From assembly GCF_055900595.2 (NCBI RefSeq), contig NZ_CM148325.1: 64,000 bases of DNA, one strand, 5' to 3'. Positions 1 through 64,000 of this stretch are shown one piece after another. How positions within the stretch are numbered: position 1 is the stretch's first letter; the number at the start of each line of letters is the position of its first letter. Below the pieces are notes generated by a model. That model was given only the letters and a program-made list of their open reading frames with translations. It did no database searches and was not told the DNA's origin. Made by a program: the position numbers and the translations under genes.

Positions 1-882
1 GAGGATTTTTTGAAGAGAAATAATATTCCCCCCATTCATCATAAAATGGGTGGCAAATGTATGCCTCAATACATGAACCGCTTGACCGTCCGGCAAATTA
101 GGCTTAGCCACCTTCAGTTTCAGCCTAAACCATTTATAACTCACCCGAAATAAACGCCCCTCCTTGCGATGTTTTACAAGCCTAACAACATCATCAGAAA
201 CAGGAACAACCCGACGCTTATTATTTTTTGTGAAATTAAATACAACCTTATTACCGATAATATGTTCCCCCATTAGCTGATATGCTTCATTCCAGCGACA
301 GCCTGTAGACAACAAAAGGACAGCCATTCGGTAATAATCTCCCGAACCCTTGCAGATAGAAAGAAACGCACCAATCTCTTCATGATTAAGATAAGCCATC
401 TCTGGGGTTTTTTCCTTGAGGCGAGGAAGCGACAATACAGGGTTACTACCGTGATATTCACCAATCTCTGCCATAGCCTTTAACGCAGCGCTAAACGCAA
501 AAAGATCATGGTTGATTGTAGATGCCTTAACCCCTTGATCGAGACGGCGCGATCTATATTCAGCAACCATGCGTTCATCAATCTCGTACATCATAGGGTC
601 ACCCATATCAAGACAAATACACTGGAGGTTATTCAGTCTACGATTCGCGTAATCCTTGTGACGACCTATCAGTAACCACCACGTCGCAATGAAATCGCTT
701 AAATATCGCTTGTCCAGAAGATTACCGAAAACATCAACAGAAGGGCGATCAGCAAGAACTTCGCGTTCAAATGCTACAGCCAGATTTTTTTTCTCAAACT
801 TCCGACGAATGCGCCTTCCCTTACTTCCGTCGGGTCGAATGTCCACAAAATAGCGACCATCTTCGAGCTTCTTAATTGACAT
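1..882 (-). CDS. int: Tyrosine integrase, P2 Int-like; 3' end truncated by the window edge
   Basis: The minus-strand frame is open from the ATG at 882-880 to position 1 (294 codons). It is missing from the ORF track because it has no stop in the window. It starts MSIKKLEDGRYFVDIRPDGSKGRRIRRKF and ends ..VLRHTFATHFMMNGGNIISLQKIL, matching the remembered P2 Int N-terminus and the catalytic RH..ATHF box. Confidence 0.85.
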   Translation of the reverse strand, partial: MSIKKLEDGRYFVDIRPDGSKGRRIRRKFEKKNLAVAFEREVLADRPSVDVFGNLLDKRYLSDFIATWWLLIGRHKDYANRRLNNLQCICLDMGDPMMYEIDERMVAEYRSRRLDQGVKASTINHDLFAFSAALKAMAEIGEYHGSNPVLSLPRLKEKTPEMAYLNHEEIGAFLSICKGSGDYYRMAVLLLSTGCRWNEAYQLMGEHIIGNKVVFNFTKNNKRRVVPVSDDVVRLVKHRKEGRLFRVSYKWFRLKLKVAKPNLPDGQAVHVLRHTFATHFMMNGGNIISLQKIL

Positions 883-951
883 AAGAAGACCCTCCAACAG
901 TCCATTCTCCATCTTGAAAACAGATAGAGAAAACGTATTCCTTATAAAGAG

Positions 952-1251
952 TTAACCAGTCTGTTTCCCTGATTGGGGTGACGTTGTTTCGACGTGCCCA
1001 CAGTGTGCGAGAGCCGGGGCTATTTGCCCGTGTTCTGGGTCGATGCGGTCATACATAAACCAATTCTGATACTTATGAAAACGGGGGTGACCAAATATCT
1101 TAATTGCAGATTCCAATGTCATCTTAGATTTGTCACGCTCATAGCCGTGATAGGTTGTGTAATTAAGCCCTACTAAATCAACAAATTGCTGTTTTGTTAG
1201 CCTTTCCGAATCTCGCATGATCGCTAACTTTTCACCTTGAGTATTTGACAT
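952..1251 (-). CDS. C: Immunity repressor, P2 C-like (99 aa)
   Basis: It has the same length as P2 C and is collinear with it as recalled (MSNT..EK..MR.SE.L..QQ..., C-terminal QIAPALAH.G..ETTSP.SG..TG). It lies next to int and is divergent from the cox-like ORF. Confidence 0.85.
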   Translation of the reverse strand: MSNTQGEKLAIMRDSERLTKQQFVDLVGLNYTTYHGYERDKSKMTLESAIKIFGHPRFHKYQNWFMYDRIDPEHGQIAPALAHCGHVETTSPQSGKQTG

Positions 1252-1292
1252 ATTTACGAGTACTCCATATAGTTACGCAAAAACAACATTCC

Positions 1293-1334
1293 TAGCCTAA
1301 AACGGCAAAACACCGTCAAAGGCCGATTAGGCTA
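1293..1334. promoter_or_regulatory. Candidate C operator / Pe-Pc switch region
   Basis: Two near-identical octamers, TAGCCTAA (1293-1300) and TAGGCTAA (1327-1334), sit in the 94-bp C/cox-like divergent gap. P2 C is known to bind direct repeats flanking Pe. Confidence 0.3.
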
Positions 1335-1345
1335 AGCAAGCCTCA

Positions 1346-1993
1346 ATGAATGGCAACCTTGGAGTGTATCAAAAAATGGCAAAACAACGAGATTTTGAAC
1401 AAATCACGACACATCAGCATTGCCGTCTCTATCCATTAGACGGCTACATCACGATGAACGTGTGCAAAATGAGTTCAACGCAGGCTGGACGCATACGTGA
1501 TATGAGTCTGAGCGACTTACAACAACAGGAGTTTGTTAGCCCAGAGGAGTTTGCATACATCACGGGGCGCACCTACAAAGCAGCCAAAAACATCATGGAC
1601 CGAAACGAAAGCCTGCTTATTAAGGAATACGCCACGCCAGACGCAACACGACCTAAGCGATTTATCAGACTCCAGCACTACTGGGCCGCAATTATCAACA
1701 ACAAAGCATCGCTGACACCACGCGAGCATCTATTTATCAATGAGATTCGAAACAACAAAACGCTTTACCGCGAGATGATGAAAATCAATCTCAAGATTCG
1801 CGAAGGGCGAGAAGTCTCGAAAAAAAACCAAGATACTCCCATCAATCGCAATCAGCGGCATAACACCAAAAGGAGTTTTCCCATGTGCGACCTGAGCAAA
1901 GCAGAGCTAATTGCAATCATATTGTTTGCCATAGATTTTGGTTTTCTTTTGAGCGGCGCAATTCTCCTTCCTGCAATTAACAGGAAAAATTAA
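1346..1993 (+). CDS. Cox/Apl-like excisionase-repressor with a long C-terminal extension ending in a TM helix; start uncertain (1346, 1376 or 1502)
   Basis: The segment VSPEEFAYITGRTYKAAKNIMDRNESLLIKEYATPDATRPKRFIRLQHYWAAI aligns by eye with the P2 Cox HTH region. It is the first gene of the rightward early operon. At 215 aa it is much longer than the 91 aa of Cox. Confidence 0.5.
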   Translation: MNGNLGVYQKMAKQRDFEQITTHQHCRLYPLDGYITMNVCKMSSTQAGRIRDMSLSDLQQQEFVSPEEFAYITGRTYKAAKNIMDRNESLLIKEYATPDATRPKRFIRLQHYWAAIINNKASLTPREHLFINEIRNNKTLYREMMKINLKIREGREVSKKNQDTPINRNQRHNTKRSFPMCDLSKAELIAIILFAIDFGFLLSGAILLPAINRKN

Positions 1994-2023
1994 TCACCAC
2001 TGCAAATAACAAGAGCCAACAAC

Positions 2024-2239
2024 ATGACCCCAAGACAAGTATTAATCTCCAAAAATGATGACATATTGCACTTTCAAGTAAAATACATAATAGCCACAAC
2101 AAAGGTAGGAACATCAATCTATATACACTATCAGAATTTCTATCTGGAGAGAGTCTTCGAAACGGAAGGAGAAGCCCAGAAGTTTTTGATACACATAAAA
2201 GATTGCATAGAAGGAAAAATAAGACCAGGGGATCAATAA
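2024..2239 (+). CDS. Hypothetical early protein (71 aa)
   Basis: ORF on the early-operon strand in an AT-rich segment. Its stop overlaps the next start (TAATG). Confidence 0.45.
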   Translation: MTPRQVLISKNDDILHFQVKYIIATTKVGTSIYIHYQNFYLERVFETEGEAQKFLIHIKDCIEGKIRPGDQ

Positions 2240-2547
2240 TGCGAAAACATTATTCACAACCATATATCCGTAACAGTGCGCCACGCAGCAATAACCGCTG
2301 GAGCCTGCGCGAAACACACGCAACACCAGGCGGTCACGTTGTAAAACAAACTGGGGAACACACCTGGCTGATTGAGCAGGCTGGACTCGTGATCCACAGA
2401 TGCAACCGCAATCCGTTTACCGGAAACCGCATCTTTGCACTGAGCAGCGGCGACAACCAGTTCGGGCAGGATTTCACGCTACACGAAGCCCTGCGAACTG
2501 CCGACCGCTTAATCGCGGGGCGCAGCTTTCAGCACCCGGATTACTAA
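2239..2547 (+). CDS. Hypothetical early protein (102 aa)
   Basis: The ATG at 2239 overlaps the previous stop. No motif recognised. Confidence 0.45.
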   Translation: MRKHYSQPYIRNSAPRSNNRWSLRETHATPGGHVVKQTGEHTWLIEQAGLVIHRCNRNPFTGNRIFALSSGDNQFGQDFTLHEALRTADRLIAGRSFQHPDY

Positions 2548-2590
2548 AGAAAAGTCGGCTTAATAAGCCCTGAGCCAGTCTTAATAAGAC

Positions 2591-2848
2591 ATGAGAGGCG
2601 ATAAGATGAAAAGAGCCTACAAAGAAATCGCTAACGACATACTTCAGAATTATCACCTAACCCTTGCAAACGAGGGTGTCGCCTATGATGAGCAATCGTT
2701 CCGCGCAATGCAGGGTGGGATTCTTGGGCTGTATATCGCCGCCACAGCCAGCGGCGACCTCGAAGCGCTGGCAGAATTAAAGGTTATCTATCCGAAAGAA
2801 CTTGGCGAAGACCTGATTAAACCCTATCTCATTGAGGAGCTGGCATGA
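2591..2848 (+). CDS. Hypothetical early protein (85 aa, or 80 aa from the ATG at 2606)
   Basis: ORF on the early strand, translationally coupled (ATGA) to the next small ORF. Confidence 0.45.
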   Translation: MRGDKMKRAYKEIANDILQNYHLTLANEGVAYDEQSFRAMQGGILGLYIAATASGDLEALAELKVIYPKELGEDLIKPYLIEELA

Positions 2849-2970
2849 ATATTCTTATCTCGTGGTTAATTCTCATCCTCGCCATTATTTGCGCGGTGGG
2901 AATCATGCGAATTATTAACGGCATTAAAACCATCGAATCATTATTTACTGGCGACAAGCGCCATAAATAA
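2845..2970 (+). CDS. Small single-TM peptide (41 aa, MNILISWLILILAIICAVGIMRII...)
   Basis: ATGA overlap with the upstream ORF and a hydrophobic N-terminal helix. It is below the 60-aa cut-off of the ORF track. Confidence 0.35.
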   Translation: MNILISWLILILAIICAVGIMRIINGIKTIESLFTGDKRHK

Positions 2971-3050
2971 ATAACCGGAAATTACCAGAAAGCAAGAAAA
3001 CATCCGCAACGGCGGAGGGATTCCCTTACGCCTGAAATAAGGAGCAGCGA

Positions 3051-3266
3051 ATGAGTAAACCACTAACCAGCATTGAGCGAAAAATTGTTTTTATGAATGT
3101 GGCAGGCGTGCAGTTCGAAGTGGATAAGCAGGTCATCGTCTCCGAAACGAGATGCCCGGCAGCAGGTGAGCAATGCACCTACCTGACACTGGCAGACGGC
3201 ACGCAAATAACCGCCGTCACCGACACCATTCGCGAGCTTGTGATTATCAGAGGGGTTAAACGATGA
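3051..3266 (+). CDS. Hypothetical early protein (71 aa)
   Basis: Strong SD (AGGAG) 6 nt upstream of the ATG. Confidence 0.5.
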   Translation: MSKPLTSIERKIVFMNVAGVQFEVDKQVIVSETRCPAAGEQCTYLTLADGTQITAVTDTIRELVIIRGVKR

Positions 3267-3475
3267 CCAGCAAATACACCACCAACGCACGCAAGCCAGG
3301 CAAGGAGGCACGTCATCACATTGCCGTTCTGCGCAATCTCATCATGTGCGAAATCGACGACTTTGTGGCGGGACTGGGCCAGCCGGGCGAGCCAGCAACA
3401 CCGGGCGAAATACACAAAGAACTACGCCGCCGCATAGAAAGCGCGGTGGATTACGTCATGAACCCGAACGACTGA
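3263..3475 (+). CDS. Hypothetical early protein (70 aa)
   Basis: ATGA overlap with the previous ORF. Confidence 0.5.
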   Translation: MTSKYTTNARKPGKEARHHIAVLRNLIMCEIDDFVAGLGQPGEPATPGEIHKELRRRIESAVDYVMNPND

Positions 3476-3515
3476 CCAGAACGCGAGCGCGCGCCGGATG
3501 ACGCACGCATAACGC

Positions 3516-4001
3516 TTAGCGGGAAGCGCCAACCGTAAGGCTGGCAATGATTTTTTCGGAGAGTGAGAGAGATTCGCGATGATTAAGACCAAGAGCAGCA
3601 CAAGCTTTATTGCGCGCCGGGTTGTCCATGCATTCAAGCACCGGAGAGTCCTGCTTCTCAATTTCCACCAGTCGCGCCAGCAACACCTCCGTGCTGAGAC
3701 CGTCGCTTTCAGTAATCAGGACGTTATAGCGATGAGCCTGTTCTTTTGCAGCCTGAGCGCGTCGCCCAAATTTCCAGGCGATATTGCAGCCACTAAGCAC
3801 AGCCACGATACCACCCAGCAACCAACTGAAATTGCTGTCTGCAAACACAGTAGCCCCAGACGTAAGGATGACAGCATTAATCACCGTATCCATACGGCGG
3901 TTAAACACCTCCGAAATATGTTCAAGCCAGTAACTGTTCCAGAGACGAAACATGACCTCGTGTCGCCGTTCGGCATGATTTTCAGTTGGTTGTCTGTTCA
4001 T
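3516..4001 (-). CDS. Two-TM membrane protein, SLATT-like (161 aa); opposite-strand moron
   Basis: An N-terminal helix is followed by two adjacent hydrophobic helices (VINAVILTSGATVFA, FSWLLGGIVAVLSGCNIAW). Then comes WKFGRRAQAAKEQAHRYNVL, the layout I associate with SLATT 2TM effector domains. GAGGAGGG SD. Antisense to the early operon. Confidence 0.55.
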   Translation of the reverse strand: MNRQPTENHAERRHEVMFRLWNSYWLEHISEVFNRRMDTVINAVILTSGATVFADSNFSWLLGGIVAVLSGCNIAWKFGRRAQAAKEQAHRYNVLITESDGLSTEVLLARLVEIEKQDSPVLECMDNPARNKACAALGLNHRESLSLSEKIIASLTVGASR

Positions 4002-4244
4002 TGCGGTTTAACCCTCCTCATCATCTCGCCCCTGCCCTTTTTCAGGCGCGGGAGCCGGTTGCCGTGGCACATGAAATTTATCGCTATCAGACATTTATTT
4101 TTTCCCGTGTGTTGTTGAACAAACTGCCCGCACAGTTTTGACGGAACGGCGGGCGCTTCAAGCGTAACACACCCTTCTTTTCCGGTTGAAGGCGAAAAAA
4201 ACCGGACAGCTACCCGACACAAACCAGACCAGCGGAGAACTGCC

Positions 4245-4799
4245 ATGTACGCACTTAAACCTATGGGGATACCAGGCAAAGCCCCGGCGCATGTGAAAGC
4301 CTGGACACAGCAGGAAGATGATTTGCTGATCACCCTGTACCCGCAGCACACAGCACGAGATATCGCCGGACGTCTGGGGCGCAGCTACGAAGGAGTTCGC
4401 GGCCGCATTTCTCGTCTGCGTGAACAGGGCAGGATTGGCATCAAGCAGCAAAGACTAAGCGATGAGATGATCGCCACGCTCATCAGGAACCGCCACACCA
4501 GGTCCCTCAAGGAACTGGCACACATGGCGAAAGTTTCGACACGCACGGTAACCAACCGATTGAGGGCGCTGGGCTACAGCCTGATCAAATGCGGAGAACT
4601 GCATAAAAACGCCGTCTACAGCGACTGCATCGTTGAGATTATCAACCAGTTACGCGACGAGCAGGGCCTGACGTTCAGGGAAATCGCGCAGCGCCTTAGC
4701 CACGAACTACAGCCGAACCCCACCCCGGCACTTGCTCGCCATCTCTACTGGCGCCGCACAGCAGCCGACGCCGTACTCCGCGAACTGTTACCAGATTGA
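4245..4799 (+). CDS. Putative DNA-binding protein with three HTH-like repeats (184 aa)
   Basis: It contains a Myb/SANT-like WTQQEDDLLITLY..ARDIAGRLGRSYEGVRGRISRL segment and two further HTH-like segments (SLKELAHMAKVSTRTVTNRLRAL and LTFREIAQRLSHEL). GGAGA SD. Confidence 0.55.
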   Translation: MYALKPMGIPGKAPAHVKAWTQQEDDLLITLYPQHTARDIAGRLGRSYEGVRGRISRLREQGRIGIKQQRLSDEMIATLIRNRHTRSLKELAHMAKVSTRTVTNRLRALGYSLIKCGELHKNAVYSDCIVEIINQLRDEQGLTFREIAQRLSHELQPNPTPALARHLYWRRTAADAVLRELLPD

Positions 4800-4919
4800 G
4801 CAATCACCATGTACACACAAAAAAACCGCTTGCAACAACAAACCGGAACAGGGTACGCTTCCCCCGCACCTCATAAAACGGGTGTCGGGTTTCGCAGCCT
4901 GCTGACTAGCAAAGCGCAC

Positions 4920-4940
4920 AACCGCGCCAGCGGTTTTTTT
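4920..4940 (+). terminator. Intrinsic terminator inside the leader of the replication operon
   Basis: AACCGC-GCCA-GCGGTT stem-loop followed by a U-run (7 T in total). Its 3' half and U-tract are also part of a 15-bp long-range pairing with 4816-4830. Confidence 0.55.
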
Positions 4941-4981
4941 GTGCGTACTGTATTGCCACGTCTTTTTCGCACACGAATTAT

Positions 4982-5062
4982 GGCGGGGCGTACGGGGCCG
5001 ACTTCGGTCGGGCCGGGTTCTTTGCTAGCCGGTACTGCGAACCTCGTACGTCTCGCCACCCA
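4982..5062 (+). ncRNA. C4 (P1/P7) / CI (P4)-type antisense RNA candidate, tRNA-like
   Basis: A 13-bp closing helix pairs 4982-4994 with 5045-5057 (11 Watson-Crick and 2 G-U pairs), followed by ACCCA. It encloses a C(UUCG)G hairpin (4995-5014) and a second hairpin (5016-5043). The second hairpin carries CUUUGCUAG (5020-5028) and CUGCGAA (5035-5041), which are complementary to sites on both sides of the RNA. Confidence 0.55.
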
Positions 5063-5119
5063 CAGTTTCGCAGCTCTGGATGGTGAGTTTTTAAAACTTA
5101 CTAGCAAAGAGGCCACACC

Positions 5120-5338
5120 ATGGCAAACCGCAAACAGCGCCGCGCTACTGCGGAGCATCACCACGTCCGCGCCCAAATCGACAAACGCCTTTTCCGCGCA
5201 TCACGCGTTGCACGCATCATGCACATCAACATGCTGCATGAACGCAGAGGGGCACTACCGAACACCTATATCGCCTCCGTTTTCAGCTATCTGGCGGACG
5301 ATCTCGCCGAGCTGCAACACCTCATTAACCAGCACTGA
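5120..5338 (+). CDS. Small basic protein (72 aa), in the position Icd holds downstream of c4 in P1
   Basis: The AAGAGG SD (5107-5112) lies inside the predicted antisense target a2 (5101-5110). The ORF is in a different frame from, and overlaps, the implausible 201-aa track ORF. Confidence 0.5.
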   Translation: MANRKQRRATAEHHHVRAQIDKRLFRASRVARIMHINMLHERRGALPNTYIASVFSYLADDLAELQHLINQH

Positions 5339-5410
5339 TAAACATCCCGAAGCCATCCTGCGCCCGTTCGCGGGAGGCTTCCACACATCTGTAGTCGGGA
5401 GGATTGCGCC

Positions 5411-5779
5411 ATGATTCTGGCTGACGATTTTCTGGAGTACCTGAACAACACCGAGCGCGACCTGTACGCGCGCGTTCTCACCCGTTACGAGAAATACAAA
5501 CTTTCACTGCCAGAGCATCAACTCCGCGAAGGCGATATCGACATTGAAGGGCGCTACATCGTCAGGCGCCGCATAGCGGGCTACGGCATCTGGCGTGTCA
5601 CCGGACTTGAGCATTCATTGCTGACCATCTGCCAGAGTCCGTCCGGCGTGATAACGGAGATCGTCGCCGATAGTCTGCGACTCACCCATCACAGCGCCAC
5701 CCCGGAAGAAACGCTGGCAGAAACCCAGCGTCTGTGTCGCGTCATTGCCAACGCCGCCCTCCGCGCAGACAGGAGGTAA
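5411..5779 (+). CDS. Hypothetical early protein (122 aa)
   Basis: GGGAGG SD; immediately precedes gpA. Confidence 0.5.
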   Translation: MILADDFLEYLNNTERDLYARVLTRYEKYKLSLPEHQLREGDIDIEGRYIVRRRIAGYGIWRVTGLEHSLLTICQSPSGVITEIVADSLRLTHHSATPEETLAETQRLCRVIANAALRADRR

Positions 5780-5782
5780 GCG

Positions 5783-8272
5783 ATGGAGTTCGTCAGAGAC
5801 TGGCAAAAACCGCGCCCCGCTATCGGGCGCGAAGGCTTACCCGTACCTGAAACCGCACTGGATACCATCCTGAAGTGTTACCGCGCAGACGAAGAGCGCG
5901 CACTGCACGCTGAAGAGCAGGGTCATCCGCTTGCGGGCACAACCATCGGTAACGCGATCGACAAGTGGGAAGGCGCACAGGAGCGCCAGGAAGAGGCCAT
6001 CACGCTCACACAGGAAGCGAGAAGACACCCGCCCACCCTTATTGAGGAAACCCTCAAAGAGCTGGACACCCTGCCCAAGTGGTTGAGGCTGCCGCTGATT
6101 AAGCACCTGAACTTTTTAAGGCGCAAACAGGAGGACGAACAACAGAAAGGCAAGCGCGGCAAGGACACCCGCAAATATGAGCGCTTCCTGAAAAACGGCA
6201 TCCCCGCACGTCTTCGCCGTATTCGTGAGATTAACGCTCGCTTTGCACCGTTAAGTTTTCAGGCCGCTGCCATGCGCGAGAGTCTGGAAGAACTGATCAC
6301 ACTGCCGAACCTGAGCCGTGAACGCATCCAGAAAATAGCCGTACTGCTTGCCAGCGCCGTTAAAATGCATCTTGCCGACGCAATGGACAAGGCCCGCGAA
6401 ATAACAGGGAACGACAAAGACGACAACCTGAACAACTGGCTGATTGCCTACCAGTATATTGGTCGCCGTGTCCTGAAGCTGGGGATCACCCCACCATACT
6501 GGAGCGCCCTTGAACTCCGCCCCGACCGCAGAAGCCCCCCGGACGTGACACTGGTTCCGGGCGCTGTTTTGCGCCTGAACGACGCCGAATGGTGGAATAA
6601 AAAACTTCGCCAGATGCACGACGTCTGGCGTGAGGAACTTTTACGTGCAGCGGGCCTTGTATCCCGCCAGACCTCCGTTTATGTGAGCCGTGAAGCGCTG
6701 GCAGACTTCCGCGAAAAACAGGCCCGTACCCGCGATTTTCTCAAAGCGCACGACGTGGAGAACGAAGACGGCGAACGCATCAGTCTGGAAGATATCTACT
6801 ACGCCAGTACATCCAACCCGCATAACCGCCGCAACGAGATGATGGCGTGCGTTAAGGGAATGGAGCTTATCGCACAGGAACGCGGCGACGTGGCCTTCTT
6901 CGTCACGGTCACAGCCCCGTCTCGTTTTCACAGCGTCACCGACGCAGGCACGCTGAACCCGAAATACAAAGGCGCAACCGTAAAGGACGCCAGCGACTAT
7001 CTGGTTTATAACTTCTTCGCCTCCGCCCGCAAACTCATCAAAAAAGAGAAGCGGGGCTGGTACGGCATTCGCACCGTGGAGCCTCACCACGACGGCACGC
7101 CCCACTGGCACATGCTGGTATTCACAAGCCCTGAGAACGAAGAGCGCATCACGGAAATCATGTGCAATGCCGCCATTCGCGAAGACCGGGCAGAGCTGGG
7201 CGACGACATCACCCCGCGCTTCAAGTGCGAGAAGATAGATCCCGAAAAAGGCACGCCAACCAGCTACATCGCCACCTACATAGGCAAAGGCATTGACGCC
7301 GCTGCATTCGGCGACACGGATCCAAAAACAGGTAAACCGCCCGTTGACCACGAAAGCGGAAAACCTATGGCGGACACCGTGGAAAACGCCGTCGCCTGGG
7401 CGCGCCTGCATCGCATTCGCCAGTTCCAGTTCTTTGGCCTCCCTTCCCGTCAGGTGTGGCGTGAGTTCCGCCGCCTTGCCGGACAAATGGCACGCAACCC
7501 GAAGGGGCCGCAGGCACTGACCAACCCCAAAGCCGACGCCCTCCTTGTTGCAGCCGATACGGGGTGTTTTGCCAGCTACATCATGCATCAGGGCGGTGTG
7601 CTCATTCCCCGTAGTGAATATCTGGCCCGCACAGCCTACGTCACCGCAGAAGAGCCGAACAATTACAGCGAATTCCCCGAGCGCATTTACGGTATCCGCA
7701 TGCCGGAACTGGGGGAGGACTTCACGTTATGCACCCACCCGGAAGAGTGGAAAATCGTCAGAAAGGAACCGGAACCAGACAACCGCACGGGCGAGGGTTT
7801 TGACCTTCAGGGCGGCCCCGCCGCCCCTTGGACTCGTGGCAATAACTGTCACCCTGACGAAAAAACAACCAACAACAGCACACAAACAGAACAGTCAGAG
7901 TGGGCAAAACTGCCCCCCTTACCCCCATCGTCGGACGGTTTTGTGAGCTGGTTTAAGTCGCTTAAGAGGCCGGACAGGAAAAAACTACAAAGATTGCTCA
8001 AAAAACGCACCGAAGAGAGTCGCCAGAACGCCAGCGGCGGCACCGACACACCCACCGACACCATTAACCTGGGCGTTGTGCTGCCGGAACTGCCGGAAAT
8101 CGTGCAAGTCCGCCGCGATCTGGAAGCGCTGGGCGCGGACTTCCCCGAAGCAATGGCCCATTCCGTCTTTATGGGTGCCCGCGTTCGTCTGGGTGACGGT
8201 CGCACCGTTCACCGCGACGAGCAGACCGGGCGCATCACCGTCACCAGTCTGCAACCGGAGGCGAAACCATGA
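5783..8272 (+). CDS. A: Rolling-circle replication initiator endonuclease, P2 gpA family (829 aa)
   Basis: HUH-type metal motif EPHHDGTPHWHMLVF and tyrosine motif TSYIATYIGK. Same position and size class as P2 A. Confidence 0.9.
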   Translation: MEFVRDWQKPRPAIGREGLPVPETALDTILKCYRADEERALHAEEQGHPLAGTTIGNAIDKWEGAQERQEEAITLTQEARRHPPTLIEETLKELDTLPKWLRLPLIKHLNFLRRKQEDEQQKGKRGKDTRKYERFLKNGIPARLRRIREINARFAPLSFQAAAMRESLEELITLPNLSRERIQKIAVLLASAVKMHLADAMDKAREITGNDKDDNLNNWLIAYQYIGRRVLKLGITPPYWSALELRPDRRSPPDVTLVPGAVLRLNDAEWWNKKLRQMHDVWREELLRAAGLVSRQTSVYVSREALADFREKQARTRDFLKAHDVENEDGERISLEDIYYASTSNPHNRRNEMMACVKGMELIAQERGDVAFFVTVTAPSRFHSVTDAGTLNPKYKGATVKDASDYLVYNFFASARKLIKKEKRGWYGIRTVEPHHDGTPHWHMLVFTSPENEERITEIMCNAAIREDRAELGDDITPRFKCEKIDPEKGTPTSYIATYIGKGIDAAAFGDTDPKTGKPPVDHESGKPMADTVENAVAWARLHRIRQFQFFGLPSRQVWREFRRLAGQMARNPKGPQALTNPKADALLVAADTGCFASYIMHQGGVLIPRSEYLARTAYVTAEEPNNYSEFPERIYGIRMPELGEDFTLCTHPEEWKIVRKEPEPDNRTGEGFDLQGGPAAPWTRGNNCHPDEKTTNNSTQTEQSEWAKLPPLPPSSDGFVSWFKSLKRPDRKKLQRLLKKRTEESRQNASGGTDTPTDTINLGVVLPELPEIVQVRRDLEALGADFPEAMAHSVFMGARVRLGDGRTVHRDEQTGRITVTSLQPEAKP

Positions 8273-8679
8273 ACCGTTATCATTGTGTACTGCCGCGCCA
8301 CTACTTCGGTCAGATTATGCGCTCGCGTATTCCGGCGGTCACGCTGCGAAACCTGAGCACGGTACCGCAGCCGGGCGATGAGCTGGAAATCGCCGTAGCA
8401 GGCCCTGACCGTTCAGCCAGCTGCGTGACCGCCGACGTGCTGAACGCCGTGCCCGTAGGTGGTGACTGGCTGGTTGCCATCCGCTTCCGCCAAGACCCGT
8501 TCGCACCTGAACCGCTCACCCCCGCAGGCCGCATCATGCAGAACTGGCGGGATGAACGCGCGAAGGCGAACTGCGAAAAACTGATTAACAGGATTGCCAC
8601 GACAAACCGACATGCCGCGCTGGCGCGCCGGATATACCCCGCAAAATCAACACAACCAACAGGAGTAAAAGGCCCATGA
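8269..8679 (+). CDS. Hypothetical protein (136 aa), possibly with an ASCH/DUF3850-like PUA fold
   Basis: ATGA overlap with the A stop. The N-terminus HCVLPRHYFGQIMRSRIPAVTLRN....PGDELEI resembles the ASCH-type pattern. This is a weak, by-eye call. Confidence 0.45.
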   Translation: MNRYHCVLPRHYFGQIMRSRIPAVTLRNLSTVPQPGDELEIAVAGPDRSASCVTADVLNAVPVGGDWLVAIRFRQDPFAPEPLTPAGRIMQNWRDERAKANCEKLINRIATTNRHAALARRIYPAKSTQPTGVKGP

Positions 8680-8822
8680 AAAGAATCGCCGGAACTGACT
8701 ACCAGGAGCTGCTTAAAGCGGTGGAAAACTACCGTTCAGCGCTGGTGTGGTGTGAGATTAAGCCCTGTGACCCGGGAGCAGTTAAGGATTGCAACCGGCG
8801 CGTGAGGACATTCAGCGCGTAA
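8676..8822 (+). CDS. Small hypothetical protein (48 aa, MKRIAGTDYQELLKAVENYRSALVWCEIKPC...)
   Basis: ATGA overlap with the upstream ORF. Below the track cut-off. Confidence 0.35.
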   Translation: MKRIAGTDYQELLKAVENYRSALVWCEIKPCDPGAVKDCNRRVRTFSA

Positions 8823-8937
8823 TTGGCTACCGCTATGTAGCAGCCATTATTGACCTTGTGAATGAACTGGAGGAAGCAAAAGAGCGCATCGCAGAACTGG
8901 AAACCCAGAATAACCCCAACCAGCAGGAGCAGAAGCC

Positions 8938-9519
8938 ATGAAAAAAAGAGACCTTAAAAAACACCTCCGTAGTCAGATTGAATATTTTGAAGATAAGGCT
9001 GCAAAAACAGGGCTTTCCGGTAAAGAGAACATGAACTTCAGGGCACACCTCCTGACGTGGAGAATACTTAATATCACGAGAGATGGACTTGAGCCGCTAG
9101 CCTACCTGATGGAAGATGGCGAGACCCTCATACAGGATCCCAATGTGGAAATGGAGAAGAAAGAGATGGACCTGCCGATAATCGGGCTGTTTGAGATCCC
9201 TGAACTAATAGGACGTTATGAACACGAAAACCGCCAGCTTGCCGCCTTTTTATCCGTGACAATCGAACGACTGGAAACCGTGAAACACGATATTCCGTTC
9301 GGTTTTGATGAGCGCACCGAGGGTGATTTGCTCAGCTTTCAGATTGCCCTGAACGTGCTCACCGCAGAGCCTTCTGCGTGGCTACGCCCGGAACGGCACC
9401 ACAACACGTTCGCATTTACCGTAATTCCCTACGATGCCGCACAGGAAGAGGATAACTTCGAGACCAGGCTTGTTCCCCTGTATCAGATTGCGGATTTCTA
9501 TACGTTGATTCGCTGGTAA
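8938..9519 (+). CDS. Hypothetical cargo protein (193 aa), no recognisable domain
   Basis: AGGAG SD, visibly AT-rich codon usage compared with its neighbours, and a strong terminator after it. Confidence 0.55.
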   Translation: MKKRDLKKHLRSQIEYFEDKAAKTGLSGKENMNFRAHLLTWRILNITRDGLEPLAYLMEDGETLIQDPNVEMEKKEMDLPIIGLFEIPELIGRYEHENRQLAAFLSVTIERLETVKHDIPFGFDERTEGDLLSFQIALNVLTAEPSAWLRPERHHNTFAFTVIPYDAAQEEDNFETRLVPLYQIADFYTLIRW

Positions 9520-9534
9520 TCCCCCACAGTAAAA

Positions 9535-9557
9535 CAGCCCGACCGGGCTGTTTTTTT
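9535..9557 (+). terminator. Intrinsic terminator
   Basis: CAGCCC-GACC-GGGCTG followed by TTTTTTT. Confidence 0.7.
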
Positions 9558-9614
9558 ATCTGATATTTTTGATAACGTTGACCGGCTCATTAGCAAAAAA
9601 GCAAAGAGGAAAAC

Positions 9615-10001
9615 ATGAAAGCCCGTATCGGGATCATCCCGGAAAAAGCCCTGCGCCAGCACCTGATTGATATTGCCAGAGGGAAGCGAAAACCACAGCC
9701 CGACGAGCCAAAGGTATGGTTTTCATCCATCAATGCGGCAGGCCAGACGCTGAGCAATGAAAATATCGCCCTTCTGCGTCTTATGAATGAGGAGAAGCCG
9801 CAGACCATGACCGCACTTGCGGAGTTATCCGGCAGAAAACTGAGCAACCTGTCTGTAACCCTGAAAATGCTGAGCAGCTACGGTTTTGTCAGTCTGGAAA
9901 AGAAAGGGAATACTGTACACCCGAAAGCACTTTTTACCGATTTTGAAATCATCGTTGATCCGTCCGTGGGTTCAGTACATCGCGCCACCGCCCGGCCCTG
10001 A
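9615..10001 (+). CDS. Winged-HTH (MarR/ArsR-like) DNA-binding protein (128 aa)
   Basis: AAGAGG SD. The segment NIALLRLMNEEKPQTMTALAELSGRKLSNLSVTLKMLSSYGFVSLEKKGN is a typical wHTH. It is a single-gene unit between two terminators. Confidence 0.55.
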   Translation: MKARIGIIPEKALRQHLIDIARGKRKPQPDEPKVWFSSINAAGQTLSNENIALLRLMNEEKPQTMTALAELSGRKLSNLSVTLKMLSSYGFVSLEKKGNTVHPKALFTDFEIIVDPSVGSVHRATARP

Positions 10002-10013
10002 AGTGCGCAATAA

Positions 10014-10040
10014 ACAGCCCCGTTCGGGGCTGTTATTTAT
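10014..10040. terminator. Bidirectional hairpin terminator between convergent genes
   Basis: ACAGCCCC-GTTC-GGGGCTGT with T-rich flanks on both strands. Confidence 0.6.
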
Positions 10041-10411
10041 TCCAGAATCAGCTGTTCAGGTGTGCAGCCGTACAGTCTGGCAAGGCGCTCAATATTTGCC
10101 CTGCGCGGGCGTTCTGTTCTTTCGAATTCGGACACGGTAGCCTGCCTGATACCCAGCGCATCCGCCACCTGCTTTTGCGTCATTCCGCGATAGATTCGCC
10201 ACGCCGCCTGCATGGTGCAGCCACGTTCCGAGAGGATGTTGACCACCTCGTTGGGATACAGCGTATCAGGCGATGCACTCGGTTCGTTCTGGACGTCCTC
10301 GTAGAGTTCGTCAAGGTCGCTGTCTCCTGCCAGTTTTTCAAACAACGCCACTGGCAGAATGACGGATACCCTGTTACCCGCACCGTCAGTAATAAACTGA
10401 ATCTGACTCAT
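10037..10411 (-). CDS. Antitoxin: N-terminal Phd/YefM-like segment plus C-terminal Xre-type HTH (124 aa)
   Basis: The C-terminal MTQKQVADALGIRQATVSEFERTERPRRANIERLARLYG is an Xre HTH. It lies downstream of a RelE/ParE toxin gene (HigBA-like order). AGGAGGGG SD. Confidence 0.75.
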   Translation of the reverse strand: MSQIQFITDGAGNRVSVILPVALFEKLAGDSDLDELYEDVQNEPSASPDTLYPNEVVNILSERGCTMQAAWRIYRGMTQKQVADALGIRQATVSEFERTERPRRANIERLARLYGCTPEQLILE

Positions 10412-10451
10412 TTGCCCCTCCTGCTAAACATCGGTTTATTTTTTAATTTGC

Positions 10452-10484
10452 TGCCGGTGATAAAAAACGGCGGGTCGCCCCGCC
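10452..10484 (-). terminator. Strong intrinsic terminator between the toxin and antitoxin genes
   Basis: On the minus strand, directly after the toxin stop: GGCGGG-GCGA-CCCGCC followed by GTTTTTT. Confidence 0.6.
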
Positions 10485-10751
10485 TTAGTATGTTGTCGAG
10501 GTTCTCCGCTGAATACGGAGGATCCTGATAACCACTATCTGCCCTCCCTCAATCGTGAACCTGACACGGTAATGATTTACCCTGAGTCTGTACTCCCCGC
10601 CCGAGTCAGTGAGCTTTTTAATATCCAGATTCTGGAACTTCGGATAGCCATAAAGCGCGTTAACTTTCTCGCGTAAGGATTTCTGATCCCTCGCTGGCAA
10701 AACCCGTAAATCTTTGATTGCCCGAGGGGTCCACATGATTTCAGTCGTCAT
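10485..10751 (-). CDS. RelE/ParE-family toxin (88 aa from the ATG at 10751; the track start at 10757 is GTG)
   Basis: The sequence ..WTPRAIKDLRVLPARDQKSLREKVNAL...YRLRVNHYRVRFTIEGGQIVVIRILRIQRR has the typical RelE/ParE fold signature (YR.RVG.YR..F...). Confidence 0.8.
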   Translation of the reverse strand: MTTEIMWTPRAIKDLRVLPARDQKSLREKVNALYGYPKFQNLDIKKLTDSGGEYRLRVNHYRVRFTIEGGQIVVIRILRIQRRTSTTY

Positions 10752-10802
10752 AAACACACCGGAAGCAAATTATTAAAGAGCCGTGCCCGCTGGCACACCT
10801 TA

Positions 10803-10846
10803 AATATAGGTTTTAACCCCTATATTGTCAAACAAAATCCCTATAT
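10803..10846 (-). promoter_or_regulatory. Sigma70 promoter of the TA unit, overlapped by a palindromic operator
   Basis: On the minus strand, TTGACA (10831-10826), a 17-nt spacer and TATATT (10808-10803). The inverted repeat AATATAGG (10803-10810) / CCTATATT (10819-10826) and a third half-site CCTATAT (10840-10846) overlap the promoter. Confidence 0.55.
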
Positions 10847-10859
10847 CATGAAGTAAAAA

Positions 10860-11140
10860 AGCACCTCCCGCGACCTCCCTTTCCGGTGCACGAAAGTGCA
10901 CAAATTTGCACAATTTTTTTGAACGACTTTTTGCCCTTCCGGCCCGTGTGGCGTCTGGATCCGTCGGGGATCCGTGCGTGCACGAAAAAAGGCCTTTTTC
11001 TGCGCGCAGGTGACGGGGGAACAGCCCGCGTTTCAGGGGGTAAATAGCATTCCCTGAACGATGTTGCAGTGACACAACAGAATGGCTGTATTTCTCACGC
11101 TGAGCGTGAAAAAGACGTAAGGGCTTTTGATTTGATGGGG
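10860..11140. other. Probable cos / packaging-recognition region (non-coding, repeat-rich)
   Basis: It sits in the non-coding gap of about 580 bp between the TA unit and orf167, in the region where P2 has cos. It holds four GTGCAC/TGCAC motifs (10886, 10896, 10907, 10978), two of them as GTGCACGAAA. It also has the palindrome CTGCGCGCAG (11000-11009) and the G-rich 19-mer GGTGACGGGGGAACAGCCC (11009-11027), which matches about 12/19 of the remembered P2 cos end GGCGAGGCGGGGAAAGCAC. An alternative GGCGA-starting 19-mer lies at 11886-11904. Confidence 0.3.
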
Positions 11141-11340
11141 TGAAAGATAAGGCCGTCAAAATCGCACTGAGGCAGCGAGAATATGTCGTCAGAGTTGCGG
11201 GGTTGCGTAAGCATCCGCCCGGCGATGATGGCTACAGGGCTGGAGATGTTGTGAAATTATCTGAAGGAATAACCAGCTTGCAGGAGAACCCGGGCAAAGT
11301 CAGAATAGCGGCAGGCATCAACTCAAAAGAGGATAATGTC

Positions 11341-11844
11341 ATGAGCCACTTTAATGATTTATGCCAGATCAATCGTGAAGCTGAAGAAAAACGCGCTGAG
11401 GCAGCTCAAATTTTGCGGGATGAAGCGGCAAGGCTGATTGATTTCTATGAAGAATGGCTGGGGCTTCCATCCATGTACTGGGAAGACGATGATGGCGACC
11501 TGCACCGCTACGTGGAGACAGGCTTGCCATGTAAGACAGCGGCGGATTTTAGTCCTCTTTCAGTCCACAATATCGCATCTGCACCAGACAATATTTTCCG
11601 CATGGCCGTACGAACCTGGGTTAAGTCATCTGACAGCAGCTACCCGGTAAGCGTGGTTATTGCACTTGAATTATATTCAGTAGATGCGGAACGGGTGTCT
11701 CTGAGAGTCCGGGTGGAAGACGATATTTCTGTTCGCGTATTTATCAATAAACCCAGCGAAGAAGCCTGGGGCGATGTTGTTATGCACATGAAAAAGCACA
11801 TCGCTAATCACCTGAAAAAGCGAGCGCCATCAGCACTTCGTTAA
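11341..11844 (+). CDS. Hypothetical cargo protein (167 aa); the GTG-extended 234-aa track ORF was rejected
   Basis: AAGAGGA SD 6 nt before the ATG at 11341. No domain recognised. An 11-bp hairpin lies downstream (11859-11884). Confidence 0.5.
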   Translation: MSHFNDLCQINREAEEKRAEAAQILRDEAARLIDFYEEWLGLPSMYWEDDDGDLHRYVETGLPCKTAADFSPLSVHNIASAPDNIFRMAVRTWVKSSDSSYPVSVVIALELYSVDAERVSLRVRVEDDISVRVFINKPSEEAWGDVVMHMKKHIANHLKKRAPSALR

Positions 11845-11910
11845 GCAGAGCTGGAGAGTCGGGGCATAAATTTTTTATGCCCCGGCGAAGCAGCAGACAA
11901 GCGAAGCGCG

Positions 11911-12966
11911 TCAGGATATGGGCCGGGTGTCTAACAGTGCGTAAGGGTTAAAACGGATCACCTCTTCGCCCAGCCAGTCGTTGACGTGTTTCATTGCTTC
12001 CATGACGGGCATCAGTTCGTTAATGGCAAACACACGGGCTGCCTTCTCCACATCCCCGAATGACCCCTTCTCACCCGGCATGGCCCCCATCAGCTGAGGT
12101 GGCACGCGGTGCACAGCCAGCACGTCATCACGCGATGCGGCCTTGACGTTCATGAACTCATCCTTTGCGGTGATTTGCTGAAACGGCAAAATCTGTACGC
12201 CATCCTTACCACCTCCCGCCGCGTGGATGAGCAGATTTTTAAACGCCCCGCCACCACGCGCGCTTTGCAGTGTTTCCCGCAGTTTTTCCATGCTTTCACG
12301 GTCAACCTGCGCCGCACCGATGTAGACAATACAGCCCGCGTGTGAGCCGTTATCGTAGTAGAGCTTGCGGAAGATATCGGCGGAATGTGACAGGCTGGCA
12401 GACAGCAGGCCGCCCAGGTAATCCGGCATCCCGTAAATCTCCTGGTTGATATCAGGATTCATCAGGTGGCATATCGTCCCCTCACGAAAGCGGTACTCTT
12501 CCTGTCCTTCCTGTATATACCACCATGATTTCATATCGCTGCCACGTCGCATGTATTTCGCCAGCGCCCGGCGCAGGGCCAGCGGTTCGCCAAGCATGTT
12601 GCGCCGCAGCTCAAGACAGGCATTACCGAACACAAACCAGTCCATCGCCACCCCGGCGAACTCCTGGCGGGACAGCAGAGGATGTGGAATATAGCAGCCC
12701 AGCAGCACATTACGTTTGAAGCTGAGCGCCGACTGGTGCCAGGACGTCTGGCGGGCAGCCCGTGCCAGTCCGTACCAGTCAACGGGCGTTTCAAACCACC
12801 GCCCGTTGTCGGCGCAGTACATGCTGTCCAGCAGGTCGGCCCCTGACAGCCGGTAAGGTCCTTCAAACGTGAAGGCACTCAGTGTCGGGTCGCTTCGCAG
12901 GGAATCCGCAAGGCTGCCCTGCGCTGCGCGGGCGTTCGTACGTCGTTGTTTATTTTTTCTGCTCAT
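11911..12966 (-). CDS. Q: Portal protein, P2 gpQ-like
   Basis: Collinear by eye with remembered P2 Q (..FGNA.LE.....PDINQE.YG.P.YL......LFRRKYY.NG.HAG.I.Y...). Adjacent to terminase P. Confidence 0.9.
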   Translation of the reverse strand: MSRKNKQRRTNARAAQGSLADSLRSDPTLSAFTFEGPYRLSGADLLDSMYCADNGRWFETPVDWYGLARAARQTSWHQSALSFKRNVLLGCYIPHPLLSRQEFAGVAMDWFVFGNACLELRRNMLGEPLALRRALAKYMRRGSDMKSWWYIQEGQEEYRFREGTICHLMNPDINQEIYGMPDYLGGLLSASLSHSADIFRKLYYDNGSHAGCIVYIGAAQVDRESMEKLRETLQSARGGGAFKNLLIHAAGGGKDGVQILPFQQITAKDEFMNVKAASRDDVLAVHRVPPQLMGAMPGEKGSFGDVEKAARVFAINELMPVMEAMKHVNDWLGEEVIRFNPYALLDTRPIS

Positions 12967-14717
12967 CAGAACTCCGTAACACTGAAGGGGGCGGCATCAT
13001 GTTCACCGCCGACAGGTTCGTTGATAACGGCCAGCATGGTGGCCCATGCAAGATCGCCATGGCTTACGCCTCTTGCGCGATCTGTTTCGTAGGTGATAAA
13101 TCCGGCCTGCGTTTTTGTTTTGCGTACCGCGTTAAAGGCGCTCACCAGTTCGCGCTCGCTGCGGTCGTACTCCCACCGCCCGGCGCGCATGAGCTGCAGC
13201 ATCTTCAGAACCAGCGTGCGCTTTGATGACAGGGTGAAGGTGTAGGGAATGGCTGCCGGAAAAAAGCGCTTCACAATCTGATACACCGCATCCCCGTGAC
13301 CGCCGGTTACGTCAATACCGATATGCTCAACGTTATAGCGAAAGGTGAACTCTTCAATCACCTTCGCCTGCGCCTCAAACTCCAGCCCCTGCACCCGCCG
13401 CGTCTCCACGGTGCGAAAACGCCCGCCCGGTACGGCTGGCGGCACCACCACGACAACCGCCCCGCTGTCACCGTTCCCGCTACTGCCGTTGGCGTCGTAC
13501 CCAATCCACACAGGGCGGTTCCCCATCGGACGCGGTGCAAACGGCTTCCAGTCCGGCCACTCGTCGTATCCGTCAACACCGCAGCCAATCAGGATATTCA
13601 GGTTAAATGCCGATTCCCCTTCGCGAGCAAATTCACACATGTAGAGATTGCGGAACTCGTCTTCAGTGTTATTGCGCCGGATTTTGTCAATGTTGGTTAA
13701 CGTCCATCCCTGACTGACCACATCTTCCAGCGTCACAATTTGCCGCCAGATATAGTCAGGACAGATAAGGCCGTTATGAAGCGCATTCCAGCTCACATCA
13801 AAATGCTGACGTTTATGAGTACGAAGCCCTTCATTCCAGTGATCGCCGTTCCAGTATGCATACGCCTCATGTGTTTCACTTGATGGCGTGGAAAAATAGG
13901 TACACCGCAAACCATCCAGCGTTGCCATAGCAGCAGCCACCTTGCGCAGCTCTGCGAAACGCCCCGTCCAGAAAAACTCATCAAAATACAGATTCCCTGT
14001 GTACGCTTGCGCGGTGGCCGCAGAAGTGCCGAGAAAATGCAGCTCTGCACCGTTGGAGAGGATGACTTTATCGCCCCCTTTCAGTTCCACATCAACTTCA
14101 GATGCAGCCTTCTGAATAATGCTTTTAAACTGGAGCGCCTGACGACGAGACGCAGACAAAAAAATCTGGTTACGCTGGTAAGGTTGTGCCACATCGTCAC
14201 GCAGCGCCATCAGCAGCGCTTCCTGCGCAAAATACCAGGTCGCCCCAATCTGGCGGGATTTCAGGATCATCCTGTCAGTAATTCCGGCACGCTCACAGGC
14301 ACCGATAGCATCAAGCCATTTGCGCTGGTGTCCGGCCAGCCTGTCGGTAATTTTTTCCCGCAGCGCCGCGATCTGTTCCGGCGTGAAATGATTTTTGTGT
14401 TTTTTCGCCCGGCCTTTCTTTCCTGTTGCCGTCTCATCCGGCAGACCGTCATGCAGCTTTTTAAGCTGACGGGTCAGCAAATCAATTTCCTTAAAGTCCC
14501 CGCCTGTTTTATTCTGTTTTTCCGTGAGCTGAATGAGTCGCGCATCCATGGACTGCGTGACACGCTGAACCGGGGGCGTCTCATCCCACTGGTCGCGTTT
14601 TTTCCACGAATGGATCGTGTTCTGGTTGATACCCATAAGGCGGGAAATTTCCGCAACAGGGTAACCCTGCCAGTACAGCTGGCGTGCCCGCTGGCGAACA
14701 AATGTATCCTGAATCAT
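12966..14717 (-). CDS. P: Terminase large (ATPase) subunit, P2 gpP-like
   Basis: The N-terminus RARQLYWQGYPVAEISRLMGINQNTIHSWKKRDQWDE matches the remembered P2 P. Size and position also fit. Confidence 0.9.
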   Translation of the reverse strand: MIQDTFVRQRARQLYWQGYPVAEISRLMGINQNTIHSWKKRDQWDETPPVQRVTQSMDARLIQLTEKQNKTGGDFKEIDLLTRQLKKLHDGLPDETATGKKGRAKKHKNHFTPEQIAALREKITDRLAGHQRKWLDAIGACERAGITDRMILKSRQIGATWYFAQEALLMALRDDVAQPYQRNQIFLSASRRQALQFKSIIQKAASEVDVELKGGDKVILSNGAELHFLGTSAATAQAYTGNLYFDEFFWTGRFAELRKVAAAMATLDGLRCTYFSTPSSETHEAYAYWNGDHWNEGLRTHKRQHFDVSWNALHNGLICPDYIWRQIVTLEDVVSQGWTLTNIDKIRRNNTEDEFRNLYMCEFAREGESAFNLNILIGCGVDGYDEWPDWKPFAPRPMGNRPVWIGYDANGSSGNGDSGAVVVVVPPAVPGGRFRTVETRRVQGLEFEAQAKVIEEFTFRYNVEHIGIDVTGGHGDAVYQIVKRFFPAAIPYTFTLSSKRTLVLKMLQLMRAGRWEYDRSERELVSAFNAVRKTKTQAGFITYETDRARGVSHGDLAWATMLAVINEPVGGEHDAAPFSVTEF

Positions 14718-14779
14718 TTCTCCCCCTCATGTGATTCAGGCAGTTTACTCACCCCTTACAGGCCTCCTGCCATGCCCGG

Positions 14780-14806
14780 TGTTGTCGGCATTCGCTTACA
14801 ACAAAC
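14780..14806. promoter_or_regulatory. Late-promoter activator (Ogr-type) site in the P/O divergent region
   Basis: TGTTGT-CGGCATTCGCTT-ACAACA contains the TGT-N12-ACA dyad known for P2 late promoters. The 16-mer TTCGCTTACAACAAAC (14791-14806) recurs at 31508-31523. Confidence 0.5.
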
Positions 14807-14871
14807 GCACTTTGTCTGTCCCTGCCCCGTTTTGCCATCATGAGACAAACGATCATCACGAGGGCCCGACA

Positions 14872-15708
14872 ATGCCTGAACAGAAAAAAACATCCCGTAA
14901 AACATTCCGCGTGGCCGTTTCCGGTCCCACCGCAGACGGTCGCGAAATCAGTGCCGCAGATTTGCGCGCGGCGGCCAGTAACTTCAACCCTGAGATTTAC
15001 GGCGCACGCGTGAACGTGGAGCACTGGCTTTCACCGGTTCCGTCCAGTGAATTTTCCGCCATGGGTGATGTGACGGCACTGAGCACAGAAGAAATCACCG
15101 AAGGTCCGCTGGTCGGTCGTACTGCGCTGTATGCGGAAATCGAACCCACCGACCGCATGAAAAATCTGGTCTCCCGGGGTAAGAAAATTTACTCCAGTAT
15201 TGAGCTGGCACGAAATTTCACCCCTACGGGCACCCCGTATCTTATTGGCCTTGCCATGACAGACACCCCGGCAAGCATCGGCACGGAGCGTCTTCAGTTC
15301 GCCCTGCAGCAGCGCCGTTCGGTCATGACCTTCAATAATCAGCAGACGGAAGCACCGATGTTCTCTGACGCCATTGAGGCTGAAGTGATCGAACTGACGG
15401 AGCGCCGCAGCGAGGAAGGTGCGCAGTGGTTTAACCGCGTGATGAACATGATTGGGCGAGGACGCAGGGCTGACGACACCCGGTTCTCCCGCATTCATGA
15501 CGCCGTTGAGGGGATAGCCTCATCGCATGCCGACCTTCTCGACCGCTTCAGTGCACTGGAATCGCGCCATCAGGCAGACAGACAGAAAGTCGCCACCCTG
15601 TCCACTGAGCTGGCAGAGCTGAAAAACAGACTGCGCGGACTGGACGCTGATCAGCAAAGTCGTTTTACGGCAACCGGCGGGCAGTCCAGACAACTGGCTG
15701 ACTACTGA
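14872..15708 (+). CDS. O: Capsid scaffold protein, P2 gpO-like
   Basis: From the ATG at 14872: MPEQKKTSRKTFRVAVSGPTADGREISAADL..NVEHW, which parallels P2 O (..FRIGVEGDTCDGRVISAQDI..NLEH). The track start at 14731 is an upstream GTG. Confidence 0.85.
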   Translation: MPEQKKTSRKTFRVAVSGPTADGREISAADLRAAASNFNPEIYGARVNVEHWLSPVPSSEFSAMGDVTALSTEEITEGPLVGRTALYAEIEPTDRMKNLVSRGKKIYSSIELARNFTPTGTPYLIGLAMTDTPASIGTERLQFALQQRRSVMTFNNQQTEAPMFSDAIEAEVIELTERRSEEGAQWFNRVMNMIGRGRRADDTRFSRIHDAVEGIASSHADLLDRFSALESRHQADRQKVATLSTELAELKNRLRGLDADQQSRFTATGGQSRQLADY

Positions 15709-15736
15709 CAGAAATAACCACAAGAGGTGATAACCG

Positions 15737-16876
15737 ATGAATCTGATCATGAGCGATGCCGCGCGGGCCGAGCTTTTTGCTTACCAGGCACAACAGGCAG
15801 AGATGAATAACATCACGATATCTGCGCTCTCCTCCCGCTTTTCGGTACAACCGGCAGTGCAGCAGAGATTTGAAAACGCATCAAAGGAAAGCCATGATTT
15901 TCTTCAGAAAGTCAACAGCATTGGTGTGACAGAGCAGAAAGGTGAAAAGGTACTCCTGGACACCACCGGGCCGGTTGCGCGCACGAACAGCAGTTATGAC
16001 GGCACAAATCGTCGTAACCCGCTGAATGTGGTGGACATGAAAGCGCGACGCTATGAGTGCGAGCAGGTGAACTACGACACCTTCATCTCCTACCCTCAGC
16101 TTGACATGTGGGCCGGACACCCTGACTTCCAGCTGCGTGTGAGTCGCCAGATTGCCAGACAGGTGGCACTTGATCGCATCATGACAGGTTTTAACGGTAC
16201 GCACCATGCGGAAGTCTCGGATATAAAAAAACACCCGCGACTTGAGGACGTCAATAAGGGGTGGCTGCAGGATATCAGGGACCAGGCCCCGCAACGCGTC
16301 ATGAAAGACGTGATGCTGACTGCGCGCAATATGGACAATTCGGTGGCATACACCGGCAGATACGCCAATCCCGATGCACTGATCCAGGATGCACGCTCAT
16401 CCCTGCTTGACGAATGGCACAAGGACGCAGACGACCTCGTTGTCATCATGGGGCGAAACCTCTTTAACTCCCTGCGCCTGCCGGTCCTGAACAGTATCAG
16501 CATGCAGAATCCGAATGCCGAACTGCTTGCCGGACAGCTCATTGTGTCAACGCGGACCATTGGCGGCCTTGATGTGTACCTTGCGCCATTTTTCCCGGCT
16601 CAGTCAATACTCATCACCTCATTCAGCAACCTGTCGGTTTACTGGCAGAAGGGGTCCATGCGTCGTCTCATGAAGGATGAGCCCGAATACAACCGTATCG
16701 CCATCTATCAGTCCGTTAACGACTGCTATGTGGTTGAGGACCATGGTAAGTGCGCACTGATTGAGAATATCAGCTTTGCCGAATATGACCATGACGCGCC
16801 GGACTGGTACCGGGACGCCACAAAAGCACTGTCAGCGCAGGCTGAAGACAGGGATGCAGGGGAAGAGGAGGATTAA
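15737..16876 (+). CDS. N: Major capsid protein, P2 gpN-like
   Basis: Blocks such as YECEQVNYD......LD.WA..PDFQLR, IMTGFNG and VGWLQ match remembered P2 N. Confidence 0.9.
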   Translation: MNLIMSDAARAELFAYQAQQAEMNNITISALSSRFSVQPAVQQRFENASKESHDFLQKVNSIGVTEQKGEKVLLDTTGPVARTNSSYDGTNRRNPLNVVDMKARRYECEQVNYDTFISYPQLDMWAGHPDFQLRVSRQIARQVALDRIMTGFNGTHHAEVSDIKKHPRLEDVNKGWLQDIRDQAPQRVMKDVMLTARNMDNSVAYTGRYANPDALIQDARSSLLDEWHKDADDLVVIMGRNLFNSLRLPVLNSISMQNPNAELLAGQLIVSTRTIGGLDVYLAPFFPAQSILITSFSNLSVYWQKGSMRRLMKDEPEYNRIAIYQSVNDCYVVEDHGKCALIENISFAEYDHDAPDWYRDATKALSAQAEDRDAGEEED

Positions 16877-16878
16877 CC

Positions 16879-17661
16879 ATGCTGACACCGGCACAGGCTC
16901 ATTTCCAGCGCGTGATGGCTTTACGGGCAGGAACGGCAGCAGAAAACGAGGATATCGTGGCCCGCACGGCTCATGAGCAGGTCCTTCACCGTCTGCGCCT
17001 GGCACAGCAACGCATAAAGGGCGTCCAGGCAAAAGCGGCAAAGGCCGCGCTCAAGCGTGAAATGCTGCCGGGTTTTGCAGGCTGGATAGACGGCACGCTG
17101 GAAGCCGACGGCGGACAGCAGGATGAGGTGATAGCCACACTCATGGTGTGGGCCGTGGACTGTGGCGACCTGGCGCTTGCACTGCGCATCGGGGATTATG
17201 TGGTTCGCCACAACCTCACGATGCCTGACAACTTCGGGCGTACGGCAGCCACGGTACTGACCGAGGAAATCTGCAACCCTGTTCTGACACAGGCCGGAAC
17301 GGATGCACACGCCGATTTGTCCGGCTACATCGAACCGCTGGACACCCTCTGGCAAATTGTCGCGAACCGGGACATGCCCGATGAGGTCCGCGCCAAGCTG
17401 TGCAAGGCATGCGCCTTTGCCCGTCGTGGCCTGACCGATGCCGACAGCATGGCGGTGAGTCTGAAGCTGTTCCGTGAGGCAATGCACCTTAACCCGAATG
17501 CGGGGGTAAAACGTGAGATTGCCACGCTTTCACGGGCCCTGAAAAAGGCCGGACAGGATGAAGCCGCTGCCGCACAGGAGCCTGCGGCACAGAAAGATAC
17601 AACCAGAGAACAGACCACGACGCCGAAGGCGAAAGCGAAAGCGAAGGCGAAACGTGGTTAA
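16879..17661 (+). CDS. M: Terminase small subunit, P2 gpM-like
   Basis: ..LPGFAGWIDGTLE...GQQDEV..TLMVW..D.GD...AL.I..Y...H.LTMP and DMPDEVRAKL match remembered P2 M. Lysine-rich C-terminus. Confidence 0.85.
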   Translation: MLTPAQAHFQRVMALRAGTAAENEDIVARTAHEQVLHRLRLAQQRIKGVQAKAAKAALKREMLPGFAGWIDGTLEADGGQQDEVIATLMVWAVDCGDLALALRIGDYVVRHNLTMPDNFGRTAATVLTEEICNPVLTQAGTDAHADLSGYIEPLDTLWQIVANRDMPDEVRAKLCKACAFARRGLTDADSMAVSLKLFREAMHLNPNAGVKREIATLSRALKKAGQDEAAAAQEPAAQKDTTREQTTTPKAKAKAKAKRG

Positions 17662-17763
17662 CGGCTGACCCCGTCAGAAGGCGGCGTGCCGGGCGTTCCG
17701 GTTACGGTTTTCCGTTCCCCTTACACCCGGCACCCACCGCTTTTTTTTCTGAAGGAGCGATTT

Positions 17764-18258
17764 ATGAGCATGGTCGCAAGACCGGAAGCCGCCCCTGCGC
17801 GGGACGACATCACCGACACCGACGACGGCGACGCCACCATCACCGCCGGGGCATTCTGGCCGGAGATTGTGCTGCGGGAGCTGCGCCTTGCAGTACGCCT
17901 GCCGGGCCGCATCACCTCCACACGTCTGGCGCACGTTGCCACGGGAGCCGTGGCTCACGTCACGCGGGAGCTGGAAGAGTGGCAGCAGGCGCAAATCGCC
18001 GCAGGATTCAGCACGCTGACAGACGTACCTGCCGCCACCATCAACGGTGAGAGCGTCAACGCCTGGCATTACCGGCACGCCGTCTACAGCGCCACCCGTG
18101 CCCTGATTCTGGAGCGCTGGCGGGATGTGGACACCACCGACAAGGGGGACCGCAGGGCTGACGCACTGGATGAGCAGGTGGAGGACCTGTGGCGCGACGT
18201 GCGCTGGGCGATTTCCGATATTCTCGGCTTTCCCCGTCTTTTTGTGGAGCTTGTGTGA
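17764..18258 (+). CDS. L: Head completion/stabilisation protein, P2 gpL-like
   Basis: From the ATG at 17764 (AAGGAG SD): ..QQAQIAAGFSTLTDVPA..INGES......Y..AVY..........RWRDVD.T.KGD..AD......EDLWRDVRWAI resembles P2 L. Confidence 0.85.
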   Translation: MSMVARPEAAPARDDITDTDDGDATITAGAFWPEIVLRELRLAVRLPGRITSTRLAHVATGAVAHVTRELEEWQQAQIAAGFSTLTDVPAATINGESVNAWHYRHAVYSATRALILERWRDVDTTDKGDRRADALDEQVEDLWRDVRWAISDILGFPRLFVELV

Positions 18259-18455
18259 TGAAAGTGAGGGCACTTCAGGGGGACACCGTGGATTTACTCT
18301 GTTTCCGGCACTACGGCACCACGCAGGGGGTGACCGCACAGGTACTTGATGCCAATCCCGGGCTCTGCCGCCAGGTAATTCTGGAAGCGGGACAGGAGGT
18401 GGAGATGCCGGAGCCGGAAAGGAAACAGCAACGCGAAAAGGTAAAGCTATGGTGA
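18258..18455 (+). CDS. X: Tail protein X, P2 gpX-like (LysM-like)
   Basis: MKVRALQGDTVDLLCFRHYGTTQGVTAQVLDANPGL compares with P2 X MKTFALQGDTLDAICVRYYGRTEGVVETVLAANPGL. Confidence 0.8.
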   Translation: MKVRALQGDTVDLLCFRHYGTTQGVTAQVLDANPGLCRQVILEAGQEVEMPEPERKQQREKVKLW

Positions 18456-18739
18456 CGGGATTTTTTCAGCGCGTCAGTGACTGGATCACCTTCTGGGCGT
18501 CAGTGACGGCAACAACCATTGGTGTTATGACCATCAGCGAAAAAATTGCGCTGGCCGGGCTGCTTCTGGGGTCACTTTCCGCCATCCATGCCTGGCGCCA
18601 CCGCAGGCGTACGGAGCAGGCAATGAAGCGCCGCAATGACCTTATCGCCCGCATCCTGGCACGTTCAGAAAACCGCGAGCTTCACGACGGTGAGAGACGG
18701 GCACTGGACAGCGTGAGACAGGACGGAGAAGAGCGGTGA
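18449..18739 (+). CDS. Holin (two TM helices; pinholin-like)
   Basis: Two hydrophobic helices (WITFWASVTATTIGVMTI and IALAGLLLGSLSAIHAW) and a charged C-terminus. It lies directly upstream of a SAR endolysin. Confidence 0.6.
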   Translation: MVTGFFQRVSDWITFWASVTATTIGVMTISEKIALAGLLLGSLSAIHAWRHRRRTEQAMKRRNDLIARILARSENRELHDGERRALDSVRQDGEER

Positions 18740-19281
18740 AGCTGCCGGTAAAACGTTATGCGGTGGCGGCCATTGTGGCGCTGGGCGTCTCCATGGCACC
18801 CGGTGAACTGAGAACCTCACGGGAAGCACAGATAAAAATCGCCACCCGGGAAGAGTGCCGGGCGACACCGTACCGTGATATTGCAGGAGTAATGACCGTG
18901 GGATGTGGTTCAACAGGGGGCGTGGAGAACCGGGTTTACGGAGAAAAGGAGGTGGCCCGCCGCTGGGTGAATGACCTGCGGCACGCGGAAAACTGTATCA
19001 ACCAGAACTTCAGCGGTGCCGCCATGCCCCAGTCCGCCTTTGAGGCGATGACCGACGCGGCGTTCAACGTCGGCTGTACCGGCCTGATGTGGTACCGGGA
19101 CAGGAGCGGCAACCGGCAGCGCACCACCATCTGGAAGCACGCACAGGCGCACCGCTGGGTGGCGATGTGCGGGAGACTGACCGATTTTGTCAACAGTGGC
19201 GGACGCCGCTCACAGGGGCTGGTTAACCGCCGGGAGGAGTTCAGACAGTGGTGTCTTCGCGACACGGGAGGCAGCACATGA
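18736..19281 (+). CDS. SAR endolysin (T4-lysozyme fold, phage 21 R-like)
   Basis: N-terminal signal-arrest-release helix AVAAIVALGVSMAPG, then the catalytic spacing E-8-D-5-T (EECRATPYRDIAGVMTVGCG). Confidence 0.8.
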   Translation: MKLPVKRYAVAAIVALGVSMAPGELRTSREAQIKIATREECRATPYRDIAGVMTVGCGSTGGVENRVYGEKEVARRWVNDLRHAENCINQNFSGAAMPQSAFEAMTDAAFNVGCTGLMWYRDRSGNRQRTTIWKHAQAHRWVAMCGRLTDFVNSGGRRSQGLVNRREEFRQWCLRDTGGST

Positions 19282-19685
19282 GACCGGTTTACGCCGTGAT
19301 TGTTGCCCTCATGGTGACCGCCCTGACGGCAGTGGCCATGTGGCAGTCATACCGGCTGGGGCGTGCCGGTGAGGCACGTGACGCCGCAGAGCAGCAGCTG
19401 GGCGAATACAGCCGTGCGCTGCGTGAATCCTCCGCCGTTATCAGCGATGCCTCCGCCGTACTGCATGAGGTGATGACGCAGCGACAGCAAAGGGCACAGG
19501 AAGGAGAAGCCAGACGTGAACAGCTTCGCGAAATTACTGCGACGGATGAGTGCGCCCGCGCTCTTCCTGACCACCGTTTTACTGACCGGCTGCGCGAACA
19601 CACGGAACGCGCCACTGCCCGCGCCCTCCTTCCGGTTCATTCCGGCGGGACTGACGACGGGAACACGGCCCCCGCCCTTCCCTGA
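19278..19685 (+). CDS. i-spanin (Rz/LysB-like)
   Basis: N-terminal TM (VYAVIVALMVTALTAVAMW) followed by a charged coiled-coil. ATGA overlap with the endolysin. Confidence 0.65.
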   Translation: MRPVYAVIVALMVTALTAVAMWQSYRLGRAGEARDAAEQQLGEYSRALRESSAVISDASAVLHEVMTQRQQRAQEGEARREQLREITATDECARALPDHRFTDRLREHTERATARALLPVHSGGTDDGNTAPALP

Positions 19686-19830
19686 ACACCCCACCTGGGG
19701 AAATATCGGGATATGGAGCGACAGCCTCCTGGATGCACTGGAAACCTGCAACGCAGACAAACAGGCCATTGAGGCGCTGGAGCGCCGGAGACTCAACCGA
19801 CAGAACGGAGGGGGACATGCTGAAAAGTAA
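19546..19830 (+). CDS. o-spanin lipoprotein (Rz1/LysC-like); starts inside the i-spanin gene in another frame
   Basis: MSAPALFLTTVLLTGC carries a lipobox, followed by a proline-rich mature part. It overlaps and extends beyond the i-spanin gene, as P2 lysB/lysC do. Confidence 0.6.
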   Translation: MSAPALFLTTVLLTGCANTRNAPLPAPSFRFIPAGLTTGTRPPPFPEHPTWGNIGIWSDSLLDALETCNADKQAIEALERRRLNRQNGGGHAEK

Positions 19831-20281
19831 ATCCCTGAGCACACACATGAGTACAGCGTGCCGGTGGTGCAGGGCCAACCCGGAAAAGTTCACCGTGTTC
19901 ATTGAACGTGGCGGGATAGAGACCACCGGCGAGACGCCGACGTTCGTGTACAACTACCGGCTCGTGATGTTCGTCATGGACTACACGGGCGACCTGGACG
20001 ACCTGACGCTGCCGCTGATTGTCTGGCTGGCAGAGAACCAGCCGCAGTTGCTGCTTAATCCTGAGCGCAACGGCGATATTCAGTTCACGGCGGCCATTAA
20101 CGACGACGACAGTGCGGACGTGCTTTTTGAGGTGCCGCTGCGCGAGCGCGTGCGCGTCACCCGCAGGGATGACGGCACCCTCACAACGGAACATCTGCCG
20201 GAGCCGAAATCGCGCATCCCGCAGGACGGCGACTGGTCGCACATTCTGGAGGATGTGACGTGGGAGGTGACCGGTGACTGA
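19817..20281 (+). CDS. R: Tail completion protein, P2 gpR-like
   Basis: From the ATG at 19817 (GGAGGGGG SD): ..DYTGDLDDLTLPLIVWLAENQPQL compares with P2 R ..DFTGDFDLLIVPVLAWLRENQPDI. Confidence 0.8.
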   Translation: MLKSKSLSTHMSTACRWCRANPEKFTVFIERGGIETTGETPTFVYNYRLVMFVMDYTGDLDDLTLPLIVWLAENQPQLLLNPERNGDIQFTAAINDDDSADVLFEVPLRERVRVTRRDDGTLTTEHLPEPKSRIPQDGDWSHILEDVTWEVTGD

Positions 20282-20915
20282 CAGGGCTTTCACTGAACTG
20301 GACCGCACAATGCGGACCATCAGTAGCGGACTTTCCCCGCAGGCACTGAGCCGGATTGCCGGGCAGCTTGCCAGAGAGCTTCGCCGCAGCCAGCAACAGC
20401 GCATGCGTGCACAGAAAGCGCCGGACGGTACACAGTGGGAGCCGCGCAGACGGCGCATCAGCCGCCTGCAGCAGCGTATCCGCTTCATCCGGAACAACGA
20501 AACCCGCACGCTGAAAAACTGGCATCACGACGTGAGCAGACACGGACGCACCATCACCGGCTGGGATGAGGATAAGGGAGGCCTGCGCACCTTCTACCGG
20601 GAGGATATCACCCGTTATATTGAAATCAGCACCCGCCGCATCAGCCGCAACGCCACAAAGACCGTACCGATGTTTGCGAAGCTGCGCACGGCACGCTACC
20701 TGAAAGCCAGAGGCGATGCGGGCGGTCTGACCGTCGGTTATGACGGCGTGGCGGCACGCATTGCCCGCGTTCACCAGTTCGGGGAGCGCGACCGGGTGGC
20801 CGCAGGGGTGTATACGGATTATCCGGCCCGTGAACTTCTTGGAATAACACCGGCAGATGAACGGCTGATTGCCGACAGGTTACTGAACCGCATTGCGGGA
20901 GAAATATCATCATGA
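20274..20915 (+). CDS. S: Tail completion / virion morphogenesis protein, P2 gpS-like
   Basis: Position and the motif LARELRRSQQQRMRAQKAPDG..W fit the remembered P2 S. Confidence 0.75.
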   Translation: MTDRAFTELDRTMRTISSGLSPQALSRIAGQLARELRRSQQQRMRAQKAPDGTQWEPRRRRISRLQQRIRFIRNNETRTLKNWHHDVSRHGRTITGWDEDKGGLRTFYREDITRYIEISTRRISRNATKTVPMFAKLRTARYLKARGDAGGLTVGYDGVAARIARVHQFGERDRVAAGVYTDYPARELLGITPADERLIADRLLNRIAGEISS

Positions 20916-21493
20916 ACGCGGAGCTTATGCGCCTTATCAGCAACATTATCAGAACCGGCGTGATTTTCGACGTGAACCCGCAGACCTGGGAGGTCCGGGT
21001 GCGCAGTGGCGGACTGGAGACAGGCTGGCTTCGCTGGAGCACCGCGCGGGCGGGCGCGTTCAGTGTCTGGGTGCCGCCAGCCACCGGTGAACAGGTGGCG
21101 TTCGTCTGTATCGGTGGTAATCCCGAAACCGCGATAATCATCGGCAGCCTCTGGAGCGATGATATCCCGGCACCGGGCAGCACACTGAAGGAAATCATCA
21201 TGACAGCACCGGACGGTGCGGTATTCCGCTACGATGCAGACGCCGGTGCACTGGAGGTTAAGGGGATTAAAACAGCCAGCATTCAGGCCGACACGCGCAT
21301 CACCCTGGACACGCCGGAGGTGGTGTGTACCCGCAAACTTATCACCGCCACCCTGGAGGTGCAGAACGGCGGCGAGATGCGCGGCAGCATATCCCACAGC
21401 GGCGGCAGCCTGACATCCAACGGTATCACCGTTCATACGCACACCCACGGTGGCGTCAGGACGGGCCCGGGCACCACGGGAGGCCCGCAATGA
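20912..21493 (+). CDS. V: Baseplate spike/assembly protein, P2 gpV-like
   Basis: ..IRTGVI.......RV..GG..T.WL.W...RAG and the C-terminal TLDTPEVVCT..LIT.TLEVQ.GG.MRG.I.H.GG.L.SNG...HTH.H match P2 V. Confidence 0.85.
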   Translation: MNAELMRLISNIIRTGVIFDVNPQTWEVRVRSGGLETGWLRWSTARAGAFSVWVPPATGEQVAFVCIGGNPETAIIIGSLWSDDIPAPGSTLKEIIMTAPDGAVFRYDADAGALEVKGIKTASIQADTRITLDTPEVVCTRKLITATLEVQNGGEMRGSISHSGGSLTSNGITVHTHTHGGVRTGPGTTGGPQ

Positions 21494-21840
21494 CCGCTGT
21501 TTACAGGGGGATGAACCCGCAGGGAACCGGCACGCTGAGCGACAGCGAACACCTGAAAAACAGCGTGCGGGATATCCTGACCACACCGCCAGGCAGCCGG
21601 GTGATGCGCCGCGAATACGGCAGCCTGTTACCGGACCTCATCGACGAGCCCATGAACGACACCACGCGTTTACAGTGCATGAGCGCCACGGTGACTGCGC
21701 TGGCGCGCCATGAACCCCGTATAGCACTGCAGAACGTCGATGTGAACTGGCGGGCTGGCGGACGCGCCGTGGTGACGTTATCCGGCATCATCACCGAAAC
21801 CATGCAGAACATCACATTCAGTATCACCATAAGGGAGTAA
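21490..21840 (+). CDS. W: Baseplate wedge protein, gpW/gp25 family
   Basis: From the ATG at 21490: ..LKNSVRDILTTPPGSRVMRREYGSLLPDLIDEPMN is the typical GPW/gp25 motif. Confidence 0.85.
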   Translation: MTAVYRGMNPQGTGTLSDSEHLKNSVRDILTTPPGSRVMRREYGSLLPDLIDEPMNDTTRLQCMSATVTALARHEPRIALQNVDVNWRAGGRAVVTLSGIITETMQNITFSITIRE

Positions 21841-21843
21841 ATC

Positions 21844-22740
21844 ATGCCTTCCGTTGACCTGTCACAGTTACCGGAACCGGCCATCATCGCGCAGCCGGAT
21901 TTTGAGTCCATCCTGGCAGACATTAAAACCATGATGGTGAGCTCCTTCCCGGAAGAATACCGCGCCGCCGTCACCCGTGCCCTTACTCTGGAATCCGAGC
22001 CATTGAACATCATTTCCCAGGCCATGGCCTTTCGTGAAATGCTGCTTCGCCAGCGCATCAATGAAGCCGCCCGCGCCTGCATGCTCAGCCACAGCCGGGG
22101 CAGTGACCTGGACAATCTGGCTGCCAACAACAACACCCGCCGCCTGGTCATTCATCCGGCCACTGATACCACGGAAGCAGTGATGGAAAGCGACACATCG
22201 CTGCGTCTGCGTGCCCAGTCAGCCTGGGACGGCCTGAGTGTGGCCGGACCGTCCGGCGCGTATGAGTATTTTGCCCGGAGCGCAAGCGGTCTTGTCCGTG
22301 ATGCGCGCGCCATCAGCCCGTCACCGGCCACAGTCACCGTCTCCATCCTGTCAGCAGACGGTGACGGCACCGCCGGTGAGGCGTTACTGAACACGGTGCG
22401 CACCGCCCTGAATGCCGAGAACGTGCGCCCGGTTGCCGACCGCCTGACTGTGCAGAGTGCTACCATCGTGAACTGGGAAATGGAAGCGAAGCTGTATTTT
22501 TATCCAGGGCCGGAGTCTGAACCCATGCTTGCGGCCGCTGACGCCGCTTTCCGTGCATGGCTGGCAGACCAGGGCCGTATCGGTCAGGATGTGGCCCTGT
22601 CAGCCATCACTGCAGCGCTGCATGTTCACGGTGTCCAGCGCGTTGAGGTCATAAAACCCACGCAGAACATCACCATCAGTGACACTCAGGCAGCCAGATG
22701 TACCACATTCAGCATCAGCGAAGGAGGACGCAATGAGTGA
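21844..22740 (+). CDS. J: Baseplate wedge protein, P2 gpJ-like
   Basis: Size, position and N-terminus (DLSQLPEP.II...DFE.IL...K) fit P2 J. Confidence 0.85.
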   Translation: MPSVDLSQLPEPAIIAQPDFESILADIKTMMVSSFPEEYRAAVTRALTLESEPLNIISQAMAFREMLLRQRINEAARACMLSHSRGSDLDNLAANNNTRRLVIHPATDTTEAVMESDTSLRLRAQSAWDGLSVAGPSGAYEYFARSASGLVRDARAISPSPATVTVSILSADGDGTAGEALLNTVRTALNAENVRPVADRLTVQSATIVNWEMEAKLYFYPGPESEPMLAAADAAFRAWLADQGRIGQDVALSAITAALHVHGVQRVEVIKPTQNITISDTQAARCTTFSISEGGRNE

Positions 22741-23461
22741 CAGGAAAAAAACAGACAGCGCACAGCACAGTACATCACTGCTTCCACCGTCCGCAGGGCC
22801 ATTCATGCGCGCCACAGAGGCGACAGGAGTACGCATCAGTACCATACCGGTGGACGCCGACACCCTGTGGTCGCCGGACCGCTGCCCTGCTCACCTCCTG
22901 CCCTACCTTGCATGGGCATGTTCCGTTGACCGCTGGGACCGCAACTGGCCGGAAGAGACCAGACGACAGGTGATTGGCCAGTCCTGGAAGGTACACCGCC
23001 AGAAAGGAACGGTCAGCGCACTGAGGGAAACAGCCGCAGCATTCGGTTATGAGATGACCATCAGTGAATGGTGGGAGCATGGAGGGCAGCCGGGCACCTT
23101 TACTGTGACCATCGGGGCAGACACTCAGGGCATCGGCCCTGAAACATGGCTGGAGATGGAGGATCTGCTCAATGATGCACGTCCGGTTTCACGTCATATG
23201 ACGGGGCTTTATGCCGCCCTGCGTTCTGGCGTGACGGTTTACTGCGCTGCGGGAGCAGGCTGTGATGAGCTTGTAACCATTCACCAGAAAGCTCGCGCCT
23301 CCCTGGCGGGCCAGGTGACCATCATCGCAGCAGGAGACACACACACAACCGACAGTGTGACCGTACTGCCGGGGGTTCCGTCAGGTATGTACGGGGAGAT
23401 CTGTATCCGTACCGGCGCAGGTATATTCGTGAGTGAGATTGTGGAGGTTATCACCTTATGA
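22733..23461 (+). CDS. I: Baseplate protein, P2 gpI-like, with a C-terminal extension (242 aa)
   Basis: From the ATG at 22733: ..LW.PD.CPA.LLPYLAWA.SVDRWD..WPE..+R.VI......H..KGT..A.R matches P2 I. Confidence 0.85.
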   Translation: MSDRKKTDSAQHSTSLLPPSAGPFMRATEATGVRISTIPVDADTLWSPDRCPAHLLPYLAWACSVDRWDRNWPEETRRQVIGQSWKVHRQKGTVSALRETAAAFGYEMTISEWWEHGGQPGTFTVTIGADTQGIGPETWLEMEDLLNDARPVSRHMTGLYAALRSGVTVYCAAGAGCDELVTIHQKARASLAGQVTIIAAGDTHTTDSVTVLPGVPSGMYGEICIRTGAGIFVSEIVEVITL

Positions 23462-24573
23462 ACACCGATTTTTATTCCGTTCTGACGGATGCCGGGCTGA
23501 AAAAACTGGCGGCAGCCGCAGCATCAGGGAATCAGATGAAAATCACCCATATGGCTGTAGGCGACGGAAACGGAAAAGCCGTAACACCCGGCAGGGCCGA
23601 CACCAGGCTTGTCAGGGAAAAATACCGTGCGCCACTGAACAGTCTGGAAGAAGACACAGAGAGACCGGGGCATGTTATCGCAGAAATGGTGATACCTGAA
23701 AAACAGGGAGGGTGGTGGATCAGAGAATTCGGATTATTCGACGAAGACGGCGGAATGATTGTTACAGGCAAATTTCCTGACACATGGAAGCCTGCACCTG
23801 GTCAGGGTGGAGCACGACTGATATCAGTGAAAGTGGTTGTGGCAGTATCACATACAGAAAACATTGTGCTGAAAGTGGATCCTTCTGTTGTCATGGCAAC
23901 CCGGGAATGGGTGAACACAAAAGCAGAGCAGTTAAAGAAAGAGCTCAGACAACCTGATGCAACCACCAAAACAAAAGGCATTGTTCAGCTTAGCAGTGAC
24001 ATCAACAGCACCTCTGAAACGCAGGCTGCCACCCCCGGAGCGGTAAAAGCCGTGAATGATCGTGTGGACGGAAAACAGGACGCGGATCCCACGCTCACAT
24101 CTCTGTCCGGGAAAAATGCACAGCAACTGAGGCAGCTTCTGGGGCTGGGCACGCTTGCCACCCTGAACAGGGGCACCGGTTCAGGGAATGTGCCGGACAT
24201 GAGTCACTTTGCGAGTAAAAAAGCAGACTACGGTTACCAGTGTTTTCCTGGCGGCATAATGATCCAGTGGCTGCGGATCCCCTCAGACCACACAGAAAGA
24301 GCTGTCAGTCAGGAAGCCCGGGTGGCACTAAGCGGCGTGCGACTGTTTTCAGTGGAGGGTAACTGGAACGGTAATAACATGATTAAGACCCTGGCAAACT
24401 ACCAGTGGCCGAGAGTTTTCGGGGCAATTTATGCGACCGTTGCAACCAGGAATCACGGATCTGCATGGCGAGTATATCCGGTGTCCGCGAACAAGGATGT
24501 GCGTGTCGTATCCATTGCCTGGGCGGGAGAAGGTACAGATGACACTTATGTGGTTGGGGTGGGAAGAGTATGA
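23458..24573 (+). CDS. H: Tail fibre protein, P2 gpH-like N-terminus with a divergent short C-terminal domain (371 aa)
   Basis: The N-terminus ..AGLKKLAAAAASG....ITHMAVGDGNGK resembles P2 H (..AGAAKLAAATAPG....ITTMAVGDGGGK). The C-terminal half is unrelated to what I recall of P2 H. Confidence 0.8.
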   Translation: MNTDFYSVLTDAGLKKLAAAAASGNQMKITHMAVGDGNGKAVTPGRADTRLVREKYRAPLNSLEEDTERPGHVIAEMVIPEKQGGWWIREFGLFDEDGGMIVTGKFPDTWKPAPGQGGARLISVKVVVAVSHTENIVLKVDPSVVMATREWVNTKAEQLKKELRQPDATTKTKGIVQLSSDINSTSETQAATPGAVKAVNDRVDGKQDADPTLTSLSGKNAQQLRQLLGLGTLATLNRGTGSGNVPDMSHFASKKADYGYQCFPGGIMIQWLRIPSDHTERAVSQEARVALSGVRLFSVEGNWNGNNMIKTLANYQWPRVFGAIYATVATRNHGSAWRVYPVSANKDVRVVSIAWAGEGTDDTYVVGVGRV

Positions 24574-25016
24574 AAATGATGTGGTCGCCGTCTGTGGGCG
24601 GTTTTTTTGGTGAAGACAGCAGCCATATACCGGAAGATGCGGTGGAGGTTGATGAATCGATGTGGAGCAGGATGATGGAGGGACAACTTGAGGGAAAAAT
24701 TATCGTTAACGGCCCTGACGACCTGCCTGTTCTGGAAGAGCGTCCGGGACCGGGGCCAGAAGAATACCGGCATCAGGCTCGCCTTGAGCTTGCTGACCTT
24801 CGCCGACAGGGGCTGGAACACATAGAGTCGATGCGCTGGCGTGACAAAGCGGTCATGAACAGGCTGGGAGAAGAGGAGAAGCAGGAGTATAACGCCTGGC
24901 TTGACTGGCTCGACGCGCTTGACAGTACGGACATATCAGGGGCACCGGATGTGGTGTGGCCGGTGATGCCCGTCACGGTGGTTCCTGAACATCCTCAGAA
25001 AAAATTGCCGGAGTGA
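24570..25016 (+). CDS. G: Tail fibre assembly chaperone (gpG/Tfa-like)
   Basis: ATGA overlap with H. The size and acidic composition are typical of Tfa proteins. Confidence 0.7.
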   Translation: MKMMWSPSVGGFFGEDSSHIPEDAVEVDESMWSRMMEGQLEGKIIVNGPDDLPVLEERPGPGPEEYRHQARLELADLRRQGLEHIESMRWRDKAVMNRLGEEEKQEYNAWLDWLDALDSTDISGAPDVVWPVMPVTVVPEHPQKKLPE

Positions 25017-25022
25017 ACAGCC

Positions 25023-25050
25023 TCCGGCCTGAGACTGCACTCAGGCCGGA
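25023..25050. terminator. 11-bp hairpin between convergent G and U (possible bidirectional terminator; no clear U-tract)
   Basis: TCCGGCCTGAG-ACTGCA-CTCAGGCCGGA. Confidence 0.4.
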
Positions 25051-25057
25051 AATTCTG

Positions 25058-25504
25058 TTATCTGCCAGCATTGCGGATGATACCCGAAAGCATATCAGAC
25101 ACCGACGGCATCATTCGCTCCCGCAAATCCTCATCACAGCGTTCCATACTGACAGTGAACTCAATTTTTTTGGCCTTACCGTGGCGGTCAAGTTCGCTTC
25201 GCGTTGTGCGGACAGCCGTTATCACATACATGCCGTATATCTGCCCCACACCGTCAATCAGCGGCCATGGGCGGCCAGTGTAAGCCTGCGTCGTTAAAAG
25301 GCTGAGGGAAACCTCACCGCCGGTAATTTCGGGATAAAGCACACCGGACAACGTGATCTGGTCGTCACCCGCCCCGATATACTGCCAGCTGGCCGAACGA
25401 TTGATGCGTTCATTTTTAACGTGGCGCCAGGTTTTATTATGTTGCAGTTGTTGATGAGGCAGCGTGCGCAACTCAAAAACAAACATGCCGTAAATCATCA
25501 TCAT
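25058..25504 (-). CDS. U: Tail protein, P2 gpU-like
   Basis: MMMIYGMFVFELRTLPHQQLQHNKTWRH...ITLSGVLYPEITGG compares with P2 U MMMVLGLFVFMLRTVPYQELQYQRSWRH...ITLSGVLYPELTGG. Confidence 0.85.
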   Translation of the reverse strand: MMMIYGMFVFELRTLPHQQLQHNKTWRHVKNERINRSASWQYIGAGDDQITLSGVLYPEITGGEVSLSLLTTQAYTGRPWPLIDGVGQIYGMYVITAVRTTRSELDRHGKAKKIEFTVSMERCDEDLRERMMPSVSDMLSGIIRNAGR

Positions 25505-25515
25505 GCGAGGTACTC

Positions 25516-28500
25516 CTAATCTCTGTCACGGAAACTACCGACTGTCTGGCGGATACGGCGTTCCATTTCCGCACGGACGGCATCACCCACCATTTTTGCC
25601 AGTTCGCGCGGGTTTTGCGTGTGAACATCATGCAGGTGAATATGCAGTTCGCCAGTTAATCCCCATGGTGCCGGATCACTCTGACGCGGTCGGGGCGATG
25701 CGGGGGATATGGGCTGGCGCACAGCCTCAACCACCGGACGGGATGTTGCCGTTACGACGGGTGTCATTACCGGCGCAATATTGCCGGACACTACCGGTTT
25801 AATTACCGGGGAGAGCGTCGGTATAACATCGCCAGCCATAACCGGTTTGATCGCTGGCGAAATAACCGGAGCAACAGACTCAGCCATGACGGAACTGACA
25901 GGCTGAGGCGCTCTCACTATGCCAGCATCGATAACCAGCATGAGCTCGCGTACTGCCTCAAGGACAGGACGGGATATTGCCGCCATCACTGGTGTCATTA
26001 GCGGGGAGAACGTCGGCATGACATCGTGAGTCATAACCGGTTTGATCACCGGCGAAACCACCGGCGTAATATTACCGGACAGTACCGGACGGACGACCGG
26101 AGGAATAACCGGCACATTATTCACGGACACCACCGGCTTCACGACCGGCGACACGTTCGCCGTGGTGGATATCAGCGGCGAAACACTGACAGGCGGTGGC
26201 GCTGGCAGCGGTGGCAACGAAGGCACACTGACCGACGGCACCTGCGGCAGTCTGACAGGTGGCTCACTGACACTACCCGGTAACAGGGAAGCTGCGCGGT
26301 TAAAGCGTTCCTCCTTCCACTCACCACGAACGGCCAGCGCTTCCGGCAGGTTTTTAAAGATAATATCGCCGGGACCAGTGCGTTTTTTCGCCTGTTTCGC
26401 CTCATCCAGCAGGCCACCGGTGTTATCGACGATTTTATTCAGGCGACGCATGGTGCCGGTATTCTCCCCCGTCAGCGGAGCAGTTGCTGCAGGTGCAGGT
26501 ACTGGCGGCTTTTTGTCTTTGTCATTTTGCGGCGGATTAATGACATTAACATCCGCCAGGAGCATGGCGGCTTTCTCGTTCAGCAGCTCCTTCTGCTTCA
26601 GCTCTTCCGCCTTTTTCCGGGCGCGCTCAACCGCCGACGGAATCAGCCCGAGTTTTTCCAGCACCCGGGTTAATGAGTCAATCAGCAGCGTAACCGGACC
26701 GGTCACCAGATTGCTGATAAACTCCCCGACCTTCTGCCCGAACGTCCGCCCGGCTTCCGTGCACTTGTCCAGCTCATCCTTTGTTGTGCTTACCGGCGCG
26801 AACAAATCCACGAACCACTGCCACACACGCCCGATTGTCTGCCCGACATACTCAAACAATGGTCCCAGTGGTGCCACAGCCTCGCGCAGTGGCGTAAGCC
26901 CCTGCCACAGGCCGGACAAGAACCCGCCCACGACAGCCTTCAGCTGGTCCCAGTGCCGCCAGATAAGCACTGCCGCACCGACCAGTGTCGCCACCACAAG
27001 GCCCACCGGACTTAACAGAAAACCCAGCGCCCCGCCAAGTGCGCCCACCGCACCACTCACCATCCCCCACAGTGCGGGCAGACCTGACAGTCTGAGCGCC
27101 AGTATTCCGATACCGCGCCCCAGTGAAATCAGTGCGCCGCCAGGTGAAGTGAACGCAGCCAGCAGACCACCACGCAGCGCGCCAAGTCCCGCCTGCACAC
27201 CACGAAGCCGCCCCGCAACTACGCCCAGCAGTGCAGCAAACCGTCCGGCACCGGAGGTGATACCGACAAACAGCACGCGCCAGCCACCGATACCGCCCAG
27301 CGGACCACCGAGTACGCCGCGCAGCTGCGTCAGTAACGGCAGCGCACGACCGAGGCCGGATGTGCCGGTCAGCAGGGCAAACCCAAGACGCAGTTTTGCC
27401 AGCGGCCCCATCAACACACCAGTGGCAAGTGACAGCGCCCCCATGGCCGCAACCGCAGCCAGCAGTGCACCACCGGCAATCAGCAGTTGTTTTGTCAGTT
27501 CAGGGTGCGCCTGGGCCAGCGCGGTGACTTTCGCAATAACCCGGGTGAACGACTGCGTGACAGAACGCAGCGGCCCGTCAACGAGGTCAGCGACACGGAT
27601 ACGCAGCCCTTCCCATGCGCTGTTCAGTGATTTCAGGTCGCCGTCCAGGTTGTCCGCCATGATTCTGGCGTTTTCTTCCAGTTCGCCGTTCGCTGCCTGA
27701 ATCTCACGCGTCAGGCGCGGCAGGTTTTTTTCGCCTGCCTGTTCAACCAGGCTCATCAGGGAGACATACGCCTCCTGCCCGGCAATATCTGAAAAGAACG
27801 AGACTTTTGCCGCGTTACCGTATTTACGGGTGGCCTGATACAGCTCATACAGGATATCTTCCATCGGGCGCATGTTCCCGTAAGCATCCTGCGTTTCCAC
27901 GCCCAGCTGTTTCAGCGCCTTTGCTGCCGCTTTAGGCGGGTTCACAAGGCGGGACAGACTGGAGCGCAGCGCCGTACCAGCATCACTGCCACGTATCCCC
28001 ATCGACCCAAGCAACCCGGTCATGGCTGCGGTCTGTTCAAGAGACAGACCGAGTGAGGCGGCGACCGGTCCCGTATATTTCATCGTCTCACCAAGCCCGC
28101 GCAGGTCGGTATTGGTGCGGGTGAACGTTGCGGCCAGCGTGTCACCCACGCGGTTCATCTGGTCGGCAGACAACCCGAACTGCGTAAGGATATTTGAGCT
28201 GATATCGGCCGTCTGACCGAGGTCCATGCCGCTGGCCGTTGCCAGATTCAGCACGCCGGGAAGAGCCGCCTGTATCGCCTGCGGCGTGAACCCCGCCATG
28301 GCAAGGAACGCCTGACCGCTGGCAGCATCACCTGCGGTAAACTGCGTTTCGGAGCCGAGTTTAAGCGCCTGTTCGCGCAGCGCCTTAAACTGCGGACTGT
28401 TTTTGTCAATACGGGTCAGCGCCTGGACGCGCGACATCTCCTTACCAAAACTGACCGCCGGTTGCAGGAAACGCCCGGCCGCATAGCCACCTGCCGCTGC

Positions 28501-29058
28501 CGTGCCGACTGCCGTAAATCCACCCGCTTTCAGTTTTCCCGCCATCTCCTGAGCGCGGAAATATTGCTGGCGTGCCTGCGTGACGCGTGCCAGAGTCTGC
28601 CGTTCACGTTCCAGCTGTTCGTTGTATTGCTGTGTTCGCCGTATGGCCTGTTGAATGGTGTTGTCACTGCCGGAAAGCGCAATACCGTGACGCCGCAGCT
28701 CACCACCCAGTTCGCGCATTCGCTGAACTTCACGCGCACGGACCTCATTGAGACGCTCAAGTTTGAGGCTCAAATCGTTCATCAGCTTTTTCTGTTTGTC
28801 AGACAGCACGGTTCCGGCGCGCTGAATTTGCTGAAGTGCGCTTAACTGGCGTTGTGCCCGGGCAATGCCGTTTCCGGCCTTGTTTGCAGCCTCGCGGGCG
28901 CGATCAAATGAACGGGCGTGGCGTTCCAGGTTTTTGATCGCACCCTGCGTTCTCTGTATGGAGTCGCCAAGCTGGCCCATCATGCGACGGGCGTTTTCGG
29001 TGGGACGGGTCAGCCTGTCAACAGCGCTGAAGGCGACCCGTATATCAAGCGTTTTCAT
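25516..29058 (-). CDS. T: Tail tape-measure protein, gpT-like (about 1180 aa from the ATG at 29058; the track start at 29094 is GTG)
   Basis: Long helical, Ala/Gly/Leu-rich protein with a central hydrophobic region, between E/E' and U. The C-terminal third carries P/V-rich tandem repeats. Confidence 0.9.
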   Translation of the reverse strand: MKTLDIRVAFSAVDRLTRPTENARRMMGQLGDSIQRTQGAIKNLERHARSFDRAREAANKAGNGIARAQRQLSALQQIQRAGTVLSDKQKKLMNDLSLKLERLNEVRAREVQRMRELGGELRRHGIALSGSDNTIQQAIRRTQQYNEQLERERQTLARVTQARQQYFRAQEMAGKLKAGGFTAVGTAAAGGYAAGRFLQPAVSFGKEMSRVQALTRIDKNSPQFKALREQALKLGSETQFTAGDAASGQAFLAMAGFTPQAIQAALPGVLNLATASGMDLGQTADISSNILTQFGLSADQMNRVGDTLAATFTRTNTDLRGLGETMKYTGPVAASLGLSLEQTAAMTGLLGSMGIRGSDAGTALRSSLSRLVNPPKAAAKALKQLGVETQDAYGNMRPMEDILYELYQATRKYGNAAKVSFFSDIAGQEAYVSLMSLVEQAGEKNLPRLTREIQAANGELEENARIMADNLDGDLKSLNSAWEGLRIRVADLVDGPLRSVTQSFTRVIAKVTALAQAHPELTKQLLIAGGALLAAVAAMGALSLATGVLMGPLAKLRLGFALLTGTSGLGRALPLLTQLRGVLGGPLGGIGGWRVLFVGITSGAGRFAALLGVVAGRLRGVQAGLGALRGGLLAAFTSPGGALISLGRGIGILALRLSGLPALWGMVSGAVGALGGALGFLLSPVGLVVATLVGAAVLIWRHWDQLKAVVGGFLSGLWQGLTPLREAVAPLGPLFEYVGQTIGRVWQWFVDLFAPVSTTKDELDKCTEAGRTFGQKVGEFISNLVTGPVTLLIDSLTRVLEKLGLIPSAVERARKKAEELKQKELLNEKAAMLLADVNVINPPQNDKDKKPPVPAPAATAPLTGENTGTMRRLNKIVDNTGGLLDEAKQAKKRTGPGDIIFKNLPEALAVRGEWKEERFNRAASLLPGSVSEPPVRLPQVPSVSVPSLPPLPAPPPVSVSPLISTTANVSPVVKPVVSVNNVPVIPPVVRPVLSGNITPVVSPVIKPVMTHDVMPTFSPLMTPVMAAISRPVLEAVRELMLVIDAGIVRAPQPVSSVMAESVAPVISPAIKPVMAGDVIPTLSPVIKPVVSGNIAPVMTPVVTATSRPVVEAVRQPISPASPRPRQSDPAPWGLTGELHIHLHDVHTQNPRELAKMVGDAVRAEMERRIRQTVGSFRDRD

Positions 29059-29571
29059 GCTCTGCGTTCCCGCTGCGAAGGGCCGCCCGCTCACGCCAGG
29101 CGACCACCTCGCCGGGATCCATCAGGAAGATTTCAGCGGGAGACCAGTTGAAAATAACGGCGATATCCGCCACAAAGTCTTCAATATGCTCAAAGGGCAC
29201 GACGGTTATCAGCCTGCCGTCGCCGCCACGCTCTTCCCGCCAGAGTCCTGACCGGCCAAAAAATTAACCGCCACCCCGCACAGCTGAATAAAATCAGCGG
29301 ACCCCATGCGCTTAAGCAGAACCTCGTCCAGTCGCGGCGAAGTGACGCGCGGGAGTAACTCAAACATCGCGTCCGTTTTCATGTTCAGCACGTCAAGCAG
29401 TGACAGCCCGCGCAGTGAACCGGCCTGCTGTACAGCAGGCGTGATTTCCACATACGTGATTTTTTTGTTACCGAGCACAAGGGGCGTTTTCAGCGTCACG
29501 CCGCGCTCACTGGTCACGTCCGCCGCATCAGCACCGTCAGTAACAGGGGCAACAACCGGATTTTCTTTCAT
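29045..29571 (-). CDS. gpE+E' fusion made by a -1 programmed frameshift
   Basis: The slippery heptamer T TTT TTG lies on the minus strand at 29263-29257 in the E frame. The -1 frame stays open for 70 further codons (FFGRSGLWREER...WSPAEIFLMDPGEVVAWRERAALRSGNAEHENA) and stops at 29047-29045, overlapping the T start. This is the established arrangement in P2-like and many other tailed phages. Confidence 0.75.
29209..29571 (-). CDS. E: Tail assembly chaperone, P2 gpE-like
   Basis: Position between FII and T. It contains the conserved slippery site near its 3' end. Confidence 0.85.
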   Translation of the reverse strand: MKENPVVAPVTDGADAADVTSERGVTLKTPLVLGNKKITYVEITPAVQQAGSLRGLSLLDVLNMKTDAMFELLPRVTSPRLDEVLLKRMGSADFIQLCGVAVNFLAGQDSGGKSVAATAG

Positions 29572-29621
29572 GAATAAAACCTCAAATCAGGGGGCGACGC
29601 CACGCGCCGCCGTGGAAAACA

Positions 29622-30140
29622 TTAACCACCAAGACCAATCGCCGAGCGCACGCGGTCCGGGAAGACGCTTTTGCCGTCCTTGCGTTCGATGTGGTTCAGT
29701 AAATCAATCTCCAGCACCGGACGGTCGTTAATGCTGAGTTTGTAGTAGGTACTTTTGACCGCATAGGTGTGAGACGTGACCTCACCCTGTTTGGCCTCCC
29801 CGGTATCAATTTCCGTCACGCGACCGCGAAGCTCAATCTCGTACAGGTCACTCTGTTCTTCATCGTTGTAGTACTCACCGACAAAGCGCAGCAGCGTACC
29901 GTCAATCGTTCCGCCGTACTTGAGGAACAGTTCGCGGGTCGGCCCGCCCATGGTGAAACTCGCATCCAGCGCGCCGTCATCCAGGCCAAGGTCGATATTT
30001 ACTGCACCGGCCATACCACCACCGCGATAGGCTTCCGTTTTACGGGTCAGTTTGGGGGCCGTGAAGCCGGTCACTCTGCCAATCTGGTTCACCCCGTCAG
30101 TAAACAGCGTGAACACCCTGAGATTTTTTGGTACGGCCAT
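29622..30140 (-). CDS. FII: Tail tube protein, P2 FII-like
   Basis: ..PKLTRKTEAYRGGGMAGAVNIDLGLDD.AL......GG and EIDTGEAKQGE match remembered P2 FII. Confidence 0.9.
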   Translation of the reverse strand: MAVPKNLRVFTLFTDGVNQIGRVTGFTAPKLTRKTEAYRGGGMAGAVNIDLGLDDGALDASFTMGGPTRELFLKYGGTIDGTLLRFVGEYYNDEEQSDLYEIELRGRVTEIDTGEAKQGEVTSHTYAVKSTYYKLSINDRPVLEIDLLNHIERKDGKSVFPDRVRSAIGLGG

Positions 30141-31423
30141 TAAGCACCTCCAAGCGTCGCAAATGCAGGACCAAAGAATTCATCAGTAAACGTCTGGTAA
30201 AGTTCCATATCCTCAAGCGGCGGAACGGGCGTGTACTTGTAGCGGATACGCACGCGTCCCTGACGAAGTTCCGTGGTGCTGTTATCCACCACGTCATACC
30301 AGCACTCCGCACCAACGAGACGTCCTGACGTAACCAGCGCATCCAGTTTTGCGCGAATTGCGCTTAACACGTCTTTCACATTAGCAGGGGTCAGCGGGGC
30401 ATCAATCGTTTCAAACTGCGCTTCCGCAACAGAATCAGCCAGCACCTGAGCGGTTCGCGTGTACACCTCAAAGATATACGCCTTCGTTTCCGGCGTACGG
30501 TTGCCCCAGAAGCGGAAACCGTTACGGCGAATGATGGTGGTGATTTCCTTGTTGTTGAGATTGTTGGCATCGCTGTCTTCGGACTGAAGGGACCAGAACA
30601 CCGGGCTGGAAATACCCAGCACATTTCTTACCGGCACGTTGGACAGCGATTTATGCCAGCCCTGTTCGTGGTCAATACGTGCACGTAAACCGCAGGCGTA
30701 CGCCGCAGCCGGGAAGACCTCATTAGCGCCGGATTTCGGGTTATGGGCGATGAAGTCAGGCCAGAGCAGCATAAGTTCGCGCTCGTTAAATCTGGCGCGG
30801 TAGCTGATTGCATCAGCGGGCTTCTTGCAGTTGTGACAGCCCGCGTAGACAAATGCGCGAAGTTTTTCTGCAATTACACACAGGGATTTTGTGACAGCTT
30901 CAGTATCCAGTCCGGGCGCTGCGATGATGCGCGGACGGTAACCGATGGCATCATCCTGTTCAGCTATCAGAAGTGCATACATACCGGTATAATTACCGTC
31001 GTCATCCGTGCCACCAATGACATACTGGTCCTGCGTTTTGTGTGGGTATACAGGATGTGCATCTTCAGACTCATCAATACCAAAAAATGCCCTGTCTTCA
31101 GGATCCAGATGACCGAATGATGTAACTCCTGTATCCGGGGCGCCCTGAGAACTGGCATCAGGAACGCGCACCACAATCACCTTCGTGCTCACCTGGTCGG
31201 CGACAGCCTTAAGTGAACGGTACAGCGTGCCCTTTGTGCCGGTCTTACCCAGCACATCACTGACGCGGGTCAGCAGTATGGGTTTGTTCAGCGGGAACAG
31301 AGTTTCATCCGCGTCATCTGCCGTAGCCACAATACCAATAACACTGGAATCCACATCATTAATGGCGGTGGTAAGGCCGGTACTTTCCCTTACGCGCGCA
31401 CCATGAAAGCGTGTTTCACTCAT
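30140..31423 (-). CDS. FI: Contractile tail sheath protein, P2 FI-like
   Basis: From the ATG at 31423: ..DADETLFPLNKPILLT, RELMLLWPDF, LRARIDHEQGWHKSLSNV, IRRNGFRFWGNRT and YTRTAQVLAD all parallel P2 FI. Confidence 0.9.
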   Translation of the reverse strand: MSETRFHGARVRESTGLTTAINDVDSSVIGIVATADDADETLFPLNKPILLTRVSDVLGKTGTKGTLYRSLKAVADQVSTKVIVVRVPDASSQGAPDTGVTSFGHLDPEDRAFFGIDESEDAHPVYPHKTQDQYVIGGTDDDGNYTGMYALLIAEQDDAIGYRPRIIAAPGLDTEAVTKSLCVIAEKLRAFVYAGCHNCKKPADAISYRARFNERELMLLWPDFIAHNPKSGANEVFPAAAYACGLRARIDHEQGWHKSLSNVPVRNVLGISSPVFWSLQSEDSDANNLNNKEITTIIRRNGFRFWGNRTPETKAYIFEVYTRTAQVLADSVAEAQFETIDAPLTPANVKDVLSAIRAKLDALVTSGRLVGAECWYDVVDNSTTELRQGRVRIRYKYTPVPPLEDMELYQTFTDEFFGPAFATLGGA

Positions 31424-31507
31424 ATGTTTCACCCTTGTCTGGCTGGTTGATTTTGCGTAATCATTACCCACGATGCCGCCGGTATCATCTCCTGCCCGTT
31501 CTCACCG

Positions 31508-31523
31508 TTCGCTTACAACAAAC
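31508..31523. promoter_or_regulatory. Second copy of the late-promoter 16-mer, in the FI/D divergent gap
   Basis: TTCGCTTACAACAAAC is identical to 14791-14806. Here only the ACA half of the TGT-N12-ACA dyad is perfect (TCT-N12-ACA). CATGAC lies 40 nt downstream; in the O promoter region CATGAG lies 41 nt downstream. Confidence 0.45.
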
Positions 31524-31583
31524 AGCCGTTCACCACGGTCGCACGCCGTGAAAACATGACGGGACACACCACGAGGGCAGACC

Positions 31584-32675
31584 ATGACCGACCTGTTAAT
31601 CAACGTTCCGTCACCGGATATCGAAATCACCATCAACAACAACAGACTCCGTAACGTCACGGAGCGGCTCATGACGCTGTCACTGACCGACAACCGGGGC
31701 TTTGAGGCGGACCGCGTCACCCTGACCATTGACGACGCGGACGGGCAGCTTCAGCTGGCACAGCGCGGCGCACGCCTGAACGTGATGATTGGCTGGCGCG
31801 GGGAGGCGCTGGTTAACAAGGGTGTCTACATCGTTGATGAAGTGACGTGGGAAGGCCCGCCGGACAAACTGACCATCACCGCCAGCAGCGCCGATTTTCG
31901 CGAAGAGTTCAACGTGAAGCGTGAAGTCTCCTGGCACGACGTGACGGTAAAACAGGTTGTGTCAGCCATCGCGCACCGCTACGGCCTGAAAGCACAGATA
32001 AGCGATATCCTCATGGATATCGAAATTGACCACGCAGACCAGACCGAAGAGAGCGATATATCCTTCCTGACCCGCATGGCTGAAATGCTGGGTGCGATTG
32101 CCACCGTAAAAAACGGCAGCCTGTTATTCATTCTGCCGGGTGGCGGAACCGGGCCGGACGGAAGAGCCCTGCCTTCGTTCGCCATTACCCGCAGCAGCGG
32201 CGACAGTCACCGCTTTCGCATTGCTGACCGTGATGCGTATACGGGGGTCCGGGCGCACTGGCTCGATCTGAAGTTCGGGCAAAAGAAAAAAGTGAACGTG
32301 AAGCGACGCAGGGAAGCCGGGAAACAGAAACAGGAGAAGAGCAGCAGCCGGGAAGGTGATTACATGGAGGGCGCGGAAGGGAACGTCTACGTTCTGCGCA
32401 GGACTTACCAGAATGAAGAAACCGCACGACGTGCAGCAGCTGCAAAGTGGCAGGAACTACAGCGGGGCGCGGCATCATTCTCCATCACGCTGGCGCGCGG
32501 TCGTGCCGACCTGTACCCTGAAATGCACGGCAGGGTAACAGGTTTTAAAAGCGAGGTGGACAATCAGGACTGGATTATTGCCAGGGTGGAGCACAGCATA
32601 GATGAAAGCGGCTTCACCACACAACTGGAGCTGGAAGCGAAAATCCCCGAATGGATAGCAGATTCAGGCGGATAA
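31584..32675 (+). CDS. D: Late tail/baseplate hub protein, P2 gpD-like
   Basis: ..MTLSLTDNRGFEADRVTLTIDDADGQ, SWHD, GDYMEG, KW..LQRG.A.FSI.LA.GRADLY match remembered P2 D. Confidence 0.9.
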   Translation: MTDLLINVPSPDIEITINNNRLRNVTERLMTLSLTDNRGFEADRVTLTIDDADGQLQLAQRGARLNVMIGWRGEALVNKGVYIVDEVTWEGPPDKLTITASSADFREEFNVKREVSWHDVTVKQVVSAIAHRYGLKAQISDILMDIEIDHADQTEESDISFLTRMAEMLGAIATVKNGSLLFILPGGGTGPDGRALPSFAITRSSGDSHRFRIADRDAYTGVRAHWLDLKFGQKKKVNVKRRREAGKQKQEKSSSREGDYMEGAEGNVYVLRRTYQNEETARRAAAAKWQELQRGAASFSITLARGRADLYPEMHGRVTGFKSEVDNQDWIIARVEHSIDESGFTTQLELEAKIPEWIADSGG

Positions 32676-32718
32676 AATTAAAATGAGCCATCTCCACTCA
32701 GCCAGATAAGGAGAAGCC

Positions 32719-32970
32719 ATGTTCCGTTGTCCCCTGTGCGGTGCATCCGCACGTATCCGCACCAGTCGCAATGAAAATGATTCAGGCACAGTTCGCCTGA
32801 AGTACTACCAGTGCAATAACCTCGAATGCGGGATCGGCTTTACCACACTGGAGGGTTTTAACAAATTCACATCAAAACGCGCCCCGTCGCCGCAGGGTAC
32901 AGAGCGGATACCGTGGGAAGATTTTCCGGGATCTCACAGGGGGAATGCTCAGATGAATCTTGATATTTAA
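32719..32970 (+). CDS. ogr: Late transcription activator, Ogr/Delta zinc-finger family
   Basis: MFRCPLCGASARIRTSR.......RLKYYQCNNLECG..FTT compares with P2 Ogr MFHCPLCQHAAHARTSR....ERYHQCQNVNCSATFIT (C-X2-C...C-X4-C). Confidence 0.85.
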   Translation: MFRCPLCGASARIRTSRNENDSGTVRLKYYQCNNLECGIGFTTLEGFNKFTSKRAPSPQGTERIPWEDFPGSHRGNAQMNLDI

Positions 32971-33019
32971 GAACAATAATCAGGTTGAGAGGACATCATA
33001 AGGCAAGTAGATTAACGGC

Positions 33020-33114
33020 AGATACTTTCCCGCAACCACGGGCAAGTATTTAATTATCCATGATGAAATATGACCTAAATTGTTTTTTGCCCGCCGGAAA
33101 GCGGGCATTTTTTT
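33020..33114 (+). ncRNA. sRNA-like module A (also an attR-core candidate)
   Basis: Promoter-like TTGAGA (32985-32990), 17-nt spacer, TAGATT (33008-33013). Extended stem-loop at 33020-33051. AU-rich single strand, then terminator GCCCGC-CGGAAA-GCGGGC followed by A and U7 (33089-33114). Confidence 0.35.
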
Positions 33115-33328
33115 ATTCTTTTGTGGTTATGGGGTCATCAGGAACCACGTGCAGATTATATTTTTGTTTTTTTGGCGTTCCTCCGGCAGCAACGAGTTCA
33201 TCAATAAGACACTGACACGCCTGAACATCCCGGGCATGTCTTAGTTTCACCTTTATTGATTTAACCTTATCCTCACCGGAGGAGAAATGCAGTTCAATCT
33301 CAATATCGTTTCTTCGGAACAATCTCAT
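33113..33328 (-). CDS. Small protein orf71 (71 aa), unknown family; paralogue of orf73
   Basis: G-rich SD (CAGGGGGG) 4 nt before the ATG. MRLFRRNDIEIELHFSSGEDKVKSIKVKLRHARDVQACQCLIDELVAAGGT... aligns by eye with orf73. AT-rich cassette. Confidence 0.45.
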   Translation of the reverse strand: MRLFRRNDIEIELHFSSGEDKVKSIKVKLRHARDVQACQCLIDELVAAGGTPKKQKYNLHVVPDDPITTKE

Positions 33329-33423
33329 ACGCCCCCCTGAACATATCAGAAATGCTAGTATCGAAAAATGAGAAAACAGTTAGACAGGAGAAACATATTA
33401 ACACAAATCATTTATACCTATAG

Positions 33424-33441
33424 ATGAAATTATAATTTCAT
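33424..33441. promoter_or_regulatory. Perfect 18-bp palindrome in the orf71 / module-B divergent gap
   Basis: ATGAAATTA|TAATTTCAT. It contains TATAAT on both strands. Candidate operator. Confidence 0.3.
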
Positions 33442-33500
33442 TCATGAATATGATAGATAACTATATTGTGAACAAAATGAAAAATGGCTAAATTAAAAAT

Positions 33501-33581
33501 GGGCATGGAGGAATGCCTCGTAATCAGTAATACATGATCCATACTTCCTTGTTTTGCCCGCCGGAAAGCGGGCATTTTTTT
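33501..33581 (+). ncRNA. sRNA-like module B
   Basis: TTGTGA (33466-33471), 17-nt spacer, TAAATT (33489-33494). 5' hairpin GGCAU-GGAGGA-AUGCC. Its terminator is identical to that of module A (33556-33581). Confidence 0.3.
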
Positions 33582-33685
33582 GGCGGTTACCATCGCCTCA
33601 CCTTCCTGGTTCACACAAAGCAACCCTGATTTTCCATGAAAACTTCAGGGTTGAGCCAAAAGCACAAAGACAGTAGATTAACCAA

Positions 33686-33783
33686 GGGTACCCGCCACCT
33701 GCCAACAGGAACGGTATCCAGTACGTATTAATGACTGACAATTCACATTGCTGTTTTGCCCGCCAGAAGGTGGGCATTTTTTT
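33686..33783 (+). ncRNA. sRNA-like module C
   Basis: TTGAGC (33651-33656), 17-nt spacer, TAGATT (33674-33679). Stem GGGUACC/GGUAUCC (33686-33692 / 33713-33719) encloses CCUG-CCAA-CAGG. Terminator GCCCGCC-AGAA-GGUGGGC followed by U-run (33758-33783). Confidence 0.35.
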
Positions 33784-33888
33784 GGCAGTTATCATGGACG
33801 CACCTTCATGACACATATTAAGCAGACCTGATTTTTCCATGAAAAATTCATGGTTGAGACAAAAGCACAAAAACAGTAGATTAACCAC

Positions 33889-33987
33889 GGGTGCCTGCCA
33901 CCTGACAACAGGAAGGGGTGTCCATTATCCATGATATACAAACGAAAAGTCTTGTCTTTTGCCCGCCGTTGCGCGGGCTTTTTTTTT
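33889..33987 (+). ncRNA. sRNA-like module D
   Basis: TTGAGA (33854-33859), 17-nt spacer, TAGATT (33877-33882). The homologous stem 33889-33895 / 33917-33923 keeps pairing only through G-U wobbles. Terminator GCCCGC-CGUUGC-GCGGGC followed by U9 (33961-33987). Confidence 0.35.
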
Positions 33988-34016
33988 GCCACCCTCACCA
34001 GTGAGGGTACCATCAT

Positions 34017-34238
34017 TCAGAGGCGCGTAAGCCACCCGGCGTTAACATCCTGCCCGTCAACCCTGACCGCAGAGTCTGAACGGCAGGCACCGGAAGCAGT
34101 ACCAAAAACACCTCTGACAAGTTCCGCCACCTTCCCGATATCATCAGGCGCCACATTCCTCACCTCGACAGCGATCCGTGGCGTACCATCATCGTTAACA
34201 AGCGTGGCTTTAAGGCTGGTACGACGGGCAAATAACAT
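34017..34238 (-). CDS. Small protein orf73 (73 aa), paralogue of orf71
   Basis: Strong SD GGGAGGGGG 5 nt before the ATG at 34238. MLFARRTSLKATLVNDDGTPRIAVEVRNVAPDDIGKVAELVRGVFGTASG... The longer 95-aa track ORF lacks an SD. Confidence 0.45.
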   Translation of the reverse strand: MLFARRTSLKATLVNDDGTPRIAVEVRNVAPDDIGKVAELVRGVFGTASGACRSDSAVRVDGQDVNAGWLTRL

Positions 34239-34288
34239 CAACACCCCCTCCCTTCGGTTCGTTGCACTGGCAGCACGATACCACCAGG

Positions 34289-34329
34289 AAAAAGAAAAGC
34301 CCACAACGTCAGGATTGCGGGCTTTTTTT
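34289..34329. terminator. Bidirectional terminator / last att-core-like hairpin before the copA promoter
   Basis: AGCCCACAA-CGTCAGGA-TTGCGGGCT flanked by an A-run (5' side) and T7 (3' side). In style it resembles the remembered P2 att core (AAAAAATAAGCCCG...). Confidence 0.5.
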
Positions 34330-34395
34330 CTTCAAAAATGGACACTACGTGGACACTGATTAAATAATCCTTTCTTAATCAGACTGTTAAAATGC

Positions 34396-34426
34396 TTGAC
34401 CTTCCCCTTGCTGGAAGGTTTAACCT
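34396..34426 (+). promoter_or_regulatory. copA promoter with CueR (MerR-type) operator
   Basis: TTGACC (34396-34401), 19-bp spacer, TAACCT (34421-34426). Dyad ACCTTCC-N7-GGAAGGT at 34399-34419. This is the established CueR-activated promoter architecture. Confidence 0.85.
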
Positions 34427-34465
34427 TTAACACAGTCAGTCAACACTGTCTTAAAGGAGTACGTT

Positions 34466-36970
34466 ATGTCACAAACTATCGACCTGACCCTGGACGGCCT
34501 GTCCTGCGGTCACTGCGTTAAACGCGTGAAAGAAAGTCTCGAACAGCGCCCGGATGTTGAGCAGGCGGATGTGTCTATCACTGAAGCGCACGTTACCGGT
34601 ACTGCCAGTGCAGAACAGCTGATCGAAACCATCAAACAAGCGGGTTATGACGCATCTGTAAGCCACCCAAAGGCTAAACCGCTGGCGGAGTCATCAATCC
34701 CGTCGGAAGCACTGACAGCGGTTTCTGAGGCGCTTCCGGCAGCAAACGCCGATGACGATGACAGTCAGCAGTTGCTGCTGAGCGGCATGAGCTGCGCCAG
34801 CTGTGTTACCCGCGTACAAAATGCGCTGCAAAGCGTACCGGGCGTCACTCAGGCACGGGTAAACCTGGCGGAGCGTACTGCGCTGGTGATGGGCAGTGCC
34901 TCCCCACAAGATTTAGTGCAGGCAGTGGAAAAAGCGGGCTACGGCGCGGAAGCGATTGAAGATGACGCTAAACGCCGCGAGCGCCAGCAGGAAACCGCCG
35001 TCGCTACCATGAAGCGCTTCCGCTGGCAGGCAATTGTCGCTCTGGCGGTAGGTATCCCGGTGATGGTCTGGGGGATGATCGGCGATAACATGATGGTCAC
35101 CGCCGACAACCGCAGTCTGTGGTTAGTTATCGGCCTGATAACGCTGGCGGTAATGGTTTTCGCCGGCGGGCATTTTTACCGTAGCGCATGGAAAAGCCTG
35201 CTGAACGGTGCGGCGACAATGGATACGCTGGTGGCGCTGGGTACTGGCGTGGCGTGGCTCTATTCAATGAGCGTCAACCTGTGGCCGCAGTGGTTCCCGA
35301 TGGAAGCGCGACATCTTTATTACGAAGCCAGTGCGATGATTATCGGTCTGATTAATCTCGGTCATATGCTGGAAGCGCGCGCACGTCAGCGTTCTTCAAA
35401 GGCGCTGGAGAAATTACTCGATTTAACCCCGCCGACGGCGCGCCTGGTCACTGACGAAGGTGAAAAAAGCGTGCCGCTGGCAGATGTTCAGCCTGGTATG
35501 TTACTACGCCTGACGACCGGCGATCGCGTACCGGTAGATGGTGAAATTACCCAGGGCGAAGCGTGGCTGGATGAAGCAATGCTGACGGGCGAACCTATTC
35601 CGCAGCAAAAAGGCGAAGGCGATAGCGTTCATGCAGGTACCGTGGTGCAGGACGGTAGCGTGCTGTTTCGTGCCAGTGCGGTTGGCAGCCATACTACGCT
35701 GTCACGGATCATTCGTATGGTGCGCCAGGCCCAGAGCAGTAAACCGGAAATCGGCCAGTTGGCGGATAAAATCTCTGCCGTATTTGTGCCGGTAGTGGTG
35801 GTGATTGCGCTGGTCAGTGCGGCAATCTGGTACTTCTTTGGTCCGGCACCGCAAATTGTTTATACCCTGGTGATTGCCACTACGGTACTGATTATCGCCT
35901 GCCCGTGTGCGCTGGGGCTGGCAACGCCAATGTCGATTATTTCCGGCGTCGGGCGTGCGGCTGAATTTGGCGTGCTGGTGCGGGACGCCGACGCGCTGCA
36001 GCGCGCCAGTACGCTCGACACCGTAGTGTTCGATAAAACCGGGACGCTGACCGAAGGGAAGCCGCAGGTTGTCGCAGTAAAAACATTTGCTGATGTTGAT
36101 GAAGCGCAAGCATTGCGTCTGGCGGCGGCACTGGAACAAGGTTCCAGCCATCCGCTGGCACGGGCGATCCTCGATAAAGCAGGCGATATGCAGCTGCCGC
36201 AGGTCAACAGCTTCCGTACATTGCGTGGGCTGGGCGTGAGCGGTGAAGCAGAAGGTCATGCGTTATTGCTGGGTAATCAGGCGTTGTTAAATGACCAGCA
36301 AGTCGATACTAAAGCGATTGAAGCAGATATTTCAGCCCAGGCATCGCAAGGGGCAACGCCTGTGCTGCTGGCGGTTGACGGGAAAGCGGTGGCCTTGCTG
36401 GCGGTGCGCGATCCGTTGCGTAACGATAGTGTGGCGGCACTGCAACGTCTGCATAAAGCGGGATATCGTCTGGTGATGCTAACCGGGGATAACCCGACCA
36501 CCGCCAATGCGATCGCCAAAGAAGCAGGGATTGATGAGGTGATAGCCGGCGTGCTGCCAGACGGTAAAGCCGAAGCGATCAAACGTCTGCAAAGTGAAGG
36601 ACGTCAGGTGGCAATGGTGGGCGACGGCATTAACGACGCGCCAGCGCTGGCTCAGGCGGATGTCGGTATTGCTATGGGTGGCGGCAGCGATGTTGCCATT
36701 GAAACCGCGGCGATTACCCTGATGCGCCATAGCCTGATGGGTGTTGCGGATGCGCTCGCAATTTCCCGCGCAACGCTGCGCAACATGAAGCAGAACCTGC
36801 TCGGTGCGTTTATCTACAACAGCATTGGTATTCCGGTCGCCGCCGGTATTTTGTGGCCGTTCACGGGAACACTGCTTAACCCGGTGGTTGCCGGAGCGGC
36901 AATGGCGCTCTCGTCGATTACCGTAGTGAGTAACGCCAACCGGTTGCTGCGGTTTAAACCGAAGGAATAA
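34466..36970 (+). CDS. copA: Cu(I)-exporting P-type ATPase
   Basis: 834 aa, with two N-terminal GLSCGHC/GMSCASC metal-binding domains, CPC, DKTGT and GDGINDAP motifs. Recognised as E. coli CopA. Confidence 0.97.
34666..34672 (+). other. copA -1 programmed frameshift site giving CopA(Z)
   Basis: Slippery C CCA AAG at codons 67-69. The -1 frame reads GGC TAA, giving the published 70-aa metallochaperone product. Confidence 0.7.
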
Positions 36971-36974
36971 GTAT

Positions 36975-37065
36975 GTCATTGCGGATGCGCTGCTTTAGGG
37001 TGGCGCATCTGGCATCGACGCATGCCTGCCGGATGCGGCGATGTTTTGGCCTTACGCGACCTTTT
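36975..37065. repeat. REP-type extragenic palindromes
   Basis: TGCGGATGCG...CGCATCTGGCA and GCCTGCCGGATGCGGCG motifs typical of E. coli REP. Confidence 0.6.
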
Positions 37066-37165
37066 TGCACGTTTTCCCCGGCGTGCCAAATATTTAATCC
37101 GTCCCAACTCCATTTGCGCCATCCCTCACCGCGCGCTAGCATGATATTTCACAAAGGGAGGTCGT

Positions 37166-37960
37166 ATGGATCTGTTGTACCGGGTAAAAACGCTTTGGGC
37201 CGCGCTGTGCGGTAATCATTACACCTGGCCTGCTATCGATATCTCTCTTCCCGACCATCGCCATTTTCATCTAATCGGCAGTATTCATATGGGTAGCCAC
37301 GATATGGCTCCCCTGCCCACCCGTTTGCTCAAAAAGCTCAAAAACGCCGATGCGCTGATCGTCGAGGCGGATGTTTCTACCAGCGATACGCCTTTTGCCA
37401 ATTTGCCTGCCTGCGAGGCGCTGGAAGAGCGCATTAGCGAGGAGCAACTCCAAAACCTGCAGCACATTAGCCAGGAGATGGGCATTTCTCCGTCGCTCTT
37501 TTCTACCCAACCGCTGTGGCAAATCGCGATGGTTCTTCAGGCAACGCAAGCGCAAAAACTGGGGCTGCGGGCAGAATATGGTATCGATTACCAGCTATTG
37601 CAGGTGGCGAAGCAACAACATAAACCCGTGATTGAACTGGAAGGGGCAGAAAACCAGATTGCCATGTTGCTCCAGCTCCCTGACAAAGGACTGGCGCTGC
37701 TGGACGATACGCTGACCCACTGGCACACCAACGCTCGTTTGCTGCAACAAATGATGAGTTGGTGGCTGAATGCACCACCGCAAAATAATGAAATAACGCT
37801 GCCCAATACGTTCAGTCAGTCGCTGTACGATGTGTTGATGCATCAGCGAAATCTCGCCTGGCGGGACAAATTACGCGCTATGCCGCCGGGGCGCTATGTG
37901 GTCGCGGTCGGTGCACTACACCTGTATGGAGAAGGGAATTTGCCACAAATGTTGCGCTAA
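37166..37960 (+). CDS. ybaP: TraB/GumN-family protein
   Basis: 264 aa. Synteny between copA and chiX/ybaK as in E. coli. Confidence 0.8.
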   Translation: MDLLYRVKTLWAALCGNHYTWPAIDISLPDHRHFHLIGSIHMGSHDMAPLPTRLLKKLKNADALIVEADVSTSDTPFANLPACEALEERISEEQLQNLQHISQEMGISPSLFSTQPLWQIAMVLQATQAQKLGLRAEYGIDYQLLQVAKQQHKPVIELEGAENQIAMLLQLPDKGLALLDDTLTHWHTNARLLQQMMSWWLNAPPQNNEITLPNTFSQSLYDVLMHQRNLAWRDKLRAMPPGRYVVAVGALHLYGEGNLPQMLR

Positions 37961-38042
37961 AAAAATGGCCAATATCGCTATTGGCCCGTCAAAGAGGAAT
38001 TTCATTTTTTTATTATTATGCCGTCACTTTAAGCGACGGTGT
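37959..38042 (-). ncRNA. chiX: ChiX (MicM/SroB) Hfq-dependent sRNA
   Basis: The reverse complement reads ACACCGTCGCTTAAAGTGACGGCATAATAATAAAAAAATGAAATTCCTCTTTGACGGGCCAATAGCGATATTGGCCATTTTTTT. This matches my memory of the 84-nt ChiX sequence and its ybaK-ybaP location. Confidence 0.85.
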
Positions 38043-38163
38043 AACTCGATTGTCGCTCAATCTCACCATCCTGCCAATACTCTTAGGCAAGATGACTCTT
38101 TTTTTTGGACCGCCATCAGGCGTATGCTTGCTTCGTTTTTTTGTTTAAGGCAGGAAAATTACC

Positions 38164-38643
38164 ATGACACCCGCAGTTAAATTACTCGAAAAAAACAAGA
38201 TTTCGTTTCAAATCCATACCTACGAGCACGATCCAGCTGAAACCAATTTTGGCGATGAAGTCGTCAAAAAATTAGGTTTGAATCCGGATCAGGTCTACAA
38301 AACGCTGCTGGTCGCAGTGAACGGTGATATGAAACATCTGGCAGTGGCCGTTACGCCGGTCGCCGGTCAACTGGATCTTAAAAAAGTAGCAAAGGCGTTG
38401 GGTGCCAAGAAAGTTGAGATGGCCGATCCGATGGTCGCGCAGCGTTCGACGGGATATCTGGTTGGGGGGATTAGCCCACTGGGGCAGAAAAAACGCCTGC
38501 CGACGATTATCGACGCCCCCGCGCAAGAGTTTGCCACTATTTTTGTTTCTGGCGGCAAGCGCGGGCTGGACATCGAACTGGCGGCAAGCGACCTGGCGAA
38601 GATCCTCGATGCCAAATTTGCTGATATCGCTCGTCGCGATTAA
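38164..38643 (+). CDS. ybaK: Cys-tRNA(Pro)/Cys-tRNA(Cys) deacylase
   Basis: 159 aa, YbaK/ProX editing-domain sequence; synteny. Confidence 0.9.
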
Positions 38644-38679
38644 GCATTGTGCCGGATGCGAACATCCGGCACTTTCGGA

Positions 38680-40332
38680 TTACTGCCAGCTCACCTCACC
38701 TTTCGGTTCATAGACACTCACATCCAGCGGCGAGTTTTTCTGGATATACGCTTTCAGCACTTCAGCATCAATAAAGCCGGTATTCACATAGCCCGGTTTG
38801 TTATCCAGACGCGGATAGCCATCACCGCCAGTGGCATTGAAGTTTAATGTCGCCATACGGTAAGTTTTCGCCGGATCGACCGGTTCGCCTTTGATTTTCA
38901 GGTCGTTCAGTTTGCCGTCTTTCGCCACAAAGCTAACGTTGGCAAATTGCGGATAGGCACCAGAATCAGGCTTCATTTGTGCGACGGCGGTCAGGTAATC
39001 AATCACCTCTTTACCGGTCATGTCGGCATACACCACCACATTGCCGAATGGCTGCACTTTCAGCACATTTTTATAGCTGATATCACCTGTTTCGATAGAA
39101 TCACGAATTCCGCCTCCGCTCATCACCGCAAAGTCGGCACCAGTGCGATCCATTTGTGCTGCCAGAATCAACCGCCCCATATTGGTCTGTACAAAACGCA
39201 CTTTGCTGCGGTCGCCTTCCAGACGACCATTGGTTTCGCCTATTTTCACTTCCAGCTGCGCTTTGCCTTTGTTCTGGAACGGTGATAACAGCGAAATCAT
39301 TTGCTGGTTTTCGGCGATTTCAGGGGTGTAAAGCACACGCTCGCTTTTCCCGTCTTCCCAGGTCACTTTCTTCTTCAGGTTTACCGGAATCAACTGGTAG
39401 TTGACCATTTTCATTTCGCCGTTGCGAAACTCAAAGTCGGCCCGACCAACGTACTTGCCCCACTCATGCGCTTGTACAATCCAGATGCCATTTTGTTGAT
39501 CCGGTTTGCATGGCGTACCAGGAACGTAATCGACCTGTTTTTTATTTTCTGCCGCCATACAGACTGGATCTTGCGAGTGACCTCCGACGATCATCGCCAG
39601 CGATCCGGCAGGCAGCGCGCGTGCCATCTCCACATCGCCCGCTGCATTAGAGCCGTGCTCACCATTGTCGTAATGCCCCATATGGGTTGCCGCGATAATA
39701 ATGTCTGGCTTTTCTGTCTGTTGCAGCTCCTGAATCACCAGCTTCGCTTTATCAGCGGGCTTACGAAATTCGATATCAGTGAAGTATTCCGGGTTACCAA
39801 TTTTGGCTGTGTCATCGGTTGTCAGCCCAATAACGGCAATTTTCAGATCCTGACGCTTAAACAGCGCCCATGGTTTAAACAGGCGCTCACCAGTGCTTTT
39901 TTGGTAGATATTGGCGGAAAGCAACGGGAACTTAGCCCACTTTTCCTGCTGGCGTAATACGGTGAGCGGGTTATCAAATTCATGATTACCGATCGCCATT
40001 GCATCATAGCCCACCAGATTCATACCTCGAAAATCAGGTTCGGCATCCTGTAAGTCGGACTCGGGCACGCCAGTATTAATGTCGCCACCGGAAAGTAGCA
40101 GCACGCTACCACCTTCAGCCGCAACCTCTTTGCGAATACCGTCCACCAGCGTTTTTTGCGCCGCCAGACCATATTCGCCATATTCATTACGCCAGAAATG
40201 ACCATGATGATCATTGGTATGCAGAACTGTAATTTTGTAGGTTTTATCCTGCTCATAAGCCAGAGCAGTTTCACTCGCCAGTGTAAATGTGGTTAACAGT
40301 GCTAACGCCACGCCCCGCTGCAATAATTTCAT
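38680..40332 (-). CDS. ushA: UDP-sugar hydrolase / 5'-nucleotidase, periplasmic
   Basis: 550 aa, signal peptide, metallophosphatase motifs (HTNDHHG, GGD, GNHEFD). Recognised as UshA. Confidence 0.95.
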   Translation of the reverse strand: MKLLQRGVALALLTTFTLASETALAYEQDKTYKITVLHTNDHHGHFWRNEYGEYGLAAQKTLVDGIRKEVAAEGGSVLLLSGGDINTGVPESDLQDAEPDFRGMNLVGYDAMAIGNHEFDNPLTVLRQQEKWAKFPLLSANIYQKSTGERLFKPWALFKRQDLKIAVIGLTTDDTAKIGNPEYFTDIEFRKPADKAKLVIQELQQTEKPDIIIAATHMGHYDNGEHGSNAAGDVEMARALPAGSLAMIVGGHSQDPVCMAAENKKQVDYVPGTPCKPDQQNGIWIVQAHEWGKYVGRADFEFRNGEMKMVNYQLIPVNLKKKVTWEDGKSERVLYTPEIAENQQMISLLSPFQNKGKAQLEVKIGETNGRLEGDRSKVRFVQTNMGRLILAAQMDRTGADFAVMSGGGIRDSIETGDISYKNVLKVQPFGNVVVYADMTGKEVIDYLTAVAQMKPDSGAYPQFANVSFVAKDGKLNDLKIKGEPVDPAKTYRMATLNFNATGGDGYPRLDNKPGYVNTGFIDAEVLKAYIQKNSPLDVSVYEPKGEVSWQ

Positions 40333-40549
40333 ACTTCTCTCCCTGATCAGATTTCAACGTGTTGAAAAATAGTATGACGCGACATCATAGACAAGTCTGC
40401 GTCCGGTGAAGATAAATCTGCATCCAGATTAGAAATTCTGTATTCAGCGTTGAGACTTCCTTCAGGCGGCGCATACAGGTATGTTAGTCGGGTAATAATC
40501 ACAAATAAGATCATTCTTTACATCGCAACCCTGAAAAAGTGACTTTCCT

Positions 40550-41770
40550 ATGGCAATGAGTGAACAAACCCAGCCAGTGGCTGGCGCTGCTGCGTCAACG
40601 ACCAAGGCCCGAACATCGTTTGGTATTTTAGGTGCTATCAGCCTCTCACATCTGCTGAACGACATGATCCAATCGCTGATTCTGGCGATTTATCCCCTGC
40701 TTCAGTCAGAATTTTCTCTGACATTTATGCAAATTGGCATGATAACCCTCACCTTCCAGCTCGCCTCTTCACTATTGCAACCGGTGGTCGGCTACTGGAC
40801 GGATAAATATCCGATGCCGTGGTCGTTGCCGATTGGCATGTGCTTTACCTTAAGCGGTCTGGTGCTGCTGGCGCTGGCGGGCAGTTTTGGCGCAGTTCTG
40901 CTGGCGGCGGCGTTGGTCGGCACTGGTTCGTCGGTCTTTCACCCGGAATCCTCACGCGTGGCCCGAATGGCGTCTGGTGGCCGTCATGGTCTGGCGCAAT
41001 CTATCTTCCAGGTCGGCGGAAACTTTGGCAGTTCACTTGGTCCCTTGCTGGCGGCGGTAATTATCGCGCCTTATGGCAAAGGTAACGTGGCGTGGTTTGT
41101 ACTGGCTGCTCTGTTAGCTATCGTGGTGCTGGCGCAAATCAGCCGTTGGTACTCTGCACAGCACCGAATGAATAAGGGCAAACCCAAAGCAACGATTATC
41201 AATCCACTGCCGCGCAACAAAGTGGTACTGGCGGTCAGCATTCTGTTAATCCTGATTTTCTCGAAATATTTCTATATGGCGAGCATCAGCAGCTATTACA
41301 CCTTTTATCTGATGCAAAAATTCGGATTATCTATCCAGAATGCCCAGCTTCATCTATTTGCATTCCTGTTTGCCGTTGCGGCAGGTACGGTGATCGGCGG
41401 GCCTGTAGGGGATAAAATTGGACGGAAATATGTGATTTGGGGCTCTATCCTCGGCGTTGCGCCGTTTACGCTGATTTTACCCTACGCCAGCCTGCACTGG
41501 ACGGGGGTTTTAACGGTGATTATTGGATTTATCCTCGCTTCGGCGTTCTCTGCCATTCTGGTCTACGCTCAGGAGCTACTTCCAGGACGTATCGGTATGG
41601 TTTCTGGACTCTTTTTCGGTTTTGCTTTCGGCATGGGGGGTCTGGGAGCGGCAGTTCTGGGGCTTATCGCCGACCACACCAGCATCGAGTTAGTCTATAA
41701 AATCTGTGCTTTCCTGCCACTATTGGGGATGTTGACCATATTCCTACCTGATAACCGGCATAAAGACTGA
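40550..41770 (+). CDS. fsr: Fosmidomycin resistance MFS transporter
   Basis: 406 aa, 12-TM MFS; synteny. Confidence 0.9.
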   Translation: MAMSEQTQPVAGAAASTTKARTSFGILGAISLSHLLNDMIQSLILAIYPLLQSEFSLTFMQIGMITLTFQLASSLLQPVVGYWTDKYPMPWSLPIGMCFTLSGLVLLALAGSFGAVLLAAALVGTGSSVFHPESSRVARMASGGRHGLAQSIFQVGGNFGSSLGPLLAAVIIAPYGKGNVAWFVLAALLAIVVLAQISRWYSAQHRMNKGKPKATIINPLPRNKVVLAVSILLILIFSKYFYMASISSYYTFYLMQKFGLSIQNAQLHLFAFLFAVAAGTVIGGPVGDKIGRKYVIWGSILGVAPFTLILPYASLHWTGVLTVIIGFILASAFSAILVYAQELLPGRIGMVSGLFFGFAFGMGGLGAAVLGLIADHTSIELVYKICAFLPLLGMLTIFLPDNRHKD

Positions 41771-42007
41771 TTTCATTGCAGCCAAAGGCAAACTTTGGCT
41801 GCATCGTTTTACAGTCGCCATAAGCCTTTCCTCTGTTAAACCGCCTTCTGTTTTCCGATCCGTGCTTTTTTTGCCGCTAATTCCATTTTTCTGCAAAATT
41901 CAACAATTATTCATAAACATCATCAATGAAATTGTCATAAACTATTACCTGTAATTTTGGTTTTCCCGGCCAAAAATGGACAATAACCACCAGGAAAAGG
42001 AGACGGA

Positions 42008-43684
42008 ATGCATCACGCCACCCCGCTTATCACCACCATTGTTGGCGGCCTTGTGCTCGCCTTTATCCTCGGCATGCTGGCCAATAAACTACGCATTTCT
42101 CCTCTGGTGGGATACCTGTTAGCAGGTGTGCTGGCGGGACCATTCACTCCTGGCTTTGTTGCCGATACCAAGCTCGCGCCGGAACTGGCGGAGCTGGGCG
42201 TTATTCTGCTGATGTTCGGCGTCGGTTTGCACTTTTCGCTGAAGGATTTGATGGCGGTAAAGGCCATCGCCATTCCCGGCGCGATCGCCCAGATAGCCGT
42301 GGCGACGCTGCTGGGTATGGCGCTCTCCGCCGTGCTGGGCTGGTCGTTAATGACCGGTATCGTGTTCGGTTTATGTCTTTCCACCGCCAGTACCGTGGTG
42401 TTACTGCGCGCACTTGAAGAACGGCAATTAATAGACAGCCAGCGTGGGCAAATCGCCATCGGTTGGTTGATTGTGGAAGACCTGGTCATGGTTCTGACGC
42501 TGGTATTGCTGCCCGCAGTAGCAGGAATGATGGAACAGGGCGATGTGGGCTTTGCCACTCTTGCAGTCGATATGGGGATCACCATCGGCAAGGTGATCGC
42601 ATTTATCGCCATTATGATGCTGGTAGGTCGCCGTCTGGTGCCGTGGATTATGGCACGCAGCGCAGCAACCGGTTCCCGCGAGCTGTTTACCCTGTCGGTG
42701 CTGGCGCTGGCGTTAGGGATTGCCTTTGGTGCGGTGGAGCTGTTTGATGTCTCCTTTGCACTCGGTGCGTTCTTTGCCGGGATGGTACTGAACGAGTCTG
42801 AACTGAGTCACCGTGCTGCCCACGATACGCTGCCATTACGCGACGCGTTTGCGGTGCTGTTTTTTGTCTCCGTCGGAATGCTGTTTGATCCGTTAATTCT
42901 GATTCAGCAACCACTGGCGGTGCTAGCGACGCTGGCGATTATTCTGTTTGGTAAGTCATTAGCCGCGTTTTTCCTGGTGCGACTGTTTGGTCACTCTCAA
43001 CGTACGGCATTAACTATCGCCGCCAGCCTGGCGCAAATTGGTGAGTTCGCTTTTATCCTGGCGGGGCTGGGGATGGCGCTGGATCTGTTGCCGCAGGCCG
43101 GACAAAACCTGGTGCTGGCAGGGGCAATCCTGTCGATTATGCTTAACCCGGTGCTGTTCGCGCTGCTGGAGAAATATCTGGCGAAGACCGAAACGCTGGA
43201 AGAGCAGACGCTGGAAGAAGCTATCGAAGAGGAGAAGCAGATTCCGGTGGATATCTGCAACCATGCGCTGCTGGTAGGTTATGGTCGTGTGGGCAGCCTG
43301 CTGGGGGAGAAGTTGCTCGCATCTGATATTCCTTTAGTGGTGATTGAGACGTCACGTACTCGCGTCGATGAACTGCGCGAGCGCGGGGTCCGGGCGGTAT
43401 TAGGCAACGCGGCGAATGAAGAAATTATGCAACTAGCGCATCTGGAATGCGCAAAATGGCTGATCCTGACGATTCCCAATGGTTACGAAGCAGGCGAGAT
43501 TGTGGCGTCTGCTCGCGCGAAAAACCCGGATATTGAGATTATCGCCCGCGCCCATTATGACGACGAGGTAGCATATATTACCGAGCGCGGGGCGAATCAG
43601 GTGGTAATGGGCGAGCGTGAAATCGCCCGTACTATGCTGGAACTGCTGGAAACGCCACCGGCGGGTGAAGTGGTGACGGGGTAA
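42008..43684 (+). CDS. ybaL: CPA2-family cation:proton antiporter with C-terminal RCK/TrkA-N domain
   Basis: 558 aa. Kef-type membrane domain plus the GYGRVG Rossmann motif; synteny. Confidence 0.9.
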   Translation: MHHATPLITTIVGGLVLAFILGMLANKLRISPLVGYLLAGVLAGPFTPGFVADTKLAPELAELGVILLMFGVGLHFSLKDLMAVKAIAIPGAIAQIAVATLLGMALSAVLGWSLMTGIVFGLCLSTASTVVLLRALEERQLIDSQRGQIAIGWLIVEDLVMVLTLVLLPAVAGMMEQGDVGFATLAVDMGITIGKVIAFIAIMMLVGRRLVPWIMARSAATGSRELFTLSVLALALGIAFGAVELFDVSFALGAFFAGMVLNESELSHRAAHDTLPLRDAFAVLFFVSVGMLFDPLILIQQPLAVLATLAIILFGKSLAAFFLVRLFGHSQRTALTIAASLAQIGEFAFILAGLGMALDLLPQAGQNLVLAGAILSIMLNPVLFALLEKYLAKTETLEEQTLEEAIEEEKQIPVDICNHALLVGYGRVGSLLGEKLLASDIPLVVIETSRTRVDELRERGVRAVLGNAANEEIMQLAHLECAKWLILTIPNGYEAGEIVASARAKNPDIEIIARAHYDDEVAYITERGANQVVMGEREIARTMLELLETPPAGEVVTG

Positions 43685-43694
43685 GACATTGATT

Positions 43695-43885
43695 CCATTG
43701 CCGGATGCGATGCTGGCGCATCTTATCCGGCCTACAGGTGCCACCTTCCAAAGGTCGGATAAGGCGTTTATGTCGCATCCGACTGTCATTGCCGGATGCG
43801 ATGTTGACACATCTTATCCAGCCTACAGGTGCCATCTTTCGTAGGTCGGATAAGGCGTTTATGCCGCATCCGACTGTCATCAGTC
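43695..43885. repeat. BIME: two tandem REP pairs of about 100 bp
   Basis: The unit ATTGCCGGATGCGATG...CATCTTATCC.GCCTACAGGTGCCA...GTCGGATAAGGCGTTTATG.CGCATCCGACTGTCAT occurs twice. Confidence 0.85.
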
Positions 43886-43892
43886 CGATAAC

Positions 43893-45197
43893 TTAACGAT
43901 CCCAGTAAGACTCTTCCAGACTGTCTTCACGCTCCGGTAAGCCGCGCGTTAAACGAGGTGAATGCTGGTTCAGTACCTGATAGCTCACACGGTTAGCATA
44001 TTTACACACCTGCGCTAATGACGAATACGTTAACCAGGTGAATTTATGTTTGCTGGAGTTTGGTACGTTGCTACGGTGGTAGCTGTTGGCGGTAATGTCA
44101 TGCAGCAATGCTGCCAGTGCGCCATCCCCGGCACCGTTGGTGTTCATGATCTTTTCCGGCCCGCCCATGTACGGCGCAATGTGAGAATAGACGCGCAGCG
44201 GGTTCTGGCAATCTTTATGGCGCATGGCGCGGCTAAACTCATACTGGTTAAATTCCGCTATAGCGCCCGGCAGCAGCGGATGCTGGGTTTTACGTTTCGC
44301 TTCGTCTTCAGTAAAGCCCGCCATATACAAGCCGATTGGCCCGGCGGTGCACAGCACCAGATCAACCCAGTCCAGCGCCTTGTCAGATGCCAACAACGGA
44401 TCGCTTTCTCCGGTCAACGCTTCGGCCTCATCTTCGTTCATCGCAAGGATAGAGACGTGATCTTTGAGGAATTGCTGCCACCACTGCGGATTCTCGGCAA
44501 TGACAAACTTGGTGCCCAGCGTCAGCACCACCGGTACGTTATATTTCTTCGCGTACTCAATGGCTTTCATGGTTGCTTCCGGCATGGGTTCACCCGGCTT
44601 ACAACGCACCAGATAAGAAGTGAGAACCAGTGCCGAGGCTCCGGCAATCACATCTTCCGGAATACTTTCAGCCCGCAGCTGGTTCATGTGGCCAGGGCTG
44701 ATAGCAAAGGTACGTTCCCCGGACTCGCCAATCAGGGTAAAGCAGCGACCAATCGGGCCGTCCACGCCTTGCAGATAGTTAAGATCGGTACGGCTGGAGG
44801 TGTTACACAGGTAACGATAGGCATAGCTGCCAATTTCAATATTGCTGCACATGACGCCCAGCAGCACCGAACGGTCGTCCGCGAGCACCGAGTAGTTGTG
44901 CATGGTGTTACCAATGGTGCCACCCGCAAACTGGTGAGTAATCAGGTTTTTCTGTTTCAGCTCCTGATAAAGTGCTTCGGCAACATCATCCTCAATCACC
45001 AGTGAATGCCCGGCGCTTAATCCATAACGCTCAATGAACTCATCATCCACTTTCGCTTCAATATCGACCAGCGTTTGATCGATACCCACTACCCAGGCAG
45101 CGCTGGTTTCGTTTTCTGGCTGGAATTGCTGAAGCAGCGGATCGCGTGCGTTTACGGGAAAATAATGTTTGGATTTACGTTTGCCGGGAAATTTCAT
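43893..45197 (-). CDS. gsk: Inosine-guanosine kinase
   Basis: 434 aa, PfkB-family motifs (NTNGAGDGALAALLHD); synteny. Confidence 0.95.
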   Translation of the reverse strand: MKFPGKRKSKHYFPVNARDPLLQQFQPENETSAAWVVGIDQTLVDIEAKVDDEFIERYGLSAGHSLVIEDDVAEALYQELKQKNLITHQFAGGTIGNTMHNYSVLADDRSVLLGVMCSNIEIGSYAYRYLCNTSSRTDLNYLQGVDGPIGRCFTLIGESGERTFAISPGHMNQLRAESIPEDVIAGASALVLTSYLVRCKPGEPMPEATMKAIEYAKKYNVPVVLTLGTKFVIAENPQWWQQFLKDHVSILAMNEDEAEALTGESDPLLASDKALDWVDLVLCTAGPIGLYMAGFTEDEAKRKTQHPLLPGAIAEFNQYEFSRAMRHKDCQNPLRVYSHIAPYMGGPEKIMNTNGAGDGALAALLHDITANSYHRSNVPNSSKHKFTWLTYSSLAQVCKYANRVSYQVLNQHSPRLTRGLPEREDSLEESYWDR

Positions 45198-45348
45198 GGT
45201 TGTTTTTACGGGTGGTTAACTGAGCGGCGAATGTTAACACAATCAGACGGGAGCGCGCGAGACGCAGCCAGTTTCAATATCAGCAGGCGGGATCGCATTT
45301 TCATGGCAGTGGTTCCTTACAATGACGTAATTTGAAAGGAGTTTTTGC

Positions 45349-46308
45349 ATGAAGCCGGAAAACAAATTACCCGTTCTGGACCTTATTTCTGCTGAAATGA
45401 AGACCGTTGTGAATACTCTTCAGCCGGATTTACCGCCCTGGCCCGCAACGGGAACGATTGCTGAGCAACGACAGTATTACACACTTGAGCGCCGATTCTG
45501 GAATGCGGGCGCTCCAGAAATGGCAACCAGCGCTTACATGGTTCCCACACCTTATGGTCAGGTCGAGACTCGCCTCTACTCACCCAAAAGTCACAGCCCG
45601 GCGACACTATTTTATCTGCATGGTGGTGGTTTTATTCTCGGCAATCTTGATACCCACGATCGGATTATGCGACTGCTGGCAAATTACACCCAATGTACAG
45701 TGATTGGTATTGCTTACACTCTTTCGCCGGAAGCACGTTTTCCGCAGGCAATAGAGGAAATTGTGGCTGCCTGTTGCCACTTCCACCAGCAGGCAGAGGA
45801 TTATCAAATCAATATGTCACGCATTGGTTTTGCTGGTGATTCTGCAGGCGCAATGCTGGCGCTCGCCGGTGCGTTGTGGTTACGTGATAAACAGATAGAT
45901 TGCGGTGAAGTTGCGGGCGTTTTGCTGTGGTATGGGCTTTACGGATTACGGGATTCCGTGACTCGTCGTCTGTTGGGCGGTGTTTGGGATGGCTTAACGC
46001 AAGAGGATTTACAGATGTATGAAGAGGCGTATTTAAGCAACGACGCTGACCGCGAGTCGCCGTATTACTGCCTGTTTAATAATGATCTCACTCGTGAGGT
46101 TCCGCCCTGTTTTATTGCCGGAGCGGAGTTCGATCCGCTGCTGGATGACAGCCGTCTGCTTTACCAGACGTTAGCGGCGCATCAGCAGCCCTGTGAGTTC
46201 AAACTCTACCCAGGCACGCTGCACGCCTTTTTGCATTATTCACGGATGATGAAAGCCGCCGACGAGGCTCTTCGCGACGGCGCTCAGTTCTTTACCGCTC
46301 AGCTTTAG
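45349..46308 (+). CDS. aes: Acetyl esterase
   Basis: 319 aa, HGGG oxyanion motif and GDSAGA nucleophile elbow. Confidence 0.95.
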
Positions 46309-47267
46309 CGATACGCGGCAACAAGATTAGCCATCATTTCGATATGTTCCGGTGTGGCATTAAGCGCCGGAATATATTCGTATTTTTTCCCGCCCGCACC
46401 GAGGAAGACCTCACGGTTTTGCTCGGCAATCTCTTCCAGCGTCTCCAGACAATCTGCAGCAAAGCCCGGGCACATCACCTGAATATGACCTACGCCTTTT
46501 TCTCCGAGCATTTTCAGCGTTTCATCGGTATAAGGCATTAGCCAGGGTTCCCGACCAAAACGCGACTGAAAGGTCATCATCACTTTTTCCGGAGCCATTC
46601 CCAGTGCGGAAGCCAGTTCACGTGTAGTTGTGCGACAACGTTGCGGGTAATCATCGCCTTCATCGGCATAACGCTGGGGAATGCCATGATAAGAGAGCAG
46701 CAGCAGATCCGGTTCGCCATGTTTGGCAAAAGAAGCACGTACGCTGTTCGCCAGTGCATTAATGTAATCGTGGTTATCGGCGTAATCACGAATAAACGAT
46801 ATCCCCGGAATGCTACGTTTGCGCGCCAGAATGCGTGCCAGTTCATCCCATACCGCACCGACCGTTGAACAGGAGTATTGCGGATAAAGCGGAAGCACCA
46901 CAATATGATCTACATGCTCTGCCAGGAGTTCATCTACGGCGCTTTCCAGTGATGGCGAGCCGTAGCTCATTCCCAGCGCTACGGGCGTCTCCGGTAAACG
47001 TTGTGCCAGCGCCTGCTGTTGCTGGCGGCTGTAAACCATCAGTGGCGAGCCGCCCTCCATCCAGACAGAGGCATACAACTTCGCCACACGCGGCGAGCGC
47101 AGCGGCAAAATCACGCCGTGCAGCAACGGCCACCACAACAGCCGTGAGGTATCAACCACGCGTCTGTCGCTTAAAAATTGTTTCAGGTAGCGTTTTACCG
47201 CTTCAGGAGTGGGGGCATCGGGTGTACCCAGGTTTGCCAGCAGAATACCGGTTTTAGTTTGACGCAT
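46305..47267 (-). CDS. hemH: Ferrochelatase
   Basis: 320 aa. Recognised sequence. 4-bp convergent overlap with aes as in E. coli. Confidence 0.95.
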
Positions 47268-47398
47268 TACCGCCTCTTATCGATTCAACTTGTTGATAAT
47301 TGTAGCGGAAAAGTGAAGAAGAAGAACTAATTGCTGTGAGAGGTTTTGCCTGAGGAGGATGAGCAGACCTGCCCGAAAGCAGATCTGCTGCGGCTTAA

Positions 47399-48115
<717 letters not shown>

Positions 48116-48185
48116 TCAAGAAAGGCACCTGAGGCTGAAACGGTTAATGGCGAGATAATTTGCGGAAAGGACAGATGATGAAAAG

Positions 48186-48220
48186 AAAAATGCCGGATGA
48201 CACGAGGGTCATCCGGCATT
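48186..48220 (-). terminator. htpG terminator
   Basis: On the minus strand, AATGCCGGATGAC-CCTCGT-GTCATCCGGCATT followed by TTTTT. Confidence 0.7.
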
Positions 48221-48223
48221 ACA

Positions 48224-50098
48224 TCAGGAAACCAGCAGCTGGTTCATACGACGAATAAACAGGTTCGGATCTTCCAGCGTACCGCGCTCTGCCAGCAGCG
48301 CCTGATCCAACAGTAATTCTACCCACTCGCTGAACTTCGCTTCATCTTCAGTATCTGCCGCACGTTTCACCAGTACGTGATCCGGGTTCAGTTCGAAGAT
48401 GTATTTCACTTCTGGTACTTTCTGGCCCGCCGCAGCGAACAGTTTCGCCATCTGGGTGCTCATTTCGTCCGCGTCGGTCGAAACGATCGCTGGCGTATCG
48501 GTCAGACGGTGGGTCAGACGGACATCTTTCACGCGCTCGCCGAGCAGGGCTTTCACACGGTCGATGAACGGAGTCAGTGCTTTCTCCGCTTCTTTCGCGT
48601 TCTCATCAACTTCGTCAGCCAGTTTTTCCAGCGACTCGTCAACTTTAGACACAGACTGGAACGGTTTACCGTCGAACTCAGTCAGATAGTTCATCATCCA
48701 CTCATCGATGCGGTCGGAAAGCAGCAGAACTTCGATGCCTTTCTTACGCAGCAGTTCCAGGTGCGGGCTGCTCTTCGCTGCCGCATAGCTGTCTGCGGTG
48801 ATGTAGTAGATTTTCTCCTGCCCTTCTTTCATGCGGGAAACGTAGTCTTCCAGAGACACGGTCTGCGCAGAAGAGTCGGTATGGGTAGAAGCAAAACGCA
48901 GCAGTTTGGCGATCGCTTCCTGGTTAGCGAAATCTTCCGCCGGACCTTCTTTCAGTACCAGGCCAAACTGTTGCCAGAAGGTCTGGTATTTTTCCGCGTC
49001 GTCTTTCGCCAGTTTTTCCAGCATTTGCAGCACACGCTTGGTCAGCGCATTGCGCAGGTTGCGGGTTACGGTGCTGTCCTGGAGGATTTCACGGGAAACG
49101 TTCAGCGGCAGATCGCTGGAGTCAATCAGACCACGCACGAAGCGCAGATAGTTCGGCATGAACTGTTCTGCGTCGTCCATGATGAACACACGCTGGACGT
49201 ACAGTTTCAGGCCGTGCTTATGATCGCGGTTCCACATATCCCACGGTGCCTGCGACGGAATATACAGCAGGCTGGTGTACTCCTGCTTACCTTCGACACG
49301 GTTGTGGCTCCAGGTCAGCGGATCGTTAAAGTCGTGAGCGATGTGTTTGTAGAACTCTTTGTACTCTTCATCGGTGATTTCCGACTTGTTACGAGTCCAC
49401 AGCGCCTGCGCTTTGTTGATTTTCTCCCAGGAGATAACGGTTTCGCCGTCTTTCTCTTCGCGTTTTTCGATCTCTACCGGCAGCGCGATATGGTCGGAGT
49501 ATTTGCTGATGATGGAACGCACGCGCCAGTCATCGAGGAACTCGTCTTCGCCTTCACGCAGATGCAGGGTGATTTCAGTACCACGATCTTCTTTGGTGAT
49601 GTCGGCAACGGTATATTCACCTTCGCCAGCCGATTCCCAGAAGACGCCGTTTTCTGGTTTTTCGCCTGCCGCGCGAGTACGCACGGTCACTTTGTCGGCC
49701 ACGATAAACGCAGAGTAGAAACCAACACCAAACTGACCGATCAGTTGGCTGTCTTTCGCCTGGTCAGAACCCAGGGATTCGAGGAATGATTTGGTGCCGG
49801 ATTTAGCGATAGTCCCCAGATGGTCAATCACTTCGTCGCGGGTCATCCCCACGCCGTTATCGGAGATGGTAAGCGTGCGCTTGTCTTTATCGAAAGAGAC
49901 ACGAACGCGCAGTTCGCCATCACCTTCGTACAGGTCCGGGTTGGAGAGCGCGCGGAAACGCAGCTTGTCCGCCGCATCGGAGGCGTTAGAGATAAGCTCA
50001 CGCAGGAAGATTTCTTTATTGGAATAGAGAGAATGGATCATCAGGTGCAGAAGTTGTTTCACTTCTGACTGAAAACCACGAGTTTCTTGTCCTTTCAT
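48224..50098 (-). CDS. htpG: Hsp90-family chaperone
   Basis: 624 aa. The N-terminus [42 protein letters not shown] is recognised. Confidence 0.97.
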
Positions 50099-50207
50099 GT
50101 AGGTCTACCTCAATAATGCCATTTTAAGGTTAAAAACAGGATGAGGGAGAGATGGGGACAAGGGAGAATAATTTCAAGCGAGAGCAGGTGATCCTGCTCT
50201 CGTTTGC

Positions 50208-50812
50208 TTAAAAACGAATCTTATGACGCCCGGCAAGGGAGTGTGACAGCGTGGTGCCATCGACCATTTCCAGCTCGCCGCCAACCGGTACGCCATGAGC
50301 GATTCGGCTGGCTTCCACGTCATATTGCGCGCAAAGCTCGGCAATGTAGTTAGCGGTAGCTTCACCTTCAACCGTGGGGTTGGTGGCTAGGATCACTTCA
50401 GTGATTTTTTCCTCTGCCAGACGCTGTTCCAGACGATCAAGGCCGATATCATCCGGACCGATGCCGTCCAGCGGTGACAGATGTCCCATCAACACAAAAT
50501 AACGACCTGAAAACTGCCCCGTCTGCTCAATGGCATAAATGTCCGCCGGACTCTCCACCACGCAGATTTGACCGTTTTCCTGACGACGCGGATTCGAACA
50601 GATGTTACAGACTTCCTGTTCGGTGAAAGTGCGGCAATCGGCGCAGTGGCCGATTTCCGACATCGCCCGGGTGAGCGCCTGCGCCAGACGCATCCCGCCG
50701 CTACGATCGCGCTGAAGCAGCGTGAACGCCATACGCTGCGCCGACTTCGGGCCAACGCCCGGCAGACAGCGCAGTGCTTCCATAAGCTGTGTTAACAGCG
50801 GGCTGGTTTGCA

Positions 50813-50813
<1 letters not shown>
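50208..50813 (-). CDS. recR: Recombination mediator RecR
   Basis: 201 aa, C4 zinc finger ([16 protein letters not shown]), Toprim domain. Confidence 0.95.
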
Positions 50814-51157
<344 letters not shown>

Positions 51158-51194
51158 TCACGTTAAGGATGACGAACGTAAGCTGTGCTTACGA

Positions 51195-53126
51195 TCAAAT
51201 GGGGCGGATACTTTCTTCATCCAGCTCCGCATCGAAGAATCGACGCAGGGTCTGAATATTATTATCCGCAATAATGGACTCGCGCGCCTGCGCAAGTTTT
51301 TCTTCGTATATCGCCTGACGCCATTCCAGCGGCGTGCGCACCGCGGGATTATCATCTTCAACGATAGTCAGTTCAACCGTTGAACCTTTTAACGTGCTCA
51401 ACGCTTCAGCCAGTTTTTGCTGTGCACCGCGGTTGTTTAAATGCCGCTGAGAGGAGCGCAAATGCAGACATACTGCGTTGTCGCTCTCCTCTTTCCAAGC
51501 ATTTAACGCCACCTGTTCGACCAGTTTTGGTAGCGAAAGTTGGCTCACCTGTGCCGCCCAAGGATCGCGGTCAATGGCTTCTGCCGCCAGCTTTGCCGCC
51601 AGTTCCGGCGTTTTTTCATGTTCCAGCGCTTTTTTCAGCGCCTTCGGCGTGGCGACCACCTCTTTTTGCTGCATCACTGGAGTGGTAGCCTTCCAGCGAT
51701 ACGCTTCTTTTTTGGCTGGTGCTTTTTCCAGCGCCGATGGCCCCGGACGCGCCTGAACGCGATCGGTGACCGAAGCCAGTCTTTCCAGCGCAGCGTTATT
51801 CACCGGCCGCGCGCGGGTAGCGGCTGCCGGTTCACTCTTTTTTGCTTTGGTTGCTCCCTGTGCGCGCTGCAGTTGTTGGCGCGCTGCCAGCACCTGGCTG
51901 GTGGTTTCTGAGAGCGGTACAGTCGGTGCCTGCTGCGGTGCTGATTGCGGTTGCGGCGGCACCTGGGTTGGCGTCATTACTGCCGTTGGCGCGACGGGCG
52001 CAAAAGACTGGCGTGGCACTTCTGGCTCAGGCAGCGGCATACGCGGATGAAACGCCAGTGCGCGCAACAGTGTCATCTCAACGCCCATGCGGCGGTCCGG
52101 CGCATACGGTAATTCTTTGCGACCAATCAACAGCGTTTGATAGTAAAGCTGAATATCCGTCGGCGGTATGGTGCGCGCCAGTTCACGCATCCGCAGCTCG
52201 ATGGCGGCCATGTCGTTGCCCAGCGCAGCAGGGGAAAGTTGCACCATTGCAATGCGGTGCAACAGGCCGAGCATTTCTACCAGCAACGCTTCCCACTCAA
52301 TACCACGAGCGGCGGCTTCATTAATCAGCGACATTACACGCTCGCCGTTGGCTTCAACCATCGCTTCAACCAGCGACAGCGCCTGATCGTCGTCAAGCGT
52401 ACCCAGCATCGCACTGACCGCCTGGGTTGAAACCTGGCCGTCACCGCTGGCAATTGCCTGGTCGGTTAAACTTAGGGCATCTCGCAAGCTGCCTTCAGCG
52501 GCGCGCGCCAGCAGTTGCAGCGCCCGCGGCTCGTGAGCGATATGTTCTTCGTTGAGGATGTGCTCAAGCTGATGGCGAATTTGCTCGACATCCAGCGCCT
52601 TGAGATGAAATTGCAGGCAGCGTGACAAAATCGTCACCGGCAATTTCTGCGGATCGGTCGTCGCCAGCAGAAACTTGACGTGCTCCGGCGGTTCTTCAAG
52701 GGTTTTTAACAGTGCGTTAAAGCTGTGGCGCGACAGCATATGCACTTCGTCGATCAGATAAACTTTAAAACGACCACGCGCTGGCGCGTACTGGACGTTA
52801 TCCAGCAGGTCGCGGGTATCTTCGACTTTGGTGCGCGAGGCGGCGTCGATTTCAATCAGATCGACAAAGCGCCCCTGCTCAATTTCACGACAGTTATCGC
52901 ACACGCCGCACGGCGTCGCGGTAATGCCGGTTTCGCAGTTTAGCCCCTTCGCCAGCAGTCGGGCGATAGAGGTTTTTCCGACGCCACGGGTGCCGGAAAA
53001 AAGATAAGCATGATGAATACGCCCTAACGACAAGCCGTTCGCCAGTGCGGTCAGCACATGTTCCTGGCCGACGACGTCAGCAAAGGTTTGTGGGCGCCAT
53101 TTTCGGGCTAAGACCTGATAACTCAT
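51195..53126 (-). CDS. dnaX: DNA polymerase III tau subunit (gamma by frameshift)
   Basis: 643 aa, Walker A GTRGVGKTS, zinc module, recognised sequence. Confidence 0.97.
   Translation of the reverse strand: MSYQVLARKWRPQTFADVVGQEHVLTALANGLSLGRIHHAYLFSGTRGVGKTSIARLLAKGLNCETGITATPCGVCDNCREIEQGRFVDLIEIDAASRTKVEDTRDLLDNVQYAPARGRFKVYLIDEVHMLSRHSFNALLKTLEEPPEHVKFLLATTDPQKLPVTILSRCLQFHLKALDVEQIRHQLEHILNEEHIAHEPRALQLLARAAEGSLRDALSLTDQAIASGDGQVSTQAVSAMLGTLDDDQALSLVEAMVEANGERVMSLINEAAARGIEWEALLVEMLGLLHRIAMVQLSPAALGNDMAAIELRMRELARTIPPTDIQLYYQTLLIGRKELPYAPDRRMGVEMTLLRALAFHPRMPLPEPEVPRQSFAPVAPTAVMTPTQVPPQPQSAPQQAPTVPLSETTSQVLAARQQLQRAQGATKAKKSEPAAATRARPVNNAALERLASVTDRVQARPGPSALEKAPAKKEAYRWKATTPVMQQKEVVATPKALKKALEHEKTPELAAKLAAEAIDRDPWAAQVSQLSLPKLVEQVALNAWKEESDNAVCLHLRSSQRHLNNRGAQQKLAEALSTLKGSTVELTIVEDDNPAVRTPLEWRQAIYEEKLAQARESIIADNNIQTLRRFFDAELDEESIRPI
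51837..51843 (-). other. dnaX -1 programmed frameshift site (A AAA AAG)
   Basis: The minus strand reads GCA AAA AAG AGT GAA. After a -1 slip it reads GAG TGA, giving gamma. A GC-rich stem (CCGGCAGCCGCTACCCGCGCGCGGCCGG) follows. Textbook recoding site. Confidence 0.9.
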
Positions 53127-53254
53127 TGGCAGGCTCTGAAACGCTGGAAGGTGGATTCACGAAGGGGTAATGCTAACACAGCCCCGTCAGAACGGCGAGG
53201 CTGAATGCACATCTTGTGCTGTCCGTAGCGTGGGCAGCACAAGACTGGCAATAA

Positions 53255-53806
53255 TTAATGGCCCGGGAACGGGACAAGGCTGTAGCTGGTAATGCCCTGT
53301 TTTTCCAGACGCTGTTCGCCGCCGAGATCGAACAGGTTGATAATGAACGCAGCATCAGCCACTTCACCACCCAGACGACGGATCAGTTTAACGGTCGCTT
53401 CGATAGTGCCGCCGGTTGCCAGCAGATCGTCCACCACCAGAACTTTGTCGCCCGGTTTGATGGCATCAACGTGGATTTCCAGCTGATCGGTGCCGTATTC
53501 CAGGTCGTAAGTTTCACTGATGGTTTCACGCGGCAGTTTGCCCGGTTTACGGACCGGTACAAAGCCAACGCCCAGACCCAGAGCTACCGGAGCGCCAAAC
53601 AAGAAGCCACGCGCTTCGGTGCCGACAACTTTGGTAATGCCCGCATTTTTGTAACGCTCAACCAGTAAATCGATGCTGAGAGCGTAAGCTTTCGGGTCTT
53701 CCAGTAAGCTGGTGACATCGCGGAAAAGAATGCCGGGTTTTGGGTAGTCCTGAATGCTTTTGATGCTATTTTTGAGATACTCAAGCTGCTGTGCAGTCGC
53801 GGTCAT
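53255..53806 (-). CDS. apt: Adenine phosphoribosyltransferase
   Basis: From [30 protein letters not shown] (183 aa), PRPP motif [13 protein letters not shown]. Confidence 0.95.
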
Positions 53807-53958
53807 AAGTGTATGCCTGCTTGTTACGGTGGTACTCACGGCGCGTTTTAAACGAGTCAAAAGTAACAGTTGTTTAACCTTTGACCGCCTGCGCCTGTGC
53901 TCGAAAACGCCAGAATGTACTGGCTGTGGGCGATAATTGCAACAGCGATTGTTGTGCT

Positions 53959-54336
53959 TCAGTGCTTTTCTTGCTTTTCATCAATCACCGGAATTCGCCA
54001 CATATAAAAAAGCAAACAGGCGAGAATTACCAGCAACATGATGCGCCCCCATGGCATCTGGACGAACCACAGAGAAATGGCAAACGTGAGTAAAATAAGC
54101 AAAATCGCCCGCGGTTTGACGCCGCGCGGCATCGCATGATGTTTCTGCCAGAAACGTAGATAGCTGCCAAACCATGAGCGGTAGAGCAACCAGGCGTGAA
54201 AGCGCGGGGAAGAACGGGCAAAGCACCAGGCCGCCAGCAGGATAAACGGCGTCGTCGGTAATACCGGTAATACCACGCCCAGCGTACCCAGCACTACCGC
54301 CAGCCAGCCAATGATGATTAAAATGATTCGTTGCAT
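53959..54336 (-). CDS. ybaN: Inner-membrane protein, DUF454 family
   Basis: 125 aa, hydrophobic; synteny. Confidence 0.85.
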
Positions 54337-54405
54337 ATTGAGTGTTGTCAGCTTACAGAGTGGCTACTTTAGCATAACAATTATCATTTTCATTGAGGTC
54401 TTATC

Positions 54406-54933
54406 GTGAAAACCGCCCTGCTGCTGGAAAAACTGGAAGGACAGCTCGCCACGCTGCGTCAGCGTTGTGCCCCGGTAGCGCAATTTGCCACGCTAAGTGC
54501 CCGTTTTGACAGGCACCTTTTTCAGACCCGTGCGACAACACTACAGGCTTGTCTCGATGAGGCGGGCGATAATCTGGCTGCGCTTCGTCATGCGGTTGAG
54601 CAGCAACAGATGCCGCAAGTGGCCTGGCTGGCGGAACATCTGGCTGCACAACTGGAAGCCATCGCGCGTGAAGCCTCCGCCTGGTCATTGCGCGAGTGGG
54701 ACAGTGCGCCACCGAAAATTGCCCGCTGGCAGCGTAAACGTATTCAGCATCAGGATTTTGAGCGGCGACTTCGTGAGATGGTTGCCGAACGTAAAGCCCG
54801 CCTGGCGCGGGTGACCGATCTCGTGGAACAGCAAACGCTGCATCGTGAAGTAGAAGCCTATGAAGCACGCCTGGCACGCTGCCGTCATGCGCTGGAAAAA
54901 ATCGAAAACAGGATAGCGCGTTTAACTCGCTAG
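54406..54933 (+). CDS. priC: Primosomal replication protein N''
   Basis: 175 aa, helical; synteny with ybaM and ybaN. Confidence 0.85.
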
Positions 54934-54946
54934 CAATGGAGAGAGT

Positions 54947-55108
54947 ATGTCACTGGAAAATGCCCCTGACGATGTCAAACTGGCCGTCGATTTGATTGTG
55001 CTGCTGGAAGAAAATCAGATCCCAGCCCGCACCGTACTGCGCGCGCTGGATATTGTAAAACGCGATTATGAAAAGAAATTAACGCGCGATGATGAGGCGG
55101 AAAAGTGA
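54947..55108 (+). CDS. ybaM: Small protein YbaM (53 aa)
   Basis: [53 protein letters not shown], with GGAGAG SD. Below the track cut-off. Confidence 0.7.
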
Positions 55109-55151
55109 GAAATAAATGGGGCCGCTAAATGTCCCCTAAGATTGCGGGTAA

Positions 55152-55262
55152 ACGCAAAACTGCCTGATGCGCTACGCTTATCAGGCCTACACCGCTCCTG
55201 CAATATATTGAATTCTTGCGGTTTCGTAGGCCGGATAAGGCGGTCACGCCGCATCCGGCATG
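55152..55262. repeat. REP elements
   Basis: GCCTGATGCGCTACGCTTATCAGGCCTAC ... GTAGGCCGGATAAGGCGGTCACGCCGCATCCGGCA. Confidence 0.8.
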
Positions 55263-55319
55263 AACAACGCGCACTTTGTCAGTAATCTCGGGGCAACTAA
55301 ATGTCGCCCCCTTTGGTTA

Positions 55320-58300
55320 TTACCCTACCGCTGGTGTCGGATCGTCGCCTTTGTAGTCGCGTTTTACTTCCGTCACCTCATCGCCCTTCTCGTTGTGCAG
55401 ATGCACTTCAAGCTGGTTAAAGGCAATGTTGATGTCGTTTTCACGGCACAGCTGATCGATAGTACGGTTCAGCTCATCGACAGTACGGCTACGGTCACGC
55501 AGTTCACGCACATACAGACGCAGCTCATGATCCAACGTGCTGGCACCAAACGCCGTAAAGAAGACTTCCGGCATTGGTTCGTGCATCACCCTTGGGTGCT
55601 CAGTCGCCGCCTTCAGTAACACTTTACGCACTTTTTCCAGATCGGAGCCATAGGCCACACCGAGACGGATCACCAGACGCGTAGTAGTGTCAGTCAACGA
55701 CCAGTTGATCAGACGCTCGGTAACAAACGCTTTGTTCGGGATGATCACTTCTTTGCGATCGAAATCGGTAATCGTTGTCGCACGAATACGAATCTTACTT
55801 ACCGTCCCCGAGAAGCTACCAATGGTTACCGTATCGCCAATGCGTACCGGACGTTCGAACAGAATGATCAAACCGGAGACAAAGTTACCGAAGATCTCTT
55901 GTAAACCAAAACCAAGACCTACGGATAATGCTGCCGCCAGCCACTGGAGTTTATCCCACGAGACGCCCAGCGATCCGAACACCGTCATCGCACCAACGGC
56001 AATAATGATGTAGTTAAGGATGGTAGTAATGGCATACGACGCGCCCTGGCGCATATTCAGGCGCGAGAGCACCAACACTTCCAGCAAACCAGGCAGGTTG
56101 CGAATCAACGCCCAGGCTACCATTGAGGCGATAATCGCAAACAACAGACTGCCCATGGTGACGTTTTTCACCACCGCAGCGCCAGCTTCAGTGCCGTTGT
56201 AATGCCAGAGCGTGATGCTGTCGAGATAGCTGAACACGGTGATCAAATCTGACCAAATTGCCCAGAACATGACACCGAACAGCGCAAACATCAGCAACAT
56301 AGTAATACGCAGCGTCTGTTGGTTAACCTGCTCCAGTGCAATGGTTGGTTCTTCCGGCGGTTCGGCACCTTCTGCGCCCTCTTTCACCAGATTCTGTCGA
56401 CGCGCTAGCGCACGACGCCAGGCGATACGCCGCGCCGCTACGCTTAAGCCGCGCAATACCGTCTGGTACAGCAGGTTCCAGATAATCACCAGATACACGG
56501 TTTCAATCCAACGTCCGGAGAGGCGCAGTGTGGTGTAGAAATAACCCGTGGCGGTCAGCACCATCAACGCAATCGGGATTATCGACAGTATGGTAATGGT
56601 GACAAGTCGCATGGTGTGCGACTCTTTATCACGCCAGCTTTCGCGGCACATTGGCCATACCAGGAAGGCAATCAGCAGCAGGTTGAAGAAAATCATCGCC
56701 TGCCCCAGCACATCATCCATCAGATGCAGCGGGGAAAGTTCTGCCACCACAGACCAGAAATGGATAGGCAGCAACGCGAGACTGATGCGGACAATTTGCC
56801 GACGCCAGTGGCTGGTCTGCTGTTCCGGCATGCCGAAGTGACGCACGGCAACACCGTTTTTCTCCAGTACCTTCCAGCACAGGCCAAACACCAGCCAGAA
56901 AATCGCCAGTTTTTTACTGAACGACCATAGCAGTTCGCTGATGTTGAGCTGCATGGTCAACAGAATCAGGCCAACCGCGAGAATAATCAGGCACACCGGC
57001 AGCGCACGGATCAGGTCGATAAGGATCGCTTTTGGTGTGTTGAGCTGGCTGTCGTTACGCAGGGAACCCACAGCGGAAGCCAGTTTTTGTTGATACGCTT
57101 TCAGCCAGCCCAGACGCCAGTGGATCAGCCCGGCAATTAATAGCAGTGGCAAACCAGCGAGGAAAGCGATAAAGACGGCAGGCCAGGCTTTTTCCCAGTT
57201 TACCGTGATCTTCATCGACTTAAATTCATCTTTCAGCGTTTGTGGGAACGCTTTGATCCAGTCCCAGTCCATTGGACGGTTACTGTTCACCCAAAAGATT
57301 TGCTGAGTCAGGATCGATTTCAGGTTTTTCGACACGCTCATTAACTGCTGCTGGTTGATTTGCAGGTTAATGGCCATCATCAGCTGGTTACCCAACTGTT
57401 TGTTAAGCTGATCCAGCAATTCGCGACGCATATCAACTACTTGCAATAACGCATCGTGAACTTCGCTGTTGACTTCGTTGGTGTGACCTTCTTCCAGTTT
57501 GTTGACGAACGCATCGCTCTGGAAGAGTGCATCACGCTGCTGGTTAACTTCAAACTGTTCGAGACGCAAATCCGCGATGCGGTTGGTCATGTTTTCCAGT
57601 TCATCCGCCGAGGGCAGCGTTTGTTGTTGCTGGTAAAGGATACGAGACAACAGCAGACTGCCCTTCAGGACGGCAATCTGCTCCTTAATATTTCGTTCCG
57701 ATTGCAGCGCCCGCTCAAGCCAGTTTTTGACTTTAATGTTTTGCTGCATTAGCTGATTACCGTTTTCAGTCGCGGTAATCAGACGCTGACTCAACTGCTG
57801 GTTAATTTCCAGTTCCTGTTTCACCAGAGGATTAGCCTGAATACGTGCAGCTTCATCCGGGGAGACGGCTTCCTGCGCCGTTTTTTCGGTTAAGGTCAGG
57901 CGCTTACTGTTTACCGCTTCTTGCAACAGTTGCAACTGGTGTTCCAGACGAGCACTGTTCGCCGTCACGTAATCACGCTGCTTTTGCAAGGTATCCTGTA
58001 AGACGGTGTTCCCTTCCAGGCTTTTTCGCTGCTGGTCAATCTCAGCATTCAGCAAAACCTGCTGGGCCTGCATCAACACTTTCTGGCTGGGACGTAAGGC
58101 AGTATCGCCAACATCAGTGCCATCCAGGCGGCTGCGAATTTGTTGCAGCTGCTGCGAAGCGTTATACATCGCATTTTGCACGCGTTCGGGCTGCGTCTGT
58201 AACGAAACCAGCTGGCTGTTATAAGACGCCAGATCGTTTTGTGCGTTTTGCAAATCGTCCAGCGCCTGGGCAACGCGAGTTTCCAGCTGGCGCAACGAAA

Positions 58301-58682
58301 GCGTGCTCAGAATTTTGCGCGTTTCTTCGTCGTTATCGACATCGCTAAGTGCTGTTAACGCCGCGGTCGCCTGACGCATTTTTTCCGGCGCTTCAGCGAC
58401 TTTTTGCCGTAGCTGAACTGTCTCTTCTTTTATGCGATCGATTTTATCGAGGGTGGCTAATGTATCTGTCAGATCCTGCTGCACCAGTTTGTCCTGAGCA
58501 GAAAGATCTTTTTGTTTATTCAGTGAGTCAAGTTGTGCCTGCAGGTCCGCTTTTGTTGGCAGATCACCATTCGATGGCGCCCGCGCAAACGCCGTGTTCT
58601 GGCATAACAAGACAAAAACAAAAGCAATAAATGCTGAAAAAACAAAATGCCGTGATCGTTTGTAATACTGGAACATAGTCAT
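55320..58682 (-). CDS. mscK: Potassium-dependent mechanosensitive channel
   Basis: 1120 aa: signal sequence, long coiled-coil periplasmic domain, multi-TM region and a C-terminal MscS domain. Recognised as MscK/KefA. Confidence 0.95.
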   Translation of the reverse strand: MTMFQYYKRSRHFVFSAFIAFVFVLLCQNTAFARAPSNGDLPTKADLQAQLDSLNKQKDLSAQDKLVQQDLTDTLATLDKIDRIKEETVQLRQKVAEAPEKMRQATAALTALSDVDNDEETRKILSTLSLRQLETRVAQALDDLQNAQNDLASYNSQLVSLQTQPERVQNAMYNASQQLQQIRSRLDGTDVGDTALRPSQKVLMQAQQVLLNAEIDQQRKSLEGNTVLQDTLQKQRDYVTANSARLEHQLQLLQEAVNSKRLTLTEKTAQEAVSPDEAARIQANPLVKQELEINQQLSQRLITATENGNQLMQQNIKVKNWLERALQSERNIKEQIAVLKGSLLLSRILYQQQQTLPSADELENMTNRIADLRLEQFEVNQQRDALFQSDAFVNKLEEGHTNEVNSEVHDALLQVVDMRRELLDQLNKQLGNQLMMAINLQINQQQLMSVSKNLKSILTQQIFWVNSNRPMDWDWIKAFPQTLKDEFKSMKITVNWEKAWPAVFIAFLAGLPLLLIAGLIHWRLGWLKAYQQKLASAVGSLRNDSQLNTPKAILIDLIRALPVCLIILAVGLILLTMQLNISELLWSFSKKLAIFWLVFGLCWKVLEKNGVAVRHFGMPEQQTSHWRRQIVRISLALLPIHFWSVVAELSPLHLMDDVLGQAMIFFNLLLIAFLVWPMCRESWRDKESHTMRLVTITILSIIPIALMVLTATGYFYTTLRLSGRWIETVYLVIIWNLLYQTVLRGLSVAARRIAWRRALARRQNLVKEGAEGAEPPEEPTIALEQVNQQTLRITMLLMFALFGVMFWAIWSDLITVFSYLDSITLWHYNGTEAGAAVVKNVTMGSLLFAIIASMVAWALIRNLPGLLEVLVLSRLNMRQGASYAITTILNYIIIAVGAMTVFGSLGVSWDKLQWLAAALSVGLGFGLQEIFGNFVSGLIILFERPVRIGDTVTIGSFSGTVSKIRIRATTITDFDRKEVIIPNKAFVTERLINWSLTDTTTRLVIRLGVAYGSDLEKVRKVLLKAATEHPRVMHEPMPEVFFTAFGASTLDHELRLYVRELRDRSRTVDELNRTIDQLCRENDINIAFNQLEVHLHNEKGDEVTEVKRDYKGDDPTPAVG

Positions 58683-58809
58683 GATGAATGAAGGTTTCTG
58701 AACCTGAAGAACGACCTGAAAAAGTCAAACCGCAAGAATATCACGACGCAGTGAACCAGAATAGCAACGACGAAAATGTCCAGGAAAAATCCTGGAGTCA
58801 GATTCAGGG

Positions 58810-59457
58810 TTATTCGTTAGTGGCAGGATTACGAAGCGTGGGGCACAGGAGATACATCTCCAGTAAGATGGCGACGTAATCGCGGGCTTCTTTTTTAAGA
58901 TCAAAAGATTGCGGGGCAAAGAGCCAGTTTTCCATCAGGCCGGAAATATAGCCGCGCATAATAATTGCTGCGCGACGCGTCATTAAATCCGCAGGCAACA
59001 TTTTCGCTTCAATACAATGTTTTAACGTTTGTTCTATACGGTCATAACTTTCCAGACAGAGATTACGTTGTGCCTGTTGCACAACAGCCATTTCTCCGAC
59101 AAATTCGCATTTGTGGAATATAATCTCCATCAATAATCGACGCCGTTCTTCTGTCACCGTGGATTCAAGAACATGAATTAATATCTCTCTTAATACTGAG
59201 AGTGGATCGCCAGGGAATTTTGCCTGATACTCAAGCTCTAGTTCACCAATATTGGATTCTGACAGTTCCCAGATCTCACTGAACAAATCCGACTTGTCTT
59301 TAAAATGCCAGTAGATTGCACCGCGCGTAACGCCAGCTGCTTTTGCAATCTCACCCAGCGAGGTGGATGATACCCCCTGCTGTGAGAAAAGACGTAGAGC
59401 CACATCGAGGATGTGTTGGCGCGTTTCCTGCGCTTCTTGTTTGGTTTTTCGTGCCAT
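58810..59457 (-). CDS. acrR: TetR-family repressor of acrAB
   Basis: 215 aa, [52 protein letters not shown]. Confidence 0.96.
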
Positions 59458-59485
59458 ATGTTCGTGAATTTACAGGCGTTAGATT

Positions 59486-59509
59486 TACATACATTTATGA
59501 ATGTATGTA
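59486..59509. promoter_or_regulatory. AcrR operator palindrome in the acrR/acrA divergent region
   Basis: TACATACATT-TATG-AATGTATGTA, the known 24-bp AcrR inverted repeat. I recall TGTG in the centre for K-12. Confidence 0.75.
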
Positions 59510-59598
59510 CCATAGCACGACGATAATATAAACGCAGCAATGGGTTTATTAACTTTTGACCATTGACCAATTTGAAATCGGACACTCGAGGTTTACAT

Positions 59599-60792
59599 AT
59601 GAACAAAAACAGAGGGTTTACGCCTCTGGCGGTCGTTCTGATGCTCTCAGGCAGCTTAGCCCTAACAGGATGTGACGACAAACAGGCCCAACAAGGTGGC
59701 CAGCAGATGCCCGCCGTTGGCGTAGTTACAGTCAAAACTGAACCTCTGCAGATCACAACCGAGCTTCCGGGTCGCACCAGTGCCTACCGGATCGCAGAAG
59801 TTCGTCCTCAAGTTAGCGGGATTATCCTGAAGCGTAATTTCAAAGAAGGTAGCGACATCGAAGCAGGTGTCTCTCTCTATCAGATTGATCCTGCGACCTA
59901 TCAGGCGACATACGACAGTGCGAAAGGCGATTTAGCGAAAGCCCAGGCTGCAGCCAATATCGCGCAATTGACGGTGAATCGTTATCAGAAACTGCTGGGT
60001 ACGCAGTACATCAGTAAGCAAGAGTACGATCAGGCTCTGGCTGATGCGCAACAGGCGAATGCCGCGGTAACTGCGGCGAAAGCTGCCGTTGAAACTGCGC
60101 GTATCAATCTGGCTTACACCAAAGTCACCTCTCCAATTAGCGGCCGCATTGGTAAGTCAAACGTGACGGAAGGTGCCCTGGTGCAAAACGGTCAGGCGAC
60201 TGCGCTGGCAACCGTGCAGCAACTTGATCCGATCTACGTTGATGTGACTCAGTCCAGCAACGATTTCCTGCGCCTGAAACAGGAACTGGCAAATGGCACG
60301 CTGAAACAAGAGAACGGCAAAGCCAAAGTGTCGCTGATCACCAGTGACGGCATTAAGTTCCCACAGGACGGTACGCTGGAGTTCTCTGACGTTACTGTCG
60401 ATCAGACCACCGGGTCTATCACCCTACGCGCTATCTTCCCGAACCCGGATCACACTCTGCTGCCGGGTATGTTCGTGCGCGCACGTCTGGAAGAAGGGCT
60501 TAATCCAAACGCCATTTTAGTCCCGCAACAGGGTGTAACCCGTACGCCGCGTGGCGATGCTACCGTACTGGTGGTTGGCGCGGATGACAAAGTGGAAACC
60601 CGTCCGATCGTTGCAAGCCAGGCTATTGGCGATAAGTGGCTGGTGACAGAAGGTCTGAAAGCAGGCGATCGCGTAGTAATAAGTGGGCTGCAGAAAGTGC
60701 GTCCTGGTGTCCAGGTAAAAGCACAAGAAGTTACCGCTGATAATAACCAGCAAGCCGCAAGCGGTACTCAGCCTGAACAGTCCAAGTCTTAA
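59599..60792 (+). CDS. acrA: Multidrug efflux periplasmic adaptor
   Basis: From MNKNRGFTPLAVVLMLSGSLALTGC (lipobox), 397 aa. Confidence 0.96.
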   Translation: MNKNRGFTPLAVVLMLSGSLALTGCDDKQAQQGGQQMPAVGVVTVKTEPLQITTELPGRTSAYRIAEVRPQVSGIILKRNFKEGSDIEAGVSLYQIDPATYQATYDSAKGDLAKAQAAANIAQLTVNRYQKLLGTQYISKQEYDQALADAQQANAAVTAAKAAVETARINLAYTKVTSPISGRIGKSNVTEGALVQNGQATALATVQQLDPIYVDVTQSSNDFLRLKQELANGTLKQENGKAKVSLITSDGIKFPQDGTLEFSDVTVDQTTGSITLRAIFPNPDHTLLPGMFVRARLEEGLNPNAILVPQQGVTRTPRGDATVLVVGADDKVETRPIVASQAIGDKWLVTEGLKAGDRVVISGLQKVRPGVQVKAQEVTADNNQQAASGTQPEQSKS

Positions 60793-60811
60793 CTTAAACA
60801 GGAGCCGTTAA

Positions 60812-63964
<3,153 letters not shown>

Positions 63965-64000
63965 TACAACGTGTAATCACTAAGGCCGCGCAAGCGGCCT

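Follow-up and report, generated by a model that had tools for sequence, protein, structure and literature searches.

Lambda RexB (with RexA), P22/lambda SieB and P22 SieA are prophage membrane proteins, made from the immunity region, that exclude other phages or abort their infection. Entry of an incoming phage genome is blocked by P22 SieA, T4 Imm and HK97 gp15. Among short regulatory peptides, SecM and MifM are arrest peptides and mgtL is a leader with proline codons. The RAPP-type peptides ApdA and ApdP need Arg and Pro and are encoded upstream of membrane-related genes (PMC10951233, PMC7897499, PMC10987492). SLATT proteins are predicted pore-forming effectors; defence by DRT10 requires its SLATT gene, and CBASS and RADAR systems likewise include SLATT proteins (PMC9226505; bioRxiv 10.64898/2026.04.29.721553); how SLATT proteins are switched on has been described as an open question (bioRxiv 10.64898/2026.04.29.721553).

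The locus described here lies in a P2-like prophage of E. coli, within a stretch of 64,000 nucleotides that was analysed as a whole and is called the window below. It is an antisense accessory unit inside the early operon, consisting of a leader, a micro-ORF and a SLATT-like gene (the main gene), with the two genes together taking up ~0.7 kb. The features of this cassette and its surroundings, in window coordinates, are as follows.

4245..4799, plus strand: multi-HTH regulator (3xHTH), phrog_323; divergent neighbour, outside the cassette
4095..4206, minus strand: conserved structured leader/promoter module, 112 nt, with covarying helices; precedes the cassette genes
4200-4206 with 4181-4187: helix A of the leader, interleaved with helix B
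4188-4192 with 4173-4177: helix B, interleaved with helix A
4166-4172 with 4107-4113: helix D, enclosing hairpin C
4149-4156 with 4126-4131: hairpin C, inside helix D
4100-4106: SD-like GGGAAAA in the leader
4008..4094, minus strand: micro-ORF, 28 aa, MSDSDKFHVPRQPAPAPEKGQGRDDEEG; stop 6 nt before the main ATG; core H-x3-[RK]-P-x-P
4012..4019, minus strand: SD of the main gene, GAGGAGGG, inside the 3′ end of the micro-ORF
3516..4001, minus strand: main gene, phrog_6315, WP_032353759, annotated hypothetical; predicted two-pass inner-membrane protein (predicted parts: N-terminal cytoplasmic helix; TM1; TM2; cytoplasmic helical C-terminal domain, residues 78-156)
3579..4118, plus strand: 179-aa shadow ORF lying opposite the cassette; not a gene

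The main gene encodes 161 aa, with its ATG at 4001, and the coordinates and minus strand given for it in the preliminary description are correct. The same description had the surrounding early genes on the plus strand, which holds up to gpA (5783-8272), and gave the gene its own SD, which is found 10 nt 5′ of the ATG. By its pattern of divergence the ORF is a real gene and not a chance one, because substitutions concentrate on its third codon positions: pairwise differences among eight orthologues were ~0.15-0.41, 0.09-0.30 and 0.34-0.66 at positions 1, 2 and 3, respectively. The ORF on the opposite strand is a shadow, since its position 1 falls on the variable position 3 of the main frame and many stops interrupt it in relatives. 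An equivalent shadow ORF is annotated as gp08 in Yersinia phage vB_YenM_42.18, i.e. on the wrong strand.

Hydropathy analysis of the main protein places a hydrophobic hairpin at residues ~38-55 (TM1) and ~59-77 (TM2), with a loop of 3 residues and TM segments of only moderate hydrophobicity. The AlphaFold model (pLDDT 85.5) has helices at residues 5-53, 59-101, 104-115, 123-136 and 147-156. Both methods bear out the N-terminal helix, tight TM hairpin and following helix initially proposed for the protein. The charges flanking the hairpin (R35 and R36 before TM1; R80, R81 and K85 after TM2) predict an N-in/C-in topology by the positive-inside rule. Two close TM helices between N- and C-terminal helices are the hallmark of the SLATT architecture, and the main protein shares this helix-hairpin-helix arrangement with the SLATT_1 to SLATT_6 proteins, the CBASS 2TM effectors, the SLATT protein of DRT10/UG17 and the SLATT accessories of RADAR/DRT3. 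What distinguishes it from SLATT proteins is a conserved helical domain of ~55 aa at the C-terminus that is peculiar to it.

The kinship with SLATT proteins, and the likeness in fold, rest on four independent lines of evidence, each weak on its own. The family of the main protein comprises 202 cluster representatives at E≤0.001, all of them stand-alone proteins of ~150-170 aa (typically ~155) from temperate phages and unannotated. The window protein itself scored 12.5 bits against NCBIfam SLATT_4 (cut-off 55; E=0.099), short of the curated score, and had no Pfam SLATT match and no PADLOC match; no curated SLATT family threshold was reached by it or by any relative scored. At the level of the family, sub-threshold matches to SLATT_4 were found for 56 of 125 members (best E 8.6e-7), with SLATT_1 matched by 19 of the 125 and SLATT_fungal by 3, while the next unrelated NCBIfam model matched at most 3. 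When ten relatives were scored singly, the top SLATT_4 score was 25.3 bits (E=1.1e-5), again below threshold. The SLATT_4 matches are colinear and cover profile positions ~3-106 of 154. In PADLOC, the CBASS "2TM effector" model matches 11 members and the RT-associated SLATT model 8, and in nr one family member carries the name "SLATT family 5". Colinear matches from many members and in several libraries are the pattern of remote homology, and here it appears at family level.

A Foldseek search of BFVD with the AlphaFold model returned SLATT-named viral proteins at ranks 1, 2, 5, 6, 7, 11, 13 and 15 with probability ~1.0. They made up 10 of the top 25 (probability 0.87-1.0, TM 0.35-0.63), but their E-values were 0.008-0.24, and all E-values of the structural search exceeded 0.001. 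A search for a solved SLATT structure to compare with the model found none. A Pfam ATP-synt_I match (19 bits, below the cut-off) was rejected as an artefact of the TM hairpin. Taken together, sequence and model partly support a main protein that is divergent and SLATT-like, with a remote kinship at superfamily level only. The name "SLATT-like" is justified and "SLATT family member" is not: the earlier proposal of a SLATT-type protein stands as regards architecture and remote family-level similarity, but the window protein misses every curated cut-off.

Like SLATT genes, the main gene is found on mobile elements in conflict-type neighbourhoods, but in the contexts examined it has none of the partners of SLATT systems: in ~40 contexts no SMODS/CD-NTase, SLOG, TIR, SAVED or reverse-transcriptase neighbour was found, and the neighbours are variable phage genes. 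With no conserved enzyme or sensor beside it in any context, the gene is indeed stand-alone, as first supposed. The divergent 3xHTH protein (4245-4799) had been put forward as the nearest candidate for a sensor and can be dismissed as a partner. Its gene is missing at the orthologous locus of E. coli AVS0542 and in all other contexts, a distribution that marks it as a lineage-specific insertion; in the L002 copy of the locus no such gene separates the cassette from the isrK/C4 region. The main gene also differs from SLATT genes in always having a conserved proline-rich micro-ORF upstream. A literature search found no description of a SLATT gene with an upstream proline-rich ORF and nothing relevant on proline-rich arrest peptides in prophage defence.

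The preliminary description had this region of ~240 bp as untranslated, with a merely possible 28-aa leader ORF. Only the second statement points the right way: the region holds the 28-aa ORF, the 112-nt leader (4095-4206) and ~38 nt to the HTH gene, and the ORF is real, recurring in all clades with a third-position bias. Pairwise differences at its codon positions 1, 2 and 3 were 0.10, 0.065 and 0.40, and the comparison with the L002 copy gave 8 synonymous and 2 non-synonymous changes, indicating that the micro-ORF is translated and under purifying selection at the amino-acid level. A micro-ORF with the core H-x3-[RK]-P-x-P was found in every clade examined; among 67 contigs sharing the leader, the micro-ORF and the SLATT-like gene were both present in 10 and one without the other in none. 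Judged from these comparisons, both ORFs are under purifying selection and always co-occur; nothing else at the locus is as conserved as the micro-ORF, the main gene's sole conserved partner. Gene callers miss it. Its peptide, which has no Pfam family match, varies in length across the family from 22 to 46 residues, with tails ranging from acidic to basic and a distance from motif to stop of 5 to 16 residues; the spacing to the main gene is 6-15 nt. In some clades a second proline-rich micro-ORF lies downstream of the main gene, which is more in keeping with a peptide acting in trans than with a classical leader and proves neither. One E. coli lineage has a frameshifted micro-ORF together with a diverged TM region.

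The position of the main-gene SD inside the micro-ORF suggests translational coupling. A short upstream frame that ends beside the start of a membrane-protein gene is also a feature of the type I toxin-antitoxin system hok/mok/sok, and this layout probably couples the second gene to the first at translation. The main protein differs from that system in being three times larger and in having, in the model, a folded cytoplasmic domain; the peptide sequence of the micro-ORF is itself conserved, which would not be expected of a mere coupling device, and no antisense RNA was identified for the cassette. With arrest and leader peptides the micro-ORF shares its shape, a short upstream ORF with an Arg/Lys-Pro-x-Pro core under amino-acid-level selection, and thus a conserved peptide sequence with Pro and Arg. 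It departs from RAPP peptides in that the window motif is R-P-A-P rather than R-A-P-P and the window copy has no consecutive prolines, and from arrest peptides in general (SecM, MifM, RAPP) in its variable motif-to-stop distance. The peptide also has no signal or TM segment, and the second copy 3′ of the main gene in some clades is likewise unlike an arrest or leader peptide. No sign was seen of a stall position linked to mRNA folding over the downstream start site: across 23 loci no shared SD-masking structure or hairpin was detected, the unpaired probability of the main SD being 0.33-1.0 (most 0.5-0.8). A leader peptide that acts by unmasking the main SD was ruled out, as no masking fold is conserved in the 23 loci.

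The leader upstream of the micro-ORF has a conserved structure. Helices A and B were scored by pair counting on a trimmed alignment, in which 86.5% of cells are paired, compared with 25-46% when the arms are slid; compensatory changes occur in 9 of the 11 pairs, and none of 500 shuffles scored as high. Helix D was assessed by a duplex permutation test: with arms exchanged among loci, pairing was poorer than with the native arms in 5000 of 5000 permutations. Wobble counts, which bear on the strand of helices A and B, were 6 A.C versus 2 G.T in one set and uninformative in a larger one. The leader matches no Rfam family. It is not the phage's own Pe/Pc switch, because the C-cox intergenic region of the window has no motifs in common with it and the leader pattern occurs only once in the window; a CII-dependent establishment promoter of the 186 type is thought unlikely, given that neither the window nor SEN5 shows a CP76/CII gene. 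A consensus scan of the minus strand found no sigma-70 promoter and only a weak terminator-like site. Copies of the cassette from Haemophilus and Providencia show near-consensus -10 elements. The opposite strand and the conserved leader argue for independent transcription of the cassette.

In Peduoviridae the same leader occurs in 67 contigs and heads at least 12 unrelated families of small cargo, and in all 67 leader and cargo are oriented toward C-int and against cox and gpA. The shared leader, swapped cargos and fixed orientation therefore define a recurrent antisense moron slot. The cassette itself occurs in 10 of 5426 complete E. coli genomes and in isolated, viable phages; viable phages of E. 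coli, Yersinia, Providencia and Pasteurellaceae carry it. In P2-like phages of Enterobacter and Kosakonia it lies between cox and C, in the same direction as C-int. In the lambdoid phages of Pasteurellaceae and Providencia its neighbours are cI, accompanied by variable defence genes, on one side and the early-left operon on the other, and it runs against both. On this comparative evidence the cassette travels between unrelated temperate phages, each time landing beside the immunity region. Related phages have, lack or replace the gene at the same site, as expected of a moron, and its initial description as an opposite-strand accessory gene in the early operon is upheld by its patchiness in E. 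coli and by the exchangeable cargos of the slot. The slot alone does not imply defence, because the leader drives many unrelated small soluble cargos. The orientation of the cassette, with C-int and against Pe-driven transcription, fits expression in the lysogen without proving it.

Like RexB, SieB and SieA, the main protein is a small predicted inner-membrane protein encoded beside a repressor gene, apparently from its own promoter and independently of lytic transcription. It differs from them in that profile searches reveal no sequence or profile similarity, and from RexB in that the cassette has no RexA-like partner and contains a micropeptide instead. We tentatively propose, with a probability of roughly 40%, that the cassette is a lysogen-expressed membrane effector against other phages, gated by the micropeptide. 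In the lysogen, where Pe is repressed, the cassette's own promoter or leader would yield a bicistronic mRNA, on which ribosomes ending the micro-ORF would go on to begin the membrane protein 6 nt further along. This protein would sit in the inner membrane as a closed oligomer with both ends in the cytoplasm, and we infer that the proline-rich peptide may set or gate its activity, either as a nascent peptide sensitive to translation or as a labile antidote that binds the conserved C-terminal domain in the cytoplasm. An incoming phage that disturbs host transcription or translation would then release the membrane protein, which would depolarise the cell, and the infection would be aborted or excluded. 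Upon induction of the prophage itself, convergent Pe transcription through the cassette would silence it. A more specific version, in which a sensorless immune or toxin module uses the micropeptide (or nascent chain) and the leader RNA to couple the translation state of the host to a SLATT-type pore, appears rather improbable.

Other roles have to be weighed against this gated effector. A small prophage protein with two predicted membrane passes, N-in/C-in, adjoining the immunity region and having no sensor partner could act in non-lethal superinfection exclusion, blocking genome entry into the lysogen with no pore and no cell death. We consider this unlikely, since a constitutive blocker has no obvious need of a strictly conserved, co-translated micropeptide and the sole detectable relatives are the SLATT and 2TM effectors of suicide-type systems. 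The cassette might also serve the phage's own life cycle, modulating the choice between lysis and lysogeny or the establishment of lysogeny, for instance via membrane proteases or division. It always adjoins the switch, in the same direction as C-int, and its leader is common to many small cargos of the same slot that look like regulators rather than toxins; in phage 186, two membrane proteases, FtsH and RseP, are reported to degrade the CII regulator (PMC7708051). However, the cassette is rare and patchy (10/5426 complete E. coli genomes), can be replaced by unrelated cargos, and is found in both P2-like and lambdoid phages, whose switches differ. As this pattern is typical of an accessory gene and not of a core regulator, a role in the life cycle seems quite improbable.

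The tight coupling of a small upstream ORF to a membrane-protein gene (6-15 nt) and the strict linkage of the two would also suit an addiction module of the toxin-antitoxin kind, in which a membrane toxin is countered by a labile peptide or by hok/mok-like coupling and the prophage is stabilised. The E. coli lineage with both a frameshifted micro-ORF and a diverged TM region conforms to the expectation that one partner relaxes once the other is lost. Such a module is nevertheless very unlikely, given that the protein, with its 150-170 aa and conserved cytoplasmic domain, does not resemble type I toxins, which have <60 aa, that no antisense RNA was identified, and that post-segregational killing brings little benefit to an integrated prophage. 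Finally, the peptide could be the key product, targeting the ribosome or a chaperone in the manner of proline-rich antimicrobial peptides, with the SLATT-like protein as export pore or immunity protein. Oncocin and pyrrhocoricin have the core YLPRPxPP, which the core (S/F)HVP(P/R)(R/Q)P(T/A)P resembles by eye, and in some clades two such peptides flank the membrane gene. We give this idea hardly any credence: the likeness may reflect only a shared polyproline-II composition, the peptide lacks any signal or leader sequence and matches no family, its tails run from acidic to basic, and the cassette includes no modification or export genes.

In the cases reviewed, SLATT proteins serve larger systems as their effectors (CBASS, reverse-transcriptase systems, RADAR), whereas the cassette is much simpler. 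If the sensorless version of the gated effector were true, it would present a stand-alone SLATT protein whose control has passed from a nucleotide second messenger to a co-translated peptide. Should the peptide gate the pore, the cassette would be a tractable model of SLATT activation and a new two-component toxin/immunity unit. Whatever the function, the annotation of P2-like prophages gains a conserved antisense slot, whose shared covarying leader drives many small unknown genes, together with a micro-ORF that gene callers have overlooked and one case of wrong-strand annotation.

The window starts within a P2-like (Peduoviridae-type) prophage. Its region 3300–4900 is 100% identical in E. coli CM2 and 98% identical in eight further complete E. 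coli genomes, with any match at all in only 10 of 5426 complete genomes of the species. In the annotated relative, the integrase is followed by the repressor C and then by a plus-strand early operon that extends to gpA, with one minus-strand 'hypothetical protein' at exactly 3516–4001. The features discussed below are as follows.

952–1251, minus: C-type repressor
3516–4001, minus: main gene, SLATT-like membrane protein of 161 aa
4012–4019, minus: strong Shine-Dalgarno sequence of the main gene, GAGGAGGG
4008–4094, minus: proline-rich micro-ORF of 28 aa
4095–4206, minus: conserved leader module of 112 nt upstream of the micro-ORF, with helices A, B and D and hairpin C
4245–4799, plus: multi-HTH regulator of 184 aa with three HTH-like segments (phrog_323, 'D5-like' regulator)
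5783–8272, plus: replication endonuclease gpA

The 161-aa ORF overlaps a 179-aa ORF on the plus strand (3579–4118), which called for a test of the coding strand. In eight orthologues, substitutions in the minus-strand frame fell mostly at codon position 3 (0.34–0.66) compared with position 2 (0.09–0.30). This variable third position is position 1 of the plus-strand ORF, which is also interrupted in relatives by up to 22 stops, and we therefore rejected 3579–4118 as a shadow ORF; the minus-strand ORF is the real gene. In the record of Yersinia phage vB_YenM_42.18 (L070 among our collected loci; NC_070913, 3812–4477), the annotated CDS gp08 lies on the shadow strand, and both the SLATT-like gene and the micro-ORF are unannotated.

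The SLATT-like architecture given in the preliminary description holds at the level of the superfamily but not for any defined SLATT family. By itself, the protein matched only phrog_6315 (function unknown); the Pfam check proposed earlier and a PADLOC scan gave zero matches, and NCBIfam SLATT_4 remained at chance level (E = 0.099, 12.5 bits; cut-off 55). Near relatives are few and enterobacterial, and an exhaustive profile search retrieved 202 cluster representatives (94 with E ≤ 1e-10), nearly all 150–170 aa long and stand-alone. At the family level, by contrast, where 125 diverse members were each scanned separately, SLATT_4 was matched by 56 (best 8.6e-7), SLATT_1 by 19 and SLATT_fungal by 3, with unrelated models matching at most 3 members each, save one mobilome 2TM model (7). 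The SLATT_4 matches are colinear, spanning the N-terminal helix, the two TM helices and the next helix (profile positions ~3–106 of 154). Eleven members match the PADLOC CBASS '2TM effector' model and 8 the RT-associated SLATT models, and nr already names one member 'SLATT family 5'. AlphaFold with a 45-sequence alignment gave a confident model (pLDDT 85.5, pTM 0.78) of a long helical hairpin with the two hydrophobic segments at its tip, followed by three short cytoplasmic helices; the charge distribution predicts that both termini are cytoplasmic. Foldseek against viral models placed SLATT-named proteins at ranks 1, 2, 5, 6, 7, 11, 13 and 15 (probability ~1, E 0.008–0.09), and PDB searches yielded generic helical bundles only. 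In our reading, the protein is a divergent, hitherto unmodelled branch of the SLATT superfamily, and we reject its membership in a defined SLATT family.

The most striking feature of the upstream region is the micro-ORF, noted earlier as a possible leader ORF and now borne out by codon-level conservation and its presence across clades. At the orthologous locus of E. coli AVS0542 (DNA 80% identical), it carries 8 synonymous versus 2 non-synonymous changes, and in seven enterobacterial loci the differences at codon positions 1, 2 and 3 are 0.10, 0.065 and 0.40. It has 22–46 codons and ends 6–15 nt upstream of the main start in every examinable clade. Most clades share the core H-x3-[RK]-P-x-P, with variable N-termini and tails.

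Micro-ORF peptides by clade
Enterobacter, Pantoea, Kosakonia: MSDTDKFHVPRKPAPSPEK...
Haemophilus and Pasteurella: MKIEKEERSHVPPRPTPQPKPR
Yersinia phage: ...FHILHKPAPPEE...
Providencia phage PSTNGR2lys (annotated there): ...NPKPIRPTPPPPS...; R-P-x-P present, His missing at that spacing
Several metagenomic clades: ...FHVLPRPAPAPQP..., ...LHALHRPYSP...
Downstream second copies, examples: MAEPTPSQESYQPKRPTPPPKK; MYSPKPGGHVPPRPRPPKPK...; MYSPKPGGHVPPRPRPPKPKVYTEC

The sole exception is one E. coli lineage (viral contigs L025–L027): its micro-ORF carries a frameshift and is truncated, and the TM hairpin of its main protein (P0017) is unusually diverged. Here the cassette may be decaying, or its two products may have co-varied. 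A further proline-rich micro-ORF, which the window lacks, comes right behind the main stop in the Pasteurellaceae and in one more clade (L003, ~6485–6553; L014, L034, L035, L036); in L003 its start overlaps that stop (TAATG). The micro-ORF peptides matched no Pfam family, and predicted folds contained no conserved structure hiding the main-gene Shine-Dalgarno sequence.

Within the leader, helices A and B are interleaved, and covariation in 27 loci supports both: 86.5% of cells pair, versus 25–46% after sliding the partners, compensatory changes occur in 9 of 11 pairs, and none of 500 shuffles scored as high. Helix D (GTGTGTT/AACACAC in the window) pairs the sequence directly after helix B with the CA-rich tract before the micro-ORF Shine-Dalgarno sequence, enclosing the variable hairpin C. 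The two arms of helix D covary (L025, GCGTGTT/AACACGC; L007, TTGTGGT/ACCACAA; L052, GGTAGA/TCTACC; L062, AGTGGT/ACCACT), and a locus's own arms beat arms swapped among loci in 5000 of 5000 permutations. No Rfam family matched the leader. On the opposite strand, the A/B loops would have lengths compatible with a classical H-type pseudoknot; wobble-pair counts do not decide between the strands. The element may act as RNA (either strand), as a promoter/operator or as an insulator. An A/B-type element also accompanies the cassette (leader, micro-ORF and main gene) in lambdoid Haemophilus and Providencia phages. In Haemophilus/Pasteurella prophages L003, L010 and L014, the stretch from the A/B element to the micro-ORF contains a near-consensus sigma-70 promoter (TTGTAT-17 nt-TATAAT; ~5900–5965) with a direct repeat, TGCGACTACA, on either side, and both repeats look like operator sites of some regulator; L034–L039 and Providencia phage L071 carry analogous repeated motifs (CCCCAACA / CCACAAC).

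Beyond phage core genes, the cassette has no conserved protein-coding neighbour. In Enterobacter and Kosakonia P2-like prophages it lies between cox and C in the C–int orientation; in Pantoea, Yersinia and the window, within the early operon on the opposite strand; in Pasteurellaceae lambdoid prophages and PSTNGR2lys, between cI and the early-left operon, opposite to both flanking genes. In the Pasteurellaceae prophages (L003–L016, ~6900–9900), the genes from cassette to cI differ between phages (among them the defence-type pairs GmrSD_N/HEPN, DUF4365/unknown gene and PDDEXK_GAPS4/two unknowns, and an RNase_T exonuclease), which looks like a cI-adjacent defence hotspot. The multi-HTH gene, earlier named the nearest candidate for a sensor partner, loses that role: the AVS0542 locus lacks it and has the cassette directly next to the isrK/C4 region. 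Relative to AVS0542 and IMG/VR contig L019, the gene is an intergenic insertion. It starts 38 nt from the outer end of the leader, which makes its promoter region overlap the upstream boundary of the cassette. On the plus strand, the Hfq-binding sRNA isrK (4866–4940; Rfam 63 bits, above the gathering score), with a terminator-like hairpin as its 3' end (4920–4935), the C4 antisense RNA (4976–5063; 83 bits) and a weak match to the c4 a1/b1 target (4853–4905) lie just upstream of a 72-aa ORF (5120–5338), a 122-aa ORF and gpA; 4853–5063 is a P1 immI / Gifsy-1 IsrK-like RNA module within a P2-like early operon.

In the lysogen, the early lytic promoter Pe would be repressed by C, so that a unit facing it would be free for transcription; at the prophage's own lytic switch, convergent transcription would strike the cassette. 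Its two ORFs are probably translated in tandem. SLATT proteins of other systems are predicted pore-forming effectors, and DRT10 defence needs its SLATT gene (PMC9226505; bioRxiv 10.64898/2026.04.29.721553). Orientation, probable tandem translation and these precedents together suggest a putative lysogen-expressed membrane effector, its level or gating set by the proline-rich peptide, in abortive infection or exclusion, a tentative reading with a probability of roughly 0.4. One possible role for the peptide is that of a labile antidote binding the conserved cytoplasmic C-terminal domain; the presence of a second copy in some clades agrees with action in trans. The peptide's nascent chain could alternatively serve as a translation sensor; RAPP-type arrest peptides (PMC10951233, PMC7897499) share its Arg and Pro residues but differ in motif, spacing and context.

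A putative non-lethal exclusion of other phages is unlikely, and a part in the phage's own lysis–lysogeny control somewhat more so. We consider a TA-like addiction unit improbable, and hardly credible an exported or ribosome-targeting peptide for which the membrane protein is pore or immunity.

An exact-pattern scan of viral contigs found the leader in 67 (L072–L138), and it is hence not specific to the cassette. Ten of them carry the micro-ORF and the SLATT-like gene, always together, and in at least 53 others the first ORF is small (58–160 aa, no Pfam match) and belongs to one of at least 12 unrelated kinds. In all contigs with a detected C, int, cox or gpA gene, the leader faces C and int and runs counter to gpA and cox, as in Salmonella phage SEN5 (L139; leader 3501–3602), with C, where detected, 0.8–2.5 kb downstream. 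The SLATT superfamily as a kind of protein is already known, and prophage morons beside immunity genes are common; the stand-alone, unmodelled branch and its constant pairing with a conserved proline-rich micro-ORF, of which literature searches on this pairing turned up no description, look new, as does the common covarying leader. Given this leader, the unrelated ORFs behind it and the constant orientation relative to gpA and cox, P2-like phages (Peduoviridae) carry, within the early operon, an antisense slot that recurs among them and takes exchangeable cargo, and the SLATT-like cassette is one such cargo.

Follow-up and report, generated by a model that had tools for sequence, protein, structure and literature searches.

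A probable P1 immI/P4-immunity-type RNA switch in the early region of an Escherichia coli P88-like (Xuanwuvirus) P2-family prophage

The window analyzed here, a stretch of 64,000 nucleotides from contig NZ_CM148325.1 (NCBI RefSeq assembly GCF_055900595.2), carries a P88-like (Xuanwuvirus) prophage whose C repressor and gpA are both of the P2 type (Table 1). The 829-residue gpA matches Pfam PF05840 (Phage_GPA) with 341.7 bits versus 31.4 (E = 4.9e-102) and shares 32% identity with P2 A over 618 aa (E = 9e-76), which bears out the P2-type replication gene that a first-pass annotation of this DNA had placed downstream of a putative RNA switch. The gene that precedes gpA, orf122, has no detectable similarity to P4 ORF151. 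Further upstream, orf72 scores 0.1 bit below the threshold of Pfam PF25738 (26.9 versus 27.0 bits, E = 4e-6) and aligns with P4 epsilon in BLASTP with 30% identity over 66 aa (E = 1e-8), and nearly all of its homologues carry PF25738, the homologues being named derepression protein; no similarity was found between orf72 and P1 Icd. At 30% identity to P4 epsilon, orf72 is predicted to be an anti-repressor, and its putative target follows from the same comparison, P4 epsilon being known to bind the P2 C protein (PMC2995052). The C protein of this prophage has a Tyr at the residue equivalent to Thr67 of P2 C (the sos site). A C/Cox-type switch region is already in the phage, and the need for a second layer of control is an assumption.

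Table 1. Positions of the genes, RNA elements and regulatory features in the window.
Feature	Position	Strand	Basis or remark
P2-type C immunity repressor, 99 aa	952..1251	-	52% identity to P2 C, E = 8e-36
201-codon ORF, eta-like	4809..5414	+	open frame conserved; weak Phage_ASH match
5' arm of long-range helix, CACAAAAAAACCGCT	4816..4830	+	codons 3-8 of long ORF; abuts -35 hexamer
Predicted sigma-70 promoter of leader/C4 transcript	4830..4859	+	inferred from aligned position
IsrK / seqA / c4-a1b1-type leader	4866..4940	+	Rfam RF01394
Leader hairpin 1	4866-4885	+	
Leader hairpin 2, target a1 in loop	4886-4901	+	
Target a1	4891-4897	+	perfect 7-nt complement of block a'
Target b1	4906-4914	+	perfect 9-nt complement of block b'
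Intrinsic terminator	4920-4940	+	terminator scan
3' arm of long-range helix	4929..4943	+	overlaps terminator 3' arm and U tract
C4 / CI-type antisense RNA	4976..5063	+	Rfam RF01695
C4 stem P1	4981-4997 with 5042-5058	+	Rfam alignment and minimum-free-energy fold
C4 hairpin P2, C(UUCG)G loop	4998-5011	+	
C4 hairpin P3	5012-5033	+	
Antisense block b', UCUUUGCUAG	5019-5028	+	
Antisense block a', CUGCGAA	5035-5041	+	
Hairpin displaying a2 in loop	5052..5092	+	91% paired; 5 pairs changed on both sides
Target a2	5067-5073	+	perfect 7-nt complement of block a'
Target b2	5101-5110	+	perfect 10-nt complement of block b'
orf72, P4 epsilon derepression (anti-repressor) homologue	5120..5338	+	Pfam, BLASTP
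orf122, phrog_3237	5411..5779	+	start overlaps long-ORF stop; stop 3 nt before gpA ATG
gpA, P2-type rolling-circle replication initiator	5783..8272	+	Pfam, P2 A identity

Two Rfam models match the region immediately upstream of orf72 above their curated thresholds, each in the place and on the strand predicted by the first-pass annotation. The C4 antisense RNA model (RF01695) aligns over positions 1-87 of 87 with 82.8 bits (threshold 45, E = 9e-15), and the isrK model (RF01394) aligns over its full length with 63.2 bits (threshold 50). Both models also match P4 CI and seqA, and the equivalence of the C4/isrK models with P4 CI/seqA has been stated (PMC10111431). At its own threshold, RF03163 (c4-a1b1) is reported for some other loci but not for the window. 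The leader is laid out as two hairpins, with a1 in the loop of the second, followed by b1 and then by the intrinsic terminator, the stem of which (4920-4925 with 4930-4935) runs into seven U residues; a terminator scan agrees independently of Rfam. Folded alone, the leader is no more stable than its shuffles (z = 0.12), and fold energy is uninformative for this element.

The C4 segment folds with an energy of -47.6 kcal/mol (z = -4.35) and has the architecture of a long closing stem around a tetraloop hairpin and a second hairpin that holds block b' in its loop. Block a' is single-stranded on the 3' side of this second hairpin, a placement on which the Rfam alignment and the minimum-free-energy fold concur. 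By homology to P1 c4 (77 nt), the mature RNA is predicted to extend from about 4982 to 5060 (79 nt), and a ...GCCACC tail lies at its 3' side. The letters of all twelve sequence segments listed in the first-pass annotation were found exactly in place, including the ACCCA after the closing stem (5058-5062), the C(UUCG)G hairpin inside it and the two antisense blocks. The closing stem itself had been given as 13 bp (11 Watson-Crick and 2 G-U) between 4982-4994 and 5045-5057; these pairs are present, but the full stem comprises 17 bp. Likewise, the blocks had been positioned correctly, but their a and b names were swapped relative to the phage P1 nomenclature that is used here. A promoter-like sequence just 5' of the C4 RNA (TTGCCA-17-AATTAT, 4953-4981) was rejected because transcription from it would start within stem P1; its -35 element reads TCGCCA in most homologues, and 0.7 such matches are expected by chance.

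The antisense blocks have perfect complements on both sides of the C4-like RNA, and the duplication of the targets reported previously was thereby recovered at all four sites. The sequence CTAGCAAAG and its complement together occur three times in 64 kb, always within the module, compared to an expectation of 0.26; three occurrences were reached in none of 100 shuffles. The downstream site b2 (labelled a2 in the first-pass annotation) overlaps the Shine-Dalgarno sequence of orf72, AAGAGG at 5107-5112, as had been proposed, and the orf72 ATG follows at 5120.

Scanning for an exact pattern from the leader terminator region brought up more than 120 homologous loci, while retrieval via orf72 yielded three loci when a single sequence was compared against viral contigs and three when an orf72 alignment was compared against one genome per species. 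Of 5426 complete E. coli genomes, 1161 (~21%) contain the module, which is the norm among P88-like phages, not a rarity. Module-bearing loci contain orf72 in 124 of 128 cases, and gpA is present in 103 of the 106 loci with enough downstream sequence. Inspected records either leave the module unannotated or overlay it with spurious 'hypothetical' or 'ash family' coding sequences. A description of the module was not found in the literature on P2-like phages, Xuanwuvirus, derepression protein and antisense RNA/anti-repressor, nor is it mentioned in the P88 and phiSM papers, which report the induction of P88 by mitomycin C and the spontaneous activity of phiSM, respectively. C4 or isrK matches are absent from the P2 early region (E <= 1) and from the whole 186 genome (gathering thresholds); in keeping with the first-pass annotation, in which this logic was taken not to be known from P2 or 186, both phages lack the module.

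Covariation was assessed in an alignment of 89 distinct homologous modules, which are closely related, so that open frames and invariant helices are in part inherited and not independently selected. The scaffold is nearly invariant, its three C4 helices being 99.9-100% paired, and 15 compensatory pairs fall within the scaffold helices; compensatory changes affect seven pairs of stem P1 and four of hairpin P2. The antisense blocks and their upstream targets are 99.6% paired, with 14 of 16 pairs compensatory, and their covariation (0.678 versus 0.136 in shuffles) was equaled in 0 of 500 shuffles. Pairing with the downstream targets amounts to 96.5%, with compensatory changes at 14 of 17 pairs. 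Controls in which the partner was slid by 1-3 columns are 25-50% paired. The covariation test, named previously as a means of verification, thus gave a strongly positive result both in the scaffold helices and in each set of antisense-target pairings. The two blocks exist in 14 and 22 variants that form 37 combinations (specificity types), and block types reassort freely with 26 C-repressor types, as expected for two independent immunity determinants. In addition, the promoter, a1, b1, c4, a2, b2 and icd ATG of the P1 record map onto the window element by element and in order. The earlier interpretation of the region in terms of P1/P7 c4 and P4 CI/seqA-seqC logic is thus essentially right, given the Rfam matches, the mapping of the P1 elements and the covariation, and we consider it probable that the early region of this prophage contains an RNA switch of the P1 immI and P4 immunity type.

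The first-pass annotation had also judged the 320 bp upstream of orf72 not to code plausibly. This was not confirmed: a 201-codon ORF spans the region, its frame uninterrupted in 99 of 100 distinct homologous loci. From a start upstream of the internal promoter described below, it crosses the leader, the terminator, the C4 segment and all of orf72, which lies in another frame; it ends in an ATGA on the start of orf122 that is kept in most of the 100 distinct loci. The other two frames contain 1-5 variable stops, and the probability of an open frame estimated from shuffles is 0.016. The +1 frame of orf72 is open in all 74 unique orf72 sequences, compared to 0.089 for codon shuffles, and the long ORF is retained where orf72 identity is just 34-37%. 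BLASTP detected no significant similarity between the long ORF and the P4 eta-type ORF, and the match of Pfam PF10554 (Phage_ASH) remains below threshold (21.7 versus 26 bits); the resemblance to 'Ash' proteins is probably a reflection of the conserved RNA sequence. With its conserved open frame and its weak Pfam and PHROG matches, the region could alternatively be viewed as simply a protein-coding gene for a 201-aa 'Ash family' product, of which the RNA matches would be by-products. We consider this highly improbable, because the three-way compensatory covariation of the blocks and the changes in the stems cannot come from protein constraint, the Rfam scores exceed their thresholds by 13-38 bits, and the P4 'cI' region that is matched by the Ash model contains the CI RNA gene (PMC10111431).

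Transcription of the leader and C4 RNA is predicted to start near 4866 from a sigma-70 promoter composed of TTGCAA (4830-4835), an 18-nt spacer and TACGCT (4854-4859). These elements align with the P1 promoter P1c4 (former P51b) and with -35/-10-like hexamers upstream of P4 seqA, and the hexamers are conserved, with homologues reading TTGCCA-18-TACATT. The copy in the window is too weak for a consensus scan, and its -10 element matches at 3 of 6 positions. In the RNA switch that we propose, this promoter inside the long ORF would be active in the lysogen; most of its transcripts would end at the leader terminator (4940) to give an IsrK-like RNA of ~75 nt, and read-through would supply the C4-like RNA of ~79 nt following RNase P excision, as in P1 and P4. 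Binding of C4 to a2 and b2 would block translation of orf72 and may silence orf122-gpA via polarity or termination, with the a1 and b1 copies in the leader serving as a competitor or co-target that sets a threshold. If made, the orf72 product would render the C repressor inactive, in the manner of P4 epsilon on P2 C, and the cassette would then constitute a second, RNA-specified immunity determinant like P1 immI. The suggestion that the switch gates the rolling-circle initiator holds insofar as gpA lies downstream, but the immediate target is the epsilon-like orf72, and gpA would be affected just indirectly. During lytic growth, transcripts from an upstream early promoter would include the start of the long ORF, and ribosomes translating it could run on across the terminator and C4, evade the block imposed by the RNA and reach orf122 and gpA by coupling, in a manner reminiscent of P4 eta. 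PMC10111431 describes suppression of immunity-specific termination by translation of the P4 eta-type ORF, and the annotation of the 186 record states that gene A needs translational coupling to an upstream ORF. Strong transcription of IsrK and STnc1160, which belong to the family, was seen in Gifsy-1 lysogens under all 17 conditions examined (PMC7067206).

The sequence is compatible with more than one output, be it a translational block as in P1, premature termination as in P4 or trans-activation by the short leader RNA as for IsrK of Gifsy-1. In this regard, the hairpin that displays a2 in its loop has a lower stem formed by CUCGCCA and UGGUGAG, of which the 5' arm is the 3' strand of C4 stem P1, and is followed by a run of five U, which makes it a candidate conditional terminator; such overlaps are noted in the Weinberg 2010 supplement. 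The C4-like RNA could accordingly be mainly a termination factor that pairs with nascent a1/b1 and a2/b2 and acts at the leader terminator, the 5052-5092 hairpin with its U run, or both, with occlusion of the ribosome-binding site as a secondary effect. Terminator-like structures adjoin both targets, the shared strand renders the hairpin and stem P1 mutually exclusive, the order of RNA, epsilon, ORF and replication protein genes is that of P4, and termination in P4 depends on CI, seqA and seqC (PMC4825925 and PMC10111431). We nonetheless find this alternative rather unlikely, as b2 overlaps the orf72 Shine-Dalgarno sequence exactly as in P1 and at equal spacing to the ATG, the second hairpin has an interrupted stem and just 4-5 U, and nothing in the sequence requires termination. 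It is similarly doubtful, if possible, that the terminated leader acts in trans, as described for isrK-orf45-anrP (PMC4825925), to titrate C4 or refold the read-through mRNA and so turn on orf72 and induction. The leader does score above the isrK threshold, and a1/b1 stay perfectly complementary to C4 in 99.6% of cells, as a selected decoy would. Were a1/b1 co-targets for termination of the P4 kind, however, one would expect this pairing just as much.

A perfect 15-bp long-range helix had been described between CACAAAAAAACCGCT and the terminator region and regarded as mutually exclusive with the terminator. The helix is indeed perfect and overlaps the terminator, but its upstream arm lies outside the predicted small-RNA leader transcript and, being upstream of the predicted start, cannot act in that RNA. 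Within the 5' arm of the helix, AACCGC duplicates the terminator's own 5' arm, and the minimum-free-energy fold of 4805-4950 (z = -4.6) contains the helix. The arm is preserved throughout the P2-like modules, two pairs of the helix having undergone compensatory change in 6-8 sequences; P4, mEp460 and P4-like modules lack it. A role of the arm as a minus-strand terminator was rejected, since no stable GC-rich stem precedes the T run and the flanks are not conserved. Another explanation is that the arm has no function in RNA, its A7 tract being a UP-like element for the internal promoter and its complementarity to the terminator incidental or a relic of recombination. The arm does lie directly next to the -35 hexamer, its A tract spanning roughly -48 to -42, the covariation is weak (two pairs changed on both sides in those 6-8 sequences), and an antiterminator that competes for the 3' arm would presumably be at a kinetic disadvantage. 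On the other hand, eight specific bases are complementary beyond the A/U run, both sides are altered in one module group (CACGUAC... with ...ACGUG), the helix dominates the fold, and the arm was found in every P2-like module and in no other context examined; the purely DNA-based explanation thus appears to us the less probable one.

P2 is the textbook example of a non-inducible phage with a simple protein switch. A widespread branch of the P2 family appears to add to this a control that is specified by RNA and acts on an epsilon-type anti-repressor and, in an indirect way, on the replication initiator. We tentatively suggest, with somewhat less than even confidence, that P88/Xuanwuvirus helpers carry a rebuilt P4 immunity-derepression cassette consisting of promoter, seqA-like leader, CI-like RNA, eta-like ORF and epsilon, in which epsilon has become nested out of frame in the eta-like ORF, this ORF is ATGA-coupled to orf122-gpA, and a new 15-bp helix connects the start of the ORF to the leader terminator. 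If this is true, the helix would let the RNA tell apart transcripts begun at the upstream early promoter and transcripts of the internal immunity promoter, and the C repressor and cassette together would form a P1-like two-part immunity with at least 37 RNA specificities that reassort with 26 repressor types. A cassette common to helper and satellite is relevant to evolutionary exchange between P2-like helpers and satellites of the P4 type. The natural, freely reassorting specificity types also offer ready-made compensatory mutants for the study of target choice by C4-type RNAs and of the evolution of heteroimmunity.

Both the RNA families and the logic are already known, and the module is thus an extension of a known system and not a new one. 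Like the prophage described here, coliphage 186 belongs to the P2 family; it relies on an anti-repressor for its induction, and its gene A depends on translation of an upstream ORF (orf84) and on bypass of internal terminators, according to the record annotation. In 186, however, C4 or isrK RNA is absent, and the anti-repressor, Tum, is under LexA control at p95, located at the opposite end of the early region. The isrK-orf45-anrP region of Salmonella Gifsy-1, with STnc1160, shares with the module an isrK-family leader closed by an intrinsic terminator, a stable RNA processed from read-through (predicted here), a downstream anti-repressor (putative here), and alternative long-range pairings between leader and downstream segment (PMC4825925). 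Gifsy-1 differs in being a lambdoid phage with another anti-repressor that is expressed via a 45-codon ORF, in its described output of AntQ-mediated toxicity and in the absence of a replication gene downstream.

The P4 immunity region (PLE, seqA, CI RNA, seqC, nested kil/eta, epsilon, orf151, alpha) is matched by both Rfam models as well, and in both systems an ORF of 201-214 codons runs from upstream of the immunity promoter across the RNAs (in P4, 214 codons at 8168-8812) and an epsilon homologue is followed by another ORF and then by a replication protein. Translation from an upstream promoter may in both cases be a route past the RNA block, judging from PMC10111431. In contrast to P4, whose replication protein is the primase-helicase alpha, the prophage has gpA, a rolling-circle nickase; epsilon lies in a different frame within the long ORF and does not follow it; and the first ORF past the targets is epsilon-like, where P4 has kil. 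P4 also lacks the 15-nt arm, the long ORFs share no significant protein similarity, and the element studied here is a complete phage of the helper type that itself encodes a C repressor.

With regard to P1 immI, the host phage here is P2-like, orf72 is itself anti-repressor-like (epsilon type) and not a leader ORF for a large Ant, a C1-type operator is not evident in the window, and a terminator-ended IsrK-like leader, a module-spanning ORF and the 15-nt upstream arm are additional features of the window. The likeness to immI of P1/P7, an operon with promoters P1c4/P2c4 and the genes icd and ant1/2, otherwise extends to the order and spacing of promoter, a1, b1, C4, a2, b2 and first ORF, with a C4-family RNA in both and a second target that lies on the ribosome-binding site of a first ORF of ~72-73 codons and ends 9-10 nt before its ATG. 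In each case, an anti-repressor function (predicted for the prophage) lies downstream, the lytic replication genes follow the operon (kilA-repL in P1), and a second immunity determinant, a putative one in the prophage, stands beside a protein repressor.

A search of the entire window with Rfam at curated thresholds returned two relevant matches, C4 antisense RNA and isrK, both full-length, bearing out the first-pass annotation, which had proposed an antisense switch of this type. The same two models, RF01695 and RF01394, also match the CI RNA and seqA of phage P4, and they are reported to detect relatives of these two (PMC10111431); the c4 motif and an upstream 'c4-a1b1' motif were described by Weinberg et al., 2010 (PMC2864571). 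The annotated features of P1 immI align with the window in the same order and with nearly identical spacing. The labels a and b of the first-pass annotation were swapped relative to P1 nomenclature, since in P1 'a' denotes the hairpin-loop target and 'b' the ribosome-binding-site target; the P1 names are used here.

Features of the RNA module, the overlapping reading frame and the chromosomal flank
Feature	Position	Strand	Basis
Counterpart of P1 promoter P1c4 (former P51b)	TTGCAA 4830-4835, 18 nt, TACGCT 4854-4859	+	P1 alignment
isrK	4866-4940	+	Rfam RF01394, 63.2 bits (threshold 50)
P1 a1	4891-4897	+	P1 alignment
P1 b1	about 4906-4914	+	P1 alignment
C4 antisense RNA	4976-5063	+	Rfam RF01695, 82.8 bits (threshold 45)
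P1 77-nt c4 RNA	4982-5060	+	P1 alignment
P1 a2	5067-5073	+	P1 alignment
P1 b2	5101-5110	+	P1 alignment
P1 icd ATG	orf72 ATG, 5120	+	P1 alignment
Long ORF	ATG 4809 to 5414	+	conserved open frame
sroB sRNA	37959-38042	-	82.1 bits
DnaX ribosomal frameshift element	51798-51862	-	94.6 bits

Every segment listed in the first-pass annotation reads exactly as claimed. Its 13-bp stem (4982-4994/5045-5057) does pair, through 11 Watson-Crick and 2 G-U pairs, and forms the core of a longer, 17-bp closing stem in which 4981-4997 pairs with 5042-5058. This stem encloses the hairpin CCGAC(UUCG)GUCGG and a second hairpin (5012-5033), and the C4 fold has an energy of -47.6 kcal/mol (z = -4.35). The 64 kb contain three copies of the 9-mer CTAGCAAAG or its complement, all within the module region, against an expectation of 0.26; three occurrences were reached in 0 of 100 shuffles. 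A further hairpin at 5052-5087 (+), or 5052-5092 including the five U that follow, carries a2 in its loop, and its 5′ arm doubles as the 3′ strand of stem P1 in C4. It is conserved (91% paired, with a few compensatory changes) and may act as a conditional terminator separating C4 from orf72, of the kind remarked on by Weinberg et al. The promoter-like TTGCCA-17-AATTAT directly 5′ of C4 (4953-4981, +) is probably a chance match, because its -35 hexamer varies in homologues and the start would fall within stem P1.

The module region is 85-90% identical to that of P2-like P88, phiSM, P884B11 and other Xuanwuvirus, and about 70% identical to the modules of lambdoid Stx and mEp460 phages, which sit upstream of, or inside, Rha/anti-repressor genes. 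Scanning viral contigs with an exact pattern on the leader terminator yielded more than 120 stretches; 91 distinct 337-nt modules were drawn from every fetched module-bearing locus, and 89 were aligned. Across these the scaffold is almost invariant, and the antisense blocks and both target copies change together. Between blocks and upstream targets, 99.6% of cells are paired, with both-sided changes in 14 of 16 pairs and a covariation of 0.678 vs 0.136 in shuffles (as high in 0 of 500); for the downstream targets the values are 96.5% and 14 of 17 pairs. Sliding the 3′ partner by 1-3 columns as a control lowers pairing to 25-50%. With 15 compensatory pairs in the scaffold helices, the covariation test suggested in the first-pass annotation is strongly positive for both kinds of pairing. 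This covariation excludes a reading of the region as merely a protein gene. Joint variation of blocks and targets is the pattern that marks a specificity (immunity) determinant. One block has 14 variants and the other 22, in 37 combinations. In the 76 loci with both a C repressor and the module, 26 C types (at 90% identity) and 23 types of C4 specificity blocks reassort freely, and the two blocks reassort with each other too.

One fetched locus, L046 (IMGVR_UViG_2806310672_000003), carries four isrK-C4 modules in tandem at about 850 nt spacing (2351-5108, -), an unusual array of RNA immunity cassettes in one element. These modules are without the 15-nt arm described below. Downstream sequence was read for two of them, and in both cases the next gene starts MAT(I/T)(P/L)TQ, similar to the ORF that follows seqC in P4.

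The arm at 4816-4830 and its reverse complement match perfectly, as claimed. The resulting helix dominates the 4805-4950 fold (z = -4.6). It overlaps a consensus intrinsic terminator (4920-4940) at the 3′ arm and U tract of the latter; the 15-nt arm itself includes a copy of the terminator 5′ arm. Because transcription is predicted to start at about 4866, downstream of the arm, the immunity-promoter transcript would lack it. The arm was found in every P2-like module, where the helix is invariant save for one sequence group with both-sided changes; it was not found in P4, mEp460 or P4-like modules, whose best complementary runs are 5-8 nt. Its sequence supplies codons 3-8 of the long ORF and runs directly up to the -35 hexamer. 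The arm may serve in antitermination limited to transcripts from the upstream promoter, as a lock tying long-ORF translation to coupling with the gene before it, as an RNase III site, or merely as a UP-like A tract.

The first-pass annotation stated that the region does not code plausibly, which was not borne out: a conserved ORF crosses it. This frame starts upstream of the internal promoter and meets no stop across the leader, the terminator, C4, the target sites and the whole of orf72 (itself in a different frame); it ends in an ATGA overlap with the start of orf122, whose own stop lies 3 nt ahead of the gpA ATG. No stop interrupts it in 99 of 100 distinct loci (P(open) = 0.016 by shuffles), and the other two frames have 1-5 stops, varying by locus. 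All 74 unique orf72 sequences keep the +1 frame free of stops (P = 0.089 by codon shuffles), with 1-5 in the +2 frame. The long ORF is retained, at 200-206 codons with ATGA, where orf72 is only 34-37% identical, and in about half of loci its ATG overlaps the stop of the gene upstream or comes 9-11 nt after that stop. The Pfam 'Ash' model matches its module part weakly and also hits the coding sequence named 'cI' in P4 and the N-terminal end of mEp460 Rha protein, which probably reflects conserved RNA sequence. A GC-rich hairpin, GAAGCC...GGCUUC, also lies within the long ORF, in the gap separating orf72 from orf122 (about 5349-5381, +), and has no U run 3′ of the stem. In P4, an equivalent 214-codon ORF (8168-8812) spans seqA and CI and abuts epsilon; P4 eta is reported to be translatable only from a promoter upstream and, when translated, to block immunity-specific termination (PMC10111431). 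The record of phage 186 notes a comparable coupling to gene A.

The window is E. coli chromosome; the DnaX element and sroB are ordinary chromosomal features, so the flank is enterobacterial chromosome, and the module is 100% identical to that of E. coli strain CM2. The prophage encodes a 99-aa C repressor (52% identity to P2 C) and gpA with a Phage_GPA domain (E = 4.9e-102; 32% identity to P2 A). A search with the Rfam models found no C4 or isrK match in the P2 early region even at E <= 1, nor in the whole 186 genome at gathering thresholds, and the first-pass view that both lack the module is correct for these type phages. The P2-like arrangement with the module is nevertheless common: a search of 5426 complete E. 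coli genomes found at least 80% of the module in 1161. No RNA gene is annotated at the module in RefSeq or the examined phage records, some of which show spurious coding sequences across it. Elsewhere in the prophage, a 161-aa minus-strand ORF (3516-4001; RefSeq 'hypothetical protein') breaks the rightward run of early genes, adjoins the upstream side of the 184-aa DNA-binding ORF and looks like an inserted accessory gene. An HTH protein and RelE-family toxin pair, with names taken over from the nearly identical CM2 prophage as annotated in RefSeq, lies 3′ of the replication genes (about 10037-10757, -). Relative to CM2, a segment downstream of gpA (about 8700-9600) differs and gene coordinates are offset by 428 nt, suggesting mosaic exchange between otherwise near-identical prophages.

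The RNA families, the target logic and the nested-ORF idea are already published, and both RNAs can be recovered by a default Rfam scan. A literature search found no published description of the module in P2-like phages; the nesting of epsilon within the long ORF, the coupling toward gpA, the helix formed by the arm and the breadth of the specificity types appear undescribed.

Whereas the first-pass annotation had the RNA gating the replication initiator, gpA stands two genes farther downstream. orf72 is 30% identical to P4 epsilon over 66 aa (E = 1e-8), scores 26.9 bits against the Pfam 'Derepression protein family', below the threshold of 27, and has homologues named derepression protein. 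The anti-repressor epsilon of P4 binds P2 C (PMC2995052), so the gene that the RNA targets directly is anti-repressor-like. This gene is present in 124 of 128 module-bearing loci, and gpA in 103 of the 106 with enough sequence downstream. We consider it likely that the module is an RNA immunity switch of the P1-immI/P4 type that keeps the epsilon-like anti-repressor and orf122-gpA off in the lysogen, with a bypass through the long ORF. The RNA would keep orf72 untranslated and silence orf122-gpA via polarity, with a1/b1 in the leader serving as competitor or co-target. During lytic growth, ribosomes translating the long ORF on early-promoter transcripts would pass the RNA block, in the manner of eta, and couple into orf122-gpA. 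Judged from sequence, a P1-type translational block is a candidate output of the switch, as are P4-type premature termination and trans-activation by a short leader, as for Gifsy-1 IsrK. An anti-repressor under RNA control, as predicted here for orf72, is found in P1 (ant) and Gifsy-1 (anrP). The P4 left operon has the same order of RNA module, epsilon, further ORF and replication protein, and gpA in the prophage stands where P4 has alpha.

Follow-up and report, generated by a model that had tools for sequence, protein, structure and literature searches.

Introduction

In P2-like phages, the cos-flanking interval between gpA and gpQ is a variable hotspot (Rousset et al. 2022, PMC9122126; NAR 2026, PMC13586616), known in P2 for tin and old. 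In the analogous P4 hotspot, six of eight loci of unknown genes conferred protection from phages; among unknown P2 proteins, 15-32% were predicted to be antiviral (NAR 2026, PMC13586616). A tumE-bearing arrangement of the P2-like hotspot, encoding WP_029400441, WP_029400439 and WP_029400438, was catalogued without characterisation in supplementary file 6 of Rousset et al. 2022 (PMC9122126). The TumE-TumA toxin-antitoxin superfamily was described in 2023 (Durairaj et al., PMC10584680); its DUF6516 gene is usually downstream of the partner, and the HVO_A0114 type is not established for experimentally validated TumA antitoxins. In modules of the HigBA/MqsRA type, the toxin gene precedes the antitoxin gene.

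In this study, we analyse the corresponding interval in a window of 64,000 nucleotides (NCBI RefSeq assembly GCF_055900595.2, contig NZ_CM148325.1). With a probability of roughly 70%, we regard it as the accessory region that flanks cos in a P88-like prophage, a recombination mosaic and not one system. Its three layers are presumed lytic-operon genes, toxin-antitoxin cargo and orf167. The content is mostly ordinary, comprising two toxin-antitoxin modules, of which one is intact and the other half-deleted, and a few phage accessory genes.

Results and Discussion

Anchors and content of the hotspot

The interval is sited in a P88-like (Xuanwuvirus, P2-family) Escherichia coli prophage and, like the P2 tin/old hotspot, lies between the replication endonuclease and portal genes (Table 1). 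The preliminary description had placed it correctly, and every open reading frame that it listed is present. It was also right in calling the locus an established variable hotspot and in noting a distinct composition: the GC content is 0.47-0.53 over positions 8600-11800 and 0.55-0.62 in the flanks. Some part of a query spanning 8000-12100 was matched by over 1,000 genomes of E. coli, and the content differs among close relatives, as elsewhere in the P2 family. The same hotspot holds ParMR in phage P88, ParMR with a three-gene operon in prophage L034, and small phrog_660-type genes in L033.

Table 1. Features of the gpA-portal interval, numbered from the first letter of the window
Feature	Position	Strand	Basis or remark
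gpA replication endonuclease, 829 aa, left anchor	5783-8272	+	PF05840, 341.7 bits
orf136, conserved backbone gene, ATGA overlap with A	8269-8679	+	phrog_14984, E 4e-41
orf88 pseudogene (orf48 and overlapping 50-aa frame)	8676-8941	+	1-nt deletion in G run, 8797-8798
857-nt replacement cassette (orf88 body, orf193, terminator)	8696-9552	+	breakpoints 8695/8696 and 9552/9553 against sibling prophage L002
orf193, rare protein	8938-9519	+	C-terminal half distantly phrog_660-like
Predicted intrinsic terminator of the A-orf136-orf88-orf193 transcript	9531-9561	+	10-bp stem, then T7 run
tumE relic, last 21 codons	9553-9618	+	in frame to ATGA overlap with wHTH gene
HVO_A0114-family winged-helix (wHTH) gene, 128 aa, intact, orphaned, presumed TumA antitoxin	9615-10001	+	PF25212
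Predicted bidirectional terminator, wHTH gene/HTH antitoxin gene	10013-10034		9-bp stem, 6 G-C pairs
Antitoxin, 124 aa, about 60 N-terminal residues then C-terminal Xre-type HTH	10037-10411	-	PF01381, 42.8 bits
GC hairpin GGCGGG-GCGA-CCCGCC, GNRA loop, T run after	10469-10484	-	directly 3' of toxin stop
RelE/ParE-superfamily toxin, 88 aa from ATG at 10751	10485-10751	-	PF05016, 37.4 bits (cut-off 23)
Predicted toxin-antitoxin operon promoter, TTGACA-17 nt-TATATT	10803-10846	-	11/12 promoter matches
Conserved non-coding block, presumed cos region, common to P88-like phages	10887-11264		88% identical to phage P88
583-nt insertion carrying orf167 (CDS 11341-11844)	11265-11847	+	comparison with P88
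Predicted bidirectional terminator, orf167/portal gene	11849-11916		-32.6 kcal/mol, z -4.75
Portal gene, right anchor	11911-12966	-	PF04860, 66 bits

The cargo differs from that of other P2-family hotspots in consisting of toxin-antitoxin modules and small accessory genes, with no recognisable defence system. As had been noted earlier, the interval holds no ATPase, nuclease, reverse transcriptase or methylase domain, and PADLOC gave no meaningful match and detected no known defence system in it. The proposal that the units are four in number, independent and uncharacterised is not upheld, since two of them derive from toxin-antitoxin modules, one of them being a decayed TumE-type module. Nor does every unit have a predicted promoter of its own: terminators and a strong promoter for the RelE pair are predicted, but the scans, which score consensus matches only, predicted no sigma-70-like promoter for the wHTH gene or orf167.

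Genes coupled to gpA

Homologues of orf136 with 41-87% identity lie directly 3' of gpA in divergent phages (L003, L004, L033 and L086-88), where the translational coupling to gpA is conserved, and the motifs PQPGDELEI and PEPLTPAG are invariant. The protein is a clear phrog_14984 member with no match in Pfam or PDB. The gene belongs to the backbone and is not cargo, so that the possibility raised earlier, that the interval merely holds conserved P2-family genes, is borne out for this part of it.

ATGA stop/start overlaps link A, orf136, orf88 and orf193, and no plus-strand terminator is predicted ahead of position 9531. The previously described coupling of orf136, orf48 and orf193 to A thus stands as regards the overlaps, but orf48 is no gene of its own. 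This frame (8676-8822) and the 50-aa frame (8789-8941) together form one frameshifted 88-aa gene, with GG at the frameshift site in the window and GGG in relatives. The gene is intact, as a CDS of 267 nt, in three complete genomes (GF60, 23CRST011 and Br_112); the identical frameshift occurs in one further assembly, L103. The intact protein matches phrog_16519 at 1.8e-9. As orf88 is a pseudogene in the window, translational coupling into orf193 would be broken there.

The orf88-orf193 cassette is rare: of the 5,426 complete E. coli genomes searched, 3 carry it. The orf193 product has only four matches, full-length or partial, among 1.84 billion representative proteins, and its single-sequence AF2 model is unusable (pLDDT 38). 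Its C-terminal half (about residues 95-191) bears the motif DIPFGFDE..IAL..LTA.P.AW..PLYQ and shows a weak affinity to phrog_660, a family widespread among phages: orf193 itself gives weak matches, its L033 relative a strong one (1.7e-27), and the N-terminal half of about 95 residues is additional. The orf193-type domain is carried by 47 IMG/VR loci, and a 143-aa protein of L039 aligns pairwise to orf193 with an E-value of 3e-12. Genes of the phrog_660 type recur 3' of gpA in many P2-like contigs.

From this arrangement we infer that orf136, orf88 and orf193 are on the gpA transcript, ending at the 9531 terminator, and are made in lytic growth and not in the lysogen. They may act as accessories in replication, host takeover or counter-defence. 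Genes coupled to A should share the expression of the lytic early operon, which speaks against their serving defence in the lysogen.

The presumed cos region and orf167

The conserved non-coding block is 99% identical to L033, and homology to L034 resumes in it. It is the cos-like region of the preliminary description. The 19-nt cos sequence of P2 had no match at three or fewer mismatches, and the exact cos site was not found.

Both P2 and P88 are without the extra gene slot that holds orf167 between cos and the portal gene. The orf167 protein is a clear member of phrog_5091 (3.5e-52), and its relatives always adjoin the portal gene, as fixed residents of this slot. The terminator that follows orf167 is 88-94% identical in L003 and L004. 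The structural model is confident and has no close fold match in PDB or BFVD. The insertion is lineage-typical and encodes a small alpha/beta protein, for which binding is a likelier role than catalysis.

The interval might also serve defence or counter-defence in a way not described so far. The preliminary description named it as one of the most likely places for such a function in the window, and the candidates are orf88-orf193 or orf167, either of which could act in anti-phage defence or in anti-defence. The locus is a validated hotspot of defence genes (PMC9122126, PMC13586616), and the proportions of protective loci and predicted antiviral proteins quoted above lend the idea some weight, as do the rarity and recent exchange of the cassette and the separate standing of orf167 with its confident model of unmatched fold. 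We nevertheless consider it unlikely. PADLOC and Pfam reveal no defence domains, and neither the cassette nor orf167 has an enzymatic or sensor signature; orf88 is broken in the window, with its coupling into orf193, and the pair would be transcribed with the lytic gpA operon, with no promoter of its own predicted. Moreover, the recurrence in many relatives of phrog_660-type genes behind gpA and orf167-type genes beside the portal gene looks like phage accessory biology and not swappable defence cargo.

A truncated TumE-type module

Compared with the sibling prophage L002, the cassette has displaced the tumE promoter and the 5' 309 nt of tumE. The remaining codons translate as LSDIFDNVDRLISKKAKRKT, against LLSDFFDNVDRLINEVTKGKA in the L002 TumE. 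The full protein of the siblings has 124 aa, precomputed matches to PF20126 (TumE) and RefSeq names of TumE/DUF6516; our hmmscan assigned it to no Pfam or NCBIfam family, and its identity as TumE hence rests on the precomputed matches and RefSeq names. The following wHTH gene matches PF25212 with 60 bits (cut-off 27.6) and overlaps the tumE stop by 4 nt in six of nine E. coli genomes. The siblings thereby resemble TumE-TumA modules, although they are toxin-first, and the window differs further in that only the antitoxin-type gene survives.

Since the promoter and 5' part of tumE were replaced, the wHTH gene appears to be the surviving HVO_A0114-family partner of a TumE-family toxin. It had been described as an orphan, which it is, though orphaned by deletion and not an independent unit. 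No sigma-70-like promoter or operator is predicted upstream of it; a weak internal promoter in the kept 66 nt of tumE could still drive it. In L002, promoter-like sites and direct repeats precede tumE; the window lacks the former, and the latter were not detected above chance in its 64 kb. The ancestor would have held two back-to-back modules, tumE-wHTH and a RelE-family toxin gene paired with that of an HTH antitoxin; replacement by the cassette would then have spared the last 21 codons of tumE and the whole antitoxin-type gene, for which no promoter is predicted. Loss of the toxin is harmless, so the orphaned antitoxin may persist while decaying or at weak expression.

The wHTH gene is intact in all orf193-type loci read (the window, the three complete genomes and L103), which could also mean retention for function. 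Its two alleles share 93% nucleotide identity and, with a dN/dS of 0.23, seem to have diverged under purifying selection. The protein might be kept because it neutralises TumE of sibling or incoming elements (anti-addiction) or regulates other genes, and the genomes offer settings for this: GF60 contains both sibling prophages, the tumE-positive one beside that with the orphan, and Br_112 is a recombinant of the tumE and orf193 types. We find such a benefit doubtful, however, as the gene follows a strong terminator, has no promoter by prediction and lacks the upstream repeats of the siblings, which were not recovered in the window above chance. Its dN/dS mostly reflects divergence older than the toxin loss, which itself may be too recent for decay to show.

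Toxin swaps are known for promiscuous antitoxin domains, and orf193, with or without orf88, occupies the tumE position immediately upstream of the wHTH gene. That it is a new toxin which has taken over the TumA-type antitoxin is nonetheless very improbable: the 10-bp terminator and the tumE relic separate the two genes, P2-like homologues of orf193 (L003-L007) follow a gpA/orf136-like pair without a wHTH neighbour, the family has no profile similarity to TumE, and orf193 is coupled to the lytic gpA operon. The terminator and these homologues point to an orf193 independent of the wHTH gene, in keeping with a displaced TumE-type module.

The RelE/ParE toxin-antitoxin pair

The RelE-HTH pair is intact, and a strong promoter of its own is predicted for it. 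Pfam matches above the cut-offs support the toxin-first RelE/ParE pair reported earlier. The toxin matches the RelE-like phrog_1213 (1e-14), and its nearest PDB entry is Methanocaldococcus jannaschii RelE3 (E 4e-4), with no close sequence relative in PDB. Its TIGR02385 score is under the cut-off (22.6 against 27.9 bits) and its alignment to E. coli RelE has an E-value of 0.86, so that its activity may be of the RelE or the ParE type. The antitoxin matches phrog_7241 (1e-29), and its N-terminus is weakly RelB-like (E 0.011). Three ATATAGG half-sites (10846-39, 10825-18 and, inverted, 10810-04) are putative operators, and the promoter is probably autoregulated. The pair may work as a ribosome-dependent mRNA interferase module, keeping the prophage stable and perhaps aborting infections.

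Similar to HigBA/MqsRA-type modules, the toxin gene comes first and the antitoxin joins a C-terminal HTH_3 domain to an N-terminal extension, a possible site of toxin binding; in contrast to them, the GC hairpin lies between the two genes. In Brenneria prophages, a toxin-antitoxin pair of only about 40% protein identity adjoins the portal gene and has the same stem, with a GTAA loop, after the toxin stop. A further difference from the HigBA/MqsRA type is a 21-nt inverted repeat that brackets the toxin ORF in the window.

Gene content of the gpA-portal interval

The window carries a P2-family prophage whose closest phage relatives are P88-like (Xuanwuvirus, Peduoviridae), and the studied interval, 8269-11844, lies between the replication gene gpA (PF05840) and the portal gene gpQ (PF04860). 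In our reading, this interval is composed of a backbone gene, a lytic accessory cassette, a module that has lost its toxin, an intact RelE-type module and an accessory gene of conserved position. The cos-proximal gpA-gpQ region of E. coli P2-like prophages has been described as a hotspot in which genes occur in 1,650 arrangements (Rousset et al. 2022, PMC9122126), and a 2026 NAR paper confirmed it as the main P2 defence hotspot (PMC13586616). A sibling arrangement of the locus (WP_029400441, WP_029400439, WP_029400438 and neighbours) is listed in the supplementary table of the former study as "hypothetical + HTH_3 + ParE_toxin" (PMC9122126).

Features of the prophage and its right flank (window positions)
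Feature	Position	Strand	Description
gpA replication endonuclease	5783-8272	+	829 aa; PF05840, 341.7 bits
orf136	8269-8679		phrog_14984 member
orf88	8676-8941		frameshifted in the window
orf193	8938-9519		distant phrog_660 relative (predicted)
cassette	8696-9552		orf88 body, orf193 and terminator
tumE relic	9553-9618		21 C-terminal codons
wHTH gene	9615-10001		HVO_A0114 family (PF25212, 60 bits)
RelE-superfamily toxin	10485-10751	-	88 aa; PF05016, 37.4 bits (cut-off 23); phrog_1213 "RelE-like toxin", 1e-14
orf167	11341-11844		accessory gene
portal gene (gpQ)	11911-12966	-	PF04860
large terminase gene	12966-14717	-	
gpD (tail/baseplate hub)	31584-32675		
CopA-type P-type ATPase	34466-36970		

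The content of the interval differs between the window and the relatives L002-L007, L033, L034 and P88: at L033 four small genes accompany an orf136-like gene, at L034 ParM/ParR is joined by a three-gene minus-strand operon, and phage P88 has ParM/ParR and two small genes. Among 5,426 complete E. coli genomes, orf136, the wHTH gene and the RelE-HTH pair (99-100% identical in all copies) were each found in nine, the orf88-orf193 cassette in three and orf167 in 30. The preliminary description had taken the interval for a variable hotspot with a composition unlike that of the structural genes, and both claims hold, the first by its anchors, its variable content and the two published surveys, and the second by a GC content of 0.47-0.53 over approximately 8600-11800 vs 0.55-0.62 in the flanks. 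The hotspot is genuine and already well known; the locus is of interest as a clean natural example of turnover in P2-family hotspots and does not by itself point to a new kind of system.

The non-coding block 10887-11264 is kept in P88-like phages. The 19-nt sequence that we take to be P2 cos was absent within 3 mismatches, and the sole match in an Rfam scan of 8000-12200 was a sub-threshold gyrA-RNA on a terminator. The positions of gpD and of the CopA-type ATPase place the right prophage end near 33-34 kb, the remainder of the window being chromosome. Upstream of gpA, a 184-aa protein (4245-4799) with several overlapping winged-helix/HTH matches, including a sub-threshold one to HVO_A0114 (22 bits), probably binds DNA and belongs to the early region of the prophage. 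In strain GF60, gpA is annotated as split or frameshifted (L035 1-773), and in Br_112 it is truncated (567 aa called; L099 6141-7844), so that some such prophages may be replication-defective.

Search for defence functions

The same description had proposed four uncharacterised transcription units with a possible defence function. All of the ORFs it named exist, and in agreement with its account the interval ORFs, when scanned against Pfam, NCBIfam, PHROGs and PADLOC, showed neither an ATPase or nuclease nor a reverse transcriptase or methylase. The PADLOC-DB v2 comparison that it recommended returned only generic wHTH/HTH models (CasR, RmrA, capH; E 1e-4 to 1e-6) and no defence model beyond these, with no match for orf136, orf48 and its overlapping 50-aa frame, orf193, the RelE toxin or orf167. 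The contents are less mysterious than was supposed. Based on the literature prior, we would put the probability of a defence or counter-defence function in the interval at roughly one in five. It also seems rather unlikely that orf167 or the orf88-orf193 cassette is an undescribed phage defence or counter-defence factor, with the TumA-type orphan acting as immunity against TumE.

Genes coupled to gpA

The start of orf136 overlaps the gpA stop (ATGA). Homologues with 41-87% identity directly follow gpA in divergent P2-like prophages (L003, L004-7, L033, L086-88), and the family has two invariant motifs, PQPGDELEI and PEPLTPAG. A Pfam scan across every family member gave no match, and neither orf136 nor orf167 had a tblastn match in 50,697 phage records, where orf193 had one weak match; family profiles of all three found nothing below E 0.1 among PDB sequences. 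This conserved placement and sequence identify orf136 as a backbone gene. Of the proposed orf136-orf48-orf193 cargo unit, the coupling to gpA stands, while orf136 belongs to the backbone and what was called orf48 is the 5' portion of orf88, a gene of 88 aa. The G run at 8797-8798 is GG in the window vs GGG in GF60, 23CRST011 and Br_112, where the 267-nt CDS is intact and shares nucleotides with the orf136 stop at one end and with the orf193 start at the other. The frameshift is probably a real allele, because it is common to another assembly (L103) that is 99.8% identical to the window over the locus.

orf193 is rare: at 90% identity, only two clusters out of 5.8 billion proteins contain it, and a search of 1.84 billion representatives gave four matches. 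Full-length relatives (53% and 36% identity) follow a gpA/orf136-like pair in other P2-like prophages, where they precede ogr and the portal gene and lack a wHTH neighbour. The C-terminal half, with the motif DIPFGFDE..IAL..LTA.P.AW..PLYQ, appears to be a distant relative of phrog_660: the profile matches orf193 weakly (E 0.0046), its relatives P0002, P0004 and P0005 at 4e-4, 2e-5 and 2e-6, and a 104-aa protein of L033, a strong member, at 1.7e-27. The same domain was found in 47 contigs of IMG/VR; roughly half are P2-like and have the gene approximately 1.8 kb after gpA, and the remainder are from other phages. A single-sequence structure model of orf193 was unusable (pLDDT 38). Two other ideas about this protein were rejected, namely a diverged TumE (hhalign probability 0.1%) and an internal duplication (no BLASTP alignment between its halves).

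The P2 A operon is an early lytic operon that is shut off in lysogens by the immunity repressor. Since no plus-strand terminator was predicted between gpA and 9531, we infer that orf136-orf193 act as accessories in the lytic phase, and not as defences that the lysogen expresses. Thus, orf88-orf193 would be a rare but family-related lytic accessory cassette, which in the window is partly a pseudogene.

Loss of tumE and the orphan wHTH gene

The wHTH gene had been described as an independent unit, and comparison with sibling prophages points instead to a toxin-antitoxin remnant. Six of the nine genomes with this gene carry directly before it a 124-aa gene, DUF6516/TumE family by its RefSeq name, whose stop lies in a 4-nt overlap with the wHTH gene. 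The TumE-TumA superfamily comprises toxin-antitoxin systems that target translation, and was validated in 2023 with pairs from other species (Durairaj et al., PMC10584680). The window retains the wHTH partner of such a system and no full DUF6516/TumE (PF20126) gene, the toxin being present only as the relic; growth arrest and its neutralisation by the partner are putative for this pair. The tools disagree on the identity of the sibling protein (WP_029490435; L002 2317-2691), which carries PF20126 in the precomputed annotation of the assembly collection and matched no family even at E 10 in our own hmmscan against local Pfam-A and NCBIfam, a discrepancy that matters wherever a missing match counts as evidence.

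The cross-prophage comparison suggested earlier defined the boundaries of the cassette: homology to the sibling prophage L002, which keeps the full tumE gene as other siblings do, ends at window 8695/8696 and starts again at 9552/9553, with 857 nt of the window in place of 429 nt of L002. The replaced segment included the first 309 nt of tumE together with direct repeats and promoter-like sites, and the last 21 tumE codons remain in frame in the window (LSDIFDNVDRLISKKAKRKT and stop, vs LLSDFFDNVDRLINEVTKGKA and stop in L002 TumE). The repeat upstream of the sibling tumE (TATGATTTRTTCA) does not occur above chance elsewhere in the 64-kb window. In the window, the wHTH gene lies behind a 10-bp terminator, and no promoter was predicted for it. 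On the simplest reading, the cassette exchange would have taken out the toxin gene, which the cell can lose without harm, and left the antitoxin without its partner. By sequence comparison, the wHTH unit is thus a probable toxin-antitoxin module with the toxin lost.

The two wHTH alleles (WP_032353653 and WP_029400441) share 93% nucleotide identity, with dN/dS of 0.23 and changes clustered in residues 12-67. Br_112 joins the window-type relic to the L002-type allele and is therefore recombinant, the crossover between both prophage types lying at the wHTH gene start (L036, Br_112_kylling). GF60 (NZ_CP172185.1) carries both siblings at 3.19 Mb (L035) and 4.36 Mb (L038), one of the tumE-wHTH type and one with orf88-orf193 and the orphan wHTH gene. 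Less probably, the orphaned TumA-type gene might be kept as immunity against TumE of sibling prophages sharing the host (anti-addiction). The ancestral and derived prophages in one strain, together with the recombinant, form a small testable system for the question of whether orphan antitoxins protect against related elements. Strains with this prophage type are mostly from poultry.

The RelE-HTH pair

The toxin-first RelE/ParE pair of the preliminary description is confirmed: the toxin belongs to the superfamily by PF05016 and phrog_1213, and is followed after 73 nt on the same strand by a 124-aa antitoxin with approximately 60 N-terminal residues and an Xre-type HTH (HTH_3, 42.8 bits). The toxin scores 22.6 bits with TIGR02385, below the cut-off of 27.9, and its best PDB sequence match is RelE3 (E 4e-4). 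Its alignment with E. coli RelE is weak (E 0.86) and, as to the basic and Tyr catalytic positions of RelE-type mRNA interferases, sets an R-x-R and a later R opposite K-x-K and R, presumably K52, K54 and R61; its C-terminal end is RRTSTTY. A single promoter was predicted, upstream of the toxin (TTGACA-17-TATATT, 11/12 matches), flanked by three ATATAGG half-sites. In the assembly collection, 2,690 blocks contain the pair, and Brenneria prophages have a pair approximately 40% identical adjoining the portal gene. The module is intact, and by analogy with its family could act in prophage stabilisation or in abortive infection by mRNA cleavage.

A 21-nt inverted repeat (10439-10459 and 10757-10777, 18/21 complementary) exactly brackets the toxin ORF. 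When the read-through transcript is folded in silico (MFE -131 kcal/mol, z -3.4; every E. coli copy has the identical sequence), the 5' arm, with the GGUG ribosome-binding site of the toxin in it, is predicted to pair with the other arm, which immediately precedes the antitoxin, and such pairing could adjust the ratio of toxin to antitoxin. A GC hairpin (10469-10484) immediately follows the toxin stop, and the same 6-bp stem with a GNRA loop is found in Brenneria (L013 approximately 11932-11947), the loop being GCGA in the window and GTAA in Brenneria. Retention of the hairpin despite only about 40% protein identity suggests that the RNA between the two genes contains an element with a function.

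orf167 and the terminator next to the portal gene

orf167 has a confident alpha/beta structural model, with which searches of PDB and BFVD found no close match, and is fixed in the cos-portal slot of P88-like phages; from its placement we regard it as a conserved-position accessory gene. The recurrence of phrog_660-type and orf167-type accessory genes raises the question of their role in P2-like phages.

Between orf167 and the portal gene lies a 68-nt bidirectional terminator (11849-11916) with the hairpin CGGGGCATAAA/TTTATGCCCCG. It is 88-94% identical in L003 and L004, whose portal proteins are only about 30% identical to that of the window, and there it sits between the orf193 homologue and ogr. 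In L003 (6590-6777), the orf193 homologue precedes 87 nt left over from the terminator and 3' terminus of the HTH antitoxin gene (90% identical to window 10012-10097), and then comes the 11850-11914 terminator; by this order the locus resembles what a deletion in a window-like arrangement would leave. Recombination may use the 68-nt terminator as a shared junction between modules.

What the first reader, a model, noticed from the sequence alone, without database searches (positions are those of the whole stretch)
9615..10001. Orphan winged-HTH regulator as a stand-alone cassette
This is a 128-aa MarR/ArsR-like wHTH protein with an N-terminal basic segment (RGKRKPQPDEPK). It is bracketed by two strong hairpin terminators (9535-9557 and 10014-10040) and has its own SD. 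It has no adjacent target gene on its strand. It could regulate the neighbouring orf193 or the TA unit. It could also be the antitoxin-like half of a split two-gene system with orf193.
Basis: inference. Interest (0 to 1): 0.35.

Follow-up and report, generated by a model that had tools for sequence, protein, structure and literature searches.

The report
Orphaned TumA antitoxin in P2 prophage
The small DNA-binding gene is real, but it is the leftover antitoxin half of a known toxin-antitoxin pair (TumE-TumA) whose toxin gene and promoter were overwritten by unrelated phage cargo, which is an ordinary outcome of gene swapping in a known prophage hotspot.

Summary
The ORF at 9615-10001 is real. 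It encodes a 128-aa winged-HTH protein of Pfam family HVO_A0114 (PF25212, 60 bits), with a GAGG Shine-Dalgarno and strong hairpin terminators on both sides. It lies in the gpA-gpQ variable hotspot of a P2-like prophage.

It is not a stand-alone cassette. In sister E. coli prophages the same gene (93.5% nt identity) overlaps, by ATGA, the stop codon of a 124-aa TumE (DUF6516) toxin gene. The window still holds the last 21 tumE codons in frame (9553-9618).

The tumE promoter, a palindromic operator and codons 1-103 were replaced by orf88-orf193-terminator (about 8697-9552).

- In 80 species, 54 homologues have intact tumE directly upstream, 22 have a broken tumE, and 4 have none.
- All 36 viral loci found with TumE have the wHTH downstream.
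- orf193 is not a partner: its rare homologues never have the wHTH nearby.
- The family's conserved operator (TGTTATGAT-N3-ATCATAACA) is absent from the whole window, so local regulation is unsupported.

Most likely this is an orphaned TumA-type antitoxin with no promoter of its own. At most it acts in trans on a TumE from another prophage, and one genome (GF60) carries both types. It is a new member of a known kind, of low to moderate interest.

The parts
9615..10001 (+). Intact CDS for a 128-aa HVO_A0114-family winged-HTH protein, the TumA-type antitoxin partner of TumE. Predicted layout: N-terminal strand plus helix (1-21), basic loop (22-33), wHTH (48-105), an extra strand carrying FTDFEI, then a variable tail.
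   Evidence: dN/dS against paired alleles is 0.14-0.24.
9606..9609 (+). Shine-Dalgarno core GAGG for the wHTH gene. It lies inside the tumE remnant.
9553..9618 (+). Remnant of the tumE toxin gene: its last 21 codons plus the stop codon, in the tumE frame. The TGA at 9616-9618 overlaps the wHTH ATG. Window sequence FLSDIFDNVDRLISKKAKRKT* aligns with LLSDFFDNVDRLINEVTKGKA* in intact TumE.
   Evidence: (81.8% nt identity over tumE nt 310-375)
9531..9557 (+). Intrinsic terminator (10-bp stem, GACC loop, 7 T) that ends the orf193 cassette. It abuts the right-hand junction of the replacement, so it separates the wHTH gene from all upstream transcription.
8697..9552 (+). Replacement segment of about 856 bp: orf88 (frameshifted in this window), orf193 (8938-9519) and their terminator. 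It occupies the place of about 428 bp in the sister prophage that hold the tumE promoter, the operator and tumE codons 1-103.
10013..10034 (.). Bidirectional intrinsic terminator between the wHTH gene and the convergent XRE-antitoxin gene. The same terminator follows tumA in the intact tumE-tumA prophage.

Best explanation
The gene is the antitoxin half (TumA type, HVO_A0114-family wHTH) of a TumE-TumA type II toxin-antitoxin operon. That operon was cargo in the gpA-gpQ hotspot of a P2-like prophage.

What intact relatives look like (shown):
- One promoter drives tumE and then tumA, whose start overlaps the tumE stop as ATGA.
- The -10 element of that promoter lies inside a conserved palindrome, GTTATGA-N5-TCATAAC.

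How intact relatives probably work (inferred): the wHTH dimer binds this palindrome to autorepress the operon. Its conserved N-terminal strand-helix and/or C-terminal strand neutralise TumE, which is a translation-inhibiting toxin.

What happened in this window (shown): an illegitimate recombination replaced the promoter, the operator and tumE codons 1-103 with an unrelated phage early-operon tail (orf88-orf193-terminator). What remains is 21 tumE codons, the Shine-Dalgarno and an intact wHTH ORF.

Current state (inferred): the gene has no toxin, no cognate operator and no recognisable promoter. It can be transcribed only by read-through of a strong terminator or from a cryptic start. It is most likely a toxin-less relic of cassette swapping with no local regulatory target. 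If it is made, the only plausible targets are a TumE toxin and a tumE operator supplied in trans by another P2-like prophage.
For: Identity
- PF25212 matches at 60 bits.
- NCBI annotates the identical protein as 'HVO_A0114 family putative DNA-binding protein'.

Ancestral operon
- The sister prophage TUM9803 has a 124-aa TumE gene whose stop overlaps the wHTH start, in the same gpA...RelE/XRE...portal context.
- Its wHTH gene is 93.5% identical to the window's at nucleotide level. Over 9553-10100 the match is 92.7-92.8%.
- The last 21 tumE codons are retained in frame in the window.

Family-wide linkage
- 80 species were found by searching with the wHTH. Of these, 54 have intact tumE ending within a few bases of the wHTH start, 9 have a frameshifted or stopped tumE, 13 have deletion remnants and 4 have none.
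- The wHTH ORF is full length in all 80.
- All 36 viral loci found by searching with TumE have the wHTH downstream.
- In E. coli complete genomes, all 13 tumE loci have the wHTH.

Upstream genes are TumE
- 26 of 52 match PF20126 on their own.
- The E. coli copy matches L022 by phmmer at 6e-55, and L022 matches PF20126 at 2e-8.

TumE-TumA is a validated translation-targeting TA superfamily (PMC10584680).

Operator
- The palindrome is present 20-40 nt upstream of tumE in about 47 of 52 loci and overlaps the -10.
- It is absent from the window: best PWM score 9.9, against a training median of 26.8 and a shuffle maximum of 8.8+-2.6; the local best is -5.6.

No promoter is found between the terminator and the ATG.

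An independent second case exists. In L133 another P2-like element has the tumE 5' part replaced by different cargo plus a hairpin, and keeps about 25 tumE codons and the wHTH.

Context from the literature
- Orphan antitoxins are common (PMC7192599).
- The gpA-gpQ region is a known swap hotspot that leaves small remnants (PMC9122126; PMC13586616).
Against: - No experiment shows that the HVO_A0114-type partner neutralises TumE. The six validated TumA proteins are small, not annotated as HVO_A0114 proteins, and in the paper's main clusters the partner gene lies upstream of TumE.
- Binding of the wHTH to the palindrome is inferred, not shown.
- The ORF is intact in all three complete genomes that share the junction. 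It keeps all 29 family-invariant residues. Its dN/dS against paired alleles is 0.14-0.24. Its Shine-Dalgarno reads GAGG where the intact operon has GGGG. These points fit retained function as well as a young relic.
- Expression was not measured.
- The survey seeded with the wHTH is biased towards intact wHTH genes.
Confidence: 0.8

Rival explanations
1. Selected trans-acting orphan antitoxin (anti-addiction or counter-defence). On this reading the phage keeps and expresses tumA without tumE. The product would neutralise TumE, and repress tumE-tumA promoters, of co-resident or resident P2-like prophages. Expression might come from read-through of the early operon during lytic growth.
For: - E. 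coli GF60 carries both the orphan-type prophage and a second prophage with intact tumE-tumA.
- L090 naturally pairs a window-type TumA N-terminal region with a TumE that is 99% identical to the TUM9803/GF60 toxin. Cross-neutralisation is therefore plausible.
- The ORF is intact, with dN/dS of 0.14-0.24.
- Two independent replacements (the window type and L133) both spared the Shine-Dalgarno and the wHTH.
- Many other genera delete tumE but keep the promoter, the operator and a full-length wHTH.
- There is precedent for phage-borne orphan antitoxin-like counter-defence genes (bioRxiv 10.1101/2024.07.11.602962, abstract seen).
Against: - There is no promoter, and a strong terminator lies directly upstream.
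- Co-residence is seen in only 1 of the 3 complete genomes with the orphan type.
- The low dN/dS may date from before the orphaning.
- Toxin loss with antitoxin retention is also the neutral expectation, because losing the antitoxin first is lethal.
Confidence: 0.2
2. Split or re-partnered two-gene system. orf193 would be a new toxin or effector whose antitoxin or regulator is the wHTH.
For: - The two genes are adjacent on the same strand.
- In some lineages the wHTH family sits next to other toxin types, for example after a MazE/MazF-like pair in L150, L151 and L153.
- TA modules are known to exchange partners.
Against: - orf193 homologues (52% and 36% identity) end the early operon of other P2-like prophages directly before ogr and portal, with no wHTH. 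A third homologue lies in a lambdoid early-left region, also with no wHTH.
- A 10-bp-stem terminator and a 95-nt gap made of tumE remnant separate the two genes.
- orf193 is translationally coupled to the gpA operon by ATGA overlaps at 8269, 8676 and 8938, not to the wHTH.
- The same orf193 cassette is joined to two wHTH alleles that differ by 6.7%.
- The orf193 model is mostly helical, not the DUF6516 alpha+beta fold. BLASTP against TumE gives E=11.
Confidence: 0.03
3. Local transcription factor. The wHTH would regulate the neighbouring RelE/XRE toxin-antitoxin unit or orf193/orf234 by binding nearby promoter DNA.
For: - It is a DNA-binding fold.
- It is adjacent to the RelE/XRE unit in all E. 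coli P2-like prophages examined that have this arrangement.
Against: - No sequence resembling the family's operator exists in 8600-11200 (best PWM score -5.6) or anywhere in the window above shuffle level.
- The RelE/XRE unit carries its own HTH antitoxin and its own strong promoter at 10831-10803.
- tumE-tumA also occurs without the RelE/XRE unit, directly before ogr, in L092 and L093.
Confidence: 0.04

Closest known systems
TumE-TumA toxin-antitoxin superfamily (Durairaj et al. 2023, Nature; PMC10584680; Pfam PF20126 TumE/DUF6516)
   Same: - Close alleles of this wHTH (92-96% amino-acid identity) are encoded in a two-gene operon with a DUF6516/TumE protein.
- NCBI names those neighbours 'toxin-antitoxin system TumE family protein'.
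- The paper describes DUF6516 as neutralised by diverse, unrelated DNA-binding partners.
   Different: - The window has no tumE, only its last 21 codons.
- Gene order in this clade is toxin first. The paper reports DUF6516 mostly downstream of its partner in clusters 1, 2, 4 and 6.
- The six experimentally validated TumA proteins are much smaller 'hypothetical proteins', judged from synthetic fragments of 289-388 bp. The HVO_A0114-type partner itself is therefore untested.
Orphan (solitary) antitoxins left by TA decay, also discussed as 'anti-addiction' modules (for example the Klebsiella survey, PMC7192599)
   Same: - It is a short CDS more than 75% identical to the antitoxin of valid pairs, with the toxin side replaced and the non-toxin side conserved.
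- That is the survey's definition and its commonest context class.
   Different: - The toxin was overwritten by foreign phage cargo within a prophage hotspot, rather than decaying in place.
- The antitoxin's promoter and operator went with the toxin.
P2 gpA-gpQ accessory hotspot (the old/tin position; PMC9122126, PMC13586616)
   Same: - The location is between the replication endonuclease (5783-8272) and the portal gene (11911-12966).
- The pattern fits the reported rapid cassette swapping that leaves short remnants.
   Different: - TumE-TumA is not in PADLOC (no hit).
- It is not named as a hotspot system in PMC13586616, where the only 'TumE' text match is an author surname in the reference list. 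PMC9122126 was not searched for it.
- The PMC13586616 survey reports that defence pseudogenes are rare in these hotspots, whereas here half a system survives intact.
ArsR/SmtB and MarR winged-HTH repressors
   Same: - The wHTH core has the same fold. The top PDB matches are 6j05 ArsR, CzrA, SmtB and NolR.
- The family's probable DNA site is a palindrome, as expected for a dimeric repressor.
   Different: - Sequence scores are below the family cut-offs: MarR 18.2 against 24.6, ArsR/SmtB 23 against 55.
- It has extra N-terminal strand-helix and C-terminal strand elements.
- No metal-sensing role is suggested by its genomic context.
Phage-encoded orphan antitoxin-like counter-defence genes (anti-DarTG1; bioRxiv 10.1101/2024.07.11.602962)
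   Same: An antitoxin homologue carried by a phage without its toxin (abstract seen).
   Different: - That case is an enzymatic antitoxin in lytic T4-like phages with a demonstrated function.
- Here the gene is a DNA-binding antitoxin in a temperate prophage, with no evidence of expression or function.

Membership tests
Pfam PF25212 HVO_A0114 (putative DNA-binding wHTH family) | Profile match above the gathering threshold | tested here: met
   E=2e-16, 60 bits against a cut-off of 27.6; residues 30-105 cover profile positions 4-79 of 84. The identical protein is named this way by NCBI.
Pfam PF25212 HVO_A0114 (putative DNA-binding wHTH family) | Winged helix-turn-helix fold | tested here: met
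   The AF2 model has pLDDT 79, with helices 48-60, 65-72 and 76-88 and a beta-wing at 92-105. Top PDB hits are ArsR/SmtB/MarR-type proteins, best E=4e-4.
TumE-TumA type II toxin-antitoxin system | Adjacent intact TumE (DUF6516, PF20126) toxin gene | tested here: not met
   Only the last 21 codons remain, at 9553-9618. A six-frame HMM search of the whole window finds no TumE. Sister prophages do meet this feature.
TumE-TumA type II toxin-antitoxin system | Two-gene operon under a shared, autoregulated promoter | tested here: not met
   The promoter and the palindromic operator of the sister locus (L002 5610-5667) fall inside the replaced segment. The operator PWM finds nothing in the window. 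No promoter lies upstream of the ATG.
TumE-TumA type II toxin-antitoxin system | The wHTH family is the consistent genomic partner of TumE | tested here: met
   Among 80 species, 54 have intact tumE and 22 have a disrupted tumE directly upstream. All 36 viral loci seeded with TumE have the wHTH. All 13 E. coli tumE loci have it.
TumE-TumA type II toxin-antitoxin system | Toxin toxicity, and neutralisation by this type of partner | not testable with these tools
   Toxicity and neutralisation were published for six TumE-TumA pairs that have different, smaller antitoxins. No data exist for the HVO_A0114-type partner.
Orphan antitoxin (operational definition of PMC7192599) | CDS of 50-150 aa, at least 75% identical to the antitoxin of a valid pair, with no toxin CDS beside it | tested here: met
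   The CDS is 128 aa. It is about 91-96% identical in amino acids to TumA proteins of intact pairs. The upstream CDS, orf193, is unrelated to TumE. The definition is quoted.
MarR family (PF01047) and ArsR/SmtB metalloregulators (NF033788) | Profile match above the curated cut-off | tested here: not met
   MarR scores 18.2 bits against 24.6. HTH_20 scores 18.5 against 27. ArsR/SmtB scores 23 against 55.
P2-like gpA-gpQ accessory hotspot cargo | Located between the replication endonuclease gpA and the portal gpQ of a P2-like prophage | tested here: met
   gpA is at 5783-8272. Portal is at 11911-12966 (-) and terminase at 12966-14717 (-). Annotations of near-identical prophages agree. The hotspot is defined in PMC9122126.

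The most novel reading that the evidence does not exclude
The orphan tumA would be kept by this P2-like phage as a trans-acting anti-TumE factor. It would be expressed by read-through from the early operon. Its product would neutralise the TumE toxin, and shut the tumE-tumA promoter, of rival or co-resident P2-like prophages. That would make it a phage counter-defence or anti-addiction gene derived from a DNA-binding antitoxin. The recurrent toxin-less loci in more than 20 species, which keep an intact wHTH (and about half of which also keep the operator), would reflect the same selection.
Probability: 0.15. Interest if true: 0.55.

Novelty: new member of a known kind. Interest (0 to 1): 0.25.

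Why it matters
For this window the result mainly corrects the annotation. The 'transcriptional regulator' is half of a TumE-TumA module, and orf193 is unrelated early-operon cargo.

Three by-products are useful to people working on toxin-antitoxin systems or P2 hotspots:

1. The HVO_A0114 wHTH family is the regular downstream partner of TumE in Gammaproteobacteria. This pairing has not been tested experimentally.
2. These operons share a conserved palindromic operator that overlaps the -10 element. This gives a direct EMSA target.
3. Loss of the toxin with retention of the antitoxin is frequent (26 of 80 species). In P2-like prophages it has happened at least twice by cargo replacement. This bears on how hotspot swapping creates incomplete systems, and on whether orphan antitoxins act in trans.

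None of this is surprising in kind.

Tried and rejected
- orf193 as a diverged TumE: rejected. There is no Pfam, NCBIfam or PADLOC hit. BLASTP against TumE gives E=11. The AF2 model is mostly helical (pLDDT 66).
- Function of orf193: led nowhere. Only 2 clusters were found among 5.8e9 proteins and 4 representatives among 1.84e9. There is no PDB fold match, best E=0.46.
- A promoter between 9555 and 9614: none found by the scan or by inspecting the TTGATA and TTGACC hexamers, which lack a usable -10.
- Operator-like sites in the window: the exact and degenerate pattern hits (11741, 29568, 41906; 23047, 32985, 41924) are at chance level. PWM scores are within the shuffle range.
- Megablast and tblastn against isolated phages: no match.
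- Rfam over 8000-12000: only a sub-threshold gyrA-RNA hit at 11852-11905.
- Direct Pfam or NCBIfam match of the E. coli TumE: none. Membership was established through homologues instead.
- PADLOC for TumE: no hit.
- Literature search for 'HVO_A0114': no papers.
- Dating the orphaning from dN/dS: not possible, because too few substitutions exist and the alleles are recombinant.

Full report
**1. Observation**

The ORF at 9615-10001 (+) starts with ATG and encodes 128 aa, with the basic stretch RGKRKPQPDEPK at residues 22-33. It matches Pfam PF25212 'HVO_A0114' at E=2e-16 (60 bits; cut-off 27.6).

It matches MarR, HTH_20, TrmB and ArsR/SmtB only below their cut-offs. An AlphaFold2 model built on 18 homologues (pLDDT 79) has five elements in order:
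- a strand (2-7) and helix (10-21);
- a loop that holds the basic stretch;
- a three-helix wHTH (48-88) with a beta-wing (92-105);
- a further strand (109-114, FTDFEI);
- a poorly defined tail.

The best PDB fold matches are ArsR, CzrA, SmtB, NolR and MarR-type repressors.

Both hairpins are real intrinsic-terminator-like structures:
- 9531-9554 followed by seven T, -15.2 kcal/mol, z=-4.6;
- 10013-10034, -17 kcal/mol, z=-4.7. This one also folds on the minus strand, so it is bidirectional.

A GAGG Shine-Dalgarno lies at 9606-9609. No sigma-70-like promoter is found between the first terminator and the ATG.

**2. Context**

The window carries a P2-like prophage. The gene order is:
- replication endonuclease gpA, 5783-8272;
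- orf136;
- a small ORF;
- orf193, 8938-9519;
- the wHTH gene;
- a convergent RelE/ParE toxin with an XRE-HTH antitoxin, 10037-10757 (-);
- orf234;
- portal, 11911-12966 (-), and terminase (-).

This order comes, and annotated near-identical prophages agree. The region is the gpA-gpQ accessory hotspot of P2-like phages, where P2 itself carries old and tin (PMC9122126).

**3. What the gene was part of**

Among 5,426 complete E. coli genomes, 15 carry this wHTH gene. Three have the window's arrangement with orf193. The others have a 'DUF6516 / toxin-antitoxin system TumE family protein' directly upstream.

In strain TUM9803 (L002) the 124-aa tumE gene (5689-6063) overlaps the wHTH start (6060) as ATGA. 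The prophage context is otherwise the same.

Alignment places the left breakpoint at window ~8696, seven codons into the small ORF after orf136. The right breakpoint is at ~9553, immediately after the terminator's T-run.

Window 9553-9618 is the 3' end of tumE, still in frame. It reads FLSDIFDNVDRLISKKAKRKT*, against LLSDFFDNVDRLINEVTKGKA* in intact TumE.

About 428 bp of the ancestral locus were therefore replaced by about 856 bp. The lost part held the tumE promoter, the operator and codons 1-103. The incoming part is orf88-orf193-terminator. The downstream terminator is the one that closes the tumE-tumA operon in TUM9803.

**4. Is the upstream gene of relatives really TumE, and is the linkage general?**

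I searched one genome per species for relatives of the wHTH and obtained 80 loci. The gene directly upstream was classified with a profile built from these loci:

| State of tumE upstream | Loci |
|---|---|
| Intact, ending within a few bases of the wHTH start | 54 |
| Frameshift or stop | 9 |
| Deletion remnant | 13 |
| No trace | 4 |

The wHTH ORF is full length in all 80.

Twenty-six of 52 upstream proteins match Pfam PF20126 'Toxin TumE' on their own. The E. coli copy falls below HMMER's filters. It is nevertheless linked to L022 by phmmer at 6e-55, and L022 matches PF20126 at 2e-8.

In the reverse direction, all 36 viral contigs found with TumE have the wHTH immediately downstream. All 13 E. 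coli tumE loci do as well. The asymmetry is what a toxin/antitoxin polarity predicts: the toxin is often broken, and no intact toxin lacks the wHTH. The wHTH-seeded sample is, however, biased towards intact wHTH genes.

TumE-TumA is a published, experimentally validated, translation-targeting TA superfamily with diverse antitoxins (PMC10584680). The six validated antitoxins are small proteins listed only as 'hypothetical protein', not as HVO_A0114 proteins. The antitoxin role of this wHTH type is therefore inferred from genomic context, not shown.

**5. Operator**

Upstream of tumE in TUM9803 there is a promoter, TTGAAT-16-TATGAT with an upstream TG. It is followed by the palindrome TTATGA-N5-TCATAA and an 11-nt inverted repeat that reaches the tumE start codon.

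The palindrome TGTTATGAT-N3-ATCATAACA lies 20-40 nt upstream of tumE in about 47 of 52 loci, from Escherichia to Vibrio, Marinobacter and Idiomarina. Its left half contains the -10 element. This is the probable autoregulatory operator, which is an inference.

A position weight matrix built from these sites scores the training sites at a median of 26.8. The best score anywhere in the 64-kb window is 9.9, within the range of shuffles (8.8+-2.6, maximum 15.2). The best score in 8600-11200 is -5.6.

The wHTH therefore has no cognate site near orf193, near its own start or near the RelE/XRE promoter. Most toxin-deleted loci in other genera keep the promoter and operator. The window does not.

**6. 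orf193 is not a partner**

orf193 belongs to a very rare family: two clusters among 5.8e9 proteins and four representatives among 1.84e9.
- Its 52% and 36% identical homologues are the last gene of the early operon in other P2-like prophages. They lie directly before ogr and portal, with no wHTH.
- A more distant homologue sits in a lambdoid early-left region, again with no wHTH.
- In the window, orf136, orf88 and orf193 are chained to gpA by ATGA overlaps and closed by the terminator.
- The same orf193 cassette and remnant are joined to a different wHTH allele in strain Br_112.
- The orf193 model is mostly helical and has no fold match.

**7. Present state and likely function**

The ORF is intact and retains all 29 family-invariant positions. 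It differs from paired alleles mostly at synonymous sites, with dN/dS of 0.14-0.24. That divergence may predate the loss of the toxin, and the alleles are recombinant.

With no promoter and a strong terminator directly upstream, expression would need read-through or a cryptic start.

I conclude that the gene is an orphaned TumA-type antitoxin left by cassette replacement. Most likely it is a relic without a local role.

The only plausible activity is in trans, on TumE and on tumE-tumA promoters of another P2-like prophage. Three findings keep that option open:
- Strain GF60 carries both an orphan-type and an intact tumE-tumA prophage.
- L090 pairs a window-type TumA N-terminus with a TumE 99% identical to the GF60/TUM9803 toxin.
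- A second, independent replacement in another P2-like element (L133) also spared the last ~25 tumE codons, the Shine-Dalgarno and the wHTH.

**8. Comparison with known systems, and novelty**

Orphan antitoxins are abundant in enterobacterial genomes and have been discussed as decay products or anti-addiction modules (PMC7192599). P2 hotspots swap cargo rapidly and leave small remnants (PMC13586616).

The finding is therefore a new member of a known kind. The modestly new points are:
- the regular TumE/HVO_A0114-wHTH pairing with the toxin gene first;
- the conserved operator;
- the frequency of toxin-less loci.

Interest is low to moderate (0.25).

Noticed in passing
window 8676-8941 (around 8805): The small ORF between orf136 and orf193 is split into 48-aa and 50-aa pieces by a 1-nt deletion in a G-run. 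In E. coli 23CRST011, GF60 and Br_112 it is an intact 88-aa CDS. This is either a real frameshift or a sequencing error.
   Followed up: partly
L002 5649-5669, and 20-40 nt upstream of tumE in L005-L082: A palindrome, TGTTATGAT-N3-ATCATAACA, overlaps the -10 element of the tumE-tumA promoter. It is conserved across many gammaproteobacterial genera and is the probable TumA operator. I could not find it described in the papers I searched.
   Followed up: yes
C-termini of P0003-P0122; window 9981-9998: Of 116 full-length homologues, 107 end in -AA or -VA after a variable tail. This looks like a C-terminal degradation tag, as expected for a labile antitoxin. The E. coli P2 128-aa clade, which includes the window and the toxin-paired TUM9803 allele, ends in -RATARP instead.
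   Followed up: partly
L004, L009, L030, L033, L036, L041, L049, L057, L058, L064, L070, L078 (about -80 to -260 from the wHTH start): In many genera tumE is reduced to a mini-ORF by internal deletion. The promoter, the operator, the Shine-Dalgarno and a full-length wHTH are kept. Toxin loss with retention of an expressed antitoxin is therefore recurrent.
   Followed up: yes
L133 1318-3378 (IMG/VR UViG_2757320580_000004): This is a second, independent orphaning in a P2-like element. The tumE 5' part is replaced by a 126-aa ORF with a ClpX-type zinc-binding motif (CSFCG...CNEC) followed by a hairpin. A Doc/Phd-like pair lies further upstream. The last ~25 tumE codons and the wHTH are kept.
   Followed up: partly
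L094 and L095 (E. coli GF60, 4.365 Mb and 3.197 Mb); L089; L090: GF60 is a double P2-like lysogen, with one orphan-type and one intact tumE-tumA prophage. Br_112 and metagenomic L090 carry wHTH alleles that are recombinants of the two types, with crossover points at the start of the gene or inside it.
   Followed up: yes
window 8938-9519; L003 8001-8576; L084 6001-6564; L088 6001-6567: orf193 belongs to a very rare phage early-gene family, with 4 representatives among 1.84e9 proteins. The family shares a conserved IPFGFDExTE...L...IAL..LT..P..W motif. There is no domain or fold match, and the function is unknown.
   Followed up: partly
L150 2400-3336 (also L151, L153): In some high-GC viral contigs a wHTH homologue follows a MazE-like and a MazF/PemK-like ORF instead of TumE. 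The wHTH family may therefore pair with other toxin types.
   Followed up: no
L079, L080, L083 (Vibrio mytili, Salinivibrio sharmensis, Vibrio sp. MEBiC08052): This is a divergent wHTH subgroup (41-47% identity) with no trace of TumE. The three share a different upstream region, which has no operator palindrome.
   Followed up: no
L018 3644-4378: In Serratia marcescens MSU97, TumE and the wHTH are read as one 245-codon ORF. This is either a frameshift fusion or an assembly error.
   Followed up: no
window 9531-9554 and 10013-10034: The two terminators flanking the wHTH gene share the core AACAGCCC...GGGCTGTT, although they have different origins. The first came in with the orf193 cassette. The second belongs to the tumE-tumA operon.
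   Followed up: no
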